Assembly: GCA_963662625.1 (NCBI GenBank)
Contig: OY759726.1
Coordinates: 1,794,699-1,858,698 of the forward strand
Origin: Nitrosopumilus sp.
Lineage (GTDB): Archaea > Thermoproteota > Nitrososphaeria > Nitrososphaerales > Nitrosopumilaceae
Reading direction: 5' to 3'
Length of the DNA: 64,000 nt
Under the pieces are notes generated by a model. The model was not told the DNA's origin and searched no databases. It saw nothing but the letters and a program-made list of their open reading frames with translations. Made by a program: the position numbers and the translations under genes. This document shows positions 1-64,000 of the stretch, piece after piece. Position 1 is the stretch's first letter, and each line of letters starts with the position of its first letter.

Positions 1-1122
1 GTCCTGGGCTCCGGGGTCATGGGCCACGGGATTGCCCAGGTGTCGGCGGTTGCGGGGTACGACGTCGTCCTGCGCGACATAGAGCGCGGGTTCCTGGACA
101 GGGCCATGGAAAAGATACGGTGGAGCCTGGACAAGATGGTGGAGAAGCGGAAGGTCTCGCGGGAGGAGGCAGACGCGGCATACTCCAGGATCACGCCGGC
201 AGTCGACCTCAAGGAAGCCGTGGGGGGGGCGCAGCTGGTGATAGAGGTGGTCCCGGAGATCATGGAGCTGAAGAAAAAGGTCTACGCGGAGCTCGACGAG
301 GCGGCCGGGGGGGACGTGATATTCGCCTCGAACACCAGCACGCTGCCGATCACCGAGATCGCCGGCGCGACCAGCAGGCCGGACAGGTTCGTCGGGATAC
401 ACTTCTTCAACCCGCCGCAGCTGATGAGGCTGGTGGAAGTTATCCCCGGAGAGAAGACGTCCCGGGACACCGTGGAGGCGACCCTGGACTACGTCGGGTC
501 CGTGAAGAAGGAGGCGGTGCTGTGCAGGCGCGACGTCCCGGGATTCATAGTCAACAGGCTGTTCATACCGGTTATACACGAGGCGTGCCACGCCAGGGAC
601 AGGACGGGCGCCGCGATCGAGGAGATCGACTCTGCCGTTAAGTTCGGGCTGGGCTTCCCCATGGGGATATTCGAGCTGGCCGACTTTACCGGCATGGACG
701 TCGTCCACAAGGCGACCGTCGAGATGCACATGCGCGACAAGAAGGTCGTCCGGCCCCACCCCGAGATCGGGAGGATGTTCGAGGAGAAGAGGCTGGGGCA
801 AAAGTCCGGCGAGGGGTTTTACAGGTATTCGGACGAGAATTACGAGAGGGTCGCGCTGTCGGAGGAGCTCGCGAGGGGGTTCGACCCCGTCCAGCTGCTC
901 GCAAACATCATGAACAACGCGGCGTGGCTCGTCACGAACGGGGCAAGCGACGTCGAGGAGATCGAGAAGGCCGCCCGGCTCGGGCTTGGGCTGAGAAAAC
1001 CGCTCTTCGAGACCGCCGGGGAGGCCGGGATCGGGAAAATCATCGGCGAGCTGAACGGGCTTGCCGCCGAGCACGGGGCGTTCTACGAGCCGGACCCGTT
1101 CCTGGAGTCTATGCGGCGATGA
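1..1122 (+). CDS. 3-hydroxyacyl-CoA / 3-hydroxybutyryl-CoA dehydrogenase (5' truncated by window edge)
   Basis: Frame open from base 1 (VLGSGVMGHG Rossmann motif); SNTSTL, HFFNPP and PGFIVNR motifs of the 3HCDH family. Confidence 0.92.
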   Translation, partial: VLGSGVMGHGIAQVSAVAGYDVVLRDIERGFLDRAMEKIRWSLDKMVEKRKVSREEADAAYSRITPAVDLKEAVGGAQLVIEVVPEIMELKKKVYAELDEAAGGDVIFASNTSTLPITEIAGATSRPDRFVGIHFFNPPQLMRLVEVIPGEKTSRDTVEATLDYVGSVKKEAVLCRRDVPGFIVNRLFIPVIHEACHARDRTGAAIEEIDSAVKFGLGFPMGIFELADFTGMDVVHKATVEMHMRDKKVVRPHPEIGRMFEEKRLGQKSGEGFYRYSDENYERVALSEELARGFDPVQLLANIMNNAAWLVTNGASDVEEIEKAARLGLGLRKPLFETAGEAGIGKIIGELNGLAAEHGAFYEPDPFLESMRR

Positions 1123-1618
1123 GGCCCAGGATCGCCCCGACCGCGCCCTTGGCCGTGTCGGCGCCCACGATCCTGACGTTCCGCCTGTGGTCCACGTAGC
1201 CGTCGACGAACTGGGCCGTGACTCCTCCCATGTTCCTTACCGCGACCATGGGCTTCCTGTGCATGTAGGCCGCGCATATCTCGGACAGCGTACCAGAGCC
1301 CCCGCCGACGATGACCACCCCGTCGGCAGACAGCGCGTTCAGAAAGTCCCGCGTCAGGCCCATGCCGGTGGGGACGACTATGTCGCAGTACCGGTTCGCG
1401 AGCGACGCGTCGTCCTGCGGGATTATCCCGAGGACCGTCCCGCCCGCCTCGTGCGCGCCCCGGGACGAGGCGCTCATGACCCCTCCCATGCCGCCGGTGA
1501 CCAGCACGCTGCCTGACCTTGCGACCTCGGCGCCCACCTCGTAGGCCACCCTCCGGTGCTCCTCGGTGCACCCGTTGTCGTTGTTCCCGATTACGAGGAT
1601 CTGCCGCTTCCTTGCCAA
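1109..1618 (-). CDS. LOG/TIGR00725 family Rossmann-fold nucleotide-binding protein
   Basis: TGGMGGVM, PTGMG..RD..N and GGGSGTLSE motifs; TTG start inferred. Confidence 0.85.
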   Translation of the reverse strand: MARKRQILVIGNNDNGCTEEHRRVAYEVGAEVARSGSVLVTGGMGGVMSASSRGAHEAGGTVLGIIPQDDASLANRYCDIVVPTGMGLTRDFLNALSADGVVIVGGGSGTLSEICAAYMHRKPMVAVRNMGGVTAQFVDGYVDHRRNVRIVGADTAKGAVGAILGLIAA

Positions 1619-1790
1619 CGCCCGATCATGGCCGGCCGCGGTCAAAAATCTTTCGAGTGGCGCCCCCCAGAGGCCCCGCCGCCATCTTCCCGCGGGGGGC
1701 GCGCACGGGCGGCCGGCGGGCCGGCTTTGCACGCGCTGCGAGCGTCTGCCCGAACGCAAGAGATATTAGATAAAGGCGCAAAGCCAGCAC

Positions 1791-1910
1791 ATGGAAAGAC
1801 GCACGGTTCCCGTATGCTTTACGGAAAAACAGTACAAGATGATCGAGGAGTTTGCCAAGAGGAAAGGCATGCTCAACGCGAGCCAGGCCCTTGAGAAGCT
1901 GCTCGGGTAG
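1791..1910 (+). CDS. 39-aa ribbon-helix-helix-like microprotein
   Basis: Not in ORF track. MERRTVPVCFTEKQYKMIEEFAKRKGMLNASQALEKLLG; beta-helix-helix pattern; AT-rich promoter-like stretch at ~1762-1774. Confidence 0.7.
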   Translation: MERRTVPVCFTEKQYKMIEEFAKRKGMLNASQALEKLLG

Positions 1911-2085
1911 GACGTCCCGCCCCGCGGGATCCAGGCCGCGTCCCCAGGGCCGGCGCGGCACCGCGGGCTTTTCGGCATTCCAGACTCCCCAGGCGTACGC
2001 GCGGCCTGGCATGGAACAGCAGGCCCGCGCCGCCGGCCGGACTCGCGCGGCGGCTGGCCGCCAAGCGCAAAAAAAAAGAACGGGT

Positions 2086-3192
2086 TTACGCCCGGGTGCC
2101 CAGTCTGGATTTTGCAGAGACCGCTATGAGGCTCGTGATCGCGACGGCGAGGACTGTCATCGCTATGGTTCCGAACTCCGGGACTATCGTCGCTATGGTG
2201 TCCATCTTTGCCAGTATCGCGTCGATCTGCGCGTTCACCGCCGAAGGCGCCGCGCCGGACTTGATCATGTTCCGGAGATCCTCCCTCATCATGATCTCGA
2301 CCTCGGCCATCAGGTCTTCCTTGCCGAGATCAATCAGCGGTGCCTCGAGGAACTCGTAGTTGTCCAGGTACGCCCTTGTCGCGAGGCTCAGCGCCAGGTC
2401 ACCGTCTCCGTCGCCGTACGCCTGCTTGGCGTCTGCAAGAAGCGTCCTTATGTTTTCGACGTATGCGAGCAGGTCGTCGCCCGTGCCATCGTCTCCGGCG
2501 ATCTGGTCGATCTTGGAAAGGATCCCGCCTACCTGCGCCTCCACGGCGGACGGGTCTGCCAGCGAGCCGTAGGACGCCCATACCTGGTCATAGTATGACG
2601 CGATCTCAGTGGCGTCCCCCGGGTCAAGGTCGCCGCTTACCGTGTCGAAGATCTGCTGGGATCTCCACACGAACGCGGAACCGTCCTGGAACTCCGCCAT
2701 CTCCGTGATCGCGCCGCCGGTCACCGCCTCGCCGTACTCCGCGACCGACGTCTCGAGCAGGCCCCGCATCAGGTTTAGCTTGAATTCGGGGTCGTTGCTC
2801 AGCCGGTCGCCGACTATGGCAGCGCGGGCAGCCTCCACCGCCTGCTTTGCGTCGTCTATGGCCTGCTGCGCCTGCGCCCTCGGCACGTCCGTGGTCGCCT
2901 TGTCCTTCAGCTCCACCAGCGTGGCCTGCACCCGCGCGTCAAGCTCGGGATCGGCGGCCCTTAGCACAGGCCTCATCACGTCGTACAGCTCGGCGACGGG
3001 GTGCGTCGCGTGGGTTAGCGCAAGGGACGCGTTGCCGGCGTCCAGGTTCAGCTCGAGCGCCCTAAAGTGCCCGAGCGTCTCCTCCAGGTTGGCGGCGAGG
3101 TCGGCCTTCTCGTCATAAGATCCTGCAAATGCCAGCTGTGTCGAAGTCGCAGTGAGCATCACGAGCGTTGCCAACGCTATCAGTTTGTTCAT
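2086..3192 (-). CDS. PEFG-CTERM sorting-domain surface protein, acidic helical, probably metal(iron)-binding
   Basis: Signal peptide; C-terminal VPEFG + TM helix + basic tail; AYLDNYEFLE motif shared with the neighbouring FTR1 ectodomain. Confidence 0.85.
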   Translation of the reverse strand: MNKLIALATLVMLTATSTQLAFAGSYDEKADLAANLEETLGHFRALELNLDAGNASLALTHATHPVAELYDVMRPVLRAADPELDARVQATLVELKDKATTDVPRAQAQQAIDDAKQAVEAARAAIVGDRLSNDPEFKLNLMRGLLETSVAEYGEAVTGGAITEMAEFQDGSAFVWRSQQIFDTVSGDLDPGDATEIASYYDQVWASYGSLADPSAVEAQVGGILSKIDQIAGDDGTGDDLLAYVENIRTLLADAKQAYGDGDGDLALSLATRAYLDNYEFLEAPLIDLGKEDLMAEVEIMMREDLRNMIKSGAAPSAVNAQIDAILAKMDTIATIVPEFGTIAMTVLAVAITSLIAVSAKSRLGTRA

Positions 3193-3285
3193 TATGGTGA
3201 CTGTCCACGCGGTATTCATTTAAAGATAGGGCAGGTTACTTTGCACTGTTACATGGATTTGGAATGACGCGCCGCCGGGATCCCG

Positions 3286-5409
3286 CTAGGCGCTGATCAG
3301 TATGGCCGCGCGTTCGCTCTCTTCAAGCTCCTGCCTCACGGCATCCAGGATCTGCGGGGCCGACGTGAGGCTGGAATAGTCCACGAGTTTCAGGTCGTTG
3401 ATCAGGTAGATCTGGGGGACGATGTCGTTGTGCCGGGACTCCAGGTAGTCGTCGACCTCCTCGAGGATCGAGATCCTGCCCCCCTGGAATATCTTGCCGT
3501 TGTCCAGGGACTTTCTCATCTTCCCGAACCTGTCCAGTACCAGTACCGGGTGGCGGTTCCTCTTGCTAAGCAGGCGCTTTTCCGTGACGTGCCCGGTAAA
3601 CACCACGTAGTGGTCCGACTCGAAGCTGAGGTCCACCAGGTCGCCCGATATGCGGAGGATCTCGCGGGCCCTCCCCCTCAGATCCTCGAGCGTGAAGACG
3701 TTCCTTGACGTCTCGGCGCTGTCAAGCTCGATGTTTCCGGAGGCCGTCACGCGCAGGATGGACTTTTCCGGGATGTACTGGCTGTCGATCACGATCGACT
3801 CCGGGATCGCGCCCTTGCCGACGAGGATTGCGTGGATCTTCTTGTGTGCCTGGCTGAACTGCTCCGGCGTCGGGTCTGACACGGACTGCTCCATCTCCTC
3901 CTGCAGCATCGAGGACGCCACGCCTATCGACGATATCACCTCCGCGTGCCGTGCCTTGACGTACTTCAGCTGGAGCGCCTTTGCCACGGACGGGGCCAGG
4001 ACGGACGCCCCCCCGCCCCCGCCGATTATCCTGGCGTCCCGGGGATCCAGATCGAACTCCCGGATTATCTTGCTGACCGTGCGCACTATCTCGAAGGAGG
4101 CGGTGTGTATTATGGACTGCGCGACCTCGGCAAAGGACGTCACCCCGGTCTCCCTTGCCAGCAGGTCCATTGCCAGCCTGGCAGACTGACGGTTCGCGAA
4201 CGAGTAGTCGCCCTCCTCGACGAGTTCCAGCGCGTTTGCGGCGCACGTGTTGGTGACCGCGTACGTTCCCTTTTCGCACCGTATCGCGACGTACTCGTCG
4301 GCGTCCGCCTCGCGCGGCCTTACCTTGACCACCTTCCCCGTCCTTATGTCGTCCGGGTCCGCAAAGCACGCGTACTGGAGTCCGGCGATGTGCGCGCTCC
4401 TCGGGCCCACCTTCCACACCCTGTCGTCGCGCATCATCACCATGCTTCCCCCCGCCACCCCGAGCACCCTCACGTCCATGGAGCGGACGCACGTGGGGTG
4501 ATCCTTGATGGTGACGTACTTGAACTCGGGCCGGCCGTTTTTTATGATGCAGATGTTGGTGCTGGTGCCGCCCACCTCTACGAATATGCCGTTTGTCACC
4601 CTCAGGTATAGGAGCGCGCCCGCGACGCTTGCCGCGGGCCCCGACAAGATGGTGAGTATGGGCCTTGTCCGGAAGGTGTCCATGCTCGTCACCCCCCCGT
4701 CCCCCTTCATGATCATCAGCGGCGCGCTTATCTGGGAGTCCCGGATCGCGTCCTCCACGAACTTGGCCACCTGGAACGTCTTGGGCAGCACGCTGGCGTT
4801 TATCGCCGCGGTGATGGTCCTGATCTCCAGGCCGTACGTGCCCGAGATCTCGTGTGACGCCGTGGACAACATGCCCATGTCCGAGGCGTTCTCCATCACG
4901 AACTCCTCGTTTGACGGGTCGTCCACCCCGAACGACTCGGTCGCCACTATGACCTCCGCCCCCAGGTCCCGCATCTGCCGTATTGCGGCCTTTACCTCCC
5001 CCTCCGAGATGAGGTGGGCCGTGTCCAGGAACACGTGGCACGACCTGATGTCCTGCCCGGAGCCGGTTCCGGTGCCGCTCAGGTTGGTGCGCTTGACGAC
5101 GTCTTTCTTCTCCGGGCCCACCCCCATTGCGACTATCCCGACCTTGGCGGTATCCGACTCCAAAAGCGCGTTGATTGCCTGCGTCGTGCTGTGCGATATC
5201 AGCTCGATGTCCCCTGCCGCGAGCCTTGACTCGGCGGTGATGTTGCGCAGTGCCTGGAGTATCCCTTCTGCGACTCCCCTTTCTGCAAAGTGCGTGGTGG
5301 GCACCGTCGACTTTGAGAGGACGTCCCCGGTCCGCACGTCGATGGCGACTGCCTTGGTGAACGTCCCCCCGACGTCGATACCGATTCGGACCCTGCCCCC
5401 GCTACCCAT
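3286..5409 (-). CDS. Hydantoinase/oxoprolinase family protein
   Basis: IGIDVGGTFT, HSTT..NALL, SGPAAS and VGGTST motifs. Confidence 0.88.
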   Translation of the reverse strand: MGSGGRVRIGIDVGGTFTKAVAIDVRTGDVLSKSTVPTTHFAERGVAEGILQALRNITAESRLAAGDIELISHSTTQAINALLESDTAKVGIVAMGVGPEKKDVVKRTNLSGTGTGSGQDIRSCHVFLDTAHLISEGEVKAAIRQMRDLGAEVIVATESFGVDDPSNEEFVMENASDMGMLSTASHEISGTYGLEIRTITAAINASVLPKTFQVAKFVEDAIRDSQISAPLMIMKGDGGVTSMDTFRTRPILTILSGPAASVAGALLYLRVTNGIFVEVGGTSTNICIIKNGRPEFKYVTIKDHPTCVRSMDVRVLGVAGGSMVMMRDDRVWKVGPRSAHIAGLQYACFADPDDIRTGKVVKVRPREADADEYVAIRCEKGTYAVTNTCAANALELVEEGDYSFANRQSARLAMDLLARETGVTSFAEVAQSIIHTASFEIVRTVSKIIREFDLDPRDARIIGGGGGASVLAPSVAKALQLKYVKARHAEVISSIGVASSMLQEEMEQSVSDPTPEQFSQAHKKIHAILVGKGAIPESIVIDSQYIPEKSILRVTASGNIELDSAETSRNVFTLEDLRGRAREILRISGDLVDLSFESDHYVVFTGHVTEKRLLSKRNRHPVLVLDRFGKMRKSLDNGKIFQGGRISILEEVDDYLESRHNDIVPQIYLINDLKLVDYSSLTSAPQILDAVRQELEESERAAILISA

Positions 5410-7615
5410 TCTTCTTCCTCGACTTTCTCATCATGGCAAGCTTCCTCTCTTTCTTCGGCCTGAGAACCAGGACGTACGAGGCCGCCCCCAGGTAGACCCC
5501 CAGCAGGAGCACCTGGGCCACCACCGTCTCCAGGGTGGGGTATATGCCCGTCATCGTCGCGATGTTGATGTCGAGCCTCGGCACGGTCCCCAGCATGCTG
5601 GTGTACGGGAGCAGGTCCAGTATCTGGAGCTCCCTTACGGCGTTTCCCAGGAAGGCTATGGAAAGGTATGCCCCCACGCCCATGGTCAGGCCGAACAGCG
5701 CCCTGAGCGGCAGCCTCCTGCCCAGCCTCCTCATGACGTAGTATACGACGAAGAGGGATCCCATCCCCACCACGAACCCCAGGCCCACGTAGGCCTCCAT
5801 GTATTTCGCAAAGCCCGACATCGCCTGGTAGAAGAGGACCGTCTCGAACCCCTCCCGGTACACGGTGAAGAACGCCAGCATGACGAACACCATCACGCTC
5901 CCGGTGGTGGTCGCCTGCCACACCTTGGCCTTTACGAACTCCATCCACTTCCTGTGCTCGATCTTGTTCAGCACCCAGAAGCTCACGTAGAACAGGACTG
6001 CCGTCGCGGAGAGGGCGGCGACGGCCTCGATGAGCTCGCGGTTGACCCCGGAGATCTCGATTACGTACGACGCGACCACCCACGTCACGGCCGTCGCCGC
6101 CACGGCGGCGCCCACCCCGTAGAACACGTACTTCTTCAGCCTGTCGTTGCGCGATGCCTCGAGGTAGGTGAGTATGGCCCCGAGGATCAGTACCGACTCG
6201 AGCCCCTCCCGGAAGATTATGGCAAACGACGAGATGAACGCTATGGACGGGGCAAGCGTGCCCGTGCCGCTGACGAGGCGCTCCGACTCGTCCAAGTTCC
6301 TGTTGATGGCGGTGGCGACCTCCCTCACCTTCGCCGGATCGTCCCTCTGGTTGATCAGGTTGCGGAGCTCGGCGAACTGGTACTCCACCTCCAGCGTGAA
6401 GTCCGGGGCTATCTCGCGCAGCGGGATCTCCACGAACTCGTAGCTGTCGAGGTATGCCGACCTGGCAGTCGTGTACGCGGCGTGGTGGTCGCCCGCCTCG
6501 TAAAACGCCACCACGTCTGTCAGGGAGTTCCTGATATAGTCCACCTCGGCCCTCACGCCGGTCTTCTCCTCCTCGGTGGAGTCCCCCATCTGCCTCAGGG
6601 CGTCCGCCGGCGCGGCGTCCGCCGGGTTCGGCAGGCCGGGGTTCGAGGCCAGCGTCGCCGCCGCCAGATCTTCTGCGCGGTCAAGTCCGGGGAGTATCGT
6701 CCCCGTGAGGAACAGCCTTATCTCGTCCGGCGGATCCCCGTCCCGTATCATGCCCCGCAGGTTTTCGCGCATGTCGATCTCCAGCGCGTACAGCAGGTCC
6801 TTGTCCACCTTGTCAATCGCGGGCTCCAGGTACTCGAAGTTGTCCAGGTAGGCCACTATGGCCCTTTCTTCTGCCGCGGCATAGTCCCCCTCGTCCAGCA
6901 ACACGAGCATCTCGCCGTACAGCTCGCGGATGGTCTGGTAGAGTTCCTGCTGGTCAAACGCGACCGACTCGGTGCCGAGTACGTCTTTCTGTATGGCGGT
7001 TATGAGCCCGCCCACCTTGGCGAACTCCTCCCTTTCCGCGGTCTGCAGGTCCAGGTCGGCGAAGAACGACTCGATCTCCAGCGTCAGCCTTCCGTCAAAG
7101 TCGGTCTGCGGGAGCAGGGCGTGTGCCCTCTGGATCATGCCCCTGGAAAGGAGGTAGGACGTCTCCTCTCCCTCCAGGAGCCCCTCCTGGTACTGCTCGT
7201 CGGCCACCGCCAGCAGGCCGACGATCGCCATGTCCGGAGGCGCCGACTCGTCGTAGGGGATCTCTCGGAGCAGCTCCAGTACGCCGTCCAGGTCGGATGT
7301 CTCGCCGGAGCCGGAGCCGATCTTCGTGGCGGCGTCGAGCAGCATGACGTGTGCCTCGTCCACGTTCGGGGAGCCGGACGCGGTCCGGAGCGCCTGGACC
7401 TGCTTGCCAAAGTAGCCGGCGGCAAAGCCCGAATAATCCCTTGCGTCCTCCGTGTCGCCCGCGAGCAGGCTGTCCCGCGCCAGTTCCAGCGCCACGGACG
7501 TGACCTCGACGCCGGTCCTCACCGTGCCGTCGCCGGGATCCCCCAGCGACTCCCCGGCGGCCAGCGTGGACACCGCAAAAATGACCAACATTGCGGGGAT
7601 CCTTGCAGATGACAT
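5402..7615 (-). CDS. FTR1-family iron permease with large N-terminal ectodomain
   Basis: Two RExxE motifs (FREGLES, YREGFET) in the multi-TM C-terminal domain. Confidence 0.92.
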   Translation of the reverse strand: MSSARIPAMLVIFAVSTLAAGESLGDPGDGTVRTGVEVTSVALELARDSLLAGDTEDARDYSGFAAGYFGKQVQALRTASGSPNVDEAHVMLLDAATKIGSGSGETSDLDGVLELLREIPYDESAPPDMAIVGLLAVADEQYQEGLLEGEETSYLLSRGMIQRAHALLPQTDFDGRLTLEIESFFADLDLQTAEREEFAKVGGLITAIQKDVLGTESVAFDQQELYQTIRELYGEMLVLLDEGDYAAAEERAIVAYLDNFEYLEPAIDKVDKDLLYALEIDMRENLRGMIRDGDPPDEIRLFLTGTILPGLDRAEDLAAATLASNPGLPNPADAAPADALRQMGDSTEEEKTGVRAEVDYIRNSLTDVVAFYEAGDHHAAYTTARSAYLDSYEFVEIPLREIAPDFTLEVEYQFAELRNLINQRDDPAKVREVATAINRNLDESERLVSGTGTLAPSIAFISSFAIIFREGLESVLILGAILTYLEASRNDRLKKYVFYGVGAAVAATAVTWVVASYVIEISGVNRELIEAVAALSATAVLFYVSFWVLNKIEHRKWMEFVKAKVWQATTTGSVMVFVMLAFFTVYREGFETVLFYQAMSGFAKYMEAYVGLGFVVGMGSLFVVYYVMRRLGRRLPLRALFGLTMGVGAYLSIAFLGNAVRELQILDLLPYTSMLGTVPRLDINIATMTGIYPTLETVVAQVLLLGVYLGAASYVLVLRPKKERKLAMMRKSRKKNG

Positions 7616-7653
7616 CGGGGTTTATCATGTAGACCTGAAAATACTATTTAAAT

Positions 7654-7689
7654 CCGAGATTCATTTCAAGCCCGTAGAATGAATTTCGG
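7654..7689. promoter_or_regulatory. 12-bp inverted repeat next to the FTR1 TATA box (operator or terminator candidate)
   Basis: ccgagattcatt-N12-aatgaatttcgg (1 mismatch) adjacent to minus-strand TTTAAATA at 7645-7652. Confidence 0.4.
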
Positions 7690-7740
7690 GGAACGCCGGG
7701 CGCGCCGCGCCGTTCCGGCATTCTCCCGGGCAGGAACGTC

Positions 7741-9495
7741 TCATCCAGCGGCGTTCCGGATCCGCCGTCCGCCTGGCGCCGCGCGGCCCCGAATCCTACC
7801 CGCGGTCCAGCATGCCGCAACGACCGGGGCCGCCACGTAGAGGCCCGCTATCGCCGCCATCGCCAGCGACCCCAGCGCCACCACGGACGCCTCGGATCCC
7901 GGATCCGCCGCCGACATGATCCCCAGCACGTACAGGGCCGGCGTGACTGCGGTCCTGACCAGCCAGCGGAGTTCGGGGCTCTCCCTCTCGAGGTCGGCTA
8001 CCGCCGGGGAGAAGGAATAGTAGAACGCGTTGAACCCCTCCATGAAGTGGGATCCGGCGCCTGTCCGGAGCAGCGTCCCGTCGCGCACCTCGCGCAGGAA
8101 CTGGACCTGCGGGGCAAGCTCGCTCCCAAAGGCAGCAGTCGCGATGAGGCAACCGCCTCCGCCAGCCGCGTCGCCTTCCGCGGCATCGGCCGCGTCGCCT
8201 TCCGCGGCATCGGCCGCGTCGCCTTCCGCGGCATCGGCCGCGTCGCCTTCCGCCTTCGCGTTGGCAACGCCCTCCAACCACGATATGCTGTCCGACTCTA
8301 GGCTGTAGGTGCCGGTACGGATCCACTCGTTGCCCTCCAGCTGCCATATCTCGTAGGTGCCGGTCTTCATGTCGCCCGCGTCGTTGAGCACGATCTGGCC
8401 GAAGATCCCGCTGCGCTCCTCGAGTACGCCTGGCAGTGCGGCGGCCACAAGGTCCGGATCCGTGGAACCGGCAGCCTGGACTGACAGGCCCAGCGCCCAG
8501 GCAGCCTCGTACGCGGTAAGGGAGTACACTATCGGCGTCCTGCCGACCGTGTCAAGCATGTATGACACGACCCTGTCCTGCACGGGGTTTTCCGGCGGGG
8601 CAAACAGCGTCACGGTGATCTGGGACTCGAAGAACTCCGAGGATATGCGGTCGCTTCCCGGGCCGCCCACGTTGAGGAGGGTGTCGCTTCCCACCCACTC
8701 GACGTCTGAGAGGTTTTCGTACTGGTATGCGGCCTGGGCTATGTTGATCCCCTCGGAGAACGTGAGCAGGAATACGGTTATGTTGTCACCGCCGGCTCTG
8801 GCGGCGACCTCGTCCACCTGATCTGAGAGCAGCGCCACCTCGGTCGAGAATTCGATTGCCTCCGGGTTGTACCTGACTCCGTCATGGACGGTTCCGCCCA
8901 GCTCCTCGAAGCGCTCCTTGGTGATCTTGACCAGATCGTCGCCCCAGGCGTCCCCCCTCCAGAAGGGTATCACGTGTGACGTCCCCATCGCCTCGAACAG
9001 CCGCGCATTCACGGGCGCCTGCGTGGTGGCATCCGGTATGAACCGGAATATCTTGTCTCCCGGGACCGCTAGGGACGGGGCGATCGAGCCGTATGATATG
9101 AGCACCATGTTGTTTGACGTCGCGTACCCCATCACGTTGCGCAGTTCGGCGCTGGAGTACGTGCCCACCACCAGGTCTATGCCGCGCGCCTTGAGAGACG
9201 TGAGCTTGTCCAGTGCCACCACCGGGGTTGACGCGCTGTCCTCCATCACTATGTCGAGTTGCCACCCGGCCCCGCTCTCCTGAAGGTACAGGTTTATGTC
9301 GGATTCCGCAAGATCCAGCGTCGCACGCACGTCCTGGCCGTGGACGGATCCGTCGCCCGTGATTGGCACCAGGGCCCCTATCTGGACGGTCCCGTCAAGC
9401 GGGACGGGGGCCTGGCCGTCGCTCTGCGCCACCGCGGTCGTGCAGGAGAACGCAAGAAGGCATGCCGCTGCTAAGGCGCAGAAACGCGGAACCAT
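7741..9495 (-). CDS. LivJ-type ABC substrate-binding protein with CFI-box-CTERM domain
   Basis: IGALVPITG N-terminus of PBP type 1; GCLIATAAFGSELAPQVQFLRE...FYYSFSP C-terminal domain plus TM helix. Confidence 0.88.
   Translation of the reverse strand: MVPRFCALAAACLLAFSCTTAVAQSDGQAPVPLDGTVQIGALVPITGDGSVHGQDVRATLDLAESDINLYLQESGAGWQLDIVMEDSASTPVVALDKLTSLKARGIDLVVGTYSSAELRNVMGYATSNNMVLISYGSIAPSLAVPGDKIFRFIPDATTQAPVNARLFEAMGTSHVIPFWRGDAWGDDLVKITKERFEELGGTVHDGVRYNPEAIEFSTEVALLSDQVDEVAARAGGDNITVFLLTFSEGINIAQAAYQYENLSDVEWVGSDTLLNVGGPGSDRISSEFFESQITVTLFAPPENPVQDRVVSYMLDTVGRTPIVYSLTAYEAAWALGLSVQAAGSTDPDLVAAALPGVLEERSGIFGQIVLNDAGDMKTGTYEIWQLEGNEWIRTGTYSLESDSISWLEGVANAKAEGDAADAAEGDAADAAEGDAADAAEGDAAGGGGCLIATAAFGSELAPQVQFLREVRDGTLLRTGAGSHFMEGFNAFYYSFSPAVADLERESPELRWLVRTAVTPALYVLGIMSAADPGSEASVVALGSLAMAAIAGLYVAAPVVAACWTAGRIRGRAAPGGRRIRNAAG
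8165..8253. repeat. 24-bp tandem repeat (3.7 copies) encoding an AEGDAADA linker
   Basis: gccgcgtcgccttccgcggcatcg x3 plus partial copy. Confidence 0.95.
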
Positions 9496-9736
9496 GAGTA
9501 GAGTACGGGTACTGCCATATAGGGTTTTTTGGCTGATCCAGCCAAACGAAATGCGGCCCCCACCAGGCGCAATGGCGGGGCGTTTGGGCATGCGAATGGG
9601 CGTTCGTCCCGCCCGTCCGGCACATTTCGCTTGACTGTGATCGGCGCGGGCGCGGGTTCCCCGCGGCAGCGCGGGCGGTCCCCCGCAGCGCGCGCCACGG
9701 TGCGCTGTTTTTATACCGCGCGGTGGCAGGGGAGGC

Positions 9737-10144
9737 GTGGACTGCGTCTTTTGCAGGATCGTGGAGGAGGAGGAGCCCGCAAGGATCCTCTCGGAGACGG
9801 GGCACTCGATGGCCCTGCTGGACGCGTTCCCGCTTGCCAGGGGCCACACGCTGATAATCCCAAAGAGCCACCGCGTAAAGGTGCAGGACATGTCCCCCGA
9901 GGAGTCGGCAGACCTTTTCGCCATGGTGCACCGCCTGGCCCCCCGGGTCGACGGGCTGACCGGCGCGACGCTTATCGCCATCCACGACGGCAAGGAGGCA
10001 GGGCAGGCGATCCCGCACCTCCACGTGCACATGGTCCCACGCTCGACCGGCGACTCGGCGACGGCGATACACGGCATGTTCGGCCCCGCGGTGGAGATGT
10101 CCGACGGCGAACTGGAAGATGTGCGCCGCAGGCTGGGCGACTAA
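9737..10144 (+). CDS. HIT family protein
   Basis: DCVFC N-terminus and HLHVH histidine triad. Confidence 0.95.
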
Positions 10145-10821
10145 AAGGGGTACATCCTCTCGCGGGTGTCCTCGTTCTCGACGATGATCGCCTTCGTGGG
10201 GCAGGTCTCCGCGGCATTCATGATCTTGTTCACCCCGGCCCCCCGCGGGTTGATCACGGACGACTTCGGGTTCAGGTTCGTGTTCTTGTCAATCTGGAAG
10301 ACCCGCGGCGCGATGGTCTCGCAGCTGCAGCACCCGATGCACAGGGTCTTGTCCACGCTGACGTTGAGGTGGGGTTGCTCCTTGGGTTCCCTGGCCTTGT
10401 CATACTCCCCGTTCTTTCCGTCCGGCCTGACGCGGGCGTTGTACTCCTCCCAGAATTTTTTTTCATAGTCCCTCCAAAAGTCAGGATCCCCCTCCTCGAA
10501 CTCCTTGGTATACCTGCCCCAGTCCTCCTCGGGAGACCTGCCCCCCGGAGGGGCCCCCCACTGGGGTTTTCTCGCAAAGCCGGATCCCGCGCCGGCCTTC
10601 CCGTCCCCGCGCCGGCTCCCGGCGGCCGGCTTGCCTTCCGGGTGGTTCTTCTTCAGGTGGTTGTACGCCTCCGTGACCCTCTTGAACTGCTCCCCCTCCC
10701 TCTCGTCCGTGTTCTTGTCCGGGTGGAACTCCAGCGCCAGCTTCCTGTACGCGAGCTTGATCTCCTCAAGGGTGGCGCCCGAATTTACGTTCAGGGCCTG
10801 CAGTGCCTGCGAGTTGTCCAC
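10141..10821 (-). CDS. DnaJ-domain / ferredoxin fusion protein
   Basis: HPD J-domain motif; CIGCCSC...CP ferredoxin motif. Confidence 0.9.
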
Positions 10822-11063
10822 GGGTTACCATCAACCCCGCACGTTAAAAATGGTTTCATGCGCCCGGCCTGCCGCATGATCGCCCCCGGGACAGGATGCC
10901 CGGCGGGACTCGCGCGCGGGGCCCGGGCGGGCTGCAGGTTGAGCTGGCGTGAAGGGCCCGCGCGCCCTTAAGCTTAAATGCGAACTTTGCGACGGTACGG
11001 TGAAATGCCGTACGAGGAAGTGTACATACAGAGGTCGGAAGACGACGAGGACGGCGAGCGGCG

Positions 11064-11402
11064 CTAGTCCTTCGAGGCGTCTTTCCCGCCGGCGTCCCCC
11101 CCCGGGCCCACCATGTCCTCCGGCCTTACCTCGCTGTCCCAGCTCCCCCGGGCTCCCTTGACCAGCACGGCCACCCCTGAGGCTATCAGCGCTGCGACCA
11201 GCCCGAAGAAGGCCCACTGCCACGTCGTCTTGGCCTCGCAGTCGGCCCTCACCGGCGCCTCGGACTCGGAATACGCGTAGCAGTCCCCGAACTCCTCCGC
11301 CTCTATTGACGACGCCCGGTGGTCGCCGCCGAGCACGCCTAGCACTATGAACCCCGCGAAGATCAGGGCCACGCCGAGGATGGTGAACCGCGTGTCGCTC
11401 AC
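11064..11402 (-). CDS. Small two-TM membrane protein
   Basis: GTG start overlapping the upstream stop; two hydrophobic helices. Confidence 0.7.
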   Translation of the reverse strand: MSDTRFTILGVALIFAGFIVLGVLGGDHRASSIEAEEFGDCYAYSESEAPVRADCEAKTTWQWAFFGLVAALIASGVAVLVKGARGSWDSEVRPEDMVGPGGDAGGKDASKD

Positions 11403-11899
11403 GCCGCCGTCCCCCCGGCGCCTCGTTTGCGCCTTGATCCCGGGCGCCCCTCCAGCGCCCCCTTGAGGTTTTCCAGCGACTCCCCGTAGAACGAGCCCAT
11501 CGACTCCAGGAACTCCGCGAACCGCCGTGCCGGCATCCTCTCGCTGTTGAGGTACGACTGCCACGTCAGCCTGGCGGATCCCTCGCCCGCGGGCGCCACC
11601 GAGATCGTGGCAACGTACGCCCGCAGCGGCAGCCCCTCGGTCGCGACGTACGTCAGGCTCCTCCCCCGCTCCCAGGCGACGACGTGCTCCTCCACCTCGT
11701 TCCCGTCGTCAAACGTGATCAGCCTGACCGCGCCGACGCCACTCTTCTTCCCGGACAGGAGCGAGGTCTCCCTCACGCCGGCGGCCCATCCCGGGAGGCC
11801 CGCGATGTCGCTCACCTTCCGCCATACCCGGCCCGCCGGAGCGTTGATCGTCACCGTCCTCCTCAGGATCCCGGTGTGGGACGACGCCTTCGGTGCCAT
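11399..11899 (-). CDS. SRPBCC (polyketide cyclase/dehydrase-like) family protein
   Basis: TINAP..RVW...D...LPGW and GVGAVR pattern. Confidence 0.88.
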   Translation of the reverse strand: MAPKASSHTGILRRTVTINAPAGRVWRKVSDIAGLPGWAAGVRETSLLSGKKSGVGAVRLITFDDGNEVEEHVVAWERGRSLTYVATEGLPLRAYVATISVAPAGEGSARLTWQSYLNSERMPARRFAEFLESMGSFYGESLENLKGALEGRPGSRRKRGAGGTAA

Positions 11900-11974
11900 G
11901 AGTACCACTGGGCGTGCCGGATTTTAAATTTTGGTGATCTAACACATTTAATCCCCATGGGCGTAACGTTACAG

Positions 11975-13255
11975 ATGGTCTTCGGGTGGGGCAGGAAGAA
12001 GGAGGAGGAGCCCGGGCTGCAGGAGATGCCCGCGAGGGAGATCCCCCTGTCAGACGTCCCGCGGGTGGCCTCCGAGCTGCTCGAGCTGCGCAGGTCCCAG
12101 GCCGTCTCCGAGGTCAGGCTGTGCCGGGACCGGGCCGTCCCGCTCCTGAGCGAGGTATCCTACATAGGCAGGGAGCTCGAAAAGGACGACCTCAACGTGG
12201 AGGACATCGACAAGAACATCCGCGTGATAGTCGTCCGCGGGAAGAAGCAGGTGATCGACACCATCAGGAAGGAGATAACGGACCTGCCGGCAATATCCAG
12301 CTACGACGACGCCGTGGCGCTCAACGGCGCGCTGAACCAGGCGCTGAAGAAGGTGGGGGACGTCCTGGGGAGGCAGACGCGGGTCATACACATCTTCGCG
12401 AAGAAGTACGCCTCGAAGCTCAAGGAGATCCTGGCCGAGGTGGCGTCCATCAACGACGACGTCGGGAAGATCCTGCAGAACTTCGCCCGCTCCGACTCGG
12501 AGAACGCGGCGATCAACGGCCTGATAGGCGAGATTGCCGAGCTGGAGGGCTTTAACGCTGAGTCGAGGCAGAAGGCCTCGTCGCTGGCAGGCAGCCTCGC
12601 AGAGTGCCGGGGGAGGATCGCCGCGTGCAGGGAGTCCATCGCGGGCATAAAGTCATCCCAGGGATACGCCCGCCTGCTGGAGACGAAGGAGGCACTGGAG
12701 CGGCTCCGCGCCCAGAGGGCCAGCATGAGCGGCAGGGTGGCCGACCGGTTCACGAGGGTGTCCAGGCCCCTCGGCAGGTACGAGTACGCCTCGTCGCTCG
12801 ACAAGGAGCAGAAGGCGCTGCTCTCCGGCCTGATCCAGTCGCCCTTCGAGGTCCTCACCCCGGGCAACGAGAGGGCAATCATCGTGATACTGGAGAACGT
12901 CAAGAAGGGCGTCTCTGCGGGCTCCATATCGGTCAAGGACCGCGAGAAGGCCATCCTGCACATCACCGAGCTGGAGGACGCCCTCGGCGGCATCATCTCC
13001 GAGATCGCCGAGAACGCCTCCGGGCAGGAATCGGCCAGGGCGGCCATCGAGGAGCTGACCCCCCCGGAGCTTGCCGTGCTGGAGAAGGATCTCGCAAAGT
13101 CCACGCTCGACGAGTCTTCCGCGGAGTCCAGGATCAGGTCCCTGGGCGGCGAGGTATCCGCAAACGAGGCCAGGATACCCCGCATCGTGGGCGAGATCGA
13201 GTCGAGGCTACGCCGCTTTACCAGCACCAGGTACTCCATAACCACTGAAGACTAA
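11975..13255 (+). CDS. Coiled-coil conserved hypothetical protein
   Basis: Long ORF with host-like codon use, MVFGWGRKK start after ATTTAAT box; predicted coiled coil. Confidence 0.8.
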   Translation: MVFGWGRKKEEEPGLQEMPAREIPLSDVPRVASELLELRRSQAVSEVRLCRDRAVPLLSEVSYIGRELEKDDLNVEDIDKNIRVIVVRGKKQVIDTIRKEITDLPAISSYDDAVALNGALNQALKKVGDVLGRQTRVIHIFAKKYASKLKEILAEVASINDDVGKILQNFARSDSENAAINGLIGEIAELEGFNAESRQKASSLAGSLAECRGRIAACRESIAGIKSSQGYARLLETKEALERLRAQRASMSGRVADRFTRVSRPLGRYEYASSLDKEQKALLSGLIQSPFEVLTPGNERAIIVILENVKKGVSAGSISVKDREKAILHITELEDALGGIISEIAENASGQESARAAIEELTPPELAVLEKDLAKSTLDESSAESRIRSLGGEVSANEARIPRIVGEIESRLRRFTSTRYSITTED

Positions 13256-13283
13256 TTAGGCCATGCGCGTACCAGAACCCAGT

Positions 13284-13679
13284 ATGCTATTCGGGAAGAA
13301 GTTCGAACGGCAGGTCTCCCTGCAGAGGGACGTCCTAGACAGCATACTGTCATACTGCAAGATGAAGCACCCTAACGAGGGGATCCTGATCCTGAAGGGC
13401 AAGTCCAAGAAGGGCGACATCAGGGTGGACGGCCTGGTGATCCCCCCGTTCAACTACACGGGCCCCACGTTTGCCGGCTTCCCGCACTCGTTCCTGCCGT
13501 TTGACATGAGCTACGTCGGCAGCGTCCACTCCCACCCGAGCGGCTCTGCGGACCCCTCGATCACCGACCTGCACAACTTCTTCGGGCTGGTGTCGGTCAT
13601 AGTCAAGGCCCCGTACGAGGATGAGGACGTCTTTGCGTGGGACAGCGGGGGCAAGCCCATCAGGATCGACATAGTCTGA
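13284..13679 (+). CDS. JAB/MPN (JAMM) metalloprotease
   Basis: PNE...HSHPSGSADPSITD JAMM motif. Confidence 0.92.
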   Translation: MLFGKKFERQVSLQRDVLDSILSYCKMKHPNEGILILKGKSKKGDIRVDGLVIPPFNYTGPTFAGFPHSFLPFDMSYVGSVHSHPSGSADPSITDLHNFFGLVSVIVKAPYEDEDVFAWDSGGKPIRIDIV

Positions 13680-13919
13680 CGGCCCCGTCGTGCGTCCTTG
13701 GGGCGCCAAAGTGGAACAGCGTGGCCGCGACGCGCTGGCGGACGTGCCCTTGGCTGGGTACTCGCACCCCCCGACGGCCGCTCCTACGAAGCGTTCCTCC
13801 GGGCGCTCGTGCTCCAAACCGTGGGCATCGAGTGCTTCCCGCACGTCGTCCGTGGCCACGTCAGGCCATAGTTTCCCAGCAGCTTCCGGGCCGTCCTGGA
13901 AGCGGTCGTCGTTTGCCAT
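13680..13919 (-). pseudogene. Unknown ORF starting 2 nt after hammerhead cleavage site; apparently 3' truncated
   Basis: MANDDRFQDGPEAAGKLWPDVATDDVREALDAHGLEHERPEERFVGAAVGGCEYPAK...; frame runs on antisense into the JAB gene to a stop at 13350. Confidence 0.4.
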
Positions 13920-13967
13920 GCGACGCCGCTCGCGGCGTTTCGGCCACCGGGGCCTCATCAGGCAGGC
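13915..13967 (-). ncRNA. Type I hammerhead ribozyme (copy B)
   Basis: Minus strand: gccugc CUGAUGA ggcc-ccggu-ggcc GAAAC gccg-cgag-cggc GUC^ gcauggc; full catalytic core and stems I-III. Confidence 0.93.
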
Positions 13968-14029
13968 TGTCTGGGCGTCTTTCAAAAATTAAATACTCGG
14001 GGGTCCAACATCAGGTGGTGGGGGCTCAG
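13915..14029. repeat. 115-bp direct repeat (partner 15493-15607)
   Basis: Ungapped alignment at offset 1578, 11 mismatches by manual count; similarity resumes at 14089-14130 vs 15706-15749. Confidence 0.95.
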
Positions 14030-14108
14030 CTGGACTTTAGTCCACCTACTCTTCATCTCCAGATGAAGGGATTAGCAGTGCCAAGTTTTCATCATCGCCC
14101 TCACCATC
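14014..14108 (-). ncRNA. Box C/D-type RNA (unit B)
   Basis: Terminal stem, C AUGAUGA (14095-14089), D' CUAA (14075-14072) or CUGG (14062-14059), C' AUGAAGA (14056-14050), 20-nt guide, D CUGA (14029-14026). Confidence 0.75.
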
Positions 14109-14175
14109 CAAGCCAGTCCCATGGGACGGCCATCCCAAATCGAACACTAAAATAACTCCGGGGCCTCCTGAAGGT

Positions 14176-14245
14176 GGCGAGGGGTCAGATCTGACAGTCA
14201 TCATCACAATGATGATCAGAAGCCGTTCTCATCATCCCCCTCGCC
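14176..14245 (-). ncRNA. Compact box C/D-type RNA with two 9-nt guides (unit C)
   Basis: GGCGAGGGG g AUGAUGA gaacggcuu CUGA ucaucauugug AUGAUGA cugucagau CUGA CCCCUCGCC: four perfect boxes and a perfect 9-bp terminal stem. Confidence 0.85.
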
Positions 14246-14643
14246 CGGTTCACCCGGCACTTGCCGGGAAATGCCGCCAACCGGCGTGACTGCCGGACCA
14301 ATTCCGGCGTGAAAACGTGAAAGGAGACGTCTTGCGTGAGACAAGACACATGGAAGAAGGCACGTAGGATGTCTCGTGTGGCATAAGACGCGGCGCCATG
14401 GTGACACTTTGGCATGTTAGATGGGGGTTTACTAGGGTCCGATTTTGTGTTTGGTGTTTTGTTCCTGTTTTGGTTGGAACGCCCACCATAACCGCGAAGG
14501 ATACTAGGGAGTTCGGGTTTTGTCGGAGCCCGCAGACGTCCTCCCCCGCAGGGTATATGGATCGCGCCGTCCCGGGGTTGCCAACGGGGCCACTGGCTGC
14601 CGGCGCGGCCGCGCCCGCGGCGCTCCTTGAACGACATGGACCG

Positions 14644-15270
14644 TCAGTCGAACAGACTGTAGAGCTGGCTGTCTGTAAGACGTGGGGCTTCGCGGGTCTC
14701 GGAGCACATGTTTGACACGTACCTGCCGTGTTCCGGAAGGTAGATGCCCTTCCCCGGAACGTATCTCCCGATGCCCTGCAGTATGCGGGCGACATCCCCT
14801 TGAGAGTGGCTCTCGGCCACTGAAGTTGCCATGGATCCCCTGCCGGGGGTTTCGCCCATCCAGGGCTCCTCAGCATGGCTTCGTTTGGTAAAAAAGGGGG
14901 CGGCTACCGCCTGCCGCCCATGCCGTCCCTGAGCCTTTGCCAGTGGGCCTTTTAGGTCCCACGACCTTTTTGGCGCAGAACTCGAGCCGCCGGAGGACCC
15001 CGCGGGGGAGGCACTCTTCCAGGTCAGACCTGGACTCCCCCGGAGCAGCTGCTCCAGAACCGCCTTGCACTTGGCCGGCCCCATGGCTTGGAATTGCTCC
15101 CTGTACCAATCGGAACCGTGGAAGTCCGGCGGGTTGCAGAACTGGCACTCCTCCCCGTACTCGTCCCCGCGGGGATTGACGTGGTCGTGCGCGTCCGCTT
15201 GATCCTTTTCGATCAGTTTGGCGGCCAGCAGGTAGTGCTCGACCACCCGAGCCGATGGGAGTTCCCCCAT
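14644..15270 (-). CDS. Hypothetical protein, possibly frameshifted continuation of 15213-15497
   Basis: 208-aa ORF with HxH...CxxC; no recognisable family. Confidence 0.4.
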   Translation of the reverse strand: MGELPSARVVEHYLLAAKLIEKDQADAHDHVNPRGDEYGEECQFCNPPDFHGSDWYREQFQAMGPAKCKAVLEQLLRGSPGLTWKSASPAGSSGGSSSAPKRSWDLKGPLAKAQGRHGRQAVAAPFFTKRSHAEEPWMGETPGRGSMATSVAESHSQGDVARILQGIGRYVPGKGIYLPEHGRYVSNMCSETREAPRLTDSQLYSLFD

Positions 15271-15497
15271 CCGGTGCCGATTGGATTCCCGGAGCCTACG
15301 TCCGTCAGTACGTCGCCGTCACTTATGGCGACAACATCGTTCTTGCAATAAAATTTGCGGGTTCGGCCCTCTGGGCCGGCTTGGGCGCGTACGGCGTCGT
15401 CGAGGCCTAGCCTCTCCTGTACGTGCTTGCAGACGCTTTTGGTTAAGAACGTCCTACCTCCTATGGAGATTTGCTTCATGACTGTTTGTTCTGCCAT
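15213..15497 (-). CDS. Hypothetical protein starting 2 nt after hammerhead cleavage site
   Basis: MAEQTVMKQISIGGRTFLTKSVCKHVQERLG...; overlaps the next ORF in another frame. Confidence 0.45.
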   Translation of the reverse strand: MAEQTVMKQISIGGRTFLTKSVCKHVQERLGLDDAVRAQAGPEGRTRKFYCKNDVVAISDGDVLTDVGSGNPIGTGWGNSHRLGWSSTTCWPPN

Positions 15498-15545
15498 GCG
15501 ACGCCGCTCGCGGCGTTTCGACCATTCAGGTCTCATCAGGCAGGC
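15493..15545 (-). ncRNA. Type I hammerhead ribozyme (copy A)
   Basis: Minus strand: gccugc CUGAUGA gacc-ugaau-gguc GAAAC gccg-cgag-cggc GUC^ gcauggc; stem II covaries with copy B. Confidence 0.93.
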
Positions 15546-15591
15546 TGCCTGGCCGTCGTTCAAAAATTAAATACTCGGGGATCCAACATCC

Positions 15592-15725
15592 GGTGGTGGG
15601 GGCTCAGTTGTCACGGCTTGAAGATGTCTCATCATTTGCGCCATGTCAGACTTTCACTGGAGTACAGCGTCGGCACTGGCATCATCATCATCGCCCTCAC
15701 TGGCATCATCATCGCCCTCACCATC
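15592..15725 (-). ncRNA. Box C/D-type RNA (unit A)
   Basis: Same terminal stem as unit B; C AUGAUGA (duplicated by a ~21-24-nt tandem duplication), D' CUGA (15649-15646), C' AUGAUGA (15635-15629), 21-nt guide, D CUGA (15607-15604). Confidence 0.8.
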
Positions 15726-15795
15726 CAAGCCGGATCAGATGGGAACGGCGCGGTCGACAAAACTTTATAAGGTTTTTGACGGTAGTTGCAGTGGA

Positions 15796-16125
15796 TTGTT
15801 CAGCTACAAGACTTATTTGATCTTCCTTTTCGTGTCACTGGCGGTCAGCATCGGCCTGCAGATGGTCCTGCCGTTCCCGTACGGCCTCGGGGTCGCGCTG
15901 GCGCTGTTCATCGCGTTCCCGCTGCTGCTCAGGAGAAAGTACATGAACCGCATGAGGGGCGGATACGGAGGCTCCGGCTCCGGCTCGTCCGGGGGCGGCG
16001 GGTTCTTCGGGCTCGGCTCGTCCGGCGGCAGCTCGGTCAGGTACGTGTGCCTCGTGTGCAACAACAAGCACAAGGGGGGCGCCTGCCCTCGCTGCGGTTC
16101 CAAGATGCAAAGGGCGGACTTTTAG
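15796..16125 (+). CDS. Membrane protein with Gly-rich linker and C-terminal zinc ribbon
   Basis: Two TM helices, CLVC...CPRCG; TTG start ~25 nt after TTTATAA. Confidence 0.8.
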   Translation: MFSYKTYLIFLFVSLAVSIGLQMVLPFPYGLGVALALFIAFPLLLRRKYMNRMRGGYGGSGSGSSGGGGFFGLGSSGGSSVRYVCLVCNNKHKGGACPRCGSKMQRADF

Positions 16126-16137
16126 GGGGGCGCCTGC

Positions 16138-16449
16138 ATGTCGCTGGACGAGCTGCGCAAGAAGGTGATCTTCCACAACTCGGTCGACGTCTGGATCGCG
16201 TCGTGCGCCGAAAGGGGCGGCGACTGGACGGACACGGACGGCTACAGGGGGTTCATCGCGTTCCTGCTCGAGAACGGCCTGAACATGAAGGCGTTTTCCC
16301 TGTGCGCGCACGAGGCGGGCGACGACGAGGCCGAAAGGACGAGGTTCGCGGAGTCGCTGGCAGGCTCGGGGGACGACCCGAATTCCTCGATCTACACCAT
16401 CAAGCTCAGCGACCAGGCGCTGGAGACGATCCGCCGGTTCGGCCGGTGA
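16138..16449 (+). CDS. Conserved hypothetical protein
   Basis: Host-like ORF in operon with the previous gene. Confidence 0.75.
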   Translation: MSLDELRKKVIFHNSVDVWIASCAERGGDWTDTDGYRGFIAFLLENGLNMKAFSLCAHEAGDDEAERTRFAESLAGSGDDPNSSIYTIKLSDQALETIRRFGR

Positions 16450-16451
16450 TC

Positions 16452-17819
16452 TCACCCCCTCAGTTTCGGGTTGACGATCGCGTCGAGCGCGTTCCCGATG
16501 AAGACGAACGCCAGCCCCGTGACGGCAATCATCATCCCGGGGGGCGTGATCCACCACCACAGGCCCCTCGCGGCGGCGCCGTACACGTTTGCGTCGTGCA
16601 GGATCTGCCCCCACGTGGGGAACGACGGGTCCCCCAGCCCGAGGAAGCTCAGCCCCGCCTCCGTGGTGATCGCGGCCGGGACCGAGATCGCTATGCTTGC
16701 AAACGCGTACGGGAGCAGCTGCGGCAGTATGTGCTTCACGATTATCCTGGAGTCCCTCTGCCCCATCATGGTTGCGGCCTCCACGTACCCGCGCGTCTTG
16801 ATCTGGAGCGCCATGCTCCTTGACACCTTGGCTATCCCGACCCAGCCGAACATCATCAGGAACCCGATCATCAGGAATATGCTGTTGCTTATGGTGACCG
16901 ACAGTATTATGAGGAACGGCAGCGCGGGGAGCGCGTAGATCACGTCGTTGAAGCGCATCATGGCCTCGTCCGTCTTCCTTCCGCGGTATCCCGCGTATAT
17001 CCCGTACAGCAGGCCCATCATCACGGACGCGATCGCGACCGCCAGCCCTATGAACAGGGCAAGCGGCGTCCCCCAGAGCAGCCCCAGGGCCAGGTCCCTC
17101 CGCAGCTCGTCGGTGCCCATCACCCCGAAGGCCTTGCCCCCCACGATGACCCTGGAGTCGGTTATCTCGGCCTCGCCCCCCGCCCCGTACAGGTTCACCA
17201 GGAACACGTACCTGCCCTTCAGGGGCTCGTGGGCGCCCTCCTTGGAGAACACTACGTCCTCTGCCGGCATGCCGCGCGGGTCGAATGCAAACCCGGCGCC
17301 CTGCATGGCGGCGTTCTTCCTGACGGTCTCGTCGGTGGAGAATACCCTCTCGCCGTGGACGGCGGGCGACTCGGAGTACGGCAGCGGCGCCGAGAGCAGC
17401 AGGATCTCCCGGGAGTCGGGCCGCACGACCGACAGCTGCAGCAGCGGCGAGCCCGAGTACCGCGCGGTGATCTCGTAGATGAAGTCGTTTGGAAAGTCGT
17501 CGTAGTCGAAGATGGTCGCGAACTGGTGCGACGACAGCGTGACGCCGCCACGCCGGTCGGACAGGACCTCTGGGGAGTCGAGGATCTTGTGCTCCGGGAT
17601 CTTCTCCCCCAGGAACGCGTTCACCCACGCCGGGACCGCGGCCTTGGGGTACCCGAGCCAGCTGCTCGGGTCGTTCCATTCCTTGAGCGTCTCGGCCGGG
17701 ATCACGGCCACCGCGAGGATCGACGTGGCGGCCAGGCCGGCCAGGATCGCCACCCCCGCCATCCCGATCCTGCTCCTCGCGAACTCCGCCCGGATCTCCT
17801 GCGGGGTGGCGCTGCTCAA
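16452..17819 (-). CDS. Peptide/nickel ABC transporter permease (DppC/OppC-like)
   Basis: GTDELRRD, EAA loop (YVEAATMMG), LSFLGLG..PTWG. Confidence 0.93.
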   Translation of the reverse strand: MSSATPQEIRAEFARSRIGMAGVAILAGLAATSILAVAVIPAETLKEWNDPSSWLGYPKAAVPAWVNAFLGEKIPEHKILDSPEVLSDRRGGVTLSSHQFATIFDYDDFPNDFIYEITARYSGSPLLQLSVVRPDSREILLLSAPLPYSESPAVHGERVFSTDETVRKNAAMQGAGFAFDPRGMPAEDVVFSKEGAHEPLKGRYVFLVNLYGAGGEAEITDSRVIVGGKAFGVMGTDELRRDLALGLLWGTPLALFIGLAVAIASVMMGLLYGIYAGYRGRKTDEAMMRFNDVIYALPALPFLIILSVTISNSIFLMIGFLMMFGWVGIAKVSRSMALQIKTRGYVEAATMMGQRDSRIIVKHILPQLLPYAFASIAISVPAAITTEAGLSFLGLGDPSFPTWGQILHDANVYGAAARGLWWWITPPGMMIAVTGLAFVFIGNALDAIVNPKLRG

Positions 17820-18871
17820 CTCCCGGCCCTCACCCGCGGGTCAAAGTACCCGTAAAGCAGGTCCGCCACGAATATGCTCGCCAGGAAGAACACGGTCAGG
17901 ACGTAGGTCGCGCCGATGATCACCGGCAGGTCCATCACGGTGATCGCCTCGAAGTACAGCCTGCCCATTCCCGGCCAGTCGAACACGGCCTCCGTGATTA
18001 TGGCGCCCCCCAGCGAGCCCGACAGGCTCAGCGCGAGGATCGTCACGATGGGCGGCGCGGCGTTCTTCAGCGCGTGCCTGTAGATTATCCTCCTCCGGCC
18101 CACGCCTATCGCCCTCTTGGCAAATATGAAGTCCTCCTGCATGATGCCCACCATGAAGTTCCTCACCAGGTACGCCCACGCCCCGAACCCGATCAGCACT
18201 ATCGTGATCAGCGGCAGCGCCATGTGGTAGAGCAGCACGACGGCGTACGACGGATCCGACGGCGGGACCGTGGGGGTCGCCCTGGCAGGGAACACCTGGT
18301 AGGCAAACGCGAAGACGAATATCATGATCATGCCGATCCACCACACCGGGAAGCTGGAGCTGATCACCGCGAAGCTCGACGTGATCCTGTCCAGCACGGA
18401 ACCCACCTTGCTGCCCGAAAGCGCGCCCAGGAATATCCCGATCACGGAGATTATGACCGTGGCCGTGGTGAACAGCAGGACCGTCCTCGGGAGTTTTTCC
18501 ATGATTATCTCCCGGATGTCCGACGATCCCAGATCGCTCGTGAGGAACGTGGCGTGGCCAAAGTCCAGCGTCAGGATCTTGAACATTGTCAGCCCCAGCC
18601 TCTGCGGCGAGTGCCACGGCTCGTCCAGCCCCATCACCGCGATCCTGTGCTCGATCTGCTCCCGGACGTACCCCTCGAACTCATCCACCGACGAGAAGCC
18701 CTCGGCGATGGCGGGGTTGTCCGTGATCTCGGCCCTCACCTGGAACGCCACGCCCTGCTTGAGGATCGCGTCCATGTTGGAGCCGACTAGCGATATGGTG
18801 AGCAGCAGCGTGATGATCAAGACGCCGAACATCGTGGCCAGGCGCGTCGCGACGTACCTTCCCAGACCCAT
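17816..18871 (-). CDS. Peptide/nickel ABC transporter permease (DppB/OppB-like)
   Basis: HALKNA and GAIITEAVFDWPGMG motifs. Confidence 0.93.
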   Translation of the reverse strand: MGLGRYVATRLATMFGVLIITLLLTISLVGSNMDAILKQGVAFQVRAEITDNPAIAEGFSSVDEFEGYVREQIEHRIAVMGLDEPWHSPQRLGLTMFKILTLDFGHATFLTSDLGSSDIREIIMEKLPRTVLLFTTATVIISVIGIFLGALSGSKVGSVLDRITSSFAVISSSFPVWWIGMIMIFVFAFAYQVFPARATPTVPPSDPSYAVVLLYHMALPLITIVLIGFGAWAYLVRNFMVGIMQEDFIFAKRAIGVGRRRIIYRHALKNAAPPIVTILALSLSGSLGGAIITEAVFDWPGMGRLYFEAITVMDLPVIIGATYVLTVFFLASIFVADLLYGYFDPRVRAGS

Positions 18872-18967
18872 CAGGGTTTCTCACGCGCGCCGCGTTATAA
18901 TAGGTGCGGCGCGCCCGCGCCAGGCCCGCCGGAAAGTCCTAAATTACGGCTGGCCGCAGGATCCGCG

Positions 18968-19267
18968 TTGCCCCGCAGCACGTTTGATCCGGACCGACTG
19001 GAGCTGACAAAGCCCGAGATCGTCGGGTTTTGCGACAGGGTGCTGGCCAGGTGGGGCAAGGAGCCGGCAAAGAACGCGCACGGCATCATGGCGATGAACG
19101 CGGTCAGGGCCGGGGTCATGTGGACCGACGACGAGTCCCTCAAGGCCATCTGGGGCGAGATAGTCAAGTGGTCCTTTGAGATAATGTACGAAAACGCGCT
19201 GGCGCAGGCGAAGGACGGCGACGTCGACTGGGCGGGCGTCATGAGGGGGCTGAAGAGCAAAAAATGA
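18968..19267 (+). CDS. Conserved hypothetical protein
   Basis: Host-like codon usage; TAAATTA box upstream. Confidence 0.7.
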   Translation: MPRSTFDPDRLELTKPEIVGFCDRVLARWGKEPAKNAHGIMAMNAVRAGVMWTDDESLKAIWGEIVKWSFEIMYENALAQAKDGDVDWAGVMRGLKSKK

Positions 19268-19551
19268 CCCCCGCGCGTGGCGGGCCATGAGCGCGGGCGC
19301 GCTGCGGAAGGCGAGGGGGCACTCAGGGCCGGGCGGCGTGTCTGAGGCCGGCGACGGCCCCTGCCATGCAGGGTCTCCTCCCGATCCCGCCAAGCCGCAT
19401 TTCGCGACCCCCGACTCCCGCCGGTGCCCAGGGTTCAGGAACTCCTGGCCCCGCCACGGGAAGGGCGCGGGGGCATGCTGCCCCCGCACGGGGGCGGCTA
19501 GGATCTTCACGCGGCGGGACGGGTGACGCCCGGGACGCGGGCCCCCCCCCC

Positions 19552-19878
19552 CTACGGGCAGCCCGCGGCGGCCTTGCCGACGCGCACGGAGCCGTTCTCG
19601 ACTACTATCGGCCGCGCGATCAGGCCCGGGTTTCTTGCCATCAGCCTTATGAGCTGGGAGTCCGTGTACTCCCTGTTCCCCATGTCAAGCTCCCTGTACA
19701 TCCTGTCGCGCTTGCGCAGCAGCTCCCTGGGCCTCATGCCCGACATGCCGATGATCCTCCCCAGCTCCGCCTCCGAGAGCGGGTCCTTGAAAAGATCCCT
19801 CCCGTTCACGTCGGCCCCGTCCAGCCCAGCCAGCACCCTCTTGCACGTGACGCACGAGCCCTTGTAGTAGACGTCCAC
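19552..19878 (-). CDS. ArsC/Spx family thioredoxin-fold protein
   Basis: YYKGSCVTCKR and PGLIARPIV motifs. Confidence 0.88.
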   Translation of the reverse strand: MDVYYKGSCVTCKRVLAGLDGADVNGRDLFKDPLSEAELGRIIGMSGMRPRELLRKRDRMYRELDMGNREYTDSQLIRLMARNPGLIARPIVVENGSVRVGKAAAGCP

Positions 19879-20056
19879 GGAGGACGGTGGGCCTTGCCGA
19901 TTAAAACTGTTTTTGCCCGGGGCAGCTAGCCCATCCCCGCGCCCCGCGGCGTCCCTGCGCGGGAAGCGCGCCCGCCTTCCACGGCCGCCCCGGCAGGCCT
20001 GCGGCTCCCGGGTTTTGCAAAAACTCAAATCCACCCTGCGCGTTGACCATGCTGGT

Positions 20057-20191
20057 ATGATTTGCGCCGCATGCGAGATCCGCAAGCACTACGAGTGCAT
20101 CGACTGCGTAAACAACCACAAGACCCACCTATGCAGCTGCGACTGCCACGACGAGGACACGAAGCCCCACCCGATGGGCAGGCCCCACTAG
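20057..20191 (+). CDS. 44-aa Cys/His-rich metal-binding microprotein
   Basis: MICAACEIRKHYECIDCVNNHKTHLCSCDCHDEDTKPHPMGRPH. Confidence 0.7.
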   Translation: MICAACEIRKHYECIDCVNNHKTHLCSCDCHDEDTKPHPMGRPH

Positions 20192-20208
20192 GGCGGCGGG
20201 CGCCGCGG

Positions 20209-20910
20209 CTAGCCCTCGAAGCTCCGCTCGATCTCCTGGGCCATCGCCTCCAGCCTGTTCGTGCTGCCCATCTTCCTGTAGGTCAGCTTCTCCAGCGTCT
20301 TGATGATGCTGATGGCCGCCCGGTACTGCGGGACCTCGGGGTCGTTGAGCTCCCCGTACATCCCGATGCCGTAGATGCCGTTCTGCTTGGCAAACCCCAG
20401 GATCAGGCCGTTGAACCCGGTTATTATCGACCTCTGCGGCGTGGTCTCCACGCCCAGCTCGCGCATCTGCCTCGTCAGCTGCGGCGACGTGGTGGTGACG
20501 TACGCCTTCGGCATCTTCTGCAGCTCCCTGCTCGTGTGGAATCCCCCCGCCGTGTAGATGAACTTGGCGGAGTGCCTTTTCGCGACCTCGATCACGTCCT
20601 GGCAGACCGTGCCGATGTCCTCGCTTCCCTGGGGCTGCCCGTTGCCGCCCCCGAAGACTATCAGGCCGTCGGCGTACCGGTACTCCCACACCTCGTCGGG
20701 CACGTCGACGTACCCCCCCTTGTCGATCACGTACGACGGCTGCTCCGCCCTCACGGACCGGAACTTTTTCGTGCGCAGGCTGCTGTTGATGAAGTTTATC
20801 ACGATGCTCCCGACGTTTCCCATGTCCTGCATCGCGGCGATCATGATCGGCTTGCTGATGCTCGGCTCGCCGGCCTGCAGAAACTCCATACTGTTGCTTG
20901 TGGTACCCAC
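20209..20910 (-). CDS. PAC2 family (proteasome assembly chaperone-like) protein
   Basis: DMGNVG, ITGFNGLILG and PQYRAA pattern. Confidence 0.85.
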   Translation of the reverse strand: MGTTSNSMEFLQAGEPSISKPIMIAAMQDMGNVGSIVINFINSSLRTKKFRSVRAEQPSYVIDKGGYVDVPDEVWEYRYADGLIVFGGGNGQPQGSEDIGTVCQDVIEVAKRHSAKFIYTAGGFHTSRELQKMPKAYVTTTSPQLTRQMRELGVETTPQRSIITGFNGLILGFAKQNGIYGIGMYGELNDPEVPQYRAAISIIKTLEKLTYRKMGSTNRLEAMAQEIERSFEG

Positions 20911-21062
20911 TTAAAACATGTAGCCGCGCCGCCTCGATCTGCCCCCGGGCCGCCGGCCCGGGGGCAGCCATATTTTAACCAATGCCGCCCGCCGGCGCCG
21001 GCGTCCTCGATCGGGGAAAACGTGAAGATTCATAAGGCAAAAAAACCCCCTACCGACAATTT

Positions 21063-22787
21063 ATGGCAACCACCGTGGGGAACTTTGGGACTCTCGAGTA
21101 CGCCCTGGACAGGTACTCGAAGATCTGGTGCTGGAAGGTGACGGGCTCCCGCGCGGTCAGCATGGTGTCGAGGCTGATCCCCGAGGCGTGGTACGGCGAG
21201 GCGGTCGACGAGGTCATAATCCCCGACAGCCCGGACAACGTGAAGCAGCTGAAGCTCATCATGGACAGGTACCCGCTGGGGATCCTGTCCAAGTCGGCCT
21301 GGCACAGGAAGATCAGCAAGGCGGCCTCCCCAAAGCCGGCCCCGCCCCCCGTCGAGCACAAGCTGAGCCGCGCAAAGCCCGGGCCGCAGTTCCGCGGAAG
21401 GCTGATGAACTTCCAGAAGGAGGGCCTGGACTTCCTGATAAAGTCGTCCGGAAACGCCCTGCTTGCCGACGAGATGGGCCTGGGAAAGACGGTGCAGACC
21501 CTGGCGTACGTGTCCACGGAGAAGCAGGCGTTCCCGGTGCTGGTGGTGGCCCCGCTGGTCACCCTGAGCAACTGGGAGAGGGAGATCGCGAAGTTCGTGA
21601 AGAAAAAGTCCCGCAACGGCAGGATCATAGGGTCCGAGTCCCCCTCCTCGACCGTCATCCGGACGGGGAAGAGGCAGGAGCTGCCCCGCGCCGACTTTTA
21701 CGTAATAAACTACGAGCTGCTCCACAAGCGGCTCGGGGACCTGGCAGGGATCGGCTTCAGGACGATGGTCTGCGACGAGGTGCACAACCTACGCTCCAAG
21801 ACGACCCAGAAGTACAGGGCGGTGAAGAGGCTGGCCGCGCTGCCCACCACCTCGTTCCGGATCGGCCTGTCCGGCACCCCGATCTACAACCACGGGTCGG
21901 AGATCTGGCCCATAGTGGACATACTGAGGCCGGGACTGCTCGGGAGCTTCAAGGAGTTCTGCGAGTACTTTTGCTACATCAACGACAGGGGAAAGGCCAT
22001 CGTCCTGAGGAGCAAGCGCGCGTCGCTCCGGAACGAGTTGCAAAAGCACGTGATGCTGCGGAGGAAAAAGTCCGACGTGCTCAAGGAGCTGAAGGACAAG
22101 GTCCGCTACAAGGAGGTGATCGAGTCCGACACCGAGTACTACATCGAGGAGCTGAACAAGATATGGGCCCTCCTGGAGGAGGAGCAGAGGGCCGCCACGT
22201 CGAACGTGGACAAGTTCGCGTCGTACAGGCGCGCCATCAGGAGCGAGAGGCAGGTGGCGGGGGTGGCGAAGCTCCCGCACGTGATAAACTTCGTCAAGAA
22301 CATCATGGAGATAGAGGAGAGCGTCGTGGTGTTCTGCCACCACAAGCTGATCCACAGGCTGCTGCACGAGAGCCTGGCCGAGTTCTCGCCGGCGTCCATA
22401 ATCGGGGGGCAGTCCGACGGCGAGCGCCAGGGGCAGATAGACAGCTTCCAGAGGGGCGAGTCCAGGCTGATGATCGCCGGCATCCGAGCGGGGAACGTGG
22501 GGATCAACCTCACCCGCGCAAAGTACGTCGTCTTTGCGGAGCTGGACTGGAGCCCGGCCATACACAGGCAGGCCGAGGACCGCCTGCACAGGATCGGGCA
22601 GAAGAGCACGGTGTTCGCGTACTACCTGATCGGGCACGGGACGCTGGACGACCACGTGGCGGGCGTCCTGGTCGACAAGGGCTACGAGATAGACGCCATA
22701 ATGGACGAGTCGGCCGACGCGTACGACAACGCCGGCAAGGCGGAGATGATCCTGGCCCAGATCCACGACAGGATCAGCTCGGGCTAG
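21063..22787 (+). CDS. SNF2-family helicase/ATPase
   Basis: LLADEMGLGKT, DEVH, LSGTP and QAEDRLHRIGQ motifs. Confidence 0.95.
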   Translation: MATTVGNFGTLEYALDRYSKIWCWKVTGSRAVSMVSRLIPEAWYGEAVDEVIIPDSPDNVKQLKLIMDRYPLGILSKSAWHRKISKAASPKPAPPPVEHKLSRAKPGPQFRGRLMNFQKEGLDFLIKSSGNALLADEMGLGKTVQTLAYVSTEKQAFPVLVVAPLVTLSNWEREIAKFVKKKSRNGRIIGSESPSSTVIRTGKRQELPRADFYVINYELLHKRLGDLAGIGFRTMVCDEVHNLRSKTTQKYRAVKRLAALPTTSFRIGLSGTPIYNHGSEIWPIVDILRPGLLGSFKEFCEYFCYINDRGKAIVLRSKRASLRNELQKHVMLRRKKSDVLKELKDKVRYKEVIESDTEYYIEELNKIWALLEEEQRAATSNVDKFASYRRAIRSERQVAGVAKLPHVINFVKNIMEIEESVVVFCHHKLIHRLLHESLAEFSPASIIGGQSDGERQGQIDSFQRGESRLMIAGIRAGNVGINLTRAKYVVFAELDWSPAIHRQAEDRLHRIGQKSTVFAYYLIGHGTLDDHVAGVLVDKGYEIDAIMDESADAYDNAGKAEMILAQIHDRISSG

Positions 22788-23386
22788 CCGCCCAGCCTCT
22801 CCCTGAGCAGCCCCAGCTTCCTGAGGGCCAGCCCCGCGTCCGGCTCGCTCCCGCCGAGTTCCGACGCGATCTCGTCGATCAGGTCCAGCGCCTCCCGCCG
22901 GCCCCCGTCCCCGGGATCCGCGCCTGGGGGGCGCCCCTCCAGGATCCTCCCGATCGCCCCGGCGCCCTCCGGGAGGATCTCGTACACCTTGGCCAGCGCC
23001 TCCCCCCGGCGCGCCGGGGACGCCATGACCAGCCGGTCCCGCCTCAGCCGCTCCAGCACCCCGGCGGCGCCCCCGTGCGGCATCCCCAGCGTCCCCGAGG
23101 CTTCCTCGGCCGTGCACGGCCTTATCTCCAGCAGCCGCAGCACCCTGGCCTCCGCCGGCACCGCGTCGTCCCACAGGAGGCGCCTTGCCGCGTCCGTGAC
23201 GCGGAACGAGCCGTCCCCGTTGACGCCGATCAGCCCCCTGTCCTTGAGCGACGCCAGCGAGTCCAGCGTCCTGCCGACCCCCAGCCGCTTCAGGCCGGAC
23301 CCGGCGATGTCGCGCTCGTCGAACGTCCCGCCGCCCTCGATCCCCAGGCGGAGCATCTCCAGGTCGACCGTCCCGAGGCTTGCCAT
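22784..23386 (-). CDS. Tandem winged-helix hypothetical protein
   Basis: Two wHTH-like segments; overlaps the SNF2 stop convergently. Confidence 0.65.
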
Positions 23387-23499
23387 GGCCCCCCTCCGGC
23401 CGCCGCACTTATCTTCCTTTGCCGCGGCGCGGGTCCCGCCCGGCCACGCCCCCCGGGGCGCCCCCGAGAGATATATTGCCGTCCGGGCACCGTACCGGC

Positions 23500-24122
23500 A
23501 TGGCGCGGTACGAGCTGCCGAGGCTGCCCTACGGCTACGACGAGCTGGAGCCGCACGTCGACGGGCAGACCATGAGGATCCACCACCTGGGGCACCACCG
23601 GCACTACACGACGGGCTGAACGACGCCCTGGATCGGATCTCGGCGTCCTCTCACCCACGATACATCGCGTCGGTGCTGGCAGACATCGGATCCGTGCCGG
23701 CCGGCGAGAGGGGGCGGGTCGCCTTCTTCGGGGGCGGCTACGAGAACCACAGGGTGTTCTGGGAGTCCATGACCCCCGGGGGCGGCGGCGGCCCGGGGGG
23801 CAGGCTGGCCGACGCGATCGACGTCTACTTTGGCGGCTTCGGGAGGTTCCGGGAGCTGTTTTCGGCGAGGGCCGGGGCCGTCCGCGGCAGCGGCTGGTGC
23901 TGGCTCGTCCTCGACCCGTCGTACGGCAGGATCGAGGTGATGGCCACCGCGGACAACGGCAGCCCGTGGGCCGCGGGAAGGGTCCCGCTGCTGGGGCTGG
24001 ACGTGTGGGAGCACGCGTACTACCTGCGGCACCAGCACAGGAGGCACGACTACGTGGAGTCGTGGTGGAACACGGTCAACTGGGAGGGCGCCGAGGGCCG
24101 GTTCTCCGGGTACGCGGCGTAG
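23500..24122 (+). pseudogene. sod: Fe/Mn superoxide dismutase with a 1-nt frameshift at ~23610
   Basis: [19 protein letters not shown]...HH..HH in one frame (stop 23617-23619); NH..FW, GSGW and DVWEHAYY in another frame. Confidence 0.9.
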
Positions 24123-24196
24123 GCGGGCGGCCGCGGGCCCTGGCGCGCGCAGGTCCCAAGAACATGTTTAAAAACGCTAAATTGGATCGGAACGTG

Positions 24197-25519
24197 ATGC
24201 AGGAATTCTCGAGCCCGCATGCGCTGATAAACGAGATAAAGGACCAGCTGGCCCAGAGGGGGCTGGGAGGCAGGTGTTTTTTTGAGATGCTCGACTATAC
24301 CGTGGAGCTGTTCACGACGCAGGGGCTCGGGGAGGACTATTACGGGTACCACAACATCAACCACGAGCTGGAGGTCACGTACGTCTCGCTGCTGGCCACG
24401 AACGCCGAGGACGGGTTCACGGAGGAGGACGCCAAGTACATGTACGCCGCGGCGCTGTTCCACGACTTTGATCCCCAGAAGAGCGTCGACAAGCCGCACG
24501 AGGCGGAGGTCGTGAAGTTCATCTCCGGCGACAGGAAGATAAAGGAGGTGCTGGCCGACGCGGGGATCGACCTGGACATCCTCAAGGTGCTGATCCTGAG
24601 GACGGCATACCCCTGGCGGGGGAAGATAAGGAAGGACATGGGGGCCAAGATCGCCGAGTACCTCGAGGGGTCGGAGCGCGCCAGGGGGGACGCCGCGTTC
24701 CGGGAGCACGTGATGGGCCTCGGGCGGTACCTCTCGGTGATAGACAGGATGGCGGGGTACGTGCTGGGGGACTTTGCGAAGGCCATGGAGATGGCAAAGA
24801 TGAACGCCCACTCCCTGGGCTGGAAGCCGGAGTGGATAACCAAGAGGTCCGTGGCGTACTTTGAGGAGCTGTTCAGCGAGGAGGCGGGGGCGGTGAAGAG
24901 GATCCTGAAGATCCTGCCGCGGCACATGAGGAAGAACTTTTACGACACGATCCTGTCGTTCATGAGGCTCAGGCAGCAGGAGATCACCGTCCAGGCCGGG
25001 GTCGCCTACGAGAACCTGAAGCTGGTGCCCACGATCGAGACGATGGGCACGAGGCGGGGCGAGGGGTTCATCAAGTCGCTCCATTCCATATTCCTGGAGC
25101 TGCCAAAGCCGCTCCAGTTCATGGGATCGGACTTTGGCGACTCGGTGAGGAACCCAGACACCATACTTACCACGCTGCGCCTGAACTCCCGGGACGGCGA
25201 GGTCATCGGGTTTGCCAAGGGCGGGCCGCTGGAGGGGTACCACGTGAGGCCGGAGATCAAGGACGACAACTACGGGCTCGGCAACACCGTGTTCCTGGAG
25301 CCGATCGCGCTGAAGAGGGGGTACTGGGGGTTCAACGGCGGCAGCGAGATACGGCACATGTTCGTCATGCAGGCGCACGCCAAGAAGTTCAAGAACCTGA
25401 CCAGCTTTGCCCTGCGCGACGTGATCGAGGCGAGGGCCGGGAGGGAGGACATAGAGTTCGTCGCGAAGTTCGACCCAGAGAAGTGGGACTACTACAGGGT
25501 AAGGCTGGAATCTCCCTGA
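24197..25519 (+). CDS. HD-domain protein with GNAT-like C-terminal region
   Basis: YHNINH...FHD HD motif; C-terminal VIGFAKG...YWG pattern suggests an acetyltransferase-like fold (inference). Confidence 0.8.
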   Translation: MQEFSSPHALINEIKDQLAQRGLGGRCFFEMLDYTVELFTTQGLGEDYYGYHNINHELEVTYVSLLATNAEDGFTEEDAKYMYAAALFHDFDPQKSVDKPHEAEVVKFISGDRKIKEVLADAGIDLDILKVLILRTAYPWRGKIRKDMGAKIAEYLEGSERARGDAAFREHVMGLGRYLSVIDRMAGYVLGDFAKAMEMAKMNAHSLGWKPEWITKRSVAYFEELFSEEAGAVKRILKILPRHMRKNFYDTILSFMRLRQQEITVQAGVAYENLKLVPTIETMGTRRGEGFIKSLHSIFLELPKPLQFMGSDFGDSVRNPDTILTTLRLNSRDGEVIGFAKGGPLEGYHVRPEIKDDNYGLGNTVFLEPIALKRGYWGFNGGSEIRHMFVMQAHAKKFKNLTSFALRDVIEARAGREDIEFVAKFDPEKWDYYRVRLESP

Positions 25520-26991
25520 TGAACGCGGCGGAGACGCGGAGGGCCCTGGGGGAGCTGGTATCGGGGGAGGTGCTGTGGGACAGGGACGTCCTGAGGTTTT
25601 ACTCGGTGGACGCAAGCGCGTACCAGGTGGTCCCGGGGGTGGTGGTGGTCCCCAGGGACGCCGCGGACGTGGCCGGCGTGGTGGGGTTCGCGGCGAGGTT
25701 CGGCAAGCCGGTCACGGCGAGGGGGGCCGGGACGGGCCTCGTGGGGAACTCGCTGAACTCAGGCATAATCCTGGACACGAAGAGGCTCGACTCGGTGAGG
25801 GTGGGCAGGGGGTTCGCCGTCGTGGGCCCCGGGGTGAGCAAGGGGAGGCTCGACGAGGAGCTCGGGAGGCACGGGGCGTTCTTCCCGCCGAACCCCTCGA
25901 TAGGCAGGTACTGCTCTGTGGGCGGCATGCTCGGCAACAACTCCAGCGGGAGCAGGAGCCTGAAGTACGGGAGCACCGTGGACAACGTCCTTGAGGTCAC
26001 GTTCGTGGACGGGATGGGGAGGGTGGTGACGCTGCCCGGGGACAGGCGCGTGGGCGGGAGGATCCTGGAGCTGGCCGGGGGCCTCGACAGGTCCAGGATC
26101 CCCAGCGTCACGAAGAACTCCTCGGGGTACAGGATCGACAGGGTGGGCTCGATCACGGAGACGCACAGGGCGCTGGTGGGCTCGGAGGGCACGCTCGGGG
26201 TGGTGGTGTCGGCGAAGATAAGGACCCTGCCCGTCCCGGAGAGGAGGGCCCTGTACGTGATCGAGTACGGCACGCCGAGGGAGGCGGCGGAGGACTGCCC
26301 CGGCATACTGGGCACCGGGCCCTCGGCGGTGGAGTTTGTCGGCTCGTGGGCCCTGGAGGGCTTCGAGCGGGGCCTCAGCAGGGGGGCCGGGTGCCTGCTG
26401 TTCGTGGAGTACGACTCCGATCTCGCCGGCGCGGGCGCGCGGATCAGGCGCGCCTCCGCGGGGAGCATCAGGGAGACGGCCAGGTCGGGTAGCGCGATCA
26501 GGCGGTGGTGGAGGATCAGGGACATGTCGCTCCACTACAGCCTCAAGTCGCTCAAGCTCGAGGAGAGGGTCCCGCACGTCATCGAGGACGCCGCCGTCCC
26601 AGTCGAGAACCTGGCCGGCCTGTTCGACGCCATCGACGACCTCAACGGGAGGTTCGGCACCGACGCCGTCACCTACGGGCATGCCGGCGACGGGAACATC
26701 CACGTGAGGCTGCTGGCCGGCAGGCAGGGGCCGGAGGACATCAGGGAGATGGCCAGGTACTACTTTGGGCGCGTCGCGGAGCTGGGCGGCAGCCACTCGG
26801 GCGAGCACGGGGACGGGCTCGCCAGGACGGAGTTCGTCAGGGGCCAGTACGGGCCGGAGAACTACGAGGTCTTCAGGCGGCTCAAGGGCCTGCTGGATCC
26901 CCGCAACATACTGAACCCGGGCAAGATAATATCCCGGGGGAGCACCGTCACCAGGAACCTAGGGTGGCGTGGCCGCGGGGACGCCGCGTAA
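25519..26991 (+). CDS. FAD-binding oxidoreductase (GlcD/D-lactate dehydrogenase family)
   Basis: ARGAGTGL, GSEGTLG, GHAGDGNIH, SGEHGDG and DP.NILNPGK motifs. Confidence 0.93.
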   Translation: MNAAETRRALGELVSGEVLWDRDVLRFYSVDASAYQVVPGVVVVPRDAADVAGVVGFAARFGKPVTARGAGTGLVGNSLNSGIILDTKRLDSVRVGRGFAVVGPGVSKGRLDEELGRHGAFFPPNPSIGRYCSVGGMLGNNSSGSRSLKYGSTVDNVLEVTFVDGMGRVVTLPGDRRVGGRILELAGGLDRSRIPSVTKNSSGYRIDRVGSITETHRALVGSEGTLGVVVSAKIRTLPVPERRALYVIEYGTPREAAEDCPGILGTGPSAVEFVGSWALEGFERGLSRGAGCLLFVEYDSDLAGAGARIRRASAGSIRETARSGSAIRRWWRIRDMSLHYSLKSLKLEERVPHVIEDAAVPVENLAGLFDAIDDLNGRFGTDAVTYGHAGDGNIHVRLLAGRQGPEDIREMARYYFGRVAELGGSHSGEHGDGLARTEFVRGQYGPENYEVFRRLKGLLDPRNILNPGKIISRGSTVTRNLGWRGRGDAA

Positions 26992-27068
26992 AACCTGATC
27001 TGCCGTTGTCTTCATGGTGAAAAAAGTTTAACAAGTCCTCGCTAATAGGGCTTTGGCCATACCAGGGC

Positions 27069-27212
27069 ATGGCAATAGGATATTGCGTCAAGTGCCGCGA
27101 CAAGAGGGACATCAGCGGCGCGAGACCGTACACCATGAAGAACGGCAAGCCGGCAATCAAGGGCACGTGCCCGACATGCAGCACCGCCATCTTCAGGATC
27201 GGCACGGGGTAG
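27069..27212 (+). CDS. DUF5679-like 47-aa zinc-binding protein
   Basis: Not in ORF track. MAIGYCVKCRDKRDISGARPYTMKNGKPAIKGTCPTCSTAIFRIGTG. Confidence 0.85.
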   Translation: MAIGYCVKCRDKRDISGARPYTMKNGKPAIKGTCPTCSTAIFRIGTG

Positions 27213-27215
27213 TCG

Positions 27216-27467
27216 CTAGTAGCGCCACTCGTCAGTAAGCCCGTTCCACAGCGCGCGCATAGGGGACGGGTCTTTTTCTATCTCCCCCATGATGCGGTTC
27301 CGCAGCACGAAGAAAAAGTTCTCAAGCGCGTCGACCCCCCCGTCGGCGTACAGCTCCCCGCCTATCTCCGCGATCCGCCGCTCCTTGCCGGCGACCTCCG
27401 GCGATCCCGGGTTCTGGAGGCAGAACGTCATCAGGTCCACCAGCTCCTCTTCCAGCATAAAGTCCAT
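27216..27467 (-). CDS. Conserved hypothetical protein
   Basis: 83-aa ORF with host-like codons; AT-rich box upstream. Confidence 0.75.
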   Translation of the reverse strand: MDFMLEEELVDLMTFCLQNPGSPEVAGKERRIAEIGGELYADGGVDALENFFFVLRNRIMGEIEKDPSPMRALWNGLTDEWRY

Positions 27468-27838
27468 GGCCTGCGTTGCCCGGCAGCCGAATAACTAGTT
27501 TTCCAAGATCGCCCCGCGCGCGTCCAGGCCCGCCCGGGCCCGGGCAGGTTCGCGCGGTTCATCCAAGGGCCTCGATCGGCGCGCCTTTGATCCTGCCCGC
27601 CCGGGCAACGCGCGCGGGGCCCGGCCCGCAACTTTTACCGGCGGGCCGCCCCGTCCCCTTGCCTACTGGGCGGGCGCCAGGCCGATCACCATGTGGCATG
27701 GGGGACGGCGCGCCGCACTAGGTGCCGTCCGGGGACGGGCCGCCCGGAGCGGACGCCGGCGGCCCCCTCGTCCGCGCCCCCGGCGGCGGCGCGCCCGTTC
27801 AGAAAGGTTCAATAGATTTGGGCGCGCTCCCCCACTTG

Positions 27839-28336
27839 ATGCCGCTTGACGCGGGCCTGCTGGCCCTCCTGGCCGGGCCGGGCGCGGAGGCCGACCTGGA
27901 ATTTACGCTGGTGTGGCGGGGAAGATCGTACCCGCTTGCCGGCGTGTCCGTGGCGCGTTCCCCCACCCCGGTCACGCGTCCCACCACCAGGGGCGGCGCG
28001 TACTTTTCGGGAAGGCACGCGCACAGGATCACCGGCACGGTCGGCGACCAGGGGATAGTCCCGTCGCTCTCGGGGGCCATGCTCGGGCCCAACGCGGAGT
28101 TCGGCGACATACTCATACGCGCCGCGCCGCCGGCCGGGGGGCGCGGGCCCGCGCTGGACCTGCACGCGAACCTGACCAGCAGCGTGCAGGGCCCCTCGGG
28201 GGTCGAGCTGCGCATGATCCTGGTGGGGATAGAGCAGGCCCGCGGCGGCGCGGCACGCGCCGCCGGGCCCCCGCACGAAGGCGATGCCGGGACGGCGGGC
28301 GAAAGCGGCCCGGGGACGGTCGGGCCGGGAGCCTGA
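27839..28336 (+). CDS. Conserved hypothetical protein
   Basis: ATG ~25 nt after TTCAATA; PVTRPTTRGGAYFS...MLGPNAEF core. Confidence 0.65.
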   Translation: MPLDAGLLALLAGPGAEADLEFTLVWRGRSYPLAGVSVARSPTPVTRPTTRGGAYFSGRHAHRITGTVGDQGIVPSLSGAMLGPNAEFGDILIRAAPPAGGRGPALDLHANLTSSVQGPSGVELRMILVGIEQARGGAARAAGPPHEGDAGTAGESGPGTVGPGA

Positions 28337-28577
28337 GGGCCGGACGGCCGCGGCGCGCCCCACGCGCGGTCCTTCTGCGCCACACGGCACGGCGTTAAAA
28401 GGCCGCCGGGTCCCTGGGCGCGAGTGGATCCGCGGCGGTTCTCGGGTGGGGGTTGCGCGCGAACCCCGGTTGCCGGGATTCGGCGGGCACGGTGCCGGGA
28501 CGGCCGTTTCCCCGGCCACTGCCGCGTCTAGCGCAGGCCCGGGCTCAGCCACGGGGTCGCGAAGTCTGATGGCGCGC

Positions 28578-29025
28578 ATGCGCAACATGGCTGCGCGAAA
28601 CGCGCAGTCCTGAAGATCGCGGGGACGGCCCATGGAGCTGGCTTCCGCGACGCCGCCGGGCTGGCCGCGGGGGGTTCTCCGTCAGCCGGACTGCGGGAAA
28701 CGCGGGTTGCAGGACGGCGCGCGTGTCGTGCGAGGGGGAAGAGGGCGACATGGAAAAGTTCGCCGCCGCGCTGCGCCACGCGGGGTTCCCGGCTGAGGCG
28801 GGCGGCACGCGTGCAGGGCGCTCCGAGCCCGCCGGCGAGCGCGGGCGCTTTACCATAGTGCCGGGTGGCACGGCGGTGAACGGGGGAAGATGGAGCCGCC
28901 GGGATGTCCAGACCCCGCCGGATGGGCACGAAGCTGTACTCGACGCCCGGGAAGCGGGATGCCGCGTGGGGGGATCCGCCAGATCCCATCGGGCATCCGC
29001 GGCGTGGCGGGCACGCGCCTGCGGA
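28578..29025 (+). pseudogene. Decayed acylphosphatase-like gene copy (dispersed repeat of 60248-60735)
   Basis: Collinear nucleotide similarity to 60248-60735; ATG replaced by GCG; frameshifts. Confidence 0.75.
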
Positions 29026-29276
29026 TTGCATGGGAAGACGTTGCAAGGGTAAGGGCGAGGCCGTCAGCGTGGCCGCGCTGCCCTCCCGCCACGCGGGCCG
29101 AATCCCGGCGCGCGCTTGGCAAGAAGGCGTCCCGGCCCTGCCGGGCGTCCCCCGGCGGGGGCGCGGGTGGGGAACCGCCCCGCCGGCACCGCGGCGGGAA
29201 GACCCGGCATCCCCGCGCGCGGGCCTCCCTCTTCGCGCCCATGCAGCCCGCGCATCCTGGCGGGGGACGCCCGGGC

Positions 29277-29849
29277 TTACTCGCGGGCGTCGCCCGGGTC
29301 CAGGAAGCCGTCGTACCTTGCCCTCAGGTCCCTGTCGGACAGCACCTCGTAGGCCTCGTTGATCTCCGCCATGGCGTCCTCGGCCCCCCCGCCGGCCCTG
29401 TCCGGGTGGGACCTCTTTGCGAGCTCCCTGTACCGCCGCTTCACCTCCCCCGGCGTGGCGTCCCTCTGCAGCCCCATCACCCCGTAGTAGTCCGGGAGGG
29501 CAGAGTCGCGCGCGGCCCTGGCGAACTCCTCGCTGCGGTGCGCGCCCCCCCTGCCGCCGACCTCCTCGTAGTCGTCGTTCCAGTCAGAGTGGTACTTTTC
29601 GTACGTCCTGTCCCTCTTCGACTCGAGATCCGCAGAGTCGTACGGCGTCTTCCTCCGCAGGATCACGTCCCTTGCGAGGAAGGCCAGTATGCCGGCGACC
29701 GCCGCCACGAGCCCCCCGAACAGCAGCGCCAGGTCCCCGTCCGACACGGCAAGATCCATCTCGAGCTGGCCGCCTCCCCCCGCCTGCGCCGCCGCGTGGG
29801 GTGCGAGTGGGACGGCGGCGGCAAGGAAGAGCAGGGCGGCGGTCCTCAT
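29277..29849 (-). CDS. Membrane-anchored DnaJ-domain protein
   Basis: N-terminal hydrophobic segments; DYY..GL...HPDR...INEAYEVLSD. Confidence 0.9.
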   Translation of the reverse strand: MRTAALLFLAAAVPLAPHAAAQAGGGGQLEMDLAVSDGDLALLFGGLVAAVAGILAFLARDVILRRKTPYDSADLESKRDRTYEKYHSDWNDDYEEVGGRGGAHRSEEFARAARDSALPDYYGVMGLQRDATPGEVKRRYRELAKRSHPDRAGGGAEDAMAEINEAYEVLSDRDLRARYDGFLDPGDARE

Positions 29850-29854
29850 CGTCG

Positions 29855-30298
29855 CTACGCCAGCCCAAAGTCTTCCTTCGCCGTGCGCAGCACGACGCGC
29901 GTGATCGTGCCCTCCACGCCGGGCGTGGCCGACAGACGCTTCACGAAGCCGCTCAGATCGTCCCTCCCCCTGAACTTTGCGATCACCAGCGTGTCGGTGT
30001 CCCCCGTGATGTCGTACACGCCGCACACGTTCCCCACCCCCGACAGCTCCCTCTCGATTCCCACGATCCTGTCGTTCCTTGCGGATATCTCGATGGCCGC
30101 GGTGAGCGCGTATCCGAGCTTCTCGTGGTCGACCACGGCGGCGTACCCGCGGATGACCCTCCCCGCCTCCAGCTTCCTGATCCTCGAGAGGACGGTGGCG
30201 GTGGACATCCCCAGCCGCATCGCGAGCTGCCTCGCAGACAGCCTCGCGTCGTCTGCCAGGTGCCGCATTATCTTCTTGTCCGTCCCGTCCAGGCCCAC
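29855..30298 (-). CDS. Lrp/AsnC family transcriptional regulator
   Basis: LD..D..I...L..DAR HTH; YDITGDTD RAM domain. Confidence 0.93.
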   Translation of the reverse strand: MGLDGTDKKIMRHLADDARLSARQLAMRLGMSTATVLSRIRKLEAGRVIRGYAAVVDHEKLGYALTAAIEISARNDRIVGIERELSGVGNVCGVYDITGDTDTLVIAKFRGRDDLSGFVKRLSATPGVEGTITRVVLRTAKEDFGLA

Positions 30299-30401
30299 GC
30301 GTACTGTCCGGACGAAAATGCATTTAAATTTTCAACGCCGGGGGCCGCCCGGCGCCGGCCGCCGATCCATCCCTTTTATAGAACGTGGGCGGAGGTTCCA
30401 C

Positions 30402-30629
30402 ATGTCAGAGCGCGAGCGGCTGGCCGAAAAGGGGTCAGCCCTCATGGATGCAGGCAGGTACCACGAGGCGCTGGGGTGCTTTGAGCAGGCCCTGCTGCTG
30501 GGGCGGGACGATCCCGAGCTGTGGAACCTCAAGGGGGTAGCGCTGAGGAGCGTCGGCAGGTACGAGGAGGCGTCCGAGTGCTTCAACAGGTCGCTGGAGA
30601 TCGATCCGCGGGACAGGGACTCGTCGTGA
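30402..30629 (+). CDS. Tetratricopeptide repeat protein
   Basis: Two TPR units; TTTTATA box upstream. Confidence 0.85.
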   Translation: MSERERLAEKGSALMDAGRYHEALGCFEQALLLGRDDPELWNLKGVALRSVGRYEEASECFNRSLEIDPRDRDSS

Positions 30630-30644
30630 CCGCGCGGGGAGCGG

Positions 30645-30812
30645 CTAGAACACCGTGACGTCGCCGGGCGCGGGCCCGGTCTCTTTTTGGCGGCTCCCGG
30701 GGGACCCCTTGTGCACGGCCTCCTGGTGGGCCCTAAGGCCCTCCAGGTCGTCGAACCCCTCGTGGCACAGGAAGCACTTGGGCTTGTGCTCGTCTACCAG
30801 CGGCAGCACCAT
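30645..30812 (-). CDS. 55-aa C2H2 zinc-finger microprotein
   Basis: Not in ORF track. MVLPLVDEHKPKCFLCHEGFDDLEGLRAHQEAVH...GPAPGDVTVF (C-x2-C-x12-H-x4-H). Confidence 0.8.
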   Translation of the reverse strand: MVLPLVDEHKPKCFLCHEGFDDLEGLRAHQEAVHKGSPGSRQKETGPAPGDVTVF

Positions 30813-30926
30813 GCGCCTGATGGGCGCCGTCCATACTTAACGGTTGGGAAGCGCGCCGCCGGGCCTCGATCCCGCCACGGAGGGGCACTGTGTAACGTCT
30901 ATATCCCGACGGGGCCCAGCAGGACC

Positions 30927-32024
30927 ATGCTGGAACAGCTCGTGGGGGAGTCCAAGGCCCTTGATCGCGCGTACGCCGGCGAGGAGCTGACGTTCGGCGA
31001 CGGCATGGAGCTGATGCGCCTCGACAACCTCCACCTGCTGGGGGCGCTCGCGGACTCCGCGAGGCGGGGGAGGGCCGGCGACACGGTGACCTTCGCCGCG
31101 TCATACTACATGAACTACACGAACGTCTGCGCGGCGAGCTGCCAGATGTGCGCGTTCTACAGGAAGGAGGGCGCCGACGACGCGTACGTGCTGACGCCCC
31201 GGCAGATAGAGCAGCGCGTGGCAGCCGCGGAGGGGATGGGCGCTACCGAGGTCCACATAGTCGGCGGCTTCCACCCCAGCCTCCCGCTGGAATACTACGA
31301 GGACATGATGCGGGCGATCAAGAAGAACCACCCGGGGATGAACGTCAAGGCCCTCACCGCCGCAGAGGTGTACTACCTGTCCAAGCTCACGAAGAACTCC
31401 ACCGGGGAGATCCTCGGCAGGCTCAAGGACGCCGGGCTCGGCTCCATGCCAGGCGGCGGGGCGGAGCTGTTCCACCCCGGGATCCGCGGCAGGATAGTGA
31501 GGGGCAAGTGCACCGGCCAGCAATGGCTCGACGTAATGGAGGAGGCCCACGGCATGGGGATCAGGAGCAACGTCACCATGCTCTACGGGCACATCGAGAA
31601 GCCCGAGCACGTGGTGGACCACCTGGTCAAGATCCGGGAGCTGCAGAAGAAGACGGGGGGGTTCATCACGCTGATCCCGCTCAAGTTCAGCCTTGACAAC
31701 ACGGAGCTGGAGAAGGAGAACCTGGTGGACAGCGAGTGCTCGGCGGTGTACGACCTGCGCGTGATCGCGCTGTCGCGGCTCATGCTCCGGGGGGCCCTGG
31801 ACAACATCTCCGTCTACTGGGTGGCGTACGGGAAGAAGCTGGCCCAGGTGGCGCTCGCGAACGGGGGCAACGACCTTGTCGGGACCGCCTTCTCCGAGGA
31901 GATATACCGCGCGGCGGGCAAGCCCACGGCGTCGTCGGTCGACGAGCTGGCGGCCATGGCAAGGGAAGCCGGGAGGCAGCCGGCGCAGCGCGACACGTTC
32001 TTCAACGTACTCCGGCGGTTCTAG
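30927..32024 (+). CDS. mqnE: Radical SAM CofH/MqnC/MqnE family, most likely aminofutalosine synthase
   Basis: CAASCQMC, MPGGGAELF and TMLYGHIE motifs; near mqnD. Confidence 0.75.
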   Translation: MLEQLVGESKALDRAYAGEELTFGDGMELMRLDNLHLLGALADSARRGRAGDTVTFAASYYMNYTNVCAASCQMCAFYRKEGADDAYVLTPRQIEQRVAAAEGMGATEVHIVGGFHPSLPLEYYEDMMRAIKKNHPGMNVKALTAAEVYYLSKLTKNSTGEILGRLKDAGLGSMPGGGAELFHPGIRGRIVRGKCTGQQWLDVMEEAHGMGIRSNVTMLYGHIEKPEHVVDHLVKIRELQKKTGGFITLIPLKFSLDNTELEKENLVDSECSAVYDLRVIALSRLMLRGALDNISVYWVAYGKKLAQVALANGGNDLVGTAFSEEIYRAAGKPTASSVDELAAMAREAGRQPAQRDTFFNVLRRF

Positions 32025-32047
32025 GCCCCGGGCCCCCGCGTGCGGGG

Positions 32048-32326
32048 TCACCCGGCCGGCTTCTTCTCCTCCCTCTTCGCGCTGCCCTTCCTGCGCCCCG
32101 CCCCGAAGCTGATCAGCACGAGCAGGAACCCCACGCCGACGAGTATCCCCGCCAGCGTGCCCATGTCCCGGTTCTCCTGCTCCCTTACGAGGAGATCTGC
32201 CGCCTCCGCCTCGCTCATGCCGGCCTGCCCAACGGGCACTGCCGCGCCGATCGCGGCGGAGATGGCTATCCCCACGGACAGCATGGCGAGGCCTCCCGCG
32301 AGGATCCTCCTGTCCACCAGCGCCAT
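32048..32326 (-). CDS. Small two-TM membrane protein
   Basis: Two hydrophobic helices, basic tail. Confidence 0.7.
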   Translation of the reverse strand: MALVDRRILAGGLAMLSVGIAISAAIGAAVPVGQAGMSEAEAADLLVREQENRDMGTLAGILVGVGFLLVLISFGAGRRKGSAKREEKKPAG

Positions 32327-32638
32327 CGCTTGTAATTTTGGCCTGTCGTATATTAGGCATTCTTCCGGCGTCCGGCAGGATCAAGGGGCATGGGTCGGGT
32401 CCGCTGGCAGGTTGCGCGAATTTGGCCCGATCGGACCAGAACATGCACGCGGCAGGGCATGCCAGCCCCCGCGCATCCCGTGCCGCCCACGCGCCGATCC
32501 CCCCCCCCCCGGCGGCGGCCACGGGGGCACGCGCTTCCTGCGGGGCAGGCGATCTGCTTGCCGGTCTTTTCACGCGCTCATGACGGGTGCCGCCTGGAAC
32601 CGGTTTCTCGCTGGCCGCGCGCGGTTGCCGGGGACGGG

Positions 32639-32929
32639 TCAGAACCCCTCCGGCGGGTTCTGCACGAACACGTCGCAGACCAGCGCGTCCGTCTTCGGGT
32701 CCCTGTACCGCACGCTGCACGAGACGAACCTCCCGCGCAGCGCCGCCTCCAGGCCCTCCCGCGCGGCGCCCCCGGGACGCGGCCCGCCGTCCCCCGACAT
32801 TATGATCTTCTCGGACCGCCCGTACTCTTCCGCGTTGTCCTTCCTAAAGTGGGTGACGAGGATCTCGAACGCGTCGTGGGAGAGCACCCCCGTTACCGGA
32901 CCCGCTATCCCGTCGCCCATACCACCCAC
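32639..32929 (-). CDS. Conserved hypothetical protein
   Basis: 96-aa ORF downstream of mqnD. Confidence 0.65.
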   Translation of the reverse strand: MGGMGDGIAGPVTGVLSHDAFEILVTHFRKDNAEEYGRSEKIIMSGDGGPRPGGAAREGLEAALRGRFVSCSVRYRDPKTDALVCDVFVQNPPEGF

Positions 32930-32947
32930 GCGGCCCCCGCGGTATAA

Positions 32948-33775
32948 CTACCTGCCGGCTATGCTCAGGTCGAACTCCGGGACCAGGCCCCGGTCACGCG
33001 CCATCGCGAACAGCCGCCGGATGGACTCCTCCCCCGCGTCCCCCATGCTCACGGTCACGTCGTTTACGTACATCCTCACGAACCTCTCGATGAGGTCCCG
33101 CGGCTTCCCCCTGCCGTACTGCATGGCATAGTCCACCGCCTCGCCGGCGTTCGCCAGCCCGTACTCTATCGAGTCCCGCAGGAGCCCGTCAAACTTGCGG
33201 ATTGCCTCCGCCCCCAGCCCCGTCCTCATCACGTTGATTCCCAGCGGCACCGGCAGCCCCCCGGTGGCCCTGTCCCACCATTCCCCCACGTCCAGGACCT
33301 TGGCGTTGCCTTCCTGACCGTACGACAGCTGCGTCTCGTGGATCACCAGCCCCGCGTCCACCGTCCCGTCCCGGACGGCCCGCGGGATGTCGCTGAAGTT
33401 CATCGCCACGTAGTCGAACTTCCCGACCATCAGCTGCAGCAGGAGGAACGCCGAGGTCATCTCCCCCGGCACCGCGATCCTGCACTTGCCGACGTCGTCG
33501 ATGCCCATCTGCTCCCTCGCGGTGACTATCGGCCCGTAGCCCATCCCGAAGCTGCCGCCGCTCCTCAGGATCGTGTATCCCGGGGCGTACGCGCACGCGT
33601 GCACGGACACCGCGGTCACGTCCAGCTCCGTGCGGGCCGACCTCCTGTTCAGCACCTCGATGTCCTCGACCACGGGCCTCACGTCAAAGTCCGGGGAGGG
33701 GACCCTGCCGGTGAGCATGCCGAAAAACATGAACGCGTCGTCAGAATCCGGCGTGTGCCCCACGGAGATCTCCAC
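32948..33775 (-). CDS. mqnD: MqnA/MqnD family protein, likely 1,4-dihydroxy-6-naphthoate synthase
   Basis: GHTPDSDDAFMF, GYGP, GLVIHE, PVPLG and MYVN motifs. Confidence 0.85.
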   Translation of the reverse strand: MEISVGHTPDSDDAFMFFGMLTGRVPSPDFDVRPVVEDIEVLNRRSARTELDVTAVSVHACAYAPGYTILRSGGSFGMGYGPIVTAREQMGIDDVGKCRIAVPGEMTSAFLLLQLMVGKFDYVAMNFSDIPRAVRDGTVDAGLVIHETQLSYGQEGNAKVLDVGEWWDRATGGLPVPLGINVMRTGLGAEAIRKFDGLLRDSIEYGLANAGEAVDYAMQYGRGKPRDLIERFVRMYVNDVTVSMGDAGEESIRRLFAMARDRGLVPEFDLSIAGR

Positions 33776-33855
33776 AGGTGCACTCCAATGCGTCGTAATA
33801 AAAACCAAAACCCCCCGCGGGCATGGTTTTTCTACCCGGGGCCCGCAACCAGCGC

Positions 33856-34764
33856 ATGGGGACCATCGCCGCCTACGAGAGCGACATACGCCTCCAGCCT
33901 GGATTCCTCGGGTCGTTCCGCGGGCAGCCGATGATCCCGGCTGCGCGGCAGGCCCGCGTCCTGTTCGCCGGCAGCGGGGACTCGCTGGCCGCGTCCATGC
34001 TGGCCGAGTCGTTCTCCGGAGGCAGGGCGAGGGCCGTGGATCCGCTGGACCTGTACAGGAACCCGCGGCTGGCGGAGGGGAAGACGGTCTACTTTGTCTC
34101 GGTGTCCGGGAAGACCGCCGCCAACGTGCGGGCCGCGGGGGCCGTCCCGGAATCCGTCGCGGTCACCGCCGACCCCTCCAGCCGCCTCGCCAGGGCGTGC
34201 TCCAGGTCGATCCAGCTCGACTTTCCGAGCTCCGGGGCGCTCACCGCGGGGAGCGTCGGCTTCCTCGCAAGCGCGCTGACGTGCGCCTCCCTGGTCAGCA
34301 GGATCTCCCTGCCGGGGGCCGGGAGGATCCTTGCCAGGGCCGAGGCCGCGGCGAGGGGCTCCAGCGTCACTGGGAGCGTCTTCGTGCTCGGGGGATTCCA
34401 CACGTACCCGCTGGCGATGTACTGCGCGGCGAAGTTCGGCGAGGTGCTGGGGGCCGCCGCGCGCTACTGCAGGACCGAGCAGTTCTCACACATGGAGCTC
34501 TTCGCGGCAAGGGAGGGCGACACCGTGATCGTGCTTGACGATCCCACCGCGTACAACAGGCGCCTCGCGGGGCACCTCAGGTCCGAGGGCATCGGCGCGC
34601 TCCTTCCGGGGCCCGCGTCTGGGAGCATGATCTCGAAGATCTTGTTCTACGCGTTTTACTCGCAGCTGCTCCCGCTCTACGGGGCCAAGGCCGCGGGGCG
34701 GGACGACTGCCACTTCGTGCTGGCCGGGGGGCTACGCGGGATAAGCGACCGCATGATCTACTGA
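33856..34764 (+). CDS. SIS-domain sugar isomerase family protein
   Basis: FAGSGDS, VSVSGKT and EQFSH motifs. Confidence 0.85.
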   Translation: MGTIAAYESDIRLQPGFLGSFRGQPMIPAARQARVLFAGSGDSLAASMLAESFSGGRARAVDPLDLYRNPRLAEGKTVYFVSVSGKTAANVRAAGAVPESVAVTADPSSRLARACSRSIQLDFPSSGALTAGSVGFLASALTCASLVSRISLPGAGRILARAEAAARGSSVTGSVFVLGGFHTYPLAMYCAAKFGEVLGAAARYCRTEQFSHMELFAAREGDTVIVLDDPTAYNRRLAGHLRSEGIGALLPGPASGSMISKILFYAFYSQLLPLYGAKAAGRDDCHFVLAGGLRGISDRMIY

Positions 34765-34775
34765 ACGCGGCGCCG

Positions 34776-35078
34776 TCACGCGAGATCGGCCACCTCGCCG
34801 AGGTTGTCCAGCCTGATCCGGTTCCCGTCGGTGCGGATGTAGTAGTTGCCGCCAAGCTTGTAGGCGCGCACCGCGTCCCCCCTCCTCCACGAGCTGCCCC
34901 CGTCGTAGGCCGTGACGTGGGAGACCTTGTTCTTGATGTCGGACGCGAGGGTGAGCCTGTCGACCGTCTCGTCGGGGCCGAGCCCGGAGCCCGTGTCCCT
35001 GCGGCGCCTTATCTTGCGCAGCAGGCGGTTCTCGTCGTAGCTTGCCCCGGTGATGAGGTAGTCTGCCCACTTTTCCAA
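34776..35078 (-). CDS. DUF3892-like protein
   Basis: WADYLIT...YIRTDGN...DNL pattern. Confidence 0.7.
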   Translation of the reverse strand: MEKWADYLITGASYDENRLLRKIRRRRDTGSGLGPDETVDRLTLASDIKNKVSHVTAYDGGSSWRRGDAVRAYKLGGNYYIRTDGNRIRLDNLGEVADLA

Positions 35079-35132
35079 CGCACGTATAGGCTCGCAGCTA
35101 ATTTAAAAAGTAACCTAGGGGTGTAACCGTGG

Positions 35133-35492
35133 ATGGGCAGGGGGGAGGTCTCGTTCTCGGCCTCCAGGGTCTTCGTCCACCGCTGGCCGCGGGACGGCCC
35201 CGGGTGGGACGGGCGCGCAAGCGCCATGGCCGAGGAGTTGAACGGTGCGGGGGAGAAACGCGTGACGCTCGGGGACCGCGCCGTGCTCATATCCGGCCAC
35301 AGGTTTGACTGCATAAGGAAGGTCGGGGTTTCCGTGCCCATGTTCAGGAAGGAGGCCAGGATGATCTTCGAGGGCCGCAGCGGGGAGTCCGGCGTGCACG
35401 TGCACGTCACGGCCGGCGGCGCCGACTACCTGGAGGTGCTCGGCTGCATGAGCGAGTGGAGGGACGGGCTCGAGGGCGGGGGGCGGCCGTGA
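35133..35492 (+). CDS. Conserved hypothetical protein
   Basis: ATG ~25 nt after TTTAAAA. Confidence 0.7.
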   Translation: MGRGEVSFSASRVFVHRWPRDGPGWDGRASAMAEELNGAGEKRVTLGDRAVLISGHRFDCIRKVGVSVPMFRKEARMIFEGRSGESGVHVHVTAGGADYLEVLGCMSEWRDGLEGGGRP

Positions 35493-35714
35493 GCCGGGGG
35501 CGCCGCCGCCGGCGCGCGCTGCCAAATCATGCGGAGTCTTTTTTAGGCAACGGCGCGCGTGGTGAAGGGTAAGCAGGATGATCTCTTGCCTGGTTTTTTG
35601 GCATTATGTGAACCTGCTTACAAGCCGGTTTCCCGCGAGGCGGCGCGGCTTTGAACCCGCAGCTGTGAAAAGATCGACCATGGCCGCGTAATAGGCATCC
35701 CCGGGCAAGGCAGC

Positions 35715-35870
35715 GTGCCGGTGATCGAGGCGTACGACGTCAAGGCCGGGAGGAAGGCCGCCATGAGGGACCCCCGCCCGTACCGGATGAAGGACGGGGC
35801 GTGGGCGCCGAGGGGGCCGGCGCGGAGACAGGGATCATCCTGTTCAGGATCGTCGGAAAAGGCAGTACGG
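35715..35870 (+). pseudogene. Frameshifted Cys-free DUF5679-like paralogue
   Basis: IEAYDVKAGRKAAMRDPRPYRMKDGAWA / GAETGIILFRIVGK in two frames, aligning with 27069-27212. Confidence 0.55.
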
Positions 35871-36022
35871 AATGGTTCCTGCCCGGGCTCGACGCGCTCA
35901 AGCGGCCGCCCACCGGCAGGGAATGCGGGCGCGGGAAAGAGTGCTGGCGGGCGCCCCGCGGGCGGCGGTCCCGGCGGCGCCGCCTGCAAAGTATTAATTT
36001 GATTGCCCGCATTGGTGTGCGT

Positions 36023-36499
36023 ATGTCCTTTGGCATGGCGTGGCACGATGATTTCTACGGGATATCGTGGGCGTACGAGAAGGACAGGCTGGTCGTCTCG
36101 ATAGTGTTCGAGGACAAGGAGGCGGCGGCCATGGCGGTCAGGCATGTGGAGACGTGGAACGACAGGTTCACCAGGCTGACCATAATCGAGAAGGACAGCG
36201 GCGAGTACTCGCTGTGCGCCTACCAGGACCCGCAGGTCTCCAAGGCCGGCGCAAGCGTGGGCCTGTACAGGACGGGGATGATCCAGGCAGGCGGGTACGA
36301 GCAGGTGAAGCCGCTGATCCTGGAGAGGGCGCCGCTCCTGCAGATAGCTTACGCCAAGGACGTCAGGGACATGAACACGTACGAGCAGGTCTCCCGCCTG
36401 GTCGCCATGCGGAAGTGCAGGATCATCCCGGAAGGCAGCCTGAAGAGGCAGGAGTTCTACTACGAAAAGACCGCCGAGGAGGGGCACCGCGGGGGCTGA
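36023..36499 (+). CDS. Hypothetical protein
   Basis: Host-like ORF; TATTAATTT box upstream. Confidence 0.75.
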   Translation: MSFGMAWHDDFYGISWAYEKDRLVVSIVFEDKEAAAMAVRHVETWNDRFTRLTIIEKDSGEYSLCAYQDPQVSKAGASVGLYRTGMIQAGGYEQVKPLILERAPLLQIAYAKDVRDMNTYEQVSRLVAMRKCRIIPEGSLKRQEFYYEKTAEEGHRGG

Positions 36500-36561
36500 G
36501 CCGCCGGCCGCGGCCGGCCCCGCAGCTTGGTATTTTAAGGAGGGGCGGGCAACCAACGGGG

Positions 36562-36909
36562 ATGGCAGAATACACGCTTCACGGCTCTGGCGGCCACGTG
36601 GTGGCCGAGCTTACCGACGCGGAGGCGGGGAAGGCTGACCTCGGGGTGGGGAAGCTGTTCCTGGCGCCGGTCGGGAAGATGGGGCCCGAGAAGATGCTCG
36701 GGCACTTTTGCAAGGAGTGCGCCAGGGAGTTTGACGGCCCGCCCGAGACGAGGCCCGAGCCCACGAACGAGGACGTGTCGGAGAACCTGGTCCTGGTGGA
36801 GCGGGGCAGGTACGCCTGCCGGGGCTGCGACGGGACGATAGGCGAGTACAGGGTGTTCAGGAAGCACGACGAGGGCAGCGGCGCCGGGATGGCAAAGCCG
36901 GGGGGATAG
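36562..36909 (+). CDS. Zinc-ribbon hypothetical protein
   Basis: CKEC...CRGC; TTTTAA box upstream. Confidence 0.8.
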   Translation: MAEYTLHGSGGHVVAELTDAEAGKADLGVGKLFLAPVGKMGPEKMLGHFCKECAREFDGPPETRPEPTNEDVSENLVLVERGRYACRGCDGTIGEYRVFRKHDEGSGAGMAKPGG

Positions 36910-36912
36910 GAC

Positions 36913-37083
36913 GTGGGGCTCACGCTGTTCAGGCTGGTCTGCAGGAAGGGGCACCCCTCAAACGCGGTGATCTGGGAGGGCCAGTCGGTCGAGGAGTACG
37001 TAAGGGGCAAGAGGTGCAACAGCTGCTGCTCCGAGCTGGAACGCGCGGGGGCGCGGCGGCCGGGGGCCGCTTCACAAGACTGA
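36913..37083 (+). CDS. Small zinc-binding protein
   Basis: Not in ORF track. MGLTLFRLVCRKGH...KRCNSCCSEL. Confidence 0.65.
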   Translation: MGLTLFRLVCRKGHPSNAVIWEGQSVEEYVRGKRCNSCCSELERAGARRPGAASQD

Positions 37084-37108
37084 TAAAGTCACGGCGGTCC
37101 TAACACGT

Positions 37109-37459
37109 ATGACGGATTTCGTGCACGAGCCGTACGGCACCGTCCTGATCAGGGACATCATAAAGGTGAGCACGGACGACCTGCTCAGCATGATGTCCAC
37201 GCTGGAATCCGGAAACGCGTACTGGGCGGACGGGGTGCTTTTTGCCAGCTTCGCGATGACAGAGTCCGAGGAGCTCGCGAAGAAGGAGATGGAGGGCAAG
37301 ACGTACCTCGACAAGCTGGTCTTCGCGAGGCACGACGGGTACACGGAGACCATAAAGTCGTCCACCAACATGGAGGTCAACGTGATCAACGTCCGGAAGA
37401 GCAGGCTGTACCGCGACCTGATCTCGTGGCTGAAGCGCCAGCCCATCTGGGACGAGTAG
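37109..37459 (+). CDS. Conserved hypothetical protein
   Basis: Host-like 116-aa ORF. Confidence 0.8.
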   Translation: MTDFVHEPYGTVLIRDIIKVSTDDLLSMMSTLESGNAYWADGVLFASFAMTESEELAKKEMEGKTYLDKLVFARHDGYTETIKSSTNMEVNVINVRKSRLYRDLISWLKRQPIWDE

Positions 37460-37462
37460 GCC

Positions 37463-37669
37463 TCAGCGGCCGGCCCGGCGCAGGTCCCTGCAGGCGCCGC
37501 AGAGGTACGCCTTTTTCAGGCGGTCCACCTCGAGGAAGAACGAGTGCGTGCCAAAGTACCGCTCCGCGGCGGCCATGCCTCCCGGCACCCTCTTCTGGCA
37601 CCGCGTGCACCTGAGATCCAGGCTGAACCTGATCCTCTCGGAGCCCTTGTCGGCGTTCCCTATGAGCAA
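37463..37669 (-). CDS. Small zinc-finger protein
   Basis: CTRC...CGAC. Confidence 0.7.
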   Translation of the reverse strand: MLIGNADKGSERIRFSLDLRCTRCQKRVPGGMAAAERYFGTHSFFLEVDRLKKAYLCGACRDLRRAGR

Positions 37670-37779
37670 GCCACGTATGGGGGGCGCCAGGGGGTAATAA
37701 ACGTGGCCTGCCGCGGCCGCCGGGCTCCCCGAGCCGCCCTAAGATATTCTTAAAAACCATGCGTGGCCGTACTACTACC

Positions 37780-38172
37780 ATGGGCCTGGACAGACTGCTG
37801 CAGAGGATAATGGATTCGGACATCAACATCAGGCACGGCATAATCACGGACGCCGAGGGAAACATACTGCACGTGAACCACAGGGAGGGGGTGACGAACT
37901 TCCTGTCCACGGAAGAGACCGCCGCCTCGCTGAAGAGGGCGGCCAGCGCCTGGAAGGCAAGAAAGCAGCTGAGCCCCAAGATCGGGGCGGGGATGTACGC
38001 GGTGGCCGCGTTCGAGAAGATCACGAGGATGACGTTTCCGCTCGGGGACGACAACCTCATATTCGTGAGCATGGGGTCGGACACCGTGAGGATGGACATC
38101 CGCGAGGGCGGCCAGAAGCAGATCATCGAGCACGTCCTGAACATACTGAGCGGCGATCCCACCAGGGCGTAG
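37780..38172 (+). CDS. Roadblock/DUF6659-like small alpha-beta protein
   Basis: IRH.II.D..G and FEKITRMTFP pattern typical of thaumarchaeal paralogues. Confidence 0.7.
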   Translation: MGLDRLLQRIMDSDINIRHGIITDAEGNILHVNHREGVTNFLSTEETAASLKRAASAWKARKQLSPKIGAGMYAVAAFEKITRMTFPLGDDNLIFVSMGSDTVRMDIREGGQKQIIEHVLNILSGDPTRA

Positions 38173-38192
38173 GGAGGCCTGGGGGCCGGCCC

Positions 38193-39438
38193 CAGTTAAG
38201 CGAAATGTACCCGATCCTGCCCCCTCATGGCGGGGGCTTGGGCTCCAGTATCCGGGCCGACTCCAACTGGTAGGCGAACGCCCGCTGGGTCATCACGCCG
38301 TTCCTGCAACCCCTTCCAGAAAGGACGGCCCGCACCACCACCCACTCGTTGTACGCCAGCAGCGAGTAGTAGAAGCACAGCATGCGGGCCCCCTCGTCGG
38401 CGACCCTGGTCTTGGCCCTCATGGACTCTATAACCCTGTACGACGTCTCGATGCCCCACCTGCGCGGGTACCCCCTTGCGCTGGCTGCGGGGCGGTTGGT
38501 CGCAAACCCGATGTACCGCTCCTCGGGGACGGAGGGATCGTCGCACTTCTTCCTCTCCTCGATCTTGATGTGGTACCCCGCGGAGTTCCGCCCCTCGATC
38601 GTCACCGGGGACACGCCGGGCCTGGCGTTGCGCGCGAACTCCCGCAGCGCGGCCACCACGTTGCCGGTGTTCCTGCACGGCATGAGGTACCCGACGCGGG
38701 CCCTGTCCAGCGCCCTGATCGTCTCCACCGTGAAGAACTCCCTGTCCAGCAGGACGAGGCCGGGCCCGATTCCGGCGTCCCGTACCGACCGCAGCGCCTT
38801 TTCGACGAAACCAGGCACGGAATCGAACATGTTCACGCGGTACGCGCCCAAAACCAGCGGGTACCTGCCCCCGACGCACTGGACCGTGATGTACCTCTCG
38901 AACAGCTTGGTCCCGTTCTTGCTCCTGGAGCGGGTCAGCCCGGGCCCCGGCGCGGAATCGTAGCGCGGTATCAGGTGCATGTCGATGGCGATGGAGGGCT
39001 TGCGGGGCAGCCTTCCGGCCTTTTTGAGCGCGGCCGCCTGCCTCCCCACGGCGCCGCCGAGGGCATCCTGGATCCCGGCGCCGCCTGCCCCCCTGAGCGC
39101 CGAGGCGAACCACCTGTCCGAGGGGGCCGCCCTGCCGTGCACGGCCTTGGCCGCGTTGGCGCACCCCCCGACCGACGAGTCCCGGAGCGCGGCCCCAAGC
39201 ATGCCCCGGTTGAGGGCGTCCACTCCGAACACGGCGTTGCGGCCCGCTGGCCGCATGAGCGGGGCCAGGAACCCGCGCATGCCGGAGACGACACCCTGAT
39301 ATAGGCGGGGGTCGTTCACCATGTCGCGGCCCTGGCGGGTCTTGTTTCGAGACAATTCAAGTCTTGTCGGGGCCCATCCCCTGTTGATCTGTTTGGAATT
39401 GCGAGAGTTGACTATTTGGTCTACTTTTCGCTTAACTG
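38193..39438 (-). mobile_element. Complete ISH3-like insertion sequence (1246 bp)
   Basis: Terminal inverted repeats CAGTTAAGCGAAA(T/A)GTA; 5-bp target duplication GGCCC at 38188-38192 and 39439-39443. Confidence 0.93.
38225..39322 (-). CDS. DDE transposase (ISH3/IS4-like)
   Basis: AIDMH, LLDREFF and Y..RWGIETSYR motifs. Confidence 0.93.
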   Translation of the reverse strand: MVNDPRLYQGVVSGMRGFLAPLMRPAGRNAVFGVDALNRGMLGAALRDSSVGGCANAAKAVHGRAAPSDRWFASALRGAGGAGIQDALGGAVGRQAAALKKAGRLPRKPSIAIDMHLIPRYDSAPGPGLTRSRSKNGTKLFERYITVQCVGGRYPLVLGAYRVNMFDSVPGFVEKALRSVRDAGIGPGLVLLDREFFTVETIRALDRARVGYLMPCRNTGNVVAALREFARNARPGVSPVTIEGRNSAGYHIKIEERKKCDDPSVPEERYIGFATNRPAASARGYPRRWGIETSYRVIESMRAKTRVADEGARMLCFYYSLLAYNEWVVVRAVLSGRGCRNGVMTQRAFAYQLESARILEPKPPP

Positions 39439-39493
39439 GGCCCGGGGGAAGCTTTGAATTGCCGCGCGGCCACCTCACTGGCGGGTGGCCAGG

Positions 39494-39745
39494 GTGGAGG
39501 TGAAAAACGGCGTCGCGTTCCTGCTTGGCGTGACCGCCCTGGTGCTGGGGGCGTTCATCGTCACCTTCGACTACCCGCAGATACTGTACTTTGAGCGGAT
39601 GCCGCCGGAGTCGTATTACCTGCTCGATCCCGGGCAGAAGGGCGTCCACCAGAGGCTGCTCGTCGAGGGGGCCATAGGGGGCGGGATCGCGGCGGCTGGG
39701 GCCGGGATGGTCGCCCTTTCGCTGGCAAGAAAAGGCTGGCGGTGA
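39494..39745 (+). CDS. Small two-TM membrane protein
   Basis: Two hydrophobic helices around DYPQI. Confidence 0.7.
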   Translation: MEVKNGVAFLLGVTALVLGAFIVTFDYPQILYFERMPPESYYLLDPGQKGVHQRLLVEGAIGGGIAAAGAGMVALSLARKGWR

Positions 39746-39824
39746 GCCCCGCTGCGAGGCTGGCGGGCCCGTCCAGGCGCCCTGCCATCAGTTTAAATAG
39801 CAAGCCCGGGAGTCCCCTGTATGG

Positions 39825-41174
39825 GTGAACGCATTTGGCTCGTCCTGTCCGAAAGTAGTGCCCCTAGATTTATCTGAAAACCAGTTTCAAATATACAACA
39901 AAATCTCAAGGAACTACCGTCACTCGTTCCTGTTCGAGTCGCTCACGGGGCCCGAGGCGCTGGCCGAGACCTCGGTGATGGGCTTTGACCCGAGGGCCGT
40001 GGTCAGGGGGTACTACGACAGGGTCGAGATCACCGAGGGCGGCAGCACCAGGACAGTCCGGACCTCGGAGCCATTCGAGGAGCTGAGGGGGATCATGAGG
40101 CGCAGCGACGGGCGGGAGTACAGGTACCTCGGGGGCGCCGTGGGCGTCATAAACTACGACGCGGTGCGGGTGGTCGAGGACATACCCGACAGGCACCCGG
40201 CGCCGCAGCCGATCATGGAGTTCGGCATATACGACGACGGCATACTGTACGACAACCTGAAGGGCAGGCCGTTCTACTTTTACTACGACGAGGACAGGTT
40301 CGACAGGATCCGCATGGACGGCGGCGCGTTCGGGGAGTTCCGCGCCGAGGGCATAGCCCCGGAGACCGGCGGCGCGGATTTCGCGCGGGCGGTGGACGCC
40401 GCCAAGAGGTACATCCGCGACGGGGACGTGTTCCAGGTGGTCCTGTCAAGGAGGTTCAGGTTCGGGGCCAGGGGCGACGTCCTGGCCATGTACAGGGCGC
40501 TCAGGGACCTTAACCCGTCGCCGTACATGTACCACCTGAAGCACGGCGACAGGACCATAGTCGGCGCGTCGCCGGAGATGCTGGTCAGGGTCACCGGCGA
40601 CAGGGTGGAGACGTTCCCCATCGCGGGCACCCGGAGGATCACCGGGGACGAGGAGGAGGACTGGCGGCTCGCCGGCGAGCTGCTCGGGGACGAGAAGGAG
40701 CTCGCGGAGCACACCATGCTGGTCGACCTGGGCAGGAACGACATAGGCCGGGTCTGCAGGTACGGCACCGTCCGCCCGGAGTCCCTTATGCAGATAAGGA
40801 GGTTCAGCCACGTCCAGCACATCGTGACCCACGTGGCCGGCAGGCTGGATCCGGGCAAGGACATGTTCGACGCGTTCAAGGCGGTGTTCCCGGCGGGAAC
40901 CGTCTCCGGCGCGCCGAAGGTGAGGGCGATGGAGATAATCGACGAGCTGGAGTCCTGCGCCAGGGGCCCCTACGCGGGCGCCGTGGGGTACTTTGCGTAC
41001 AACGGGTGCTGCGACTTTGCCATAGCCATCAGGAGCATCTTCATAGACGGCGACAGGGGGTTCGTGCAGTCGGGGGCCGGCGTCGTCTCTGACTCGGTGC
41101 CGGAGAACGAGCTCCTGGAGACGGAGCAGAAGGCCGGCGCGATGCTGCAGGCGCTGAGGGAGGCATCGGCGTGA
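39825..41174 (+). CDS. trpE: Anthranilate synthase component I
   Basis: LFES, NPSPYM, KELAEHTMLVDLGRND and PAGTVSGAPK motifs. Confidence 0.96.
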   Translation: MNAFGSSCPKVVPLDLSENQFQIYNKISRNYRHSFLFESLTGPEALAETSVMGFDPRAVVRGYYDRVEITEGGSTRTVRTSEPFEELRGIMRRSDGREYRYLGGAVGVINYDAVRVVEDIPDRHPAPQPIMEFGIYDDGILYDNLKGRPFYFYYDEDRFDRIRMDGGAFGEFRAEGIAPETGGADFARAVDAAKRYIRDGDVFQVVLSRRFRFGARGDVLAMYRALRDLNPSPYMYHLKHGDRTIVGASPEMLVRVTGDRVETFPIAGTRRITGDEEEDWRLAGELLGDEKELAEHTMLVDLGRNDIGRVCRYGTVRPESLMQIRRFSHVQHIVTHVAGRLDPGKDMFDAFKAVFPAGTVSGAPKVRAMEIIDELESCARGPYAGAVGYFAYNGCCDFAIAIRSIFIDGDRGFVQSGAGVVSDSVPENELLETEQKAGAMLQALREASA

Positions 41175-41764
41175 GGTTCCTGATCATAGACAACTACGAC
41201 TCGTTCGTGTACAACATAGCGCAGTACCTGGGCGAGCTGGGGGTGGACTCGGACGTGGTCCGCAACGACAGGATCTCGGTGCCCCAGGCAAGGCGGGGCG
41301 GCTACGACGCGATAGTCATATCGCCGGGCCCGGGGACCCCCGACGACAGGAAGTACTTCGGCGTGTGCGGCGACGTCATCAGGGAGCTGGGCCCCACCAC
41401 CCCCATCCTCGGGATCTGCCTCGGGCACCAGGGGATCATCTCGGCGTTCGGGGGGAGGGTGGCAAACGCCGGGCGCGTGAGGCACGGGAAGACCAGCCCC
41501 GTGAGGCACTCGGGTTCGGGGCTGTTCAGGGGCGTGAAGAACCCGTTCAGGGCCACCAGGTACCACAGCCTGGCCGGGGACAGGGCGTCGATCCCAGACA
41601 GCATCAGGGTCACCGCCACCGCGGAGGACGACGGCGAGGTGATGGCGGTGAGCCACAGGGACTACCCGATCGAGGGGGTCCAGTTCCACCCGGAGTCGAT
41701 CATGACCGAGGACGGCAAGGCGATCCTGGCCAACTTCATAGCGCAGGTGGGCGGCAGGGGATGA
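41171..41764 (+). CDS. trpG: Anthranilate synthase component II
   Basis: IDNYDSF, GICLGHQ and QFHPES motifs. Confidence 0.96.
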   Translation: MRFLIIDNYDSFVYNIAQYLGELGVDSDVVRNDRISVPQARRGGYDAIVISPGPGTPDDRKYFGVCGDVIRELGPTTPILGICLGHQGIISAFGGRVANAGRVRHGKTSPVRHSGSGLFRGVKNPFRATRYHSLAGDRASIPDSIRVTATAEDDGEVMAVSHRDYPIEGVQFHPESIMTEDGKAILANFIAQVGGRG

Positions 41765-42801
41765 TCGAGGAGATCACCGCGAAGCTCGCCAGGGGGGAGG
41801 ACCTGGGCCGCGGCGACGTGGGCGCCGCGATGGCAGGGATGCTCTCGGGGGACCTCCCGGACCCGGAGAGCGCGGAGTTCCTGTCCAGGCTGGCAGGCAA
41901 GGGGGAGACCGACGACGAGCTGCTCTGGATGCTCGACGGGATGCGCGGGTTCGCCGTGGGGGTGGAGCCGGCGTCCCGGGAAACCCTGATCGACATGTGC
42001 GGCACGGGCGGCGACGGCCTCGGCACGTTCAACGTGTCCACCGCCGCCTCGTTCGTGGCGGCGGCCGCGGGCGCCAGGGTGGCAAAGCACGGGAACCGCT
42101 CCAGTTCCGGCGCGTCGGGCAGCGCGGACGTCTTCGAGTACCTCGGGTACGACCTGGGGCAGGGGCCGGAGGAGGTCGCAGGGGTGCTCGAGAGGCACGG
42201 CATTGCGTTTATGTTTGCCCAGAGGTTCCACCCTGCAATGAGGCACGTGGCGGCGGCGAGGAGGCTCCTGCCGGGGAGGACGGCGTTCAACCTGCTCGGG
42301 CCGCTGTCGAACCCCGCGGGCGTGAAAAACCAGGTGGTGGGCGTGTACTCGGCCGGGATGCTCGAGAGGATCCCCCGCATCCTGGAGCGGAACGGGTCCC
42401 GCAACGTCATGGCAGTCATGTCCGGCGACGGGATGGACGAGTTCTCCACCAGCGCGGCCAACAGGGTGTGCGTCGTGCGGGACGGCAGGGCCTCGGCGTT
42501 CACCGTGACCCCCGAGGAGGTGGGGCTGCGCAGGTCCGCGCTGGCAGACCTCCAGGTGGGGTCAAGGGAGGACGCGATGTCGGCGTTCGTCGGGGCGGTG
42601 GGGGGCACCGCGCGCAGGGCCATGGTCGAGACCGCGGCGCTCAACGCGGCGGGCGGCCTGGTGGTGGCCGGGGCCGCCGACGGCCTCGGCGACGGCGTGG
42701 AGATGGCGCTCGAGGCGATCAACGGCGGGGGGGCGTCCAGGCTGCTGGAGGAGTTCGTCTCGGACACGGGGGACGCCGAAAGGCTGGCGGGGGCGGCATG
42801 A
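41761..42801 (+). CDS. trpD: Anthranilate phosphoribosyltransferase
   Basis: CGTGGDG, AKHGNR and FNLLGPLSNP motifs. Confidence 0.96.
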   Translation: MIEEITAKLARGEDLGRGDVGAAMAGMLSGDLPDPESAEFLSRLAGKGETDDELLWMLDGMRGFAVGVEPASRETLIDMCGTGGDGLGTFNVSTAASFVAAAAGARVAKHGNRSSSGASGSADVFEYLGYDLGQGPEEVAGVLERHGIAFMFAQRFHPAMRHVAAARRLLPGRTAFNLLGPLSNPAGVKNQVVGVYSAGMLERIPRILERNGSRNVMAVMSGDGMDEFSTSAANRVCVVRDGRASAFTVTPEEVGLRRSALADLQVGSREDAMSAFVGAVGGTARRAMVETAALNAAGGLVVAGAADGLGDGVEMALEAINGGGASRLLEEFVSDTGDAERLAGAA

Positions 42802-43577
42802 TGGCGCGGAACGTGCTGGAAAGGCTGGTCAACAACTCGCTGGCGGCGGTGGGCGACGGCGTCTACGACGTCGACTGCGCGCTGCAAAAGTCCCCGACTG
42901 ACCTCATGCAGGCGATCAGGACAAACCCGCACGCCACGCTCATCACCGAGATAAAGTTCTCCTCGCCCTCGCTGGGCAAGATCCGCACGCCCGCCGATCC
43001 CGGCGGCATCGCGAGGGACATGATCGCGGGGGGCGCCAGGGCGCTGTCCGTCCTGACCCAGCCCAACCTGTTCCACGGCAGCCCCGAGCACCTCATCAGG
43101 GTGAGGCAGGCGGTGGACGCGCCGCTGCTGATGAAGGACGTCATGGTGGACCGCGCCCAGGTCGACGCGGCCGCGAAGATGGGGGCGGACTACATCCTGG
43201 CAATCCAGTCGCTGTACGACGGGGGCTACCTGAAGGACATCGACGAGTTCATAGCGTACGGGCACAGGAGGGGCCTCATGGTTCTGCTGGAGGCGCACAC
43301 CAGGGAGGAGTTCCGGAACGCGCTGGGGACGGAGGCGGACCTGATCGGGATCAACAACCGCGACCTGGACACGCTCGAGATCGACCTGGGGACCACCGGG
43401 GCGGTGCTGGAGGGGCACGAGAAGACGAGGCCCGTCCTGTCCGAAAGCGGCGTGGAGACGCCCGGGGACGTCAGGTACCTGAGGGAATGCGGGGCCGACG
43501 CGTTCCTGATCGGCTCCAGCATCATGAAGAGTAATAACGTGGAGGCGCGGGTAAGGGAGATGGTGAACGCGTTTTGA
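42798..43577 (+). CDS. trpC: Indole-3-glycerol phosphate synthase
   Basis: [20 protein letters not shown] and SESG motifs. Confidence 0.95.
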
Positions 43578-44761
43578 GGTACCCGAGGGACGGAAAGTTC
43601 GGGGAGTTCGGCGGAAGGTACATCCCCGAGACGCTGGTCCCCGCCATAGAGGAGCTCGAGGAGAACTACCTCAGGTTCAGGGGCGACGGGAAGTTCAAGG
43701 AAGAGCTCGCCCACTACCTCAAGACCTACGCCGGCCGGCCCACGCCGCTCTACTACGCGGGGAACCTGACAGAGGAGGTCGGCGGGGCGAGGATATACCT
43801 CAAGCGGGAGGACCTGCTGCACGGCGGGGCCCACAAGATAAACAACACGCTGGGGCAGGCGCTCCTGGCAAGGAAGATGGGGAAGGGCAGGATAATAGCC
43901 GAGACGGGCGCGGGGCAGCACGGCGTGGCCACGGCCATGGCCTGCTCGGCGCTAGGCATGAGGGCCGAGGTATACATGGGGTACAGGGACACCGTCAGGC
44001 AGAAGCTGAACGTGTTCAGGATGAACATGCTGGGATCCAGGGTGAACCCGGTGAGGTCGGGCTCCATGACGCTCAAGGACGCGATAAACGAGGCCATACG
44101 CGACTGGATAACGAACGTCGGGGACACGTACTACCTGCTCGGCTCCGCGGTGGGGCCGCACCCGTACCCGGTGATGGTGAGGGACTTTCAGAGCGTGATA
44201 GGCAGGGAGATAAAGTCGCAGATGGCCAGGATCGGGAGGGCCCCCGACGGGGTGATCGCGTGCGTCGGGGGCGGCTCCAACGCGATCGGCACGTTCCACC
44301 CGCTGGCCGGCACGGACGCCGAGATGATCGGCGTGGAGGCGGCCGGGGGCGGGCTCGGGTCGGGGCGGCACTCCGCGACGCTGTCAGCCGGGAGCAGGGG
44401 CGTCCTGCACGGCATGATGACGTACCTCCTCCAGGACGCGGAGGGGCAGGTCACCGAGACGCACAGCGTCTCCGCCGGGCTTGACTACCCGGGCGTGGGC
44501 CCGGAGCACGCGTACCTCAAGGAGAGCGGGCGCGTGTCGTACCGCTCCGCCACCGACGCGGAGGCGGTGGACGCGTTCCTGCTGCTGGCAAGGACGGAGG
44601 GGATAATCCCCGCGCTGGAGTCGTCGCACGCGGTAGCGGAGGCGGTGAAGGTCGCGGGGAGGTACAGGAGATCCGAGTCCGTGGTGGTGACGCTGTCGGG
44701 GCGCGGGGACAAGGACGTGGAGGTGGTGCAGGGGTACATGGACGGAAATGTCGGCGATTGA
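43574..44761 (+). CDS. trpB: Tryptophan synthase beta chain
   Basis: [16 protein letters not shown] and LSGRGDKD motifs. Confidence 0.97.
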
Positions 44762-45548
44762 GCGCAAGTTCGCGGAGCTTGCGGGCAGGAACCAGAGGGC
44801 GCTCGTCGCGTACGTCATGGCGGGGTACCCCGACGAGAAGGCCACGCTTGCTGCCGTGCGCGGCCTGGCAAGGGGCGGGGCGGACATCATAGAGCTGGGC
44901 TTCCCGTTCTCCGACCCCCTAGCGGACGGGCCCGTCATCCAGAACGCGGGTACCGTGGCGCTGGAGCGCGGGGCCAGCGCCAAGAGGTTCTTCGCCATGG
45001 TCAGGAGGATCAGGAAGGAGACGGACATACCGCTGGTCCTGATGACGTACACCAACGTCCTGTACCGCAGGGGCTACGGGGAGTTCGTCGGGGAGGCCAG
45101 GAGGGCCGGGATCGACGGCATCATACTCCCCGACATGTCGATCGAGGAGTCGGCGGAGTACCTGGAGGCCGCGGGCGGCGCGGTGGACACGATATTTCTC
45201 GCGTCCCCCAACACCAGCGGGGCCAGGATGAAGAGGATAGCCGGGGCGTCAAGCGGGTTCCTGTACCTGGTCGCGGTGTACGGGACCACGGGCGCCGAGT
45301 CCGGGATCAAGGACTACGCCATCAGGGCCGTCAGGGAGGCAAAGAGGCACGCCGGGGGCAGGATCCCCGTGGGCGTGGGCTTTGGGGTCTCTACCCCCGA
45401 AGACGTGAGGAGGTACGTGGAGGCGGGCGCGGACGCCGTGATCGTGGGCAGCGCGTTCCTGAGGCTGATCGGGCGGGCGCCCCCCGGCAGGCTGGAGTCG
45501 AGGGTGGCGGCGTTTGCCAGGTCGCTGAAGAAGGAGACCGTCCCCTAG
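44748..45548 (+). CDS. trpA: Tryptophan synthase alpha chain
   Basis: [17 protein letters not shown] motif. Confidence 0.97.
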
Positions 45549-45755
45549 GCCTCGGGCCAGGCCGGGCGGGGCGCGCCGGATCCCGCCGCGCGCCGGGGCG
45601 GGCCCGGAGCCTCCCGGCTTGCCAGGCCGGCGCGCCTTCTGCCAAGCCGCGAAGTTGGGACACCTAATCTGGGGCGAAGCCGGTAGGATTCAACAAAAAA
45701 CGGGCACGCCAAGACGCATACGAGTGCCAAGAACCCCCCACATGCTCAGTACGAT

Positions 45756-46724
45756 CTAAACTGGATGCCTGACGCCAAATTGCGCAGGCGGCAACGCCTG
45801 CGGCTCCGGCCGCAGCTGTTTCATAAACGCATTTCCCAGGTTGTTTTCGATGATTTTAACGGTTCCGTGCTGGAATGTGATTGTCGCCGCATGGAATACG
45901 GACAGAACCAGATCATACAGGACTGGATCATCCTCTAAAGACATCACGTTGAGCCCAAGATCCGCCGCCATTTCTTTGTCAATATGCCTAGAATGGCTTT
46001 TGAAACGATCGTGATCTGCCAGCGAGTTTGCGGTTTTAGCAGCCTTCTCTTTGGCATCTGGCTTTTCTTGGTACATGTACTGCCCCAACCACGTAGACAC
46101 GAGGCTTTTTGACAGTTCTTGTGCACGGTGGCACTGTTCTATCAGGCCGGGGTAGTATTGGTTGAGAATGGGGATGTACGCCCCAAGGTTTTCTGGTGAC
46201 GTTGCAGAAATTTGCTTTGCCTTTTCAAAATTGTCCACGATTGCCTGTGCAGGCTGCATTTGTGCGCCGTACTGGTTCTGTAACACAAGCTGTGGATCTA
46301 TTGGTCCCAAGGACGAATGCTTGGCCATCACAATTTGATCAGCAGAACACGCCAGCATTGTTGCCGCAGACATTGCGGCCTGCGGGATTATTACCCGTAC
46401 ATGTTCGAATTCTTTGCGCATGTAGGAAACTAGATTTTCAGTTACTTCGGCTACCCCACCAGGGCTGTGTAGAATCAGATCTAGCGATGTCTGCTTTAGA
46501 TCTGGCATCACTTCCATGAATCCCTGTATGTCCTCATCGTTGATAGAAGCGTCTTCTACAAACGGAATGTTTCCTTGAGTCCAATTTGACGCGTATAGGA
46601 TTATATCGCGTTTCGTATGATCGTGTAACTTTTTGAGGTATTTTCGCCGCACCACATCAACGCGTGCGGGTGACACATGCGGGGAATTAGACACTTCTTG
46701 GAGGATGTTGCCCCATAACGGCAT
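45756..46724 (-). CDS. SDH family Clp-fold (S49-like) serine proteinase in a low-GC island
   Basis: LILHSPGG, AMSAATM, SLGPIDPQ and SH.RHI motifs; visibly AT-richer than flanks. Confidence 0.88.
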   Translation of the reverse strand: MPLWGNILQEVSNSPHVSPARVDVVRRKYLKKLHDHTKRDIILYASNWTQGNIPFVEDASINDEDIQGFMEVMPDLKQTSLDLILHSPGGVAEVTENLVSYMRKEFEHVRVIIPQAAMSAATMLACSADQIVMAKHSSLGPIDPQLVLQNQYGAQMQPAQAIVDNFEKAKQISATSPENLGAYIPILNQYYPGLIEQCHRAQELSKSLVSTWLGQYMYQEKPDAKEKAAKTANSLADHDRFKSHSRHIDKEMAADLGLNVMSLEDDPVLYDLVLSVFHAATITFQHGTVKIIENNLGNAFMKQLRPEPQALPPAQFGVRHPV

Positions 46725-46912
46725 TAGTAAGACGAATTGGATGCAACTAATATTCTTTTATACCTACGAGTGCCCCACATGCGGTTGTTTCTCTGCATCA
46801 CCTCATCGTATCGTTTCTGGAGATGGATCATGTCATTTACCCCAACCTGCCTAGCAGCCATGTCTTTGATTTTTTGAAGATCCTTTTCATGCTCGGAACT
46901 CATCTGTGGCAC
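46724..46912 (-). CDS. Small hypothetical protein coupled to the protease gene
   Basis: TAATG stop-start overlap; TATAAA upstream. Confidence 0.55.
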   Translation of the reverse strand: MPQMSSEHEKDLQKIKDMAARQVGVNDMIHLQKRYDEVMQRNNRMWGTRRYKRILVASNSSY

Positions 46913-47049
46913 CCAAACCTTTTATATGGTACACAATGTGAATTGCCTGCAACCCGAACATAACATGTCATATGAACCATATGTTAAGAATGCTTCTGAA
47001 GCTATATGAGTGTTTAATAACGCTTCTGGTATTCAATTGTACGGAAAGT

Positions 47050-47967
47050 CGGTCCGCGCCCGGGACGGGCGGGGCCGCCCCGGGAGCAAGGACTGGACCA
47101 GGCTGTCCGGGAGGCACGTCGCGGCCCGGTGCGTCGGGGGCAGGCACCCGCTGGTTTTGGGCGCGTACCGCGTGAACATGCCCGGTTCCGTGCCCGGTTT
47201 CATCGAAAAGGCGCCGCGGCCTGTCCGGGACGCCGGGCCCGGGCCCGGGCCCGGGCCCGTCCTGCCGGGCAGGGAGTCCTTCGCGGCGGGGACGATCAGG
47301 GCGCCGGGCGTGGCCCGCGTCGGGTACCCCGTGCCGTGCAGGAACGCCGGCAGCGCGGTGGCCGCGCTGCGGGAATCCGCGCGCAACTCCAGGCCCGGCG
47401 CGTCCACGGTGGCGGCCGGGGGACGGAACCCCGCGGGGCACCACGTCAAGACGGTGGAGGGGAAGGAGCGCGGCGATCCCTCCGTCCCCGGGGAGCGGCG
47501 CGCCAGGTTTGGGCCAGCCGCCCCGCAGCCAGCGCAAGGGCTTAACTGCTGGCTGTCTCCCACCAAAGGATATCACGTGGGTTTGGGCCAGCCGCCCCGC
47601 AGCCAGCGCAAGGGCTTAACTGCTGGCTGTCTCCCACCAAAGGATATCACGTGGGTTTGGGCCAGCCGCCCCGCAGCCAGCGCAAGGGGGTGCCCGCGCA
47701 GGCGGGGCACCTGGACGCCGTACGGGGCGACAGGGCCCATGGGGGCCAAGACCGGGCCGCCGACGATGGGGCCCGCATGCCGTACCTCTACCGTTCCCTG
47801 CCGGCGTACGACGGGCGGGCGGCAGTGCGGGCCGTCCTTTCTGGAAGGGGCTGCGGGAACGGCGTGATGGCCCAGCGGGCGTTAGCCTGCCAGCTGGAGC
47901 AGGCCCGGATGCTGGAGCCCAAGCCCCCGCCATGAGGGGGCGGGATCTGGCACATTTCGCTCAACTG
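47050..47967 (+). mobile_element. 5'-truncated, decayed copy of the ISH3-like element
   Basis: Collinear with the reverse complement of ~38193-38950, ending in a degenerate IR (ttcgctcaactg); frameshifts. Confidence 0.9.
47506..47688. repeat. Three 35-bp repeats separated by two identical 39-bp inserts (74-bp period)
   Basis: Repeat ggtttgggccagccgccccgcagccagcgcaaggg at 47506, 47580, 47654; insert cttaactgctggctgtctcccaccaaaggatatcacgtg. Confidence 0.95.
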
Positions 47968-48005
47968 GTGATCGGCAAAACACACAAAAGCCGGACGCCC
48001 GTCCC

Positions 48006-49610
48006 ATGAACGTGCAGACAAGGTTCATTTTCGTCACCGGGGGGGTCATGTCCGGCCTCGGGAAGGGCGTGACCACGTCCTCGATCGCCAAGCTCCTGCA
48101 GCTGGCAGACCAGAGGGTCTCCTGCGTGAAGATCGACCCGTACCTGAACTACGACGCGGGGACGATGAACCCCGTGGCCCACGGCGAGGTGTTCGTGACC
48201 GAGGACGGCGGGGAATGCGACATGGACATAGGCAACTACGAGCGGTTCCTCAACCAGGACATCCCGAAGAGCCACAACATCACCACCGCCCAGGTGTACT
48301 CCGCGGTGATCGAGGCCGAGCGGAGCGGCAAGTACCTCGGCGCGTGCGTGCAGATCATACCGCACGTCACCGACGAGATCAAGCGCAGGATCAGGGGAAT
48401 CGCCAGCGAGGGGGGCCTCGACTTCCTGGTGGTGGAGTGCGGCGGGACGGTAGGCGACATAGAGTCCCTCCCGTTCCTGGAGGCGCTGAGGCAGATCAGG
48501 GCCGAGGAGGGGCCCGGCGGGGTGATATTCGTCCACGTGACGCTCGCGCCGTCGCTGGACGTGGTGGGGGAGCAGAAGACCAAGCCGACCCAGCACAGCG
48601 CCCAGGAGCTCCGCAGGATCGGCATACAGCCGGACTTTCTCGCGGTCAGGTGCACCGCGCCGCTGGGGGAGAAGGCGAAGGAGAAGATCGCCCTGTTCAC
48701 GAACGTGACGGCGGGCAACGTCCTGTCGTGCCACGACGTCAGGTCCATCTTCCACGTGCCCCAGGTGCTGTACGACCAGAGCATACTCGACTCCGTGTTC
48801 AAGCAGTTTGGCAAGGTCGGGATGGTCAACACGTCGGCCAACTGGGACAGGTGGAACGGGATCGCAGAGTCGATGGTGAGCCCCGGGGAGGGGCGGACCA
48901 GGATCGCCATGGTGGGAAAGTACGTCACGCTGGCGGACAGCTACGTCAGCGTGAACCAGGCGCTGAGGCACGCCGGCGCGAAGATCGGCAGGTCGGTCGA
49001 GATCGACTGGGTGGACTCGGAGGCCATATCCGACTGCGGCACCCTGTCGGGGTACGACGGGATCCTGGTGCCGGGCGGGTTCGGGACGCGCGGCTCCGAG
49101 GGGATAATCAGCGCGGCCGACCATGCCAGGAAGGAGGACATCCCGTACCTCGGGATATGCTTCGGGTTCCAGCTGGCCGCGATCGCCTACGGCAGGAGCG
49201 TGCTGGGCCTGGAGGACGCCAACTCGGCGGAGATCAAGCCGGACGCGGCGAACCCGGTGGTGGACCTGCTGCCGGAGCAGAGGGGGGAGCTCGGCATGGG
49301 CGGCTCGCTCCGCCTGGGGGCAAACAGCATCAGCGTGAAGGAGGGCACGGCGGCGCGCCGGATATACGGCGCCGGCACGATCAGCAAGAGGCACAGGCAC
49401 AGGTACGAGATCAGCGGGGACTACATCCCGGAGTTCGAGAGGAACGGGCTGGCGTTCTCGGCGCACAGCGACGGCGGGAAGAGGATGGAGATCCTCGAGG
49501 TCAGGGGCCACAGGTTCTACCTCGGGGTCCAGTTCCACCCCGAGTTCAACAGCAGGCCCGGGTTCCCGGAGGCCGCGTTCGAGGCGTTCGTGGGCGCCGC
49601 GTCGGAATAG
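48006..49610 (+). CDS. pyrG: CTP synthase
   Basis: GGVMSGLGKG, KTKPTQHS, GICFG and QFHPEF motifs. Confidence 0.98.
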   Translation: MNVQTRFIFVTGGVMSGLGKGVTTSSIAKLLQLADQRVSCVKIDPYLNYDAGTMNPVAHGEVFVTEDGGECDMDIGNYERFLNQDIPKSHNITTAQVYSAVIEAERSGKYLGACVQIIPHVTDEIKRRIRGIASEGGLDFLVVECGGTVGDIESLPFLEALRQIRAEEGPGGVIFVHVTLAPSLDVVGEQKTKPTQHSAQELRRIGIQPDFLAVRCTAPLGEKAKEKIALFTNVTAGNVLSCHDVRSIFHVPQVLYDQSILDSVFKQFGKVGMVNTSANWDRWNGIAESMVSPGEGRTRIAMVGKYVTLADSYVSVNQALRHAGAKIGRSVEIDWVDSEAISDCGTLSGYDGILVPGGFGTRGSEGIISAADHARKEDIPYLGICFGFQLAAIAYGRSVLGLEDANSAEIKPDAANPVVDLLPEQRGELGMGGSLRLGANSISVKEGTAARRIYGAGTISKRHRHRYEISGDYIPEFERNGLAFSAHSDGGKRMEILEVRGHRFYLGVQFHPEFNSRPGFPEAAFEAFVGAASE

Positions 49611-50609
49611 TCACCCTATCCTCGATATCTCGTAGATCTTCTGGCGCGCGTCGCGGATGGACACCTTCTTCTTGACGTACCCCTTGTCCAGCAGGTGGCT
49701 CAGCGCGAGCCTGACCGTCCTGCCCGGCAGCAGCGTCTTGTTTGCGAGGTCCTTCTGCGTCATCGCGCCCTCATACTCCAGGGTCTTGAGGAGCAGCTTG
49801 GAGCTTGGCGGCATGCTGAGCAGCTCCTCGGCCAGGTGCACCTTCTTTGCGAGCGCCGATATCGCGGTGGAGTCCTTCCTGAGCCGGATGATCCTGGCCG
49901 GCGAGTGGAACTTTGCGCACTCCACGCTCCTCGTCACCTTGCGCCTGTCCAGGCCGTCGAGTACCACCTCGCAGTGCACCCTCGCGTAGACGTCGTCGAT
50001 CTCGATGGCGCTGTCGGCCGACACTATCACCGGCCTCCGCGTCACGTCAAGCGAGTTCACCGAGATTATCTCGAACACGCCGGAGTCCTGGAACAGCACC
50101 GGCCCCCCGGCCGACATGGAGTACGCGGACGAGCCTATCGGGGTGGCCACGATCACCCCGTCGCTGTTGTCGTGCCACACCTCCTCGCCGTCGACCCTCA
50201 GCGTGTGCTCCATGAGCATCGCGCTCCTCGAGGAGAAGACGCCGACGTCGTTGAGGACTGGGTAGACGCTCTTGCCGTCGATCCTGACCCCCAGCTGCGG
50301 CACCTCCTCCACCGCGTAGTCCCGCTTCTTGAGCCTCCCGACGTAGGCGCGGAACTCCCGCAGGTCCACCTGCGCCAGGAATCCGCTCGACTCGCCCTCG
50401 CTTATCCCGAGGACGGGGGACGCGGGGCCGGACATGCGGTGGAAGTAGTTCCTCACGCCCCTGTCCCCGCCCAGCACCAGGACGCAGTCGGCGTGGCGCG
50501 GCCTCGACTTGTGGGACACCGCAAACGAGCCTATCCCCGAGTCGTCCAGGATCCGCCGGACCGACTTTGCCGCCTGGTCGTGTCCTGGGCCGTATATGCC
50601 TGCTTGCAC
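49611..50609 (-). CDS. NAD kinase family protein with C-terminal wHTH
   Basis: GGD, LND and DG...ATPIGSSAYSMSAGGP motifs; MarR-like tail. Confidence 0.88.
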   Translation of the reverse strand: MQAGIYGPGHDQAAKSVRRILDDSGIGSFAVSHKSRPRHADCVLVLGGDRGVRNYFHRMSGPASPVLGISEGESSGFLAQVDLREFRAYVGRLKKRDYAVEEVPQLGVRIDGKSVYPVLNDVGVFSSRSAMLMEHTLRVDGEEVWHDNSDGVIVATPIGSSAYSMSAGGPVLFQDSGVFEIISVNSLDVTRRPVIVSADSAIEIDDVYARVHCEVVLDGLDRRKVTRSVECAKFHSPARIIRLRKDSTAISALAKKVHLAEELLSMPPSSKLLLKTLEYEGAMTQKDLANKTLLPGRTVRLALSHLLDKGYVKKKVSIRDARQKIYEISRIG

Positions 50610-50647
50610 AGGGGAACAAGGCGCGTGCCAAATAAAAAGGATCGAGG

Positions 50648-51517
50648 TCAGACGGTGCGGAACTTGACCAGGTTGTAAAAGTACGACGCGTTCGTCTCCA
50701 CCGCCCCCTTCCGGGGGATCTTCAGCAGGCCCACCTGCCGGGAGTCCAGCGCGGCCTGCGCGGCGCCCCCCGCAAAGCACAGCGCCCAGAGCATGTCCCG
50801 CTCCCTCAGCATCGTGCAGCAGAACGCGGCGCAGAAGATGTCGCCGACGCCGGTCGTGTCGCGGATCTCCCTGTTGGGGAGCGTTATGGAGTAGACCTTG
50901 TCCCCGGCCAGCATCGAGACCTCCGCCCCGTCGGTCTGGATCACGTGCTCGACCCCCCGCCTCTGCAGCGACCTCGCCATCTCGTCGCCGCCGCAGCCGG
51001 CCAGGCTGCGGCCCTCGTCGGGGTTCACCTTGACGGCGTCGACCCCCGACAGCTGGACGTCGGATCCGGCGAGGGAGACGCTCCCCCCGGGGCCCGCGGA
51101 GCGCAGGAACCCCTGGGGATCCACCAGCACGAAGCCGGAGTCGGCCTTGATCCTCGAGAACGTGTCGGGCGAGATCTCGCCGCACACGGGGCTGACGAGG
51201 GACCCGTCGGCGTCCGATCCCCCGTACGCTATGTCGTCGCACCTGCTCTCGAGCCTGAGCTCCTTGCGCGCGCCGGACACCCGTATCGAGAACCTCGTCG
51301 TAGGGGCCCGCGCCAGGGCCCCCCGGGGGTCGATCCCGCGCTCCTCCAGGTACTGCCTCGGGAAGTCGCCGCCGAACCTGGTGTGCAGGTCGACGTCGAA
51401 CTTGAGGTTCCTCGCCGTTATGCCGCAGTAGCACGCGGGCCCCCCCGGCCGCTCGTAGGTGGAGCCGCCCACGGTTATGGAGTCGATGGTGCAGTGCGAG
51501 AAAACTGCCAGCCTCAT
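50648..51517 (-). CDS. PfkB family carbohydrate kinase
   Basis: GGPA..., KVNPDE and DTTGVGDIF motifs. Confidence 0.9.
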   Translation of the reverse strand: MRLAVFSHCTIDSITVGGSTYERPGGPACYCGITARNLKFDVDLHTRFGGDFPRQYLEERGIDPRGALARAPTTRFSIRVSGARKELRLESRCDDIAYGGSDADGSLVSPVCGEISPDTFSRIKADSGFVLVDPQGFLRSAGPGGSVSLAGSDVQLSGVDAVKVNPDEGRSLAGCGGDEMARSLQRRGVEHVIQTDGAEVSMLAGDKVYSITLPNREIRDTTGVGDIFCAAFCCTMLRERDMLWALCFAGGAAQAALDSRQVGLLKIPRKGAVETNASYFYNLVKFRTV

Positions 51518-51557
51518 CACGTGGGCTGCGCGGCGCGCGGATTTAGCGTTTTGCATT

Positions 51558-51611
51558 GCCCCCTCCGGGGCGGCCCCCTCCGGGGCGGCCCCCTCCGGGG
51601 CGGCCCCCTCC
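51558..51611. repeat. 15-bp tandem repeat (3.6 copies), intergenic
   Basis: gccccctccggggcg x3 plus partial copy. Confidence 0.9.
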
Positions 51612-51870
51612 CCGCGCCCCGGCGCGGGGCCGGGACGCGCCGGCGGCATGGCGGGATCCCGGCGGCCCGGGCGCCGTTCCGCGCACTTGGCTGCGGGCTC
51701 CCCCGGGCCCCGCCGCCGGGGCGCCCGCGGGGCGCTCTTGGGAGGGCCCAAGCGCGCCCATGGGCGCGGCGCGCGCCAAACCCGCGCGGATGCCGCACGA
51801 TCAGGCGCGAACCCGGACTTGTGCCTGAGGCCATACGCAAGAATATAAGTAGGAAAATCGGATCATGTGC

Positions 51871-52158
51871 ATGCCGCTAAAACGCGCAAGCAGGGGCAGG
51901 ACGAAGGGGGGCAAGGGCTCCTCGGGCGTGGTCCAGTGCACCAACTGCGGGCAGACGATCCCCAAGGACAAGGCGAAGAAGGTCACCTCGAGGCTGAACC
52001 TGGTGGAACACACCCTTGCAAAGGAGCTCCGGGCCCAGGGCGCGTACATCGCGTCGCCCACGGTGCTAAAGTGGTACTGCATATCGTGCGCGATCCACTT
52101 TAAGATCCTGAAGATAAGGTCCGCCGACAACAGGCGGAAGCGCGGAAAGCTGCGGTAG
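51871..52158 (+). CDS. rps26e: 30S ribosomal protein S26e
   Basis: VQCTNCG..IPKDKA...YCISCAIH. Confidence 0.96.
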   Translation: MPLKRASRGRTKGGKGSSGVVQCTNCGQTIPKDKAKKVTSRLNLVEHTLAKELRAQGAYIASPTVLKWYCISCAIHFKILKIRSADNRRKRGKLR

Positions 52159-52160
52159 CC

Positions 52161-52733
52161 CTACCCCCCCGCGCGCCGGGCGGTCACGATCATCCTCTGC
52201 GCCAGGGTCGCCGCCGCGATGGCGGCCACCGCGATCACCGCGTACTCCATGAGCCCGGCCATCCCCAGCACCGCCACCACCAGGAGCCGCTCGGCCCGCT
52301 CGCCGATCCCGACGCCCTGCAGCCCGATGCCGATGGCGTCGGACTTTGCCCTAGCGTAGCTGGCCAGGAGCGAGAGGGTGATCGCGAGGAAGACCGCGTA
52401 CGGCTCGGCGTACCCCCCGACCAGTATCCCCAGGAAGACCGCCACCTCGGCGATCTTGTCGGACATCGAGTCGAGGTACCCGCCCCTCTTCGACGCCCTC
52501 CCGGTGACGCGGGCGACCTGCCCGTCCACCACGTCAAAGAACCCGGAGGCAAGGAGCAGCGCGCCGCCCACCACCAGTGCAAGCTCCATCGCCAGCCCGT
52601 AGGCCGCCGCGGACGCCGCGGCCAGCGCCAGCCCCAGGCACGTCCACGCGTTCGGCGGGACCCCGGTGGCGGCAAACGACTTCCCGATCCCCTCGAGGAC
52701 CGGGCGGAGCCTGTCGCGAAGGTTGTTCAGCAC
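52161..52733 (-). CDS. CDP-alcohol phosphatidyltransferase (archaetidylinositol phosphate synthase-like)
   Basis: DVVDGQVAR...G.YLDSMSD motif. Confidence 0.92.
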   Translation of the reverse strand: MLNNLRDRLRPVLEGIGKSFAATGVPPNAWTCLGLALAAASAAAYGLAMELALVVGGALLLASGFFDVVDGQVARVTGRASKRGGYLDSMSDKIAEVAVFLGILVGGYAEPYAVFLAITLSLLASYARAKSDAIGIGLQGVGIGERAERLLVVAVLGMAGLMEYAVIAVAAIAAATLAQRMIVTARRAGG

Positions 52734-52791
52734 GAGTTTTCCCCAATGCACGCGTATATAAGAAAAATGCCGGCGCCGGGCCCGCGCGGCC

Positions 52792-53667
52792 CTACCGGCC
52801 CCTCGCCACGTTCATCGCGATGAGCTCGGACACTATCCTGGCGGCGATCACGGCGGTGGCCCCGTTGTCGAACTGCGGGTTTAGCTCCACGACGTCGGCC
52901 CCGGCGACGGCGGCGCCCTCGAGGGCGCGGACCAGGTCCAGCAGCTCGCGCGACGTCATGCCGGCGGCCTCGGGGTTCCCCACCCCGGGGGCAAACGCGG
53001 GGTCCAGCACGTCGAGGTCGAAGCTGGCGTATATCCTGTCAAAGGACGACGCGAACTCCCGCAGCAGCCCCGGCCCGTCGCCGGCCCGGACCTGCCGGTC
53101 GGATATGGTCACGATGCCGCTCTCCTTCAGGAAGGCCAGCTCCTCCCTGGCGAACGCCCGCGCGCCCACGTGCATGACGTTCTCCGGCCCCCTGTCCTCG
53201 ACTATCCGGCGCAGGTACGAGGCGTGGCCCAGCCGGGTGCCCGAATACTCGTCCCTCAGGTCGTAGTGCGCGTCGAACACCACGTAGCCGGTGTCCCGCG
53301 GGAAGCCGGCGTACGCCCCGTAGGTAAGCGAGTGCTCGCCCCCCAGTATGAGCAGCTGCCTGCCCCTCGGCGCGAGCTCCCCCGTGATCTTCCTGACCAT
53401 GTCGATCATCTGGCTGGCCACGGCGGTGTGGGCCGCGTTTCCGAGGTCCTCGACGGCGGCGCCCCCCAGGTCCACCCCGAGCCCGGGGTGGAACACCTCG
53501 ATGTTGTTGAAGGCGTCCCGTATCGCGTCGGGCCCGAACCGGCAGCCCGGCCTGTAGGAGTGGGTGGAGTCAAACGGCACCCCGAAGACCGTGGCCACGG
53601 GATCGGCCCCCCCTCCCGGCGCCGCGCCGAGCTGGCGCCCGCCCAGGTACAGGTCAAGGTAGCTCAT
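52792..53667 (-). CDS. speB: Agmatinase
   Basis: GGEHS, DAHYD, DLDVLDPAFAPG and ELNP motifs. Confidence 0.93.
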   Translation of the reverse strand: MSYLDLYLGGRQLGAAPGGGADPVATVFGVPFDSTHSYRPGCRFGPDAIRDAFNNIEVFHPGLGVDLGGAAVEDLGNAAHTAVASQMIDMVRKITGELAPRGRQLLILGGEHSLTYGAYAGFPRDTGYVVFDAHYDLRDEYSGTRLGHASYLRRIVEDRGPENVMHVGARAFAREELAFLKESGIVTISDRQVRAGDGPGLLREFASSFDRIYASFDLDVLDPAFAPGVGNPEAAGMTSRELLDLVRALEGAAVAGADVVELNPQFDNGATAVIAARIVSELIAMNVARGR

Positions 53668-53671
53668 GGCG

Positions 53672-55549
53672 TCACGCCATCACCTGCGGCCGCCGCGAGA
53701 GGCGCCTCGGGGCGTTCAGCCCGGAAGACGGCTTCCCCGCCGTCTCCCCCTCGAACTCCGAGACAAGGTCGTCAAACGGGATCTCCCTGACGCCCCCCGC
53801 CCGCCGGTCGCGGACGCTGAGGTTCTCGGAGCCGGCCTCGTTCTCCCCCACGACCAGTATGTAGCGGATCCACTCCTTCTCCGCGTCGCGGATCCTCCTG
53901 CCGACGCTCTCGTTCCTGTCGTCGATGTCGACGCGCATGCCCCTCCCGGACAGCCTGGACCCCAGGCCGTCGCAGAACTCCGCGAACTCCTCCTTCACCG
54001 GTATTATCCTCGCCTGCGTGGGCGCGAGCCACAGGGGGTACTGCGGCTTCCTGCCCTCCCGCGAGTCCCTGGCCGCGTTCTCCAGGAGCGCGTAGATCAC
54101 CCTCTCGACGGCGCCGCACGGCGAGTTGTGCAGTATGATCGGGTGCCGCGGCGCGCCGTCCTCGTCCACGAACTCTATCCCGTAGCGGGCGCCGTTCTCG
54201 ACGTCGATCTGGTCCGTGGAGAGGGCCGTCGCCTTCCCGAGGTTGTCGACGTAGTTGAACTCCCACTTTAGCACGAAGTAGAAGAACCTCTCGCTCCACA
54301 CCTCGACCAGCACGGGCCTGCCGTGCCTCCTGGCCAGGTCCTCCACCGCGGCCCGGTTCTCGGCGTAAAACTCCTCGGTAAACCTGATCGCCATCTCGCA
54401 GTCCCGCTCCGGGACGCCCAGCTCCCGCAGGACGTCGCGCGACAGGTCGAACCTGGCCTTGATCTCCGATATCGCCTGGCCCATGTCCTTGCAGAACGCG
54501 TGGCAGTCGGGCATGGTGAACGCCCGGAGGCGCCTCAGGCCCACCAGCTCGCCGGACTGCTCGCGCCGGAAGCTGTACCTGGCCATCTCGTAGAGGCGGT
54601 ACGGCAGGCTCCTGTGAGACATCTGGAAGTCGTTTGCCATGAGGAACTGCCCGAAGCACGCCGCGAAGCGCAGGAACAGCTTCTTCCCCTCCGAGTCTAT
54701 GCTGTACTGCCGCGCCGGGAACCTGTTGAAGTAGCTCATCATGCTGGGGTGGCCGGAGTCGTACATTATGGGCGTCTCCACCTCGTATCCCCCGTACTCC
54801 CTGACCCTGTCCGTGACGTACCTCTCGATCAGGGACTTTATCAGCCGGCCGTTTGGGAAGAACCTCATGTTGCCCGGATCCGACGCCGGCTCGTAGTCGG
54901 CGACCGCCATCCTCTTCATGAGCGCGATGTGCGGGGGCGGCTCGTCCACCGCCCGGTTCTTCGAGGCCTCGTACCTCGCGAGGGCCTCGAGGCCCCCCTG
55001 GCCCGAGAAGTCATAGTCAGACACGTCGGTCATGGTGCCGTCCGGCGAGAGTATCTTCCAGGACGACGTCATCCCCGACTCGCCCCGCAGGGCCTCCGAC
55101 GTCTCCTCGTCCCCGCGCTGGTCCCCCGCGCCCCCGCGCCCGCCGCCTGCCGTGATCACCTTGGAGGCCTCTGCCAGCGGGTGCCCCTTCACCTGCACCT
55201 TGTAGGACTTTGTCCACCCGAACGGCGAGCGGGACACCTCGAGGCCGGCGGCGGCAGACTCCATCTCGCGCAGCACCACGACGGCCTCCTGCGGGGGCGC
55301 GAGGTCGGAGCTCAGGTGGGCGTACGGGTACAGCAGCAGCCTCCTGCAGCCGATCTTCCCCATCGACTCCCGGATCTGGGACACCGCGTCCCTCGCCACC
55401 GAGGAGTCGTCCCCCCGCTCCACCGCGACGAACGCGACGACGACCTCCTCGAGGCGCACGGTCGCCGGCTCCGCGTCCTCCGCCGCCTTGATCTCTTTCT
55501 TCGTCGGGGTGTACTCTATGCTGTCGCAGTGGAGTTGGAGTATTCGCAC
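53672..55549 (-). CDS. thrS: Threonyl-tRNA synthetase (archaeal type)
   Basis: Archaeal editing domain (LYPYAHLSS, SPFGW.K); RFAACFG, FTMPDCH and WLAPTQ motifs. Confidence 0.97.
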   Translation of the reverse strand: MRILQLHCDSIEYTPTKKEIKAAEDAEPATVRLEEVVVAFVAVERGDDSSVARDAVSQIRESMGKIGCRRLLLYPYAHLSSDLAPPQEAVVVLREMESAAAGLEVSRSPFGWTKSYKVQVKGHPLAEASKVITAGGGRGGAGDQRGDEETSEALRGESGMTSSWKILSPDGTMTDVSDYDFSGQGGLEALARYEASKNRAVDEPPPHIALMKRMAVADYEPASDPGNMRFFPNGRLIKSLIERYVTDRVREYGGYEVETPIMYDSGHPSMMSYFNRFPARQYSIDSEGKKLFLRFAACFGQFLMANDFQMSHRSLPYRLYEMARYSFRREQSGELVGLRRLRAFTMPDCHAFCKDMGQAISEIKARFDLSRDVLRELGVPERDCEMAIRFTEEFYAENRAAVEDLARRHGRPVLVEVWSERFFYFVLKWEFNYVDNLGKATALSTDQIDVENGARYGIEFVDEDGAPRHPIILHNSPCGAVERVIYALLENAARDSREGRKPQYPLWLAPTQARIIPVKEEFAEFCDGLGSRLSGRGMRVDIDDRNESVGRRIRDAEKEWIRYILVVGENEAGSENLSVRDRRAGGVREIPFDDLVSEFEGETAGKPSSGLNAPRRLSRRPQVMA

Positions 55550-55640
55550 AGCCTCAGGCTCCGCCGGATCGGAATTAAATGTTATGAACCGCGGGGGCAT
55601 TCCCGGCACGGAAGGCCCGCCCGCGGAGCGGCGGCCCGCG

Positions 55641-57201
55641 TCACGGGGCGGGCGCCAGGCCGACCTCCATGGTGACGGCGGATCCTGGCACGGGGTCGAC
55701 CACGGTCAGCGCTCCCGGGACGCCGGACGCCGGGTCCGCCGGCGACGTCGCCCCGGCGTACCCGTCGGGGACCACCACCTGCGCCAAGAAGTCGGCCGGG
55801 ATGATGCCGGCCTTGCTTGCCGTGCCGTCCCGTCCTGTGGTCACGGAATCCCGCTCGCCGGTGGAGTACGCGTACACGGCTACCACCACTCCGGGTATGG
55901 CCGGCTCGCCCGCGTCAATCCTGCCGTTTGCGTTGGAGTCGGCGTACGCGGCGACGTCGAGCGTCACGGCCTCCGACGGCTGTACGGGTCGGAACCCGAC
56001 GTCGAACGCCACGGTTTTGCCCGCTTCCGGGTGCACGTACGCGTAGGAGGGCGACGTGGCCGGGCGGGGCGTGGGCTGCCTGCACGAGCGCCAGGCCGGG
56101 CGGGGCGTTCATGCCGAACGTGTACGCGCCCCCGGAGCCCGTGGTCGCCCTTAGGACGGCATGCGGGCTAGCGGGATCCACCACGTACATGGCGTACCCC
56201 GGGATCCCGGGCTCCCCCTGGTCCCGGGCGCCGTCGCCGTCCGTGTCGTAGAACACCGTGCCCCCCACGATCGCCGGAACGGGCACTGGTCCGTCGGCTA
56301 CGGTGACGGCGACGGCCCTGGAATTGTGACTCCCAAAGCCTCCCGCGGACACCACGGTGACGCCGTAGGACGCCTTTTCGTACTGGCCGGACAGGGACAC
56401 GAGCACGTTCCCACGCACCTCGAACAGGTCTCCGTCTCCCCCCGGGGCCACGCCGTACGAGGGGTTCTGCCCGTCAAGGAAGCTGTTCTGCGCCGCCAGG
56501 GCGGTTACCGCGAGGCCTCCCCGGGACACCGCGGCGGCGCCCGGCACTACGTACCACTCCCCCAGGTTCTGGTCGAACGAGTCCGCGCCATCGAACATGC
56601 CGGACATGCCGGTGACGGAGGAGACGTCCCAGGGGTTAAGGGGCTGGTCGAAGGAAGAGGCGCCTGCGAACATCCAATACATGTCAGTCACGCCCGACAC
56701 GTCCCAGGAGGAGACGTCTCCGTCGAAGGAGGAGTCGTGGAACATGTATCCAAGGCTGGTCACGCCTGACAGGTCCGGGGCGTCAGTTGCCCTGTACTCC
56801 ATTCTGGAGGCACCGCTGAACGCCGACTCCATCGTGGCCCAGCTTGTGGTGCCCCACTGGTCTATCTAGCGCAGCTTGGCGGCGTTCCCGGGATCCCCGC
56901 CCAGGTAGATCCTCGCAAAGTCGCCCGTTACCTTCACGGTGTAGGTCCCGGGGGAGCCGTACGCGTGCGTGGCATCGCCCGAATGCTCGGTGCTGCTGCC
57001 GTCCCCCCAGTCCACCGCATAGGCGCCTTCGGCGCCCCCGACTGGTATTGTTATCGACTCGCCGGTGGCGGTGGTCTCCCAGGTGGTCACGAACGGGGCC
57101 GGCTGGCCGTGGACGGCGCCGGCGCTGCCCGCCGCCGCGACGCATATGGCCGCGGCGCACAGGACGAGGCGCGGCACGCCCTGCCGGGGACGGATCCTCA
57201 T
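55641..57201 (-). pseudogene. BspA/DUF285 surface protein (PKD + DUF285 + cadherin-like + SdrD-B-like), disrupted
   Basis: Signal peptide, FVTTW, VDWGDG, WDVS.VT.M..MF repeats, D.DGDG..D.GEPGIPG; in-frame TAG at 56866-56868 and frameshift near 56050. Confidence 0.85.
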
Positions 57202-57448
57202 GGCCTTGGTGCGCCCTCTCCGTATTTATTGTTGCACGGGGCACCGGGAAGGGCGTGCCCCTCCGCGCCGGTGCCGGCCCGCCACCGAGCCAGGATCTGG
57301 CGTGCATGCAGGTGCCAGTTAAAGCGAAAGGCCCCCAGGCGTGTTTTATGGCAAATTCCCCTTTAAGCATGGGACGGGTTTGTCGAACAAAACTCCCCGA
57401 GGCCATTTGGTGCAGGCGCTGTCCTTCATCGAGGGCGATGGCAACGGG

Positions 57449-58018
57449 TCAGAGAGGGCGCAGTTCGTCTCGGACGACTCCGATCACCTGGTCGCCGGGC
57501 CATGCCCCCGGGAGAGTACCGGCCGGAGGATGCTGGTGGTGCCGGTCGACGGCGCGATCGCCCACTTCCAAGCCGCCAAATAGCCGTCCGCCCCGGCCGG
57601 CTGCGCCCCCCTGCGGGCCGCGGCGCGGCGGGCCATCCGGCCCCACCGGACTCGCAGGATTCCCGGCAGGCGGGGTGGCCCCCAGGCCGGCCCCGCCCTC
57701 CAGGGCGATGACCGAGCGCAGGACCAGCGCCGACAGCCCGAGGCTGGAGGCTACGAACCTGGCGGCCCTCCCTAGCGCGTCTGGCCCGCGGAACCCCTCG
57801 TCGTATACCATCTCCACCGATCCCCTGTCGGTGTCCACGAACGAGGTGATCAGCGAGTAGGGCCCCAGATCCTCGTCGGCCCCCTCCTCGTAGAGGCGGA
57901 GCTCCACGCGGGACACGACAAGGCCGCGCTCGCGGAGGGCGCCGGACCCGAGGAGCACCTCCGTCGCGTCGGGCTCCCTGTCCACCCGGCCAGGCCGGGG
58001 GACGTCCACCAAATGCAT
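57449..58018 (-). CDS. Conserved hypothetical protein (C-terminal part may be read-through)
   Basis: N-terminal ~110 aa look protein-like (LGPYSLITSFVDTD.GSVEMVYDEGFRG); tail is GC-rich low complexity. Confidence 0.6.
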   Translation of the reverse strand: MHLVDVPRPGRVDREPDATEVLLGSGALRERGLVVSRVELRLYEEGADEDLGPYSLITSFVDTDRGSVEMVYDEGFRGPDALGRAARFVASSLGLSALVLRSVIALEGGAGLGATPPAGNPASPVGPDGPPRRGPQGGAAGRGGRLFGGLEVGDRAVDRHHQHPPAGTLPGAWPGDQVIGVVRDELRPL

Positions 58019-58064
58019 GCCTAGTCTTGCCGCCCCGGATCGCTATAAAGTTGGCGCAAACGTT

Positions 58065-59162
58065 ATGTACGCCAGGCCTAGGATCCTTAGGGTGGACCGC
58101 CACGAGTTCCGCGGAAGGGACATCCCGTACGCCAGCCTGGATCCCGACATGACGATCGGGGACCTGGTGGAGGTCTTTGCGAGGTCCGGCTTCAACGGCA
58201 GGCAGCTCGGGGAGGCCGCGAAGCTCTACGCGAGGATGATCAGGGAGGGCGCGTCCATATGCCTCACCGTCGCCGGCGCGATGACCCCCGTGGGGTTCGG
58301 CGGCATCATAAAGACGCTGGTGGAGAGGGGCTTCGTGGACTGGATAGTCACCACCGGGGCAAACGTGTACCACGAGGACCACTTTGCGTGGGGGCTGCCG
58401 GTGAAGCAGGGGCACTCTGACGTGGACGACATGAGGCTGTACGACAACGAGATCGTGAGGATCAGGGACGTCTTCATAAAGTTCTACGAGACGCTCGAGG
58501 CCGAGGACCAGGTGGTGCAGAAGATGTTCGAGGACTTTCCCGACAGGCCGTTCACGACCGCCGAGTTCTGCAACGCCATGGGGAGGATCAGCAAGGGGCA
58601 GTCGAGGCACCCGGAGAGGAGCTTCCTGGTGTCCGCGTACGACCTGGACGTCCCCGTGTACATATCTACCATGAAGGACTCCTCGCTGGCGCTGAACCTG
58701 GCGGTCCACAGGCTGCGGGGCAAGCAGTACAACCTGGACTTTGTGAGGGAGATAATAGAGCAGGCCTCGATCCTGTACAACTCCAAAAAGTCTGGCATCC
58801 TGGAGCTGGGGGGAGGCGTCCCGAAGAACACGGCCCAGCAGACGGGCCCGCTGCTCGACCAGATACTGCGGAGGAACGACGGCGGGCAGGACTACATCAT
58901 ACAGGTGACGGACGCCAGGCCCGACACGGGCGGGCTGTCGGGGGCCACGCTGCAGGAGGGGAAGAGCTGGGGCAAGATCCAGGACGCGCACAGCGGGGCG
59001 GTGACCGTCTACGCCGACGCCACCATCGCGTTCCCGATACTCGCGCTCTACGTCCTGAGCAGCCAGAAGCCGAGGAGGCCCAAGAGGATCTACAGGAAGC
59101 TCGGCAGGTACTACAAGAAGCTCAGCGACGACTACTTTGAGAGCCCAGCGGCCGGGGGCTAG
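58065..59162 (+). CDS. Deoxyhypusine synthase family protein
   Basis: VTTGAN, GGGVPKN and GGLSGAT..E..SWGK motifs. Confidence 0.93.
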   Translation: MYARPRILRVDRHEFRGRDIPYASLDPDMTIGDLVEVFARSGFNGRQLGEAAKLYARMIREGASICLTVAGAMTPVGFGGIIKTLVERGFVDWIVTTGANVYHEDHFAWGLPVKQGHSDVDDMRLYDNEIVRIRDVFIKFYETLEAEDQVVQKMFEDFPDRPFTTAEFCNAMGRISKGQSRHPERSFLVSAYDLDVPVYISTMKDSSLALNLAVHRLRGKQYNLDFVREIIEQASILYNSKKSGILELGGGVPKNTAQQTGPLLDQILRRNDGGQDYIIQVTDARPDTGGLSGATLQEGKSWGKIQDAHSGAVTVYADATIAFPILALYVLSSQKPRRPKRIYRKLGRYYKKLSDDYFESPAAGG

Positions 59163-59371
59163 AACCGGTCGAACCGCGCCCGTTCCAGGTCGCGGTCCTC
59201 CTTTGACTCCTTCTTGTAGGCCTTGTAGTGCTCCTTGCAGAGGACCGTCTTCTTTCCCGGGGAGTTCACGCGCATCCCCGCGTTCTCCACCTTGGCGGTG
59301 TTGAGGGACCTCGCCCCGCCGTTATCGCACCCCTCGAAGTTGCACTTTGCCCCTTTTGAGACTATGCCCAT
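59159..59371 (-). CDS. Small zinc-binding conserved hypothetical protein
   Basis: C.F.GC...LCKEHYK. Confidence 0.8.
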   Translation of the reverse strand: MGIVSKGAKCNFEGCDNGGARSLNTAKVENAGMRVNSPGKKTVLCKEHYKAYKKESKEDRDLERARFDRF

Positions 59372-59433
59372 GGCGCTAGTTGCAACTGAGGTTATTTATA
59401 CTTGAAACCCCGGCCGGCGGCGCGCCTCGCGCG

Positions 59434-60012
59434 CTACCGGCGGAGTTGCTTGTTGTTCCTGTTGGCAGACAACAGCGATTCTGCCAGCCCGAATACGAAC
59501 ACCGCCATGTAGATCACCTGGAACAGCCCCTTGACTTCCCCCATTAATACCGGCAGCTGGTCCTGGTACACGATAAGCACGACGGCGGCGACGAACAGCC
59601 CCATGGCCGGAAGCAGCCTCACGCATTTTCTCCGTTCCCCGACGTAGAGGTGCCCGCCCCCGCACACCCCGAAGCACCCAAACAGGATCGAGTAGAACGC
59701 CGTCACCCTCATGCTCCTGTATCCGGCGGGCCTGTGATCGCGCCCCTTGCCCCCGGACAGCCCAGTCACCCTACCGAGGAACGGCATCGTCCCCCCGGTC
59801 CGGGGCCGCGGCGGAGGGTCGTATCCAGCCGGTTCCTGCATGTTGGGGATGTTCGCCGCCAGTCCCAGGACGTACTTTTCGTCTGATGCCAGGATCTTCC
59901 TTCCCTGCATGAGATCGGATCTGATGCGGTGCAGTTTGTCAGGGTCCCCCATGTTATGGGATAACAGGTCGTCTACCATCGAGATGGTGTTGTGGTCGAT
60001 CGGCAAGCTCAC
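59434..60012 (-). CDS. Membrane protein with TM2-like region
   Basis: GD..KL..I N-domain; G.GHLYVG followed by TM helices. Confidence 0.7.
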   Translation of the reverse strand: MSLPIDHNTISMVDDLLSHNMGDPDKLHRIRSDLMQGRKILASDEKYVLGLAANIPNMQEPAGYDPPPRPRTGGTMPFLGRVTGLSGGKGRDHRPAGYRSMRVTAFYSILFGCFGVCGGGHLYVGERRKCVRLLPAMGLFVAAVVLIVYQDQLPVLMGEVKGLFQVIYMAVFVFGLAESLLSANRNNKQLRR

Positions 60013-60264
60013 GGTACCCGCTCCCTCCCGTCACCGCGCGCCGGATGGCACGTCCCCGCCGCGCCGCATGGCATCCTGTCCACGCCTTAGATCCCCGGCG
60101 TCCGTAATTAAACAAATCGCCTGGCGCGCGGCACGGGGCAACGCGCCTGCGCCATCCCGGGGAGTCGGCGCCGCTGCCCCCAATCACGGGCGGGTTTGGG
60201 GCTGACCGTGGGCCCGCTGCGGGGTTGCGCAGGGCCTAATAGTACGAATGCGCCACATGGCTTG

Positions 60265-60668
60265 ATGAAACGCGCAGTCCTGCTGTCTCAGGGGCGGTCC
60301 AGTGGGCTGGATTCCGCGAAGCCGCCAAGCTGGCCGCGAGGAAGCTCTCCGTCAGGGGAACCGTGGAGATCATGGGCGACGAGACGGCGCGCATATCGTG
60401 CGAGTGGGAGGATGGCGACGTCGAAAGATTCGTCGCCGCGCTGCGCCGCGTGGAGTTCCCGGCGGAGGTGGACGACATACGGGCAGAGCACTCCGAGCCC
60501 ATCGGCGAGTACAGGCGCTTTACGATAGTGCTGGGGGAGGGCGCCAAGGAACTGCTGGAAACACTGTCCAGCAGGATAGCCATACTCGGCCTGGACACGC
60601 ATGCTTCACGGAATGCCCGCGCTCCGCAGGATGGGCAAGGGGCAGGGCGCCGTGCTGGAAAAGCATGA
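60265..60668 (+). pseudogene. Acylphosphatase-like gene with an early 1-nt frameshift
   Basis: MKRAVLL / VSGAVQWAGFR...VRGTVE...EG-like, PAEVDDI...FTI pattern split over two frames at ~60285. Confidence 0.75.
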
Positions 60669-61304
60669 TGCCGCCACATGCGGGATCCGCCGGATCCCAT
60701 CGGGCATCCGCGGGGCGGCTGGCGCGCGCCTGCGGCGGGCCAGATAAGCCAAACGCGGCCCCGCGCCAGGCGGGGCGGCGGGGGTTTTTGCGGCAGCCGC
60801 CGCCGGCGGGCATTCCCCACGCGCGGGCGGGGAGATGGCGCAAGTGCCGGCCTCCCGTGATCCGGGTGGCGCGGCCGCGCCTCGGCAGCCACAAAAAGAT
60901 CACGGCGCGCTGCGCGGCGGCCGGGGACTGCAGGCAGCAGTTACGGATCCACGAAAGGTTTGGCGGGGGGACGCCGGCGGTGATGCGCGCGGCGGGATCC
61001 GGATGCCGCGCGGCGGCCCGGCCCGATCCGGATCTTTGCCCGCGTCCGTGCGGATCGCCTTCCAAATGCACCGTGGGCTTTTGATCGTGGTCGTATGCAC
61101 GGCGCGCGGGCCTCGGTGCGCCCGGGGGCGGGCCATCCCGCGCCGGTGCCACCCCGTGCAGGCGATTCGGCGCGCCGCCGCGCGCAGGACGCGGGGGCGG
61201 ATCCCACTCCGGCCGCAGGCAACCTGCCCGCGCCGGGCGGGGCGCGGGTTTTCGGCCTTTCCCGTGTAAACCGTTTATAAGAGGATGGCGCGCGCCGTGA
61301 GTGC

Positions 61305-61934
61305 ATGGGCGGGGCGAAGAAACCGAGTCCTGCAAAACAGGACAAGGCCCAGGGCGGCAGGAACGCCAAGAAGGCAAAGAAGGACAAGGGCGACGGCGGG
61401 CCCAAGAAGGCCGAGATCACGGTGATCATGAACGAGCCGCAGGCTCTGAAGATCATCGGCGGGGCGAAGGTGGTCACCGTCCACGAGCTTGCGAGGCAGA
61501 CCGGCGTCAAGATATCGGCAGCCAACGCGTTCCTGCGCGACTCTGAAAAGAATGGAACTGTCAAGAAGATCGGCGGATACAGCGGGCACTACATCTACAA
61601 GGCGGCCCCGAAGGACGCGGATGCCCCGCAGGCGGCCCCGAAGGACGCGGATGCCCCGCAGGCGGCCCCGAAGGACGCGGATGCCCCGCAGGCGGCCCCG
61701 AAGGACGCGGATGCCCCGCAGGCGGCCCCGAAGGACGCGGATGCCCCGCAGGCGGCCCCGAAGGACGCGGATGCCCCGCAGGCGGCCCCGAAGGACGCGG
61801 ATGCCCCGCAGGCGGCCCCGAAGGACGCGGATGCCCCGCAGGCGGCCCCGAAGGACGCGGATGCCCCGCAGGCGGCCCCGAAGGACGCGGATGCCCCGCA
61901 AGGCACGGACTCGCCTCAGGCACCATCCTCATAG
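61305..61934 (+). CDS. rps25e: 30S ribosomal protein S25e with repetitive C-terminal extension
   Basis: MGGAKK..., VTVHELARQTGVKISAAN..L wHTH; TTTATAA upstream. Confidence 0.9.
   Translation: MGGAKKPSPAKQDKAQGGRNAKKAKKDKGDGGPKKAEITVIMNEPQALKIIGGAKVVTVHELARQTGVKISAANAFLRDSEKNGTVKKIGGYSGHYIYKAAPKDADAPQAAPKDADAPQAAPKDADAPQAAPKDADAPQAAPKDADAPQAAPKDADAPQAAPKDADAPQAAPKDADAPQAAPKDADAPQAAPKDADAPQGTDSPQAPSS
61601..61900 (+). repeat. Ten perfect 30-bp tandem repeats (AAPKDADAPQ)
   Basis: ggcggccccgaaggacgcggatgccccgca x10. Confidence 0.98.
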
Positions 61935-62299
61935 AGCGCCAGCACGTCCCCGGCAGCAAGGGATCGCAGGCCGTCTACGTCACCGGCGAGCCTTCCGAGC
62001 GGGGTCATGGTGTTGCTGGTCGCGTCGGACAGGAAGAAGCAGATGCTTCCGGTGGACGGCATGAAGGCCACGTCGCCTTTCCTGAACTCCTTTCTGGGCC
62101 GCTCTGCCCCCGAGTCGATCGCCGTCCCGAGGCACACGATGCTCCTCCCCAGGAAGTGGGCGTGCCCCTCCAGCGGGAGGGACCGCACCACCATCCCCAC
62201 CGTGCGCGGGGAGAGGTGCCGCTTGAGATCGCACCGGATCCTGGCCTTGCCGTTGACCTCCAGCACGAGCCGCCTCCCAGAGACCGACGTGGCGTCCAA
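61916..62299 (-). CDS. Cyclophilin-like fold protein
   Basis: PRTV....SLP and GDVAF.P..SICFF pattern. Confidence 0.8.
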   Translation of the reverse strand: MDATSVSGRRLVLEVNGKARIRCDLKRHLSPRTVGMVVRSLPLEGHAHFLGRSIVCLGTAIDSGAERPRKEFRKGDVAFMPSTGSICFFLSDATSNTMTPLGRLAGDVDGLRSLAAGDVLALYEDGA

Positions 62300-62351
62300 T
62301 CCGTTGCATAAAAATATTGGAATATATAACGCTTTGAAAACATCCTTTTAC

Positions 62352-62828
62352 TTGTCTGATCCTAGCAACGCCGAACTTGGGGCGCCCGCGCATGCCGAAC
62401 CCGAACCCGAGGAGAATGCCGAGCTGGACAAGGCGCTCGACACGTACAGGAAGGTCGTCGAGAACGCCGGCGGGGAGCCGCTGACAGAGCAGCAGCGGGA
62501 GGACCTCGAGGAGAGGATAAGGGAGATCGAGGCCAGGGAGATAGTCGAGACGGTGGCCGAGCACGAGCCGGAGGAGATCGCGTGCGAGGACGGCAGGATC
62601 ACGGTGGGCCCCCCCACGCTCACGAGGTTCGAGAAGGCCAGGATCATAGGGGCTAGGGCGCTGCAGCTCTCCCAGGGCGCGCCGCCGTTCATCCCGATCC
62701 CGAAGACGGCGAGGATATCGCTCGACATCTCGATGGAGGAGCTGGAAAAGAGGGTCATCCCGATCACCATAAGGAGGTCGCTCCCGAACGGCGACCACCA
62801 GAACATCCCGATAGACTACTTTGAATGA
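62352..62828 (+). CDS. rpo6: DNA-directed RNA polymerase subunit K (Rpo6) with N-terminal extension
   Basis: LTRFEKARIIGARALQLSQGAP...IPITIRR. Confidence 0.95.
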   Translation: MSDPSNAELGAPAHAEPEPEENAELDKALDTYRKVVENAGGEPLTEQQREDLEERIREIEAREIVETVAEHEPEEIACEDGRITVGPPTLTRFEKARIIGARALQLSQGAPPFIPIPKTARISLDISMEELEKRVIPITIRRSLPNGDHQNIPIDYFE

Positions 62829-62879
62829 ACCAATCGTCGATAAAACTTAATAGAAATCGGGGCCGCTGATCCGTGGACA

Positions 62880-63179
62880 ATGCTCACGGAAGGGGCCGGC
62901 GGCCGGGCGGGCCGCTCCGGGTACGCAGAGGTAGGCATCAAGAACTGCCCGGTCATGGAATCGGCCCTCGACGTGCTTTCTGTCCTGGGCAAGAGCCCCG
63001 GCGTGGTGATCAGCGCCAAGGGGGACGCCATCCCGGACGCCGTCGCGGTGGCGAACATAATCACGGAGAGCATGATGTCCGGCAGCGCCAGGGTGCAGGA
63101 GATCAGTGTCGACACGGACGCCGCGCCCGGGATCGGGAGCATGCTGTCGACCATAGAGATAGTGCTCAGCAGGTCCTAG
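62880..63179 (+). CDS. Alba-family nucleic-acid-binding protein
   Basis: ISAKG.AI..AV.VA...STIEIVL pattern. Confidence 0.85.
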   Translation: MLTEGAGGRAGRSGYAEVGIKNCPVMESALDVLSVLGKSPGVVISAKGDAIPDAVAVANIITESMMSGSARVQEISVDTDAAPGIGSMLSTIEIVLSRS

Positions 63180-63592
63180 TAGACGCTTCCGGGGCCCTTG
63201 AGGAGCATGTTCTCGCACTCCTTGCAGACCTCCTCGTCGATGTCGGACTCGAGCTTGTGGTGTATGTCGCAGATCAGCAGGCTCGACTTGATGTAGTTGC
63301 ACAGGCCGATGAACTTGGAGAGGCTCGAGGGCGTGTACGCCATGTCCGAGGACAGGCTCTCGGTCAGCTCGCCGACCATCGCGGCGACCTGCTCCTCGGC
63401 GAGCAGCTTCGCTATGAGCGACGGGTCGCCGCGCGTGCCGCGGATGTAGTTGCTGACGGCGGCCTGGGTGACGCCGAGCATCTTGGAGATCTCCTCCTCC
63501 CGTATGCTGTGGTCCTCGGCCAGCTTCTTGGCGAGGATCGCCCTCAGCGCCGGGATCAGCGTCTTTGACTCTATCTCGGCCGGGAGGAGCAT
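63176..63592 (-). CDS. HTH transcriptional regulator (COG2522-like)
   Basis: P.E.....IPALR and LGVTQAAVSNY..G.RG; C-terminal C..H...C..C. Confidence 0.88.
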   Translation of the reverse strand: MLLPAEIESKTLIPALRAILAKKLAEDHSIREEEISKMLGVTQAAVSNYIRGTRGDPSLIAKLLAEEQVAAMVGELTESLSSDMAYTPSSLSKFIGLCNYIKSSLLICDIHHKLESDIDEEVCKECENMLLKGPGSVY

Positions 63593-63700
63593 CACTCCAA
63601 AGGGGGCGAATTGGGGATTTAAAGTTTGCAATGCCGCCCCCGCGATCCGGCTGGCCGCCGCCGGGCTACGCTATTATATCTTCGCGGGCACCACCACGTA

Positions 63701-64000
63701 TTGGAGGACGCATTCGGGAGGCTGCGGGGCCTCCTCGCCGCGGCGTGCGGCCGGTGCAGGTCGCGCGCCATCGCCCTGTCGGGCGGGCTGGACAGCACGG
63801 TGCTGGCCAGCCTCCTGAGGGACAGGGGGCCCGAGGGGGTGGCCGTCATCGCCGACGACTTTGTCGCGACGGACCTGACGTACTGCCAGGCGGCGGCGTG
63901 GGATCTCGGGATCCCGCTGCACGTCAGGCGCGCCGGCACGGCGGAGCTGCTGGACGCCGTGGAGGAGACGATCAGGATCCTGGGCAACTTCAACGACATA
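63701..64000 (+). CDS. Asparagine synthase C-terminal-domain protein (3' truncated by window edge)
   Basis: Not in ORF track. IALSGGLDS PP-loop; TATTATA upstream. Confidence 0.85.
   Translation, partial: MEDAFGRLRGLLAAACGRCRSRAIALSGGLDSTVLASLLRDRGPEGVAVIADDFVATDLTYCQAAAWDLGIPLHVRRAGTAELLDAVEETIRILGNFNDI

Follow-up and report, generated by a model that had tools for sequence, protein, structure and literature searches.

Does the 70-nt unit at positions 14176-14245 on the minus strand of this Nitrosopumilus sp. contig belong to a TIGR-Tas-like targeting system, or is it a box C/D small RNA of unusual geometry? Both readings were offered in the initial annotation of the window (the whole 64,000-nt stretch analyzed), which described a perfect C-D'-C'-D RNA with two 9-nt guides. 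All elements of that description, namely a stem, AUGAUGA, gaacggcuu, CUGA, a linker, AUGAUGA, cugucagau and CUGA, are present on the minus strand in what we here call unit B. Its terminal stem consists of the 5' strand GGCGAGGGG (14237-14245), which pairs perfectly with the 3' strand CCCCUCGCC (14176-14184), a pairing also seen in the predicted fold and in covariation across the family. An unpaired G (14236) lies 3' of the first stem strand, followed by the C box AUGAUGA (14229-14235), the 9-nt D' guide gaacggcuu (14220-14228), the D' box CUGA (14216-14219) and an 8-nt linker, ucaucauu (14208-14215), that is complementary to the C' box and pairs with its UGAUGA in the minimum free energy (MFE) fold. 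The D box CUGA occupies 14185-14188, and stem and boxes were read directly from the sequence. All four boxes are perfect, with C and D at the ends and D' and C' internal. By reading, the 9-bp stem leads into G-A-U, after which GAUGA stands opposite CUGA, an arrangement (stem, three unpaired nucleotides, GA) that, by K-turn rules, we take to be the K-turn register. Comparable complementarity between linker and C' box was noticed by eye in units of a second genome of the genus (G002) and in a copy at genome position 149897.

The apparent symmetry of the two guides depends on how the C' box is read. Its region, UGUGAUGAUGA, contains two C' boxes that overlap. In one register, the linker extends to ucaucauugug and is followed by AUGAUGA (14198-14204) and the 9-nt cugucagau (14189-14197); in the other, the C' box is GUGAUGA (14201-14207) and the D guide becomes ugacugucagau, 12 nt long (14189-14200). 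We prefer GUGAUGA because both the Rfam alignment and a gap-free alignment to an ortholog support it, and the D guide is therefore assigned 12 nt. The 9+9 symmetry arises because the overlapping UGAUGAUGA repeat supplies a second register. On these alignments, the D' spacer is the only one of the two that is truly 9 nt, so that one of the two 9-nt guides of the first description stands and the other does not.

Unit B is distinct from chance sequence. A strict C-D'-C'-D scan of both strands of the 1,858,698-base genome (63% GC, single contig, 99.5% complete) returned it as the sole match, and its fold of -32.4 kcal/mol (z = -4.60) was equaled by none of 200 shuffles. The Rfam model snoPyro_CD (RF00095) aligns over its full length with 35.1 bits (E = 3.4e-5), short of the gathering score of 45; at gathering thresholds, Rfam gave no matches in the whole window. 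No AT-rich promoter box was seen within ~80 nt upstream. Among the sequencing runs listed for the stretch, none was of RNA; DNA contigs of runs X1-X3 contain unit B with zero differences, which is uninformative on expression.

Relatives of the unit provided the context for this geometry. Model R1, which scores unit B at 94.7 bits, found 53 matches in 25 sources. One of these units, on contig C24 of G002, is a same-genus ortholog with 12+12-nt spacers and an equal D'-to-D distance; its alignment to unit B is gap-free over the linker (8), the C' box (7) and the guide (12). Three positions of the terminal stem differ between the two, and all three changes are compensatory. The D' spacer of unit B is 3 nt shorter (9 versus 12 nt), and a 9-nt D' spacer occurs in none of the 38 parsed family units, where spacers range from 11 to 14 nt. 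Measured against the 12-nt state, which the ortholog and most family members show, the spacer has lost 3 nt. Among 50 distinct members, 90.4% of terminal-stem cells are paired, as high as in none of 500 shuffles, and 59 stem cells across the family are doubly changed against 20.1 expected, a number likewise reached by 0 of 500 shuffles. The inner 6 bp of the 9-bp stem are near-invariant family-wide. No synteny of the ortholog's locus with the window was seen within 3 kb; weak protein similarity to another G002 contig (C31) was found at a 149-kb locus only. Unit B belongs, as a diverged copy, to a C/D sRNA family of Nitrosopumilaceae whose members have a near-invariant terminal stem and boxes in common but differ in their guides. 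In related metagenome-assembled genomes (MAGs), such sRNA genes form runs of five to ten in regular arrays with a 130-nt period. The runs have one scaffold and one inter-unit spacer in common, and a hammerhead ribozyme forms the end of several of them. Going solely by box architecture, we infer that the array units are methylation guides.

With the family in place, the proposal that unit B is a tigRNA whose two 9-nt spacers direct a Nop-domain Tas protein to both strands of a DNA target could be examined directly. Its appeal is evident: each guide is bounded by box C-like and D-like motifs, one register yields 9 + 9 nt between them, and the accessible text of Faure et al. 2025 (PMC12045711) attributes box C/D-like motifs and 9-nt spacers to tigRNAs. 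The same text describes TIGR arrays as mostly 5-15 tandem 36-nt units with alternating edge and loop repeats of 8-12 nt, whereas unit B is a single 70-nt unit with a 9-bp stem and consensus boxes in a full K-turn register instead of short edge/loop repeats, and Tandem Repeats Finder detected no tandem TIGR-type array over 12000-17000. A six-frame search of the whole genome with PF01798 (E <= 1), a profile that could miss a very divergent Nop fold, returned one match, Nop5 at genome 524389-525027, which adjoins fibrillarin and lies ~1.28 Mb from unit B. The earlier observation that no Nop-domain gene is recognizable in the window can be set beside the genome-wide result, in which Nop5 is the only one and a Tas gene was not detected by this search. 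The suggested adjacent 9+9 matches on opposite strands did not stand out either. In the unit's own genome, the sites found for the four possible arrangements, at gaps of 0-3, all had two or three mismatches. Viral contigs contained the two exact joined 9+9 patterns at 11 and 4 loci against 0 and 0 for reversed controls, but these controls are imperfect, as they contain rare TAG-type words and are unequal in composition. The 11 loci reduce to five different sequences, which vary in GC and have flanks unrelated to one another, and the matches do not come from evident archaeal viruses; we read them as chance. Together with the 12+12-nt spacers of the ortholog and the rRNA and tRNA matches of family members described below, these results make a tigRNA identity scarcely credible. 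We are highly confident that unit B is a C/D sRNA rather than a TIGR-type RNA, in agreement with the alternative of an atypical sRNA, the atypical part being its 9-nt D' spacer.

The genome encodes the expected core proteins: Nop5 (225 bits), the adjoining fibrillarin (271 bits) and L7Ae (91 bits). Unit B resembles archaeal box C/D sRNAs (RF00095 and the sR families) in this gene set, in its C, D', C' and D boxes, in its K-turn stem and 12-nt D guide, and in having paralogs and orthologs with 10-12 bp of rRNA or tRNA complementarity by the N+5 rule. It departs from them in the family's 9-bp stem with near-invariant inner 6 bp, in the sub-gathering RF00095 score, in the weak rRNA matches of its own guides and in a D' spacer of 9 nt, compared with a published archaeal range of 10-12 nt in the portions of PMC7994747 and PMC7229835 available to us. 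A further parallel is to sRNA and snoRNA clusters, that is, 2017 work as summarized in the accessible part of PMC7994747 and plant snoRNA clusters: on the same strand, 70 nt separate unit B from a second unit, A1, and related MAGs carry the runs of five to ten genes. Unlike those clusters as described there, the MAG runs are regular (130-nt step), share scaffold and spacer and in several cases have a hammerhead end.

For several family members, guide targets are clear. In G002, the ortholog and a paralog carry D guides that match LSU rRNA 2011-2024 over 10/10 and 11/11 positions. This site lies in a hairpin just 5' of UAAGGUAGC, presumably helix 69, with G2015 as the N+5 nucleotide. The D' guide of the copy at genome 149897 pairs 12/12 with LSU 858, and that of the copy at genome 149745 pairs 11/11 with SSU 1348, a match made identically by its G002 counterpart. 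R1 and the alignment tie unit B to the G002 units with clear LSU matches. For unit B itself, the proposed search of both guides against rRNA yielded weak matches in LSU rRNA. The D' guide pairs best with 2815-2823 (9 bp, 8 Watson-Crick and one G-U; N+5 = C2819), and the D guide forms 8 bp with 2790-2797 (N+5 = G2794). Each is individually at chance level: D' matches reaching 9 bp and 8 Watson-Crick pairs occurred in 343 of 1,500 shuffles, and D matches reaching 8 bp and 7 Watson-Crick pairs in 1,211 of 1,500. The two sites are 25 nt apart, and both fell within 60 nt in 27 of 1,500 shuffles, a proximity test chosen post hoc with the data already seen. The part of PMC4644070 accessible to us defines a 'double guide' by two sites within 100 nt and about 9 bp, with G:U allowed. 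The C2819 target is not conserved, because an A in G002 LSU rRNA, at 2820 in its own numbering, leaves the ortholog's D' guide with 5-6 bp. We found no convincing target of either unit B guide in 5S rRNA, RNase P RNA or SRP RNA. The G002 D' guide has a single perfect 12-mer match elsewhere in G002, antisense to a 441-aa ORF and within it, where Rfam has no match either, and this was taken as chance; a second perfect site for the complement of the G002 D guide was not found. We consider genuine methylation at G2794 and C2819 less likely than not.

Two neighboring units required separate consideration. A1 (14017-14105, minus strand), a second C/D-type unit, was read directly and follows unit B at a distance of 70 nt. 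Its stem is GGUGAGGGC/GCCCCCACC, ~20 nt separate its C'-like box from the D box, and it scores 26.4 bits against model R1 (E = 0.0047). Its flanks are the same as those of the units at genome 149745-149826 and at 15595-15722 of the window (minus strand). The latter unit, A2, corresponds to the 'unit A' of the initial annotation and is of C/D type with a duplicated 5' piece. Between A1 and the downstream hammerhead lies an AT-rich box, UAUUUAAUUUUU (13984-13995, minus strand), which is conserved in three of three module copies and could act as a TATA box, as a T-run terminator or in both roles. The noted complementarity of both unit B guides to A2 is real: A2 contains AAGCCGU (15613-15619, minus strand), complementary to the D' guide, and GUCUGACA (15644-15651, minus strand), complementary to the D guide. 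Unit B might then pair with A2 RNA through both guides, in regulation or sRNA methylation, and both runs occur jointly in just 57 of 5,000 shuffles of A2. This 1.1%, however, is uncorrected for the choice among several neighboring units, either run alone occurs in ~11% of shuffles, and the same two words are also found in LSU rRNA. Moreover, AAGCCGU lies within the D guide of A2 itself, and this guide, which matches tRNA-Asp(GUC) over 10/10 positions and recurs near-identically at three related loci, explains its presence. We regard such pairing as very improbable, and the complementarity as probably a coincidence.

More pertinent is whether unit B, as a C/D sRNA, still works. If it does, the terminal C and D boxes and the 9-bp stem would form a K-turn bound by L7Ae, Nop5-fibrillarin, encoded once in the genome, would bind thereafter, and ribose 2'-O-methylation would fall on the target nucleotide opposite guide base five, counted upstream from D or D'. 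The best present fit would be a double guide addressing G2794 with the D guide and C2819 with the D' guide, both in the stretch of LSU rRNA that follows the sarcin-ricin loop; pairing with the relatives' LSU 2011-2024 site has eroded. Alternatively, unit B might be a decaying or orphan copy that may fold and bind core proteins but guides no methylation, its D guide having drifted off the relatives' site and its D' spacer having been crippled by the 3-nt loss. At LSU 2011-2024, 6 contiguous bp are left, compared with 10-11 bp in the relatives, and decay would also fit the chance-level rRNA matches, the absence of a 9-nt D' spacer from the other family units and the location of unit B inside a module that has been segmentally duplicated and is partly broken. 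The genome yielded no further guide for LSU 2011-2024: every 9-mer antisense match lacks boxes and a look-alike at genome 1389278 was rejected on inspection; as an intact guide is lacking elsewhere, methylation at this site may simply be lost. Decay is clear in a sister copy that carries unit B's guides at genome 1742855-1742921: its boxes are mutated (AUGGUGA and GUGGUGA) and its stem is broken. Yet the contrast with this copy also speaks against decay of unit B, which has kept four perfect boxes and a perfect 9-bp stem in a 63% GC genome, suggesting that it is maintained by selection. The three compensatory stem changes relative to the ortholog and the nearness of the two best LSU sites weigh on the same side. 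On balance, we consider a decayed copy rather unlikely, though with an appreciable chance of being correct, and lean slightly towards unit B being a still-working, sRNP-forming methylation guide as opposed to a functionless relic.

The downstream surroundings of the sRNA units revealed a further RNA element. A type I hammerhead-like ribozyme was located at 13915-13968 (minus strand), with the cores CUGAUGAG and CGAAA and three stems read directly; the 3' strand of its stem I contains the AUG of the downstream ORF. The MFE fold of this copy itself differs and Rfam does not list it, but homologous copies fold as three-way junctions. Another, at 15493-15546 (minus strand), precedes a truncated ORF of 94 aa, scores 20.0 bits against RF00163 (E = 0.032, below the gathering score of 34) and folds by MFE as a three-way junction. 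An inter-ORF variant copy at 14828-14880 (minus strand), which aligns to genome 148960-149011, has the core CUGAGGAG and a weakened stem III, which makes its activity doubtful. CUGANGA and GAAA cores and three stems were read in eight hammerhead copies, with compensatory changes in stems I-III seen by eye. MFE folds gave a full three-way junction with open cores for five of the eight and nearly so for a sixth. Copies from G002 reached 35.4, 33.8 and 28.2 bits with RF00163, one of them passing the gathering score. The post-sRNA elements share cores, stems, a GUC triplet and an open stem I with type I hammerheads; they differ in that here the start codon of the next ORF lies inside the 3' strand of stem I and in that the window's own copies score ~20 bits or are unlisted. 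Because the start codon lies within stem I, the predicted cut falls 1-2 nt before the AUG. The sRNA genes lie upstream of type I hammerheads ending 1-2 nt before an AUG. For the ORFs that follow, neither Pfam nor PHROG gave a family. The linker of 70 nt that separates unit B from A1 was also considered as a dead hammerhead and rejected, its alignment to the G002 post-sRNA region being matched or bettered by 85 of 300 shuffles. Literature searches, with most subscription journals outside their reach, returned nothing relevant on hammerheads in ammonia-oxidizing archaea, Thaumarchaeota or Cenarchaeum and no prior description of a Nitrosopumilus box C/D sRNA.

Taken together, we tentatively propose, at less than even confidence, that unit B is a worn part of a so far undescribed Nitrosopumilaceae module in which runs of scaffold-sharing guides are followed by a type I hammerhead. 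On this proposal, the runs would differ in their guides only, with terminal stem, boxes and inter-unit spacer near-invariant, and the 130-nt arrays would resemble a CRISPR or TIGR layout, yet consist of rRNA and tRNA methylation guides. Hammerhead self-cleavage would part the guide RNAs from the mRNA, leaving a 1-2-nt leader, and in unit B, both the drift of the D guide and the 9-nt length of the D' spacer would reflect guide turnover within a fixed scaffold.

For the interpretation of such loci, our data show that a TIGR-Tas-like reading finds no support in this genome or its relatives and that box registers need to be checked against an ortholog. Unit B is a naturally occurring C/D sRNA that combines perfect boxes with a 9-nt spacer and could serve to probe the minimum of the archaeal Nop5 'ruler'. 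Ammonia-oxidizing archaea emerge as having few C/D sRNAs, all drawn from one scaffold-sharing family that is arrayed in relatives, which bears on how guides originate. As predicted from the sequence, a cut 1-2 nt before the start codon and directly 3' of the guide genes suggests that ribozymes may separate sRNAs from mRNAs in these archaea and give rise to leaderless mRNAs.

The box C/D sRNA gene at window 14176-14245 (-), here called unit B, reads GGCGAGGGG, G, AUGAUGA, gaacggcuu, CUGA, ucaucauu, GUGAUGA overlapping AUGAUGA, (uga)cugucagau, CUGA and CCCCUCGCC. Scanning both strands of the 1,858,698-base genome (63.4% GC) for a strict C-D'-C'-D pattern (C box, 7-16 nt, CUGA, 2-16 nt, C' box, 7-16 nt, CUGA) identified unit B as the sole match. 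Its fold z-score of -4.60 was equaled by none of 200 shuffles, and the Rfam Pyrococcus C/D model aligned to it end to end (35.1 bits, E = 3.4e-5) without reaching the gathering score of 45; at gathering thresholds, Rfam gave no match in the whole window. Because of the unique match, the fold score and the end-to-end alignment, we regard the pattern as real and not a product of chance. The initial annotation had described a perfect C-D'-C'-D RNA with two 9-nt guides. Its motif, boxes and stem stand, while its symmetric 9+9 register does not. The C' region, UGUGAUGAUGA, contains two overlapping C' boxes, of which the second (AUGAUGA), chosen previously, yields an 11-nt loop and a 9-nt D guide and the first (GUGAUGA, 14207-14201) an 8-nt linker and a 12-nt D guide. 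The GUGAUGA register is favored because the Rfam alignment uses it and because of an ortholog in the same-genus genome G002 (contig 24, 2259-2331), the only close homolog outside the source genome. This ortholog, organized as a 12-nt D' spacer, CUGA, an 8-nt linker, AUGAUGA, a 12-nt D guide and CUGA, aligns with unit B without gaps from D' to D; the sole length difference is 3 nt absent from the unit B D' spacer, and the stems show compensatory changes at three positions. With this register and the 3-nt loss, unit B combines one canonical 12-nt guide (D) with one truly short 9-nt spacer (D').

At window 14201-14215 (-), and in the equivalent parts of family members, the linker between D' and C' (ucauca) complements the C' box (ugauga) and may form an alternative hairpin competing with the C'/D' motif. 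A copy at genome position 149897 (genome coordinates refer to the whole contig) carries a different C' box that matches a different linker.

At E <= 0.1, a covariance model built from unit B and its ortholog matched 6 of 101 family genomes, the source genome counted, with strong matches confined to the source genome (four) and G002 (five). Among these relatives, the B-type copy at genome 149897-149967 has the same stem as unit B and other guides. Another copy, at genome 1742855-1742921 (+), has the same guides, including the 9-nt D' spacer, with mutated boxes (both C-type boxes hit by A-to-G changes) and a broken terminal stem, and can serve as an internal picture of neutral decay. Three A-type units (window 14017-14105 and 15595-15722, genome 149745-149826) have the stem GGUGAGGGC/GCCCCCACC. 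The shared-scaffold pattern occurred at 38 loci in a collection of species genomes, which may include genomes handled elsewhere in the analysis (for example, G-numbered ones), so that the sets are not independent. Judged by title, twenty-five loci came from Nitrosopumilaceae, Nitrosopumilus or Nitrososphaeria MAGs and four from other archaea; the remaining nine, all bacterial and lacking internal boxes, were taken as chance. The covariance model R1 aligned 53 matches (50 distinct) from 25 sources. In this alignment, 90.4% of terminal-stem cells are paired, 59 are doubly changed versus 20.1 expected (0 of 500 shuffles), and the inner six pairs are nearly invariant. We parsed 38 units from Nitroso- MAG loci, leaving out five further rows without clear internal boxes. 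D' spacers measured 12 nt in 27 units, 13 nt in eight, 14 nt in two, 11 nt in one and 9 nt in none, with a parser that mildly favors 12 nt; D spacers fell between 10 and 13 nt in 36 units, the other two having 17-18 nt. With no 9-nt D' spacer among the 38, that of unit B stands apart from the rest of the family, whose ancestral spacer length was most likely 12 nt. We place unit B in a lineage-specific family of C/D sRNAs with a common scaffold, as a member that has drifted and whose D' spacer is shortened by 3 nt, which bears out the ‘atypical sRNA’ alternative of the initial annotation.

The other proposal made initially, a tigRNA-like unit, found no support. A TIGR array consists of units in tandem, mostly 5-15 of them, in which two 8-12-nt repeats alternate and the spacers are 9 nt long; beside it lies a Tas gene with a Nop domain, processing yields tigRNAs of 36 nt, and the K-turn/L7 arrangement of snoRNAs is lacking (Faure et al., PMC12045711). 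In contrast to such tandem 36-nt units, unit B occurs singly, measures 70 nt and has a terminal stem of 9 bp, and no tandem array surrounds it within window 12000-17000. A six-frame search of the whole genome, rated 99.5% complete, with PF01798 (Nop) at E <= 1 returned no Nop-domain protein beyond Nop5 (524389-525027), which is directly adjoined by fibrillarin (523542-524189); L7Ae is encoded at 1145121-1145393. Adjacent opposite-strand 9+9 targets with fewer than two mismatches were absent from the organism's own genome. Viral contigs contained the dual-strand pattern at 11 loci (five distinct sequences) and at four loci, with unrelated flanks and mixed GC. Reversed-pattern controls, which hold rarer words, gave 0 and 0, and we read the viral matches as chance. 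Lacking an array, a Tas gene and a convincing paired target, this stemmed single unit was rejected as a tigRNA.

Guide targets were sought in the 16S rRNA, 23S rRNA and 59 tRNA or pre-tRNA sequences of the source genome, as contiguous pairing covering the fifth base upstream of D or D' (N+5 rule as in PMC7994747). Several relatives pair along 10 or more positions: the D' guide of the 149897 copy with LSU 858 (12/12), that of the 149745 copy and likewise its G002 counterpart with SSU 1348 (11/11), and the D guide of the A-type unit at window 15595-15722 (-) with tRNA-Asp(GUC) around the anticodon (10/10), near-identical D guides being present in three related loci. The D guides of the G002 ortholog and a G002 paralog pair 10/10 and 11/11 with LSU 2011-2024 (N+5 = G2015), a hairpin just 5' of UAAGGUAGC that we take to be helix 69. 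Helix 69 is a published methylation hotspot (PMC4644070, PMC7994747). At this site, the unit B D guide has six contiguous pairs left, and no other guide for it was found in the source genome. The check suggested by the initial annotation, a search for guide complements in rRNA and tRNA, gave weak matches for unit B. The best matches were 9 bp (8 WC + 1 GU) for D' at LSU 2815-2823 (C2819) and 8 bp (7 WC + 1 GU) for D at LSU 2790-2797 (G2794), 25 nt apart and about 35-60 nt 3' of the sarcin-ricin motif, but such matches were common in shuffles (343/1500 for D', 1211/1500 for D). Both fell within 60 nt in 27/1500, a proximity test chosen after the data were seen. Relaxed pairing is accepted for ‘double guides’ within 100 nt (PMC4644070). 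The G002 ortholog D' guide misfits the 2815 site because G002 LSU has A at its own position 2820, and 5S, RNase P and SRP RNAs added no target for the unit B guides. The current targets of unit B are uncertain.

Archaeal spacers are described as ‘restricted to 12 nt’ or ‘10 to 12 nt’, with <=10 nt of substrate recognized and long spacers (21-23 nt) tolerated by a Sulfolobus enzyme; we saw no data there on shorter spacers (PMC7229835, PMC7994747). Spacing may be loose in this lineage, since a D' spacer of 9 nt recurs in a candidate sRNA at genome 438203-438255 (+), with a 10-bp terminal stem, and since 18-22 nt precede the D box of A-type units. Evidence on whether unit B is live or decaying points both ways. 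A functionless relic would be in keeping with the eroded guides and short D' spacer, with a locus that is a patchwork of duplicated, partly broken pieces, and with the lack of a visible AT-rich promoter box within about 80 nt upstream. In favor of a live gene, the boxes and stem of unit B are perfect, while the sister copy at 1742855 lost both, in part through A-to-G substitutions, and the stem differs from that of the G002 ortholog at three positions by compensatory changes. We consider a relic the less likely reading; a putative working, sRNP-forming guide RNA has somewhat better than even chances in our estimate, and any reading other than these two is very improbable.

Unit B belongs to a segmentally duplicated module of about 1.7 kb, found at window 13912-15612 and at genome 148770-150289, with roughly one and a half copies in the window. 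On the (-) strand, the module comprises, in order, a 200-nt conserved stretch, one sRNA each of B type and A type, and an AT-rich box (UAUUUAAUUUUU); then come a hammerhead-like element, a 198-aa ORF (cut to 94 aa in the window), another hammerhead and a 62-aa ORF. No Pfam or PHROG family was assigned to the module ORFs. In both loci, the conserved stretch (14419-14615, 197 nt, non-coding-looking) sits upstream of the B-type unit; its identity to genome 150092-150289 is 97%, far above the 81% of the neighboring sRNA cassette. The A-type unit at 15595-15722 (-) has a tandemly duplicated 5' piece (stem and C box twice) and a TATA-like CCUUAUAAAG box at 15763-15772.

The hammerhead-like elements are of type I and lie on the (-) strand at window 13915-13968, 15493-15546 and 14828-14880 (the last with an altered core and weak stem III) and at genome 149642-149696 and 148960-149011, each either closely following a C/D sRNA unit or separating two small ORFs. 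Their cores are CUGA(U/C)GAG and CGAAA, and they have a GUC triplet and three stems, with compensatory changes discerned by eye in all three stems across eight copies from the source genome and G002. MFE folds produced the full three-way junction with open cores in five of these eight and nearly so in a sixth; that of window copy 13915-13968 was not a three-way junction. Rfam RF00163 scored 35.4, 33.8 and 28.2 bits on G002 copies (gathering 34) and about 20 bits on two source-genome copies. In every copy, the AUG of the next ORF falls within the stem I 3' strand. As hammerheads cleave 3' of the NUH triplet, the predicted cut would lie 1-2 nt before the start codon. In genus g6, loci L133/L137 (genomes G049 and G007) contain a well-formed type I hammerhead (stems UCCC/GGGA, UCCG/CGGA and AACA/UGUU) that precedes a Shine-Dalgarno-like GAGGUGA and an AUG by about 25 nt, with no sRNA nearby; weak Rfam hammerhead matches occurred in four of five g6 genomes, G107 among them. 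Literature searches, which mostly excluded subscription journals, turned up no account of either hammerheads or C/D sRNAs from these archaea.

Few C/D sRNAs were detected in these archaea, with any RF00095 match at E <= 0.01 in 10 of 26 genomes. Further candidates in the source genome lie at 1032410-1032463 (+) and 285622-285678 (-), both from families conserved across several genera and the former with a D guide pairing over 14 bp with pre-tRNA-Ser(CGA), and at 328284-328331 (+). Related Nitrosopumilaceae MAGs carry scaffold-sharing units in regular tandem arrays: six are visible at locus L182 (five scoring with R1) and at least five at L157, both with a 130-nt step, and nine or ten at L153. 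On G002 contig 31 (L040/L046), a hammerhead follows each of four units at a distance of about 45 nt. Scaffold and inter-unit spacer are common to the array units, whose guides differ; exact duplicates and mutated C boxes occur among them. In several arrays the last element is a hammerhead, with an ORF behind it, and a hammerhead core was present within 400-nt flanks at five of eight multi-unit loci versus none of 30 single-unit loci. More unusual than unit B itself is its context, in which guide RNA genes occur in runs and are tied to hammerheads ending at start codons.

Follow-up and report, generated by a model that had tools for sequence, protein, structure and literature searches.

Hammerhead motifs and neighboring ORFs

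The window (i.e., the whole 64,000-nt stretch of DNA that was analyzed) contains three type I hammerhead motifs, two copies of a 119-nt repeat, and open frames that begin at the AUG beside each predicted cut, all on the minus strand:

15493..15545, minus: hammerhead A1, type I (pattern match; R1, 60.9 bits; Rfam Hammerhead_1, 20 bits; covariation); stem I 5′ strand at 15545-15540, core at 15539-15500 with C17 at 15500, stem I 3′ strand at 15499-15493 with the AUG (15497-15495) inside it
14828..14879, minus: hammerhead B1, type I (R1, 57.1 bits; covariation); core from 14873 to 14834 (CUGAGGA), C17 at 14834, AUC cleavage triplet, product C-AUG with its A at 14832
13915..13967, minus: hammerhead A2, type I (R1, 57.2 bits; pattern match; covariation); C17 at 13922, product GC-AUG with its A at 13919
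15492..15610, minus: 119-nt repeat, copy 1, consisting of a C/D-like sRNA end, an AT-rich box, and hammerhead A1
13914..14032, minus: 119-nt repeat, copy 2, 90% identical to copy 1
15213..15497, minus: cargo ORF of A1 (MAEQTVMK..., 94 codons), the N-terminal part of ORF1
14644..14832, minus: cargo ORF2 of B1 (MATSVAESHSQGDVARILQ..., 62 codons), with a paralog behind hammerhead B2 in L002
13350..13919, minus: open frame after A2 (MANDDRFQ..., 189 codons), a doubtful gene

Read on the minus strand, A1 and A2 share the layout CUGAUGAG, stem II, CGAAAC, stem III, and GUC, followed by GC-AUG-GCA. In stem I of both, GCAUGGC pairs with GCCUGC and one U is bulged; relative to A1, stem II of A2 shows a compensatory A-U to G-C change. 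B1, which was absent from an earlier sequence-only reading of this DNA, is predicted to be cut between AUC and C-AUG-GCA ahead of the 62-codon ORF, and its stem III carries a C-A mismatch at 15.2/16.2. That reading had reported the 3′ product GC-AUG-GCA in two copies, with AUGs at 15497 and 13919, and our coordinates match. It had also noted that repeat similarity stops a few nucleotides after the AUG, in agreement with the 119-nt repeat, which terminates 3 nt past it. We considered the repeat as an attachment site or a tandem duplication; this may explain the spread of the cassette but cannot replace the ribozyme reading. Three DNA contig runs differ at 15036, 15266, 15491, and 15503-15511; these differences correspond to a paralogous copy elsewhere in the genome, and the runs were uninformative as to expression.

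Evidence for type I hammerheads

The genome was searched with R1, a covariance model built on the core only; stem I is not part of it, which made the search blind to the AUG. Five hammerheads were found in total, namely A1, B1, and A2 in the window plus two more (A3 and B2), with scores of 53.9-60.9 bits vs. 17.8 bits for the next best match. The pattern CTGATGAG..CGAAA..GTH occurred twice in the window (0.01 expected), a number reached by 0 of 100 shuffles. In alignments of 5 and of 10 hammerheads, the core residues C3-U4-G5-A6-N7-G8-A9 and G12-A13-A14 were invariant, with N7 being U, G, or C. The A15.1-U16.1 pair and C17 were each present in 10 of 10, and the cleavage triplet was GUC, or AUC in B1. 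The topology is that of type I, with a stem II of 4 bp and a 5-nt loop, a stem III of 5-7 bp and a 3-4-nt loop, and an open stem I.

Across the 10 hammerheads, 89.2% of helix cells were paired, as opposed to 20-47% when the partners were slid. Pairing amounted to 100% in stem II, 97% in stem III, and 77% in stem I when a single register was used; the remaining stem I cells fall into a second register, in which one U is bulged. Both sides had changed at six pairs, and stem II pair 10.2/11.2 takes all four Watson-Crick types. Position 1.1/2.1 of stem I, beside the AUG, takes four types of pair, yet the three columns of the AUG itself are fixed.

Rfam gave no match at gathering score in the 64-kb window; its Hammerhead_1 model (RF00163) matched A1 only, at 20 bits (E 0.26), below the 34-bit gathering cut-off. 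We attribute the low scores of the window copies to their longer, GC-rich stem III and bulged stem I. Against the same model, copies from a congeneric genome (G002) scored 35.4 (above the 34-bit cut-off), 33.8, and 28.2 bits. A search with RF00163 over 151 genomes of the phylum returned no match, even in the window's own genome, and was therefore uninformative. Folding free-energy z-scores were unremarkable (-0.76 and -0.39), and the minimum-energy fold did not reproduce the A-type hammerhead. Stem I comprises only 6 bp followed by the A-rich codons 3-4, and no conserved pairing for a loop II-stem I tertiary contact, on which fast cleavage at low Mg2+ depends, was established in the 10 sequences. 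While the lack of a gathering-level match in the window and folding energies no better than those of shuffles would suit a chance resemblance to the consensus with no ribozyme behind it, such a resemblance is strongly disfavored, and extremely improbable in our view, given the shuffled controls, the gap between the five copies and the next best score, the covariation behind the fold, and the congeneric copy at the Rfam cut-off. By sequence, the window motifs look like genuine type I hammerhead ribozymes.

Position of the AUG relative to the cut

The claim that the AUG lies within the stem I 3′ strand holds for all five hammerheads of the genome, whose 3′ products begin with GC-AUG or C-AUG in every case. 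In G002, R1 found four more hammerheads (33.2, 32.8, 31.1, and 21.3 bits), each with its own stem I and its own ORF, unlike those of the window genome. Cutting these would yield products beginning with G-AUG, A-AUG, G-AUG, and UU-AUG (AUG at +2/+3), and their stem I 5′ strands covary (GCCAUC, GUCAUU, CCAUAA). Across the genus, the cut would leave a leader of 1-2 nt before the AUG in nine of nine intact hammerheads, a count whose members are not independent because all of them are paralogs from two genomes of one genus.

In contrast, none of 11 credible type I hammerheads from outside the family, and none of 4 from other families of the order, has an ATG at +2/+3. The start codons of these hammerheads lie 6-34 nt or more downstream of the cut, and in three hammerheads of related lineages the product starts with GAGG. 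Conservation of the AUG in homologous loci, suggested earlier as a check, was borne out within the genus but not beyond it. The sequence-only reading had counted a missing AUG against its own proposal; we read the absence outside the genus as lineage-specific placement.

The module was found in two of three genomes of the genus and is kept between the 63% GC genome and a ~40% GC contig of the congener. When further family genomes were searched with R1, one hammerhead was obtained, in one genome, and nothing new was seen in the genera of G029 and G040. R1 matches of ≤23.7 bits in relatives were dropped, with the core or a helix missing. A weak match in G125 is a true-looking hammerhead interrupted by the contig end. 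The six loci that matched the E-element pattern in metagenome contigs were rejected as chance matches without the conserved 3′ half or an R1 hammerhead, and viral contigs gave no match to either the E-element pattern or the G002-type hammerhead pattern.

ORFs downstream of the hammerheads

From the abutting AUG, the ORF is open for 26-198 codons in nine of nine intact copies, with a shuffle probability of 0.0007-0.21 for each. Compared with an intact 198-aa copy at another place in the genome, ORF1 in the window is frameshifted, its remainder continuing in another frame from 15270 to about 14900. ORF1 and a 431-aa ORF from a different genus have an N-terminal domain in common (31% over 95 aa; E 1e-9), and a homolog of ORF1 in G040 has an SD leader and no hammerhead. 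Two of the cargo proteins in G002 are diverged paralogs (41% identity over 41 aa; E 3e-9). The MANDDRFQ frame is doubtful as a gene: no homolog of it was found, and over its last 330 nt it is antisense to a JAB-domain gene (13263-13679). Searches for cargo function in Pfam, PHROGs, PADLOC, and the ESM Atlas, together with a word-indexed protein search and a full HMMER search, returned self matches or none.

A dead hammerhead in G002 (G12 mutated, stem II broken, 9.6 bits) precedes an intact duplicate of a 39-codon ORF, indicating that an ORF can survive the loss of its ribozyme's activity, at least for some time. Taken as a whole, the window copies look decayed, with frameshifts in ORF1, the C-A mismatch in B1, and the doubtful cargo of A2. 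The proposal that cargo ORFs are interchangeable stands insofar as the same sRNA/hammerhead module precedes different ORFs; it is weakened by the orphan status of these ORFs, the frameshift in one window cargo, and the doubtful nature of another.

Upstream elements

The following elements lie upstream of the A-type hammerheads:

15667..15716, minus: weak C/D-box sRNA candidate upstream of A1 (snoPyro_CD, 16.8 bits; E 4.6)
15562..15573, minus: AT-only 12-mer (TATTTAATTTTT), 22 nt upstream of CUGAUGAG; the same box occurs at 13984-13995
14182..14239, minus: C/D-box sRNA candidate with all four boxes (snoPyro_CD, 35.1 bits; cut-off, 45; E 7.8e-05)
14024..14099, minus: C/D-box sRNA candidate directly upstream of A2 (sR39, 19.6 bits; E 0.086)

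With the dead copy counted, a C/D-box sRNA candidate was present 40-60 nt upstream in 7 of 11 hammerheads, and those of G002 scored 27.9-33.8 bits. The abutting AUG is kept even in the 3 of 10 hammerheads (B1, B2, and G002d) that lack an upstream sRNA. The AT-only 12-mer could be a TATA-like box or, alternatively, the T5 terminator of the upstream sRNA. When measured from this box, the genome-wide TATA-to-ATG spacing would put a start at ~15540-15545, on the edge of the stem I 5′ strand or within it, and a transcript begun there by an AT-box promoter might not form the ribozyme. The predicted start fits a separate promoter and read-through alike.

Leaderless signature and 5′-end chemistry

An analysis of 15,531 in-frame ATGs of the genome showed that AT-rich 8-mers peak at -26/-27 (444 vs. 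a background of ~130-200), and no SD-like peak was detected genome-wide at -5 to -15. Judged from this AT-box signature, as distinct from TSS data, the host appears to initiate mainly on leaderless mRNAs. In the window copies, no SD-like motif occurred between stem III and the AUG. If cleavage occurs, the predicted cut places the 5′ end within a few nucleotides of a start codon that has no SD, as in a leaderless mRNA. The 3′ product of a hammerhead carries a 5′-OH and therefore lacks the 5′-triphosphate of a primary leaderless transcript. A Clp1-type 5′-OH kinase was not found, and with this end the product would act like a leaderless mRNA but not like a canonical primary one. In Sulfolobus solfataricus, a 5′-OH is reported to weaken leaderless initiation complexes relative to a 5′-triphosphate (PMC11698992).

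Sequestration of the start codon until cleavage had also been proposed. The location of the AUG in stem I agrees with this, but predicted AUG accessibility after cleavage was clearly increased in only three of nine hammerheads (B2, G002b, and G002d), and in A1 and A3 the freed AUG is predicted to pair with a downstream GUCAUG.

Proposed mechanism and alternatives

What the sequence shows is a covarying motif that recurs ahead of different ORFs, the placement of the AUG beside its cut, and a leaderless signature in the genome. On this basis we propose, with a probability of roughly 0.5, that self-cleavage frees a near-leaderless 5′-OH mRNA from a longer precursor, which often includes a C/D-box sRNA. 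The hammerhead would form the last ~50 nt ahead of a small protein-coding ORF on the minus strand, downstream of either a C/D-box sRNA gene 40-60 nt away (the A-type here; a, b, and c in G002) or a preceding cistron (the B-type). On folding, the AUG would become part of one strand of stem I, and self-cleavage after C17 would produce an mRNA whose 5′-OH lies 1-2 nt before the AUG. Because the host appears to be leaderless-initiating and the ORFs have no SD, the cut would create a translatable, 5′-proximal AUG and uncouple the ORF from the upstream non-coding RNA.

That the motif is transcribed and cut in the cell, that the resulting 5′-OH near-leaderless RNA is translated, and any regulatory gating are inferred. 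The earlier suggestion that cleavage gates translation draws partial support from the covarying ribozymes, the AUG position, and the leaderless signature, but it is set back by the disfavored 5′-OH and by the dead copy before an intact ORF. More tentatively, and with slightly less than even odds, the hammerhead (often with the C/D-box sRNA) may be a portable 5′ module that makes any ORF fused to it translatable, the AUG being masked in stem I until self-cleavage leaves it 1-2 nt from a 5′-OH. In related lineages, the three products that begin with GAGG may represent the same logic applied to the SD.

The best-surviving alternative, to which we assign a minor but real share of the probability, is that the hammerheads serve the upstream RNA, either by setting the 3′ boundary of C/D-box sRNA precursors or by separating sRNA from mRNA or one cistron from the next. 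The AUG would then adjoin the cut through compact intergenic space, and translation would be independent of cleavage. The C/D-box candidates upstream of most hammerheads fit this, as do the hammerheads described as flanking single genes in long phage transcripts (PMC3088659). It does not account for B1, B2, and G002d, which have the AUG at +2/+3 without an upstream sRNA, nor for an AUG that is invariant while its stem I neighbors covary. In addition, the uncut AUG has no SD and is far from the 5′ end, in a genome without an SD signal.

We consider it unlikely that the modules are what is left of a decaying mobile or selfish element and have no current host function. Every core nucleotide is kept in the intact copies, along with compensatory changes; the paralogous cargo proteins have diverged yet remain open from the same AUG; and the module is maintained across genomes that differ widely in GC content (63% vs. 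~40%). The setting nevertheless resembles a defense island, with restriction-modification, HerA, and JAB genes as neighbors, and a remnant would also fit the window copy with its frameshifts and stem III mismatch, the dead hammerhead in G002, the orphan ORFs, and the rarity of the module (two of three genus genomes, plus one hammerhead in one further family genome searched with R1).

Slightly less probable still is the circularization of segments between successive hammerheads, which would bear a 5′-OH and a 2′,3′-cyclic phosphate, by RtcB or by hammerhead reversal, as in retrozyme and viroid-like systems. Clustered bacterial hammerheads gave no circular or spliced products according to Perreault et al. 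(PMC3088659), and A-to-B junctions would here leave an extra nucleotide at position 1.1. Same-strand hammerhead arrays spaced 0.4-1.3 kb apart, the presence of RtcB (584.7 bits), and the lack of a detected Clp1-type kinase point toward circularization. So would stem I pairing between copies, since the 3′ strand of G002a should be a perfect partner for the 5′ strand of G002c, whose 3′ strand in turn should fit the 5′ strand of G002b more closely than that of G002c itself, but such cross-compatibility follows from the repeated sequence. In this reading, the junction AUG would be silenced or re-exposed by interconversion of circle and linear RNA.

Significance and comparison with known systems

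To our knowledge, most DNA-encoded hammerheads still have no proven biological role. Release of a near-leaderless mRNA is one role that is directly testable here, because cleavage would turn a non-translatable internal AUG into a 5′-proximal one. If true, this would be the first natural archaeal case of a ribozyme creating a translation-initiation signal, and these ribosomes would be initiating on 5′-OH near-leaderless mRNAs. Confirmation would show whether archaeal ribosomes accept such mRNAs, reveal a compact natural way in which a single transcript can supply both an sRNA and an mRNA, and link small ribozymes to prokaryotic translation initiation, in parallel to a recent report on eukaryotic RNA viruses. 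In E. coli, MazF generates leaderless mRNAs by cutting leadered ones endonucleolytically shortly before the AUG; there the cutter is a protein toxin acting in a bacterial stress response, whereas here it would be a ribozyme in cis.

Clustered type I, II, and III hammerheads have been described flanking genes in prophages and bacterial genomes, and were suggested to divide long transcripts into mRNAs of gene length (Perreault et al., 2011; PMC3088659). As described there, they resemble the present ones in being DNA-encoded and on the coding strand, in lying ahead of or between genes that differ from case to case, and in occurring several in tandem per strand. Unlike in those clusters, the predicted cut here falls 1-2 nt before an AUG that is itself part of stem I, while control bacterial hammerheads had leaders of 12-34 nt or were SD-bearing. 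The archaeal host (Nitrosopumilaceae, of the ammonia-oxidizing type) and the C/D-box sRNA candidates directly upstream are further differences. The same report describes HHphage in the haloarchaeal viruses HF1 and HF2, a hammerhead with a start codon 13 nt downstream; a transcript 5′ end maps no more than 3 nt from the cut, which suggests activity in vivo (PMC3088659). HHphage shares with the present case its archaeal setting and its place just upstream of an ORF (in HHphage, the first of the transcript); by that account it differs in having its start codon outside stem I, a salt-dependent core variant, and a viral rather than a chromosomal location.

Type I hammerheads in the 5′-UTRs of chryso- and fusariviruses were reported to be required, through their cleavage, for cap-independent translation, and the same article cites HDV-like ribozymes located at the 5′ ends of retrotransposons (PMC13725137). 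Self-cleavage upstream of an ORF is tied there to initiation on the 3′ product, as we propose here. As that article presents them, these are eukaryotic RNA viruses with long UTRs and a mechanism that is unknown, in contrast to the archaeal case, which is DNA-encoded and has a simple candidate mechanism in the creation of a 5′-proximal AUG. The design is shared with a laboratory method in which a 5′ hammerhead yields leaderless mRNAs that start at the AUG (PMC11698992), and the natural layout is what biochemists engineer for leaderless mRNAs in vitro. As that construct is described, both would consist of a promoter, a hammerhead, and an mRNA beginning at or near the AUG with a 5′-OH. The construct is engineered, whereas the natural products would keep 1-2 extra nucleotides, which could occupy the -1 position.

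Hammerheads in the window and elsewhere in the genome

The sequence-only reading had described two hammerhead ribozymes, each cutting 2 nt before an AUG, and its coordinates proved right on the minus strand: the AUG has its A at 15497 in one copy and at 13919 in the other, and the 3′ product begins GC-AUG-GCA. In both copies (A1 and A2), the order is stem I 5′ strand GCCUGC, core CUGAUGAG, stem II (4 bp, 5-nt loop), CGAAAC, stem III (6 bp, tetraloop), GUC, and GC-AUG-GCA. The AUG indeed falls within the stem I 3′ strand, GCAUGGC pairing with GCCUGC with one bulged U, and similarity does end just past it, since the 119-nt direct repeat bearing A1 and A2 (13914-14032 and 15492-15610; 90% identity) stops 3 nt beyond. 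Stem II differs between them by a compensatory A-U to G-C change. A loose hammerhead pattern matched the window twice against 0.01 expected, and none of 100 shuffles gave two matches. A third hammerhead, B1, was also found in the window.

Hammerheads in the window (C17, last nucleotide before the cut)
15545->15493, minus strand: A1; C17 at 15500
13967->13915, minus strand: A2; C17 at 13922
14873->14834 (core), minus strand: B1; CUGAGGA; cut between AUC and C-AUG-GCA

A descriptor scan of the whole 1,858,698-bp genome gave 7 raw candidates; the five with a stem I were all on the minus strand. Two of these, A3 and B2, lie at a second locus (L002). A3 has a stem III remade from different base pairs, B2 carries CUGACGA and is cut between GUC and C-AUG, and the B-type stem I is a perfect 6 bp (GCCAUG/CAUGGC). 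A covariance model (R1) was built on the core alone, from CUGANGA to C17, and therefore cannot favor an AUG; it scored the five copies at 53.9-60.9 bits; the best of the remaining matches, of 18 reported in this genome, reached 17.8 bits. At gathering level, Rfam showed no hammerhead in the window, and its Hammerhead_1 model gave A1 only 20 bits (cut-off 34). Free-energy folding alone did not single out the motif (z -0.76 and -0.39).

In an alignment of 10 hammerheads, the three-helix structure paired 89.2% of cells, as opposed to 20-47% with slid partners. Observed pairing and covariation were matched by none of 500 column shuffles, a figure that is not a probability because the sequences are paralogues from two genomes; the slid controls preserve this relatedness yet still fail. 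Six pairs showed two-sided changes, with all four Watson-Crick types at stem II pair 10.2/11.2 and four types at stem I pair 1.1/2.1, which adjoins the cut. In contrast to neighboring 1.1/2.1, the three start-codon columns (A, U, G) were invariant within the genus.

Distance from cut to start codon in relatives

Across 151 genomes, R1 had matches in 17 at E <= 0.1. After reading of the flanks, those kept as hammerheads were in G002 (same genus), G029 (same family), G135 and G117 (same order) and, later, G606 and G608. Matches at or below 23.7 bits in relatives were dropped as lacking the core or a helix, and one in G125 was truncated by a contig end. G002 had three R1 copies and a fourth at 21.3 bits with filters off; Hammerhead_1 gave its copies 35.4, 33.8, and 28.2 bits (cut-off 34). 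Their products begin G-AUG-GCA, G-AUG-ACA, A-AUG-ACU, and UU-AUG-GAA, with stem I 5′ strands GCCAUC, GCCAUC, GUCAUU, and CCAUAA, respectively. Conservation of the AUG in homologues thus held within the genus, where all nine intact hammerheads have it at +2 or +3 (+1 being the first nucleotide of the product), and did not extend beyond it, where the AUG does not abut the cut.

Start codons after the cut outside the genus
G029: GUG at +2, then only 11 codons
G135: Shine-Dalgarno (SD) sequence (GGAGGUGA), then ATG at +29
G117: ATG at +13
G608: ATG at +13
G606: GTG at +7

Among the matches listed from other genomes (80 loci), at least 11 credible type I hammerheads outside the family had leaders that were 12-34 nt long or longer, or that carried an SD, and an ATG at +2/+3 occurred in 0 of 11. 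In G117, G608, and an Iainarchaeum-labelled MAG (L008, L175, L031), the 3′ strand of stem I reads GAGG(C/G)AA. The product starts with this GAGG, and the ATG follows at +13, 12 nt further on; stem I here holds an SD-like element, not the AUG, and cleavage would make this element the exact 5′ end. The trio is one homologous hammerhead-gene unit (two genomes of one Nitrososphaerales genus and the MAG) and counts as one observation.

Cargo reading frames

Reading frames opened by the nine AUGs (codons from AUG; shuffle P)
A3: 198; 0.007
A2: 189; 0.0096
A1: 94; 0.091
G002c: 93; 0.0007
B1, B2: 62; 0.21
G002b: 56; 0.017
G002a: 39; 0.057
G002d: 26; 0.15

Proteins of G002b and G002c, both starting MTTxTT, are paralogues that have diverged (41% identity across 41 aa; E 3e-9). 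ORF1, which follows A1 and A3, is intact at L002 (198 aa), with typical codon-position GC (0.65/0.41/0.77), and over its N-terminal ~95 residues matches a 431-aa ORF of G040 (31% identity, E 1e-9) whose gene has an SD-type leader and lacks a hammerhead. This paralogy, GC pattern, and match are evidence that some cargo frames are real coding sequences. The cargo proteins are otherwise orphans: no Pfam, PHROG, or PADLOC family or Atlas look-alike was found, and two large protein searches returned self matches only. The window ORF1 carries two frameshifts relative to the L002 copy (15213-15270 and about 15036), the second joining the frame through B1 into ORF2, the cargo of B1, as a 208-aa ORF (14644..15270). 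A search for a homologue of the A2 frame found none, and the frame overlaps the Prok-JAB gene (13263-13679) in antisense orientation; the A2 cargo is for these reasons doubtful as a gene.

Architecture around the ribozymes

In the genome under study and G002, most hammerheads have a C/D-box sRNA candidate 40-60 nt upstream (27.9-33.8 bits in G002); upstream of B1, B2, and G002d, an ORF or plain sequence takes its place.

C/D-box sRNA candidates in the window
14239->14182, minus strand: 35.1 bits
14099->14024, minus strand: 19.6 bits
15716->15667, minus strand: 16.8 bits

On the minus strand the window order is sRNA, A1, ORF1 (broken), B1, ORF2, a conserved non-coding segment, two sRNAs, and A2, bounded by the 119-nt repeats. 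Recombination between two modules would give this arrangement. The sequence-only reading had regarded the cargo ORFs as interchangeable; exchangeable cassettes fit the arrangement, short of proof.

The non-coding segment, X (minus strand; window 14250-14640, L002 about 1950-2160), lies upstream of the sRNA pair and has no Rfam match; part of it (AACTCCCTAG..GGT.AT) recurs in G002 at about 2900 of L030 (contig C31), the locus with hammerheads a, b, and c. A conserved ~75-nt element, E, usually has a T-run on its 5′ side and is placed 3′ of cassette ORFs, ahead of the next sRNA or of an SD-led ORF. It reads GUGACCUGRCA, variable arm, CAAACCNGCAAUAYC, hairpin, CUGACAGGCAGGC..GUGUGG, variable arm.

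Sites of element E
L002:500-582 (G000:C1 about 148638-148720), minus strand
L030 (4 copies), L161, L162, L164, and L005:1596-1678

Its three nested covarying helices pair 89.8% of cells, as opposed to 35-62% when slid, with 8 two-sided pair changes; with no Rfam match, it ranks as a candidate new structured RNA. The G029 copy begins no nearer than the shared 5′ region allows, 46 nt downstream of the hammerhead.

Both loci adjoin restriction-modification, HerA, or JAB genes, and the neighborhoods appear defence-island-like. The Prok-JAB gene (+) sits beside a 523-aa ORF without a family (11684-13255, +). Near L002 (L173 10515-15996) are a BsuBI/PstI restriction enzyme, an Eco57I-type methylase, a HerA ATPase (PADLOC "Type III coevolved", 217 bits), and an SNase-domain protein; a 1213-aa ORF beside the G002 cassettes was judged by eye a putative type IIG R-M enzyme. 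A 160-aa ORF (15643-16125, +) has a Ser-rich N-terminus, two hydrophobic segments, a Gly/Ser-rich linker, and a zinc-ribbon-like C-terminus (CxxC..CxxC); its Pfam matches were all sub-threshold.

Probable leaderless initiation and proposed self-cleavage

In archaea, a TATA box ~26 nt upstream of a start codon marks transcription that begins at the AUG. Upstream of 15,531 in-frame ATGs of long frames, AT-rich 8-mers peaked sharply at -26/-27 (444 counts vs. about 130-200 elsewhere), with no SD-like peak at -5 to -15, which implies that leaderless initiation is the default in this host. The hammerhead-embedded AUGs have no SD upstream. Genome-wide, the 12-mer TCCTGGGACGTC occurred hundreds of times at a fixed -36 from in-frame ATGs, pointing to a highly repetitive coding repeat.

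In the best-supported reading, self-cleavage would release a near-leaderless mRNA from a precursor that contains an sRNA or is polycistronic: uncut, the AUG would be internal and base-paired; once cleaved, it would stand 1-2 nt from the 5′ end. An AT-only 12-mer 22 nt upstream of CUGAUGAG in this genome could be a TATA box or the T5 terminator of the sRNA. TATA-like words genome-wide start modally at -28 to -32 from ATG, a spacing that predicts transcription from about 15540-15545, on the edge of the stem I 5′ strand or within it, and so does not distinguish an own start from upstream read-through. Counting against the reading, a dead G002 hammerhead (L030:122-158, minus strand; R1 9.6 bits), with G12 changed to U and two mismatches in stem II, precedes an intact duplicate of the 39-codon ORF. 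Its core has more substitutions per site than that ORF. Predicted folds unmask the AUG clearly in only 3 of 9 cases. For A1 and A3 (window 15478-15499, minus strand, and the L002 equivalent), the product's 5′ CAUGGC can pair in these folds with GUCAUG at codons 6-7, codon 7 of ORF1 being a second Met; this pairing competes with stem I, and the conformer could possibly influence cleavage or start-codon choice. One study found that a 5′-OH weakens leaderless initiation complexes in S. solfataricus and that the triphosphate mimics the -1 base (PMC11698992); the 1-2 extra nucleotides before the AUG could, we infer, supply that base. A search for a Clp1-type kinase found none.

RtcB is present, and ligation or circularization of inter-hammerhead segments is therefore enzymatically possible. 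As would be expected under circularization, stem I strands of neighboring hammerheads in L030 (a, c, b) are cross-complementary, the c 3′ strand GAUGAC making a better fit to GUCAUU, the 5′ strand of b, which comes next, than to GCCAUC, the 5′ strand of c itself, although this may equally be a by-product of repeats. Retrozyme circular RNAs have reportedly been the subject of a published study.

Taken as a whole, the original observation stands and is stronger than first reported, while its interpretation as ribozyme-made leaderless mRNA is plausible and testable but unproven, and has less support at the two window cargos than at the intact L002 locus and in G002. In literature outside subscription journals, we found no description of a natural ribozyme making leaderless mRNAs, or of hammerheads in Nitrosopumilaceae or Thaumarchaeota. 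In published work, hammerheads flank genes in prophages, one in a halovirus precedes a start codon by 13 nt and has a 5′ end mapped close to its cut (PMC3088659), and translation of RNA-virus ORFs is reported to require hammerhead cleavage (PMC13725137).
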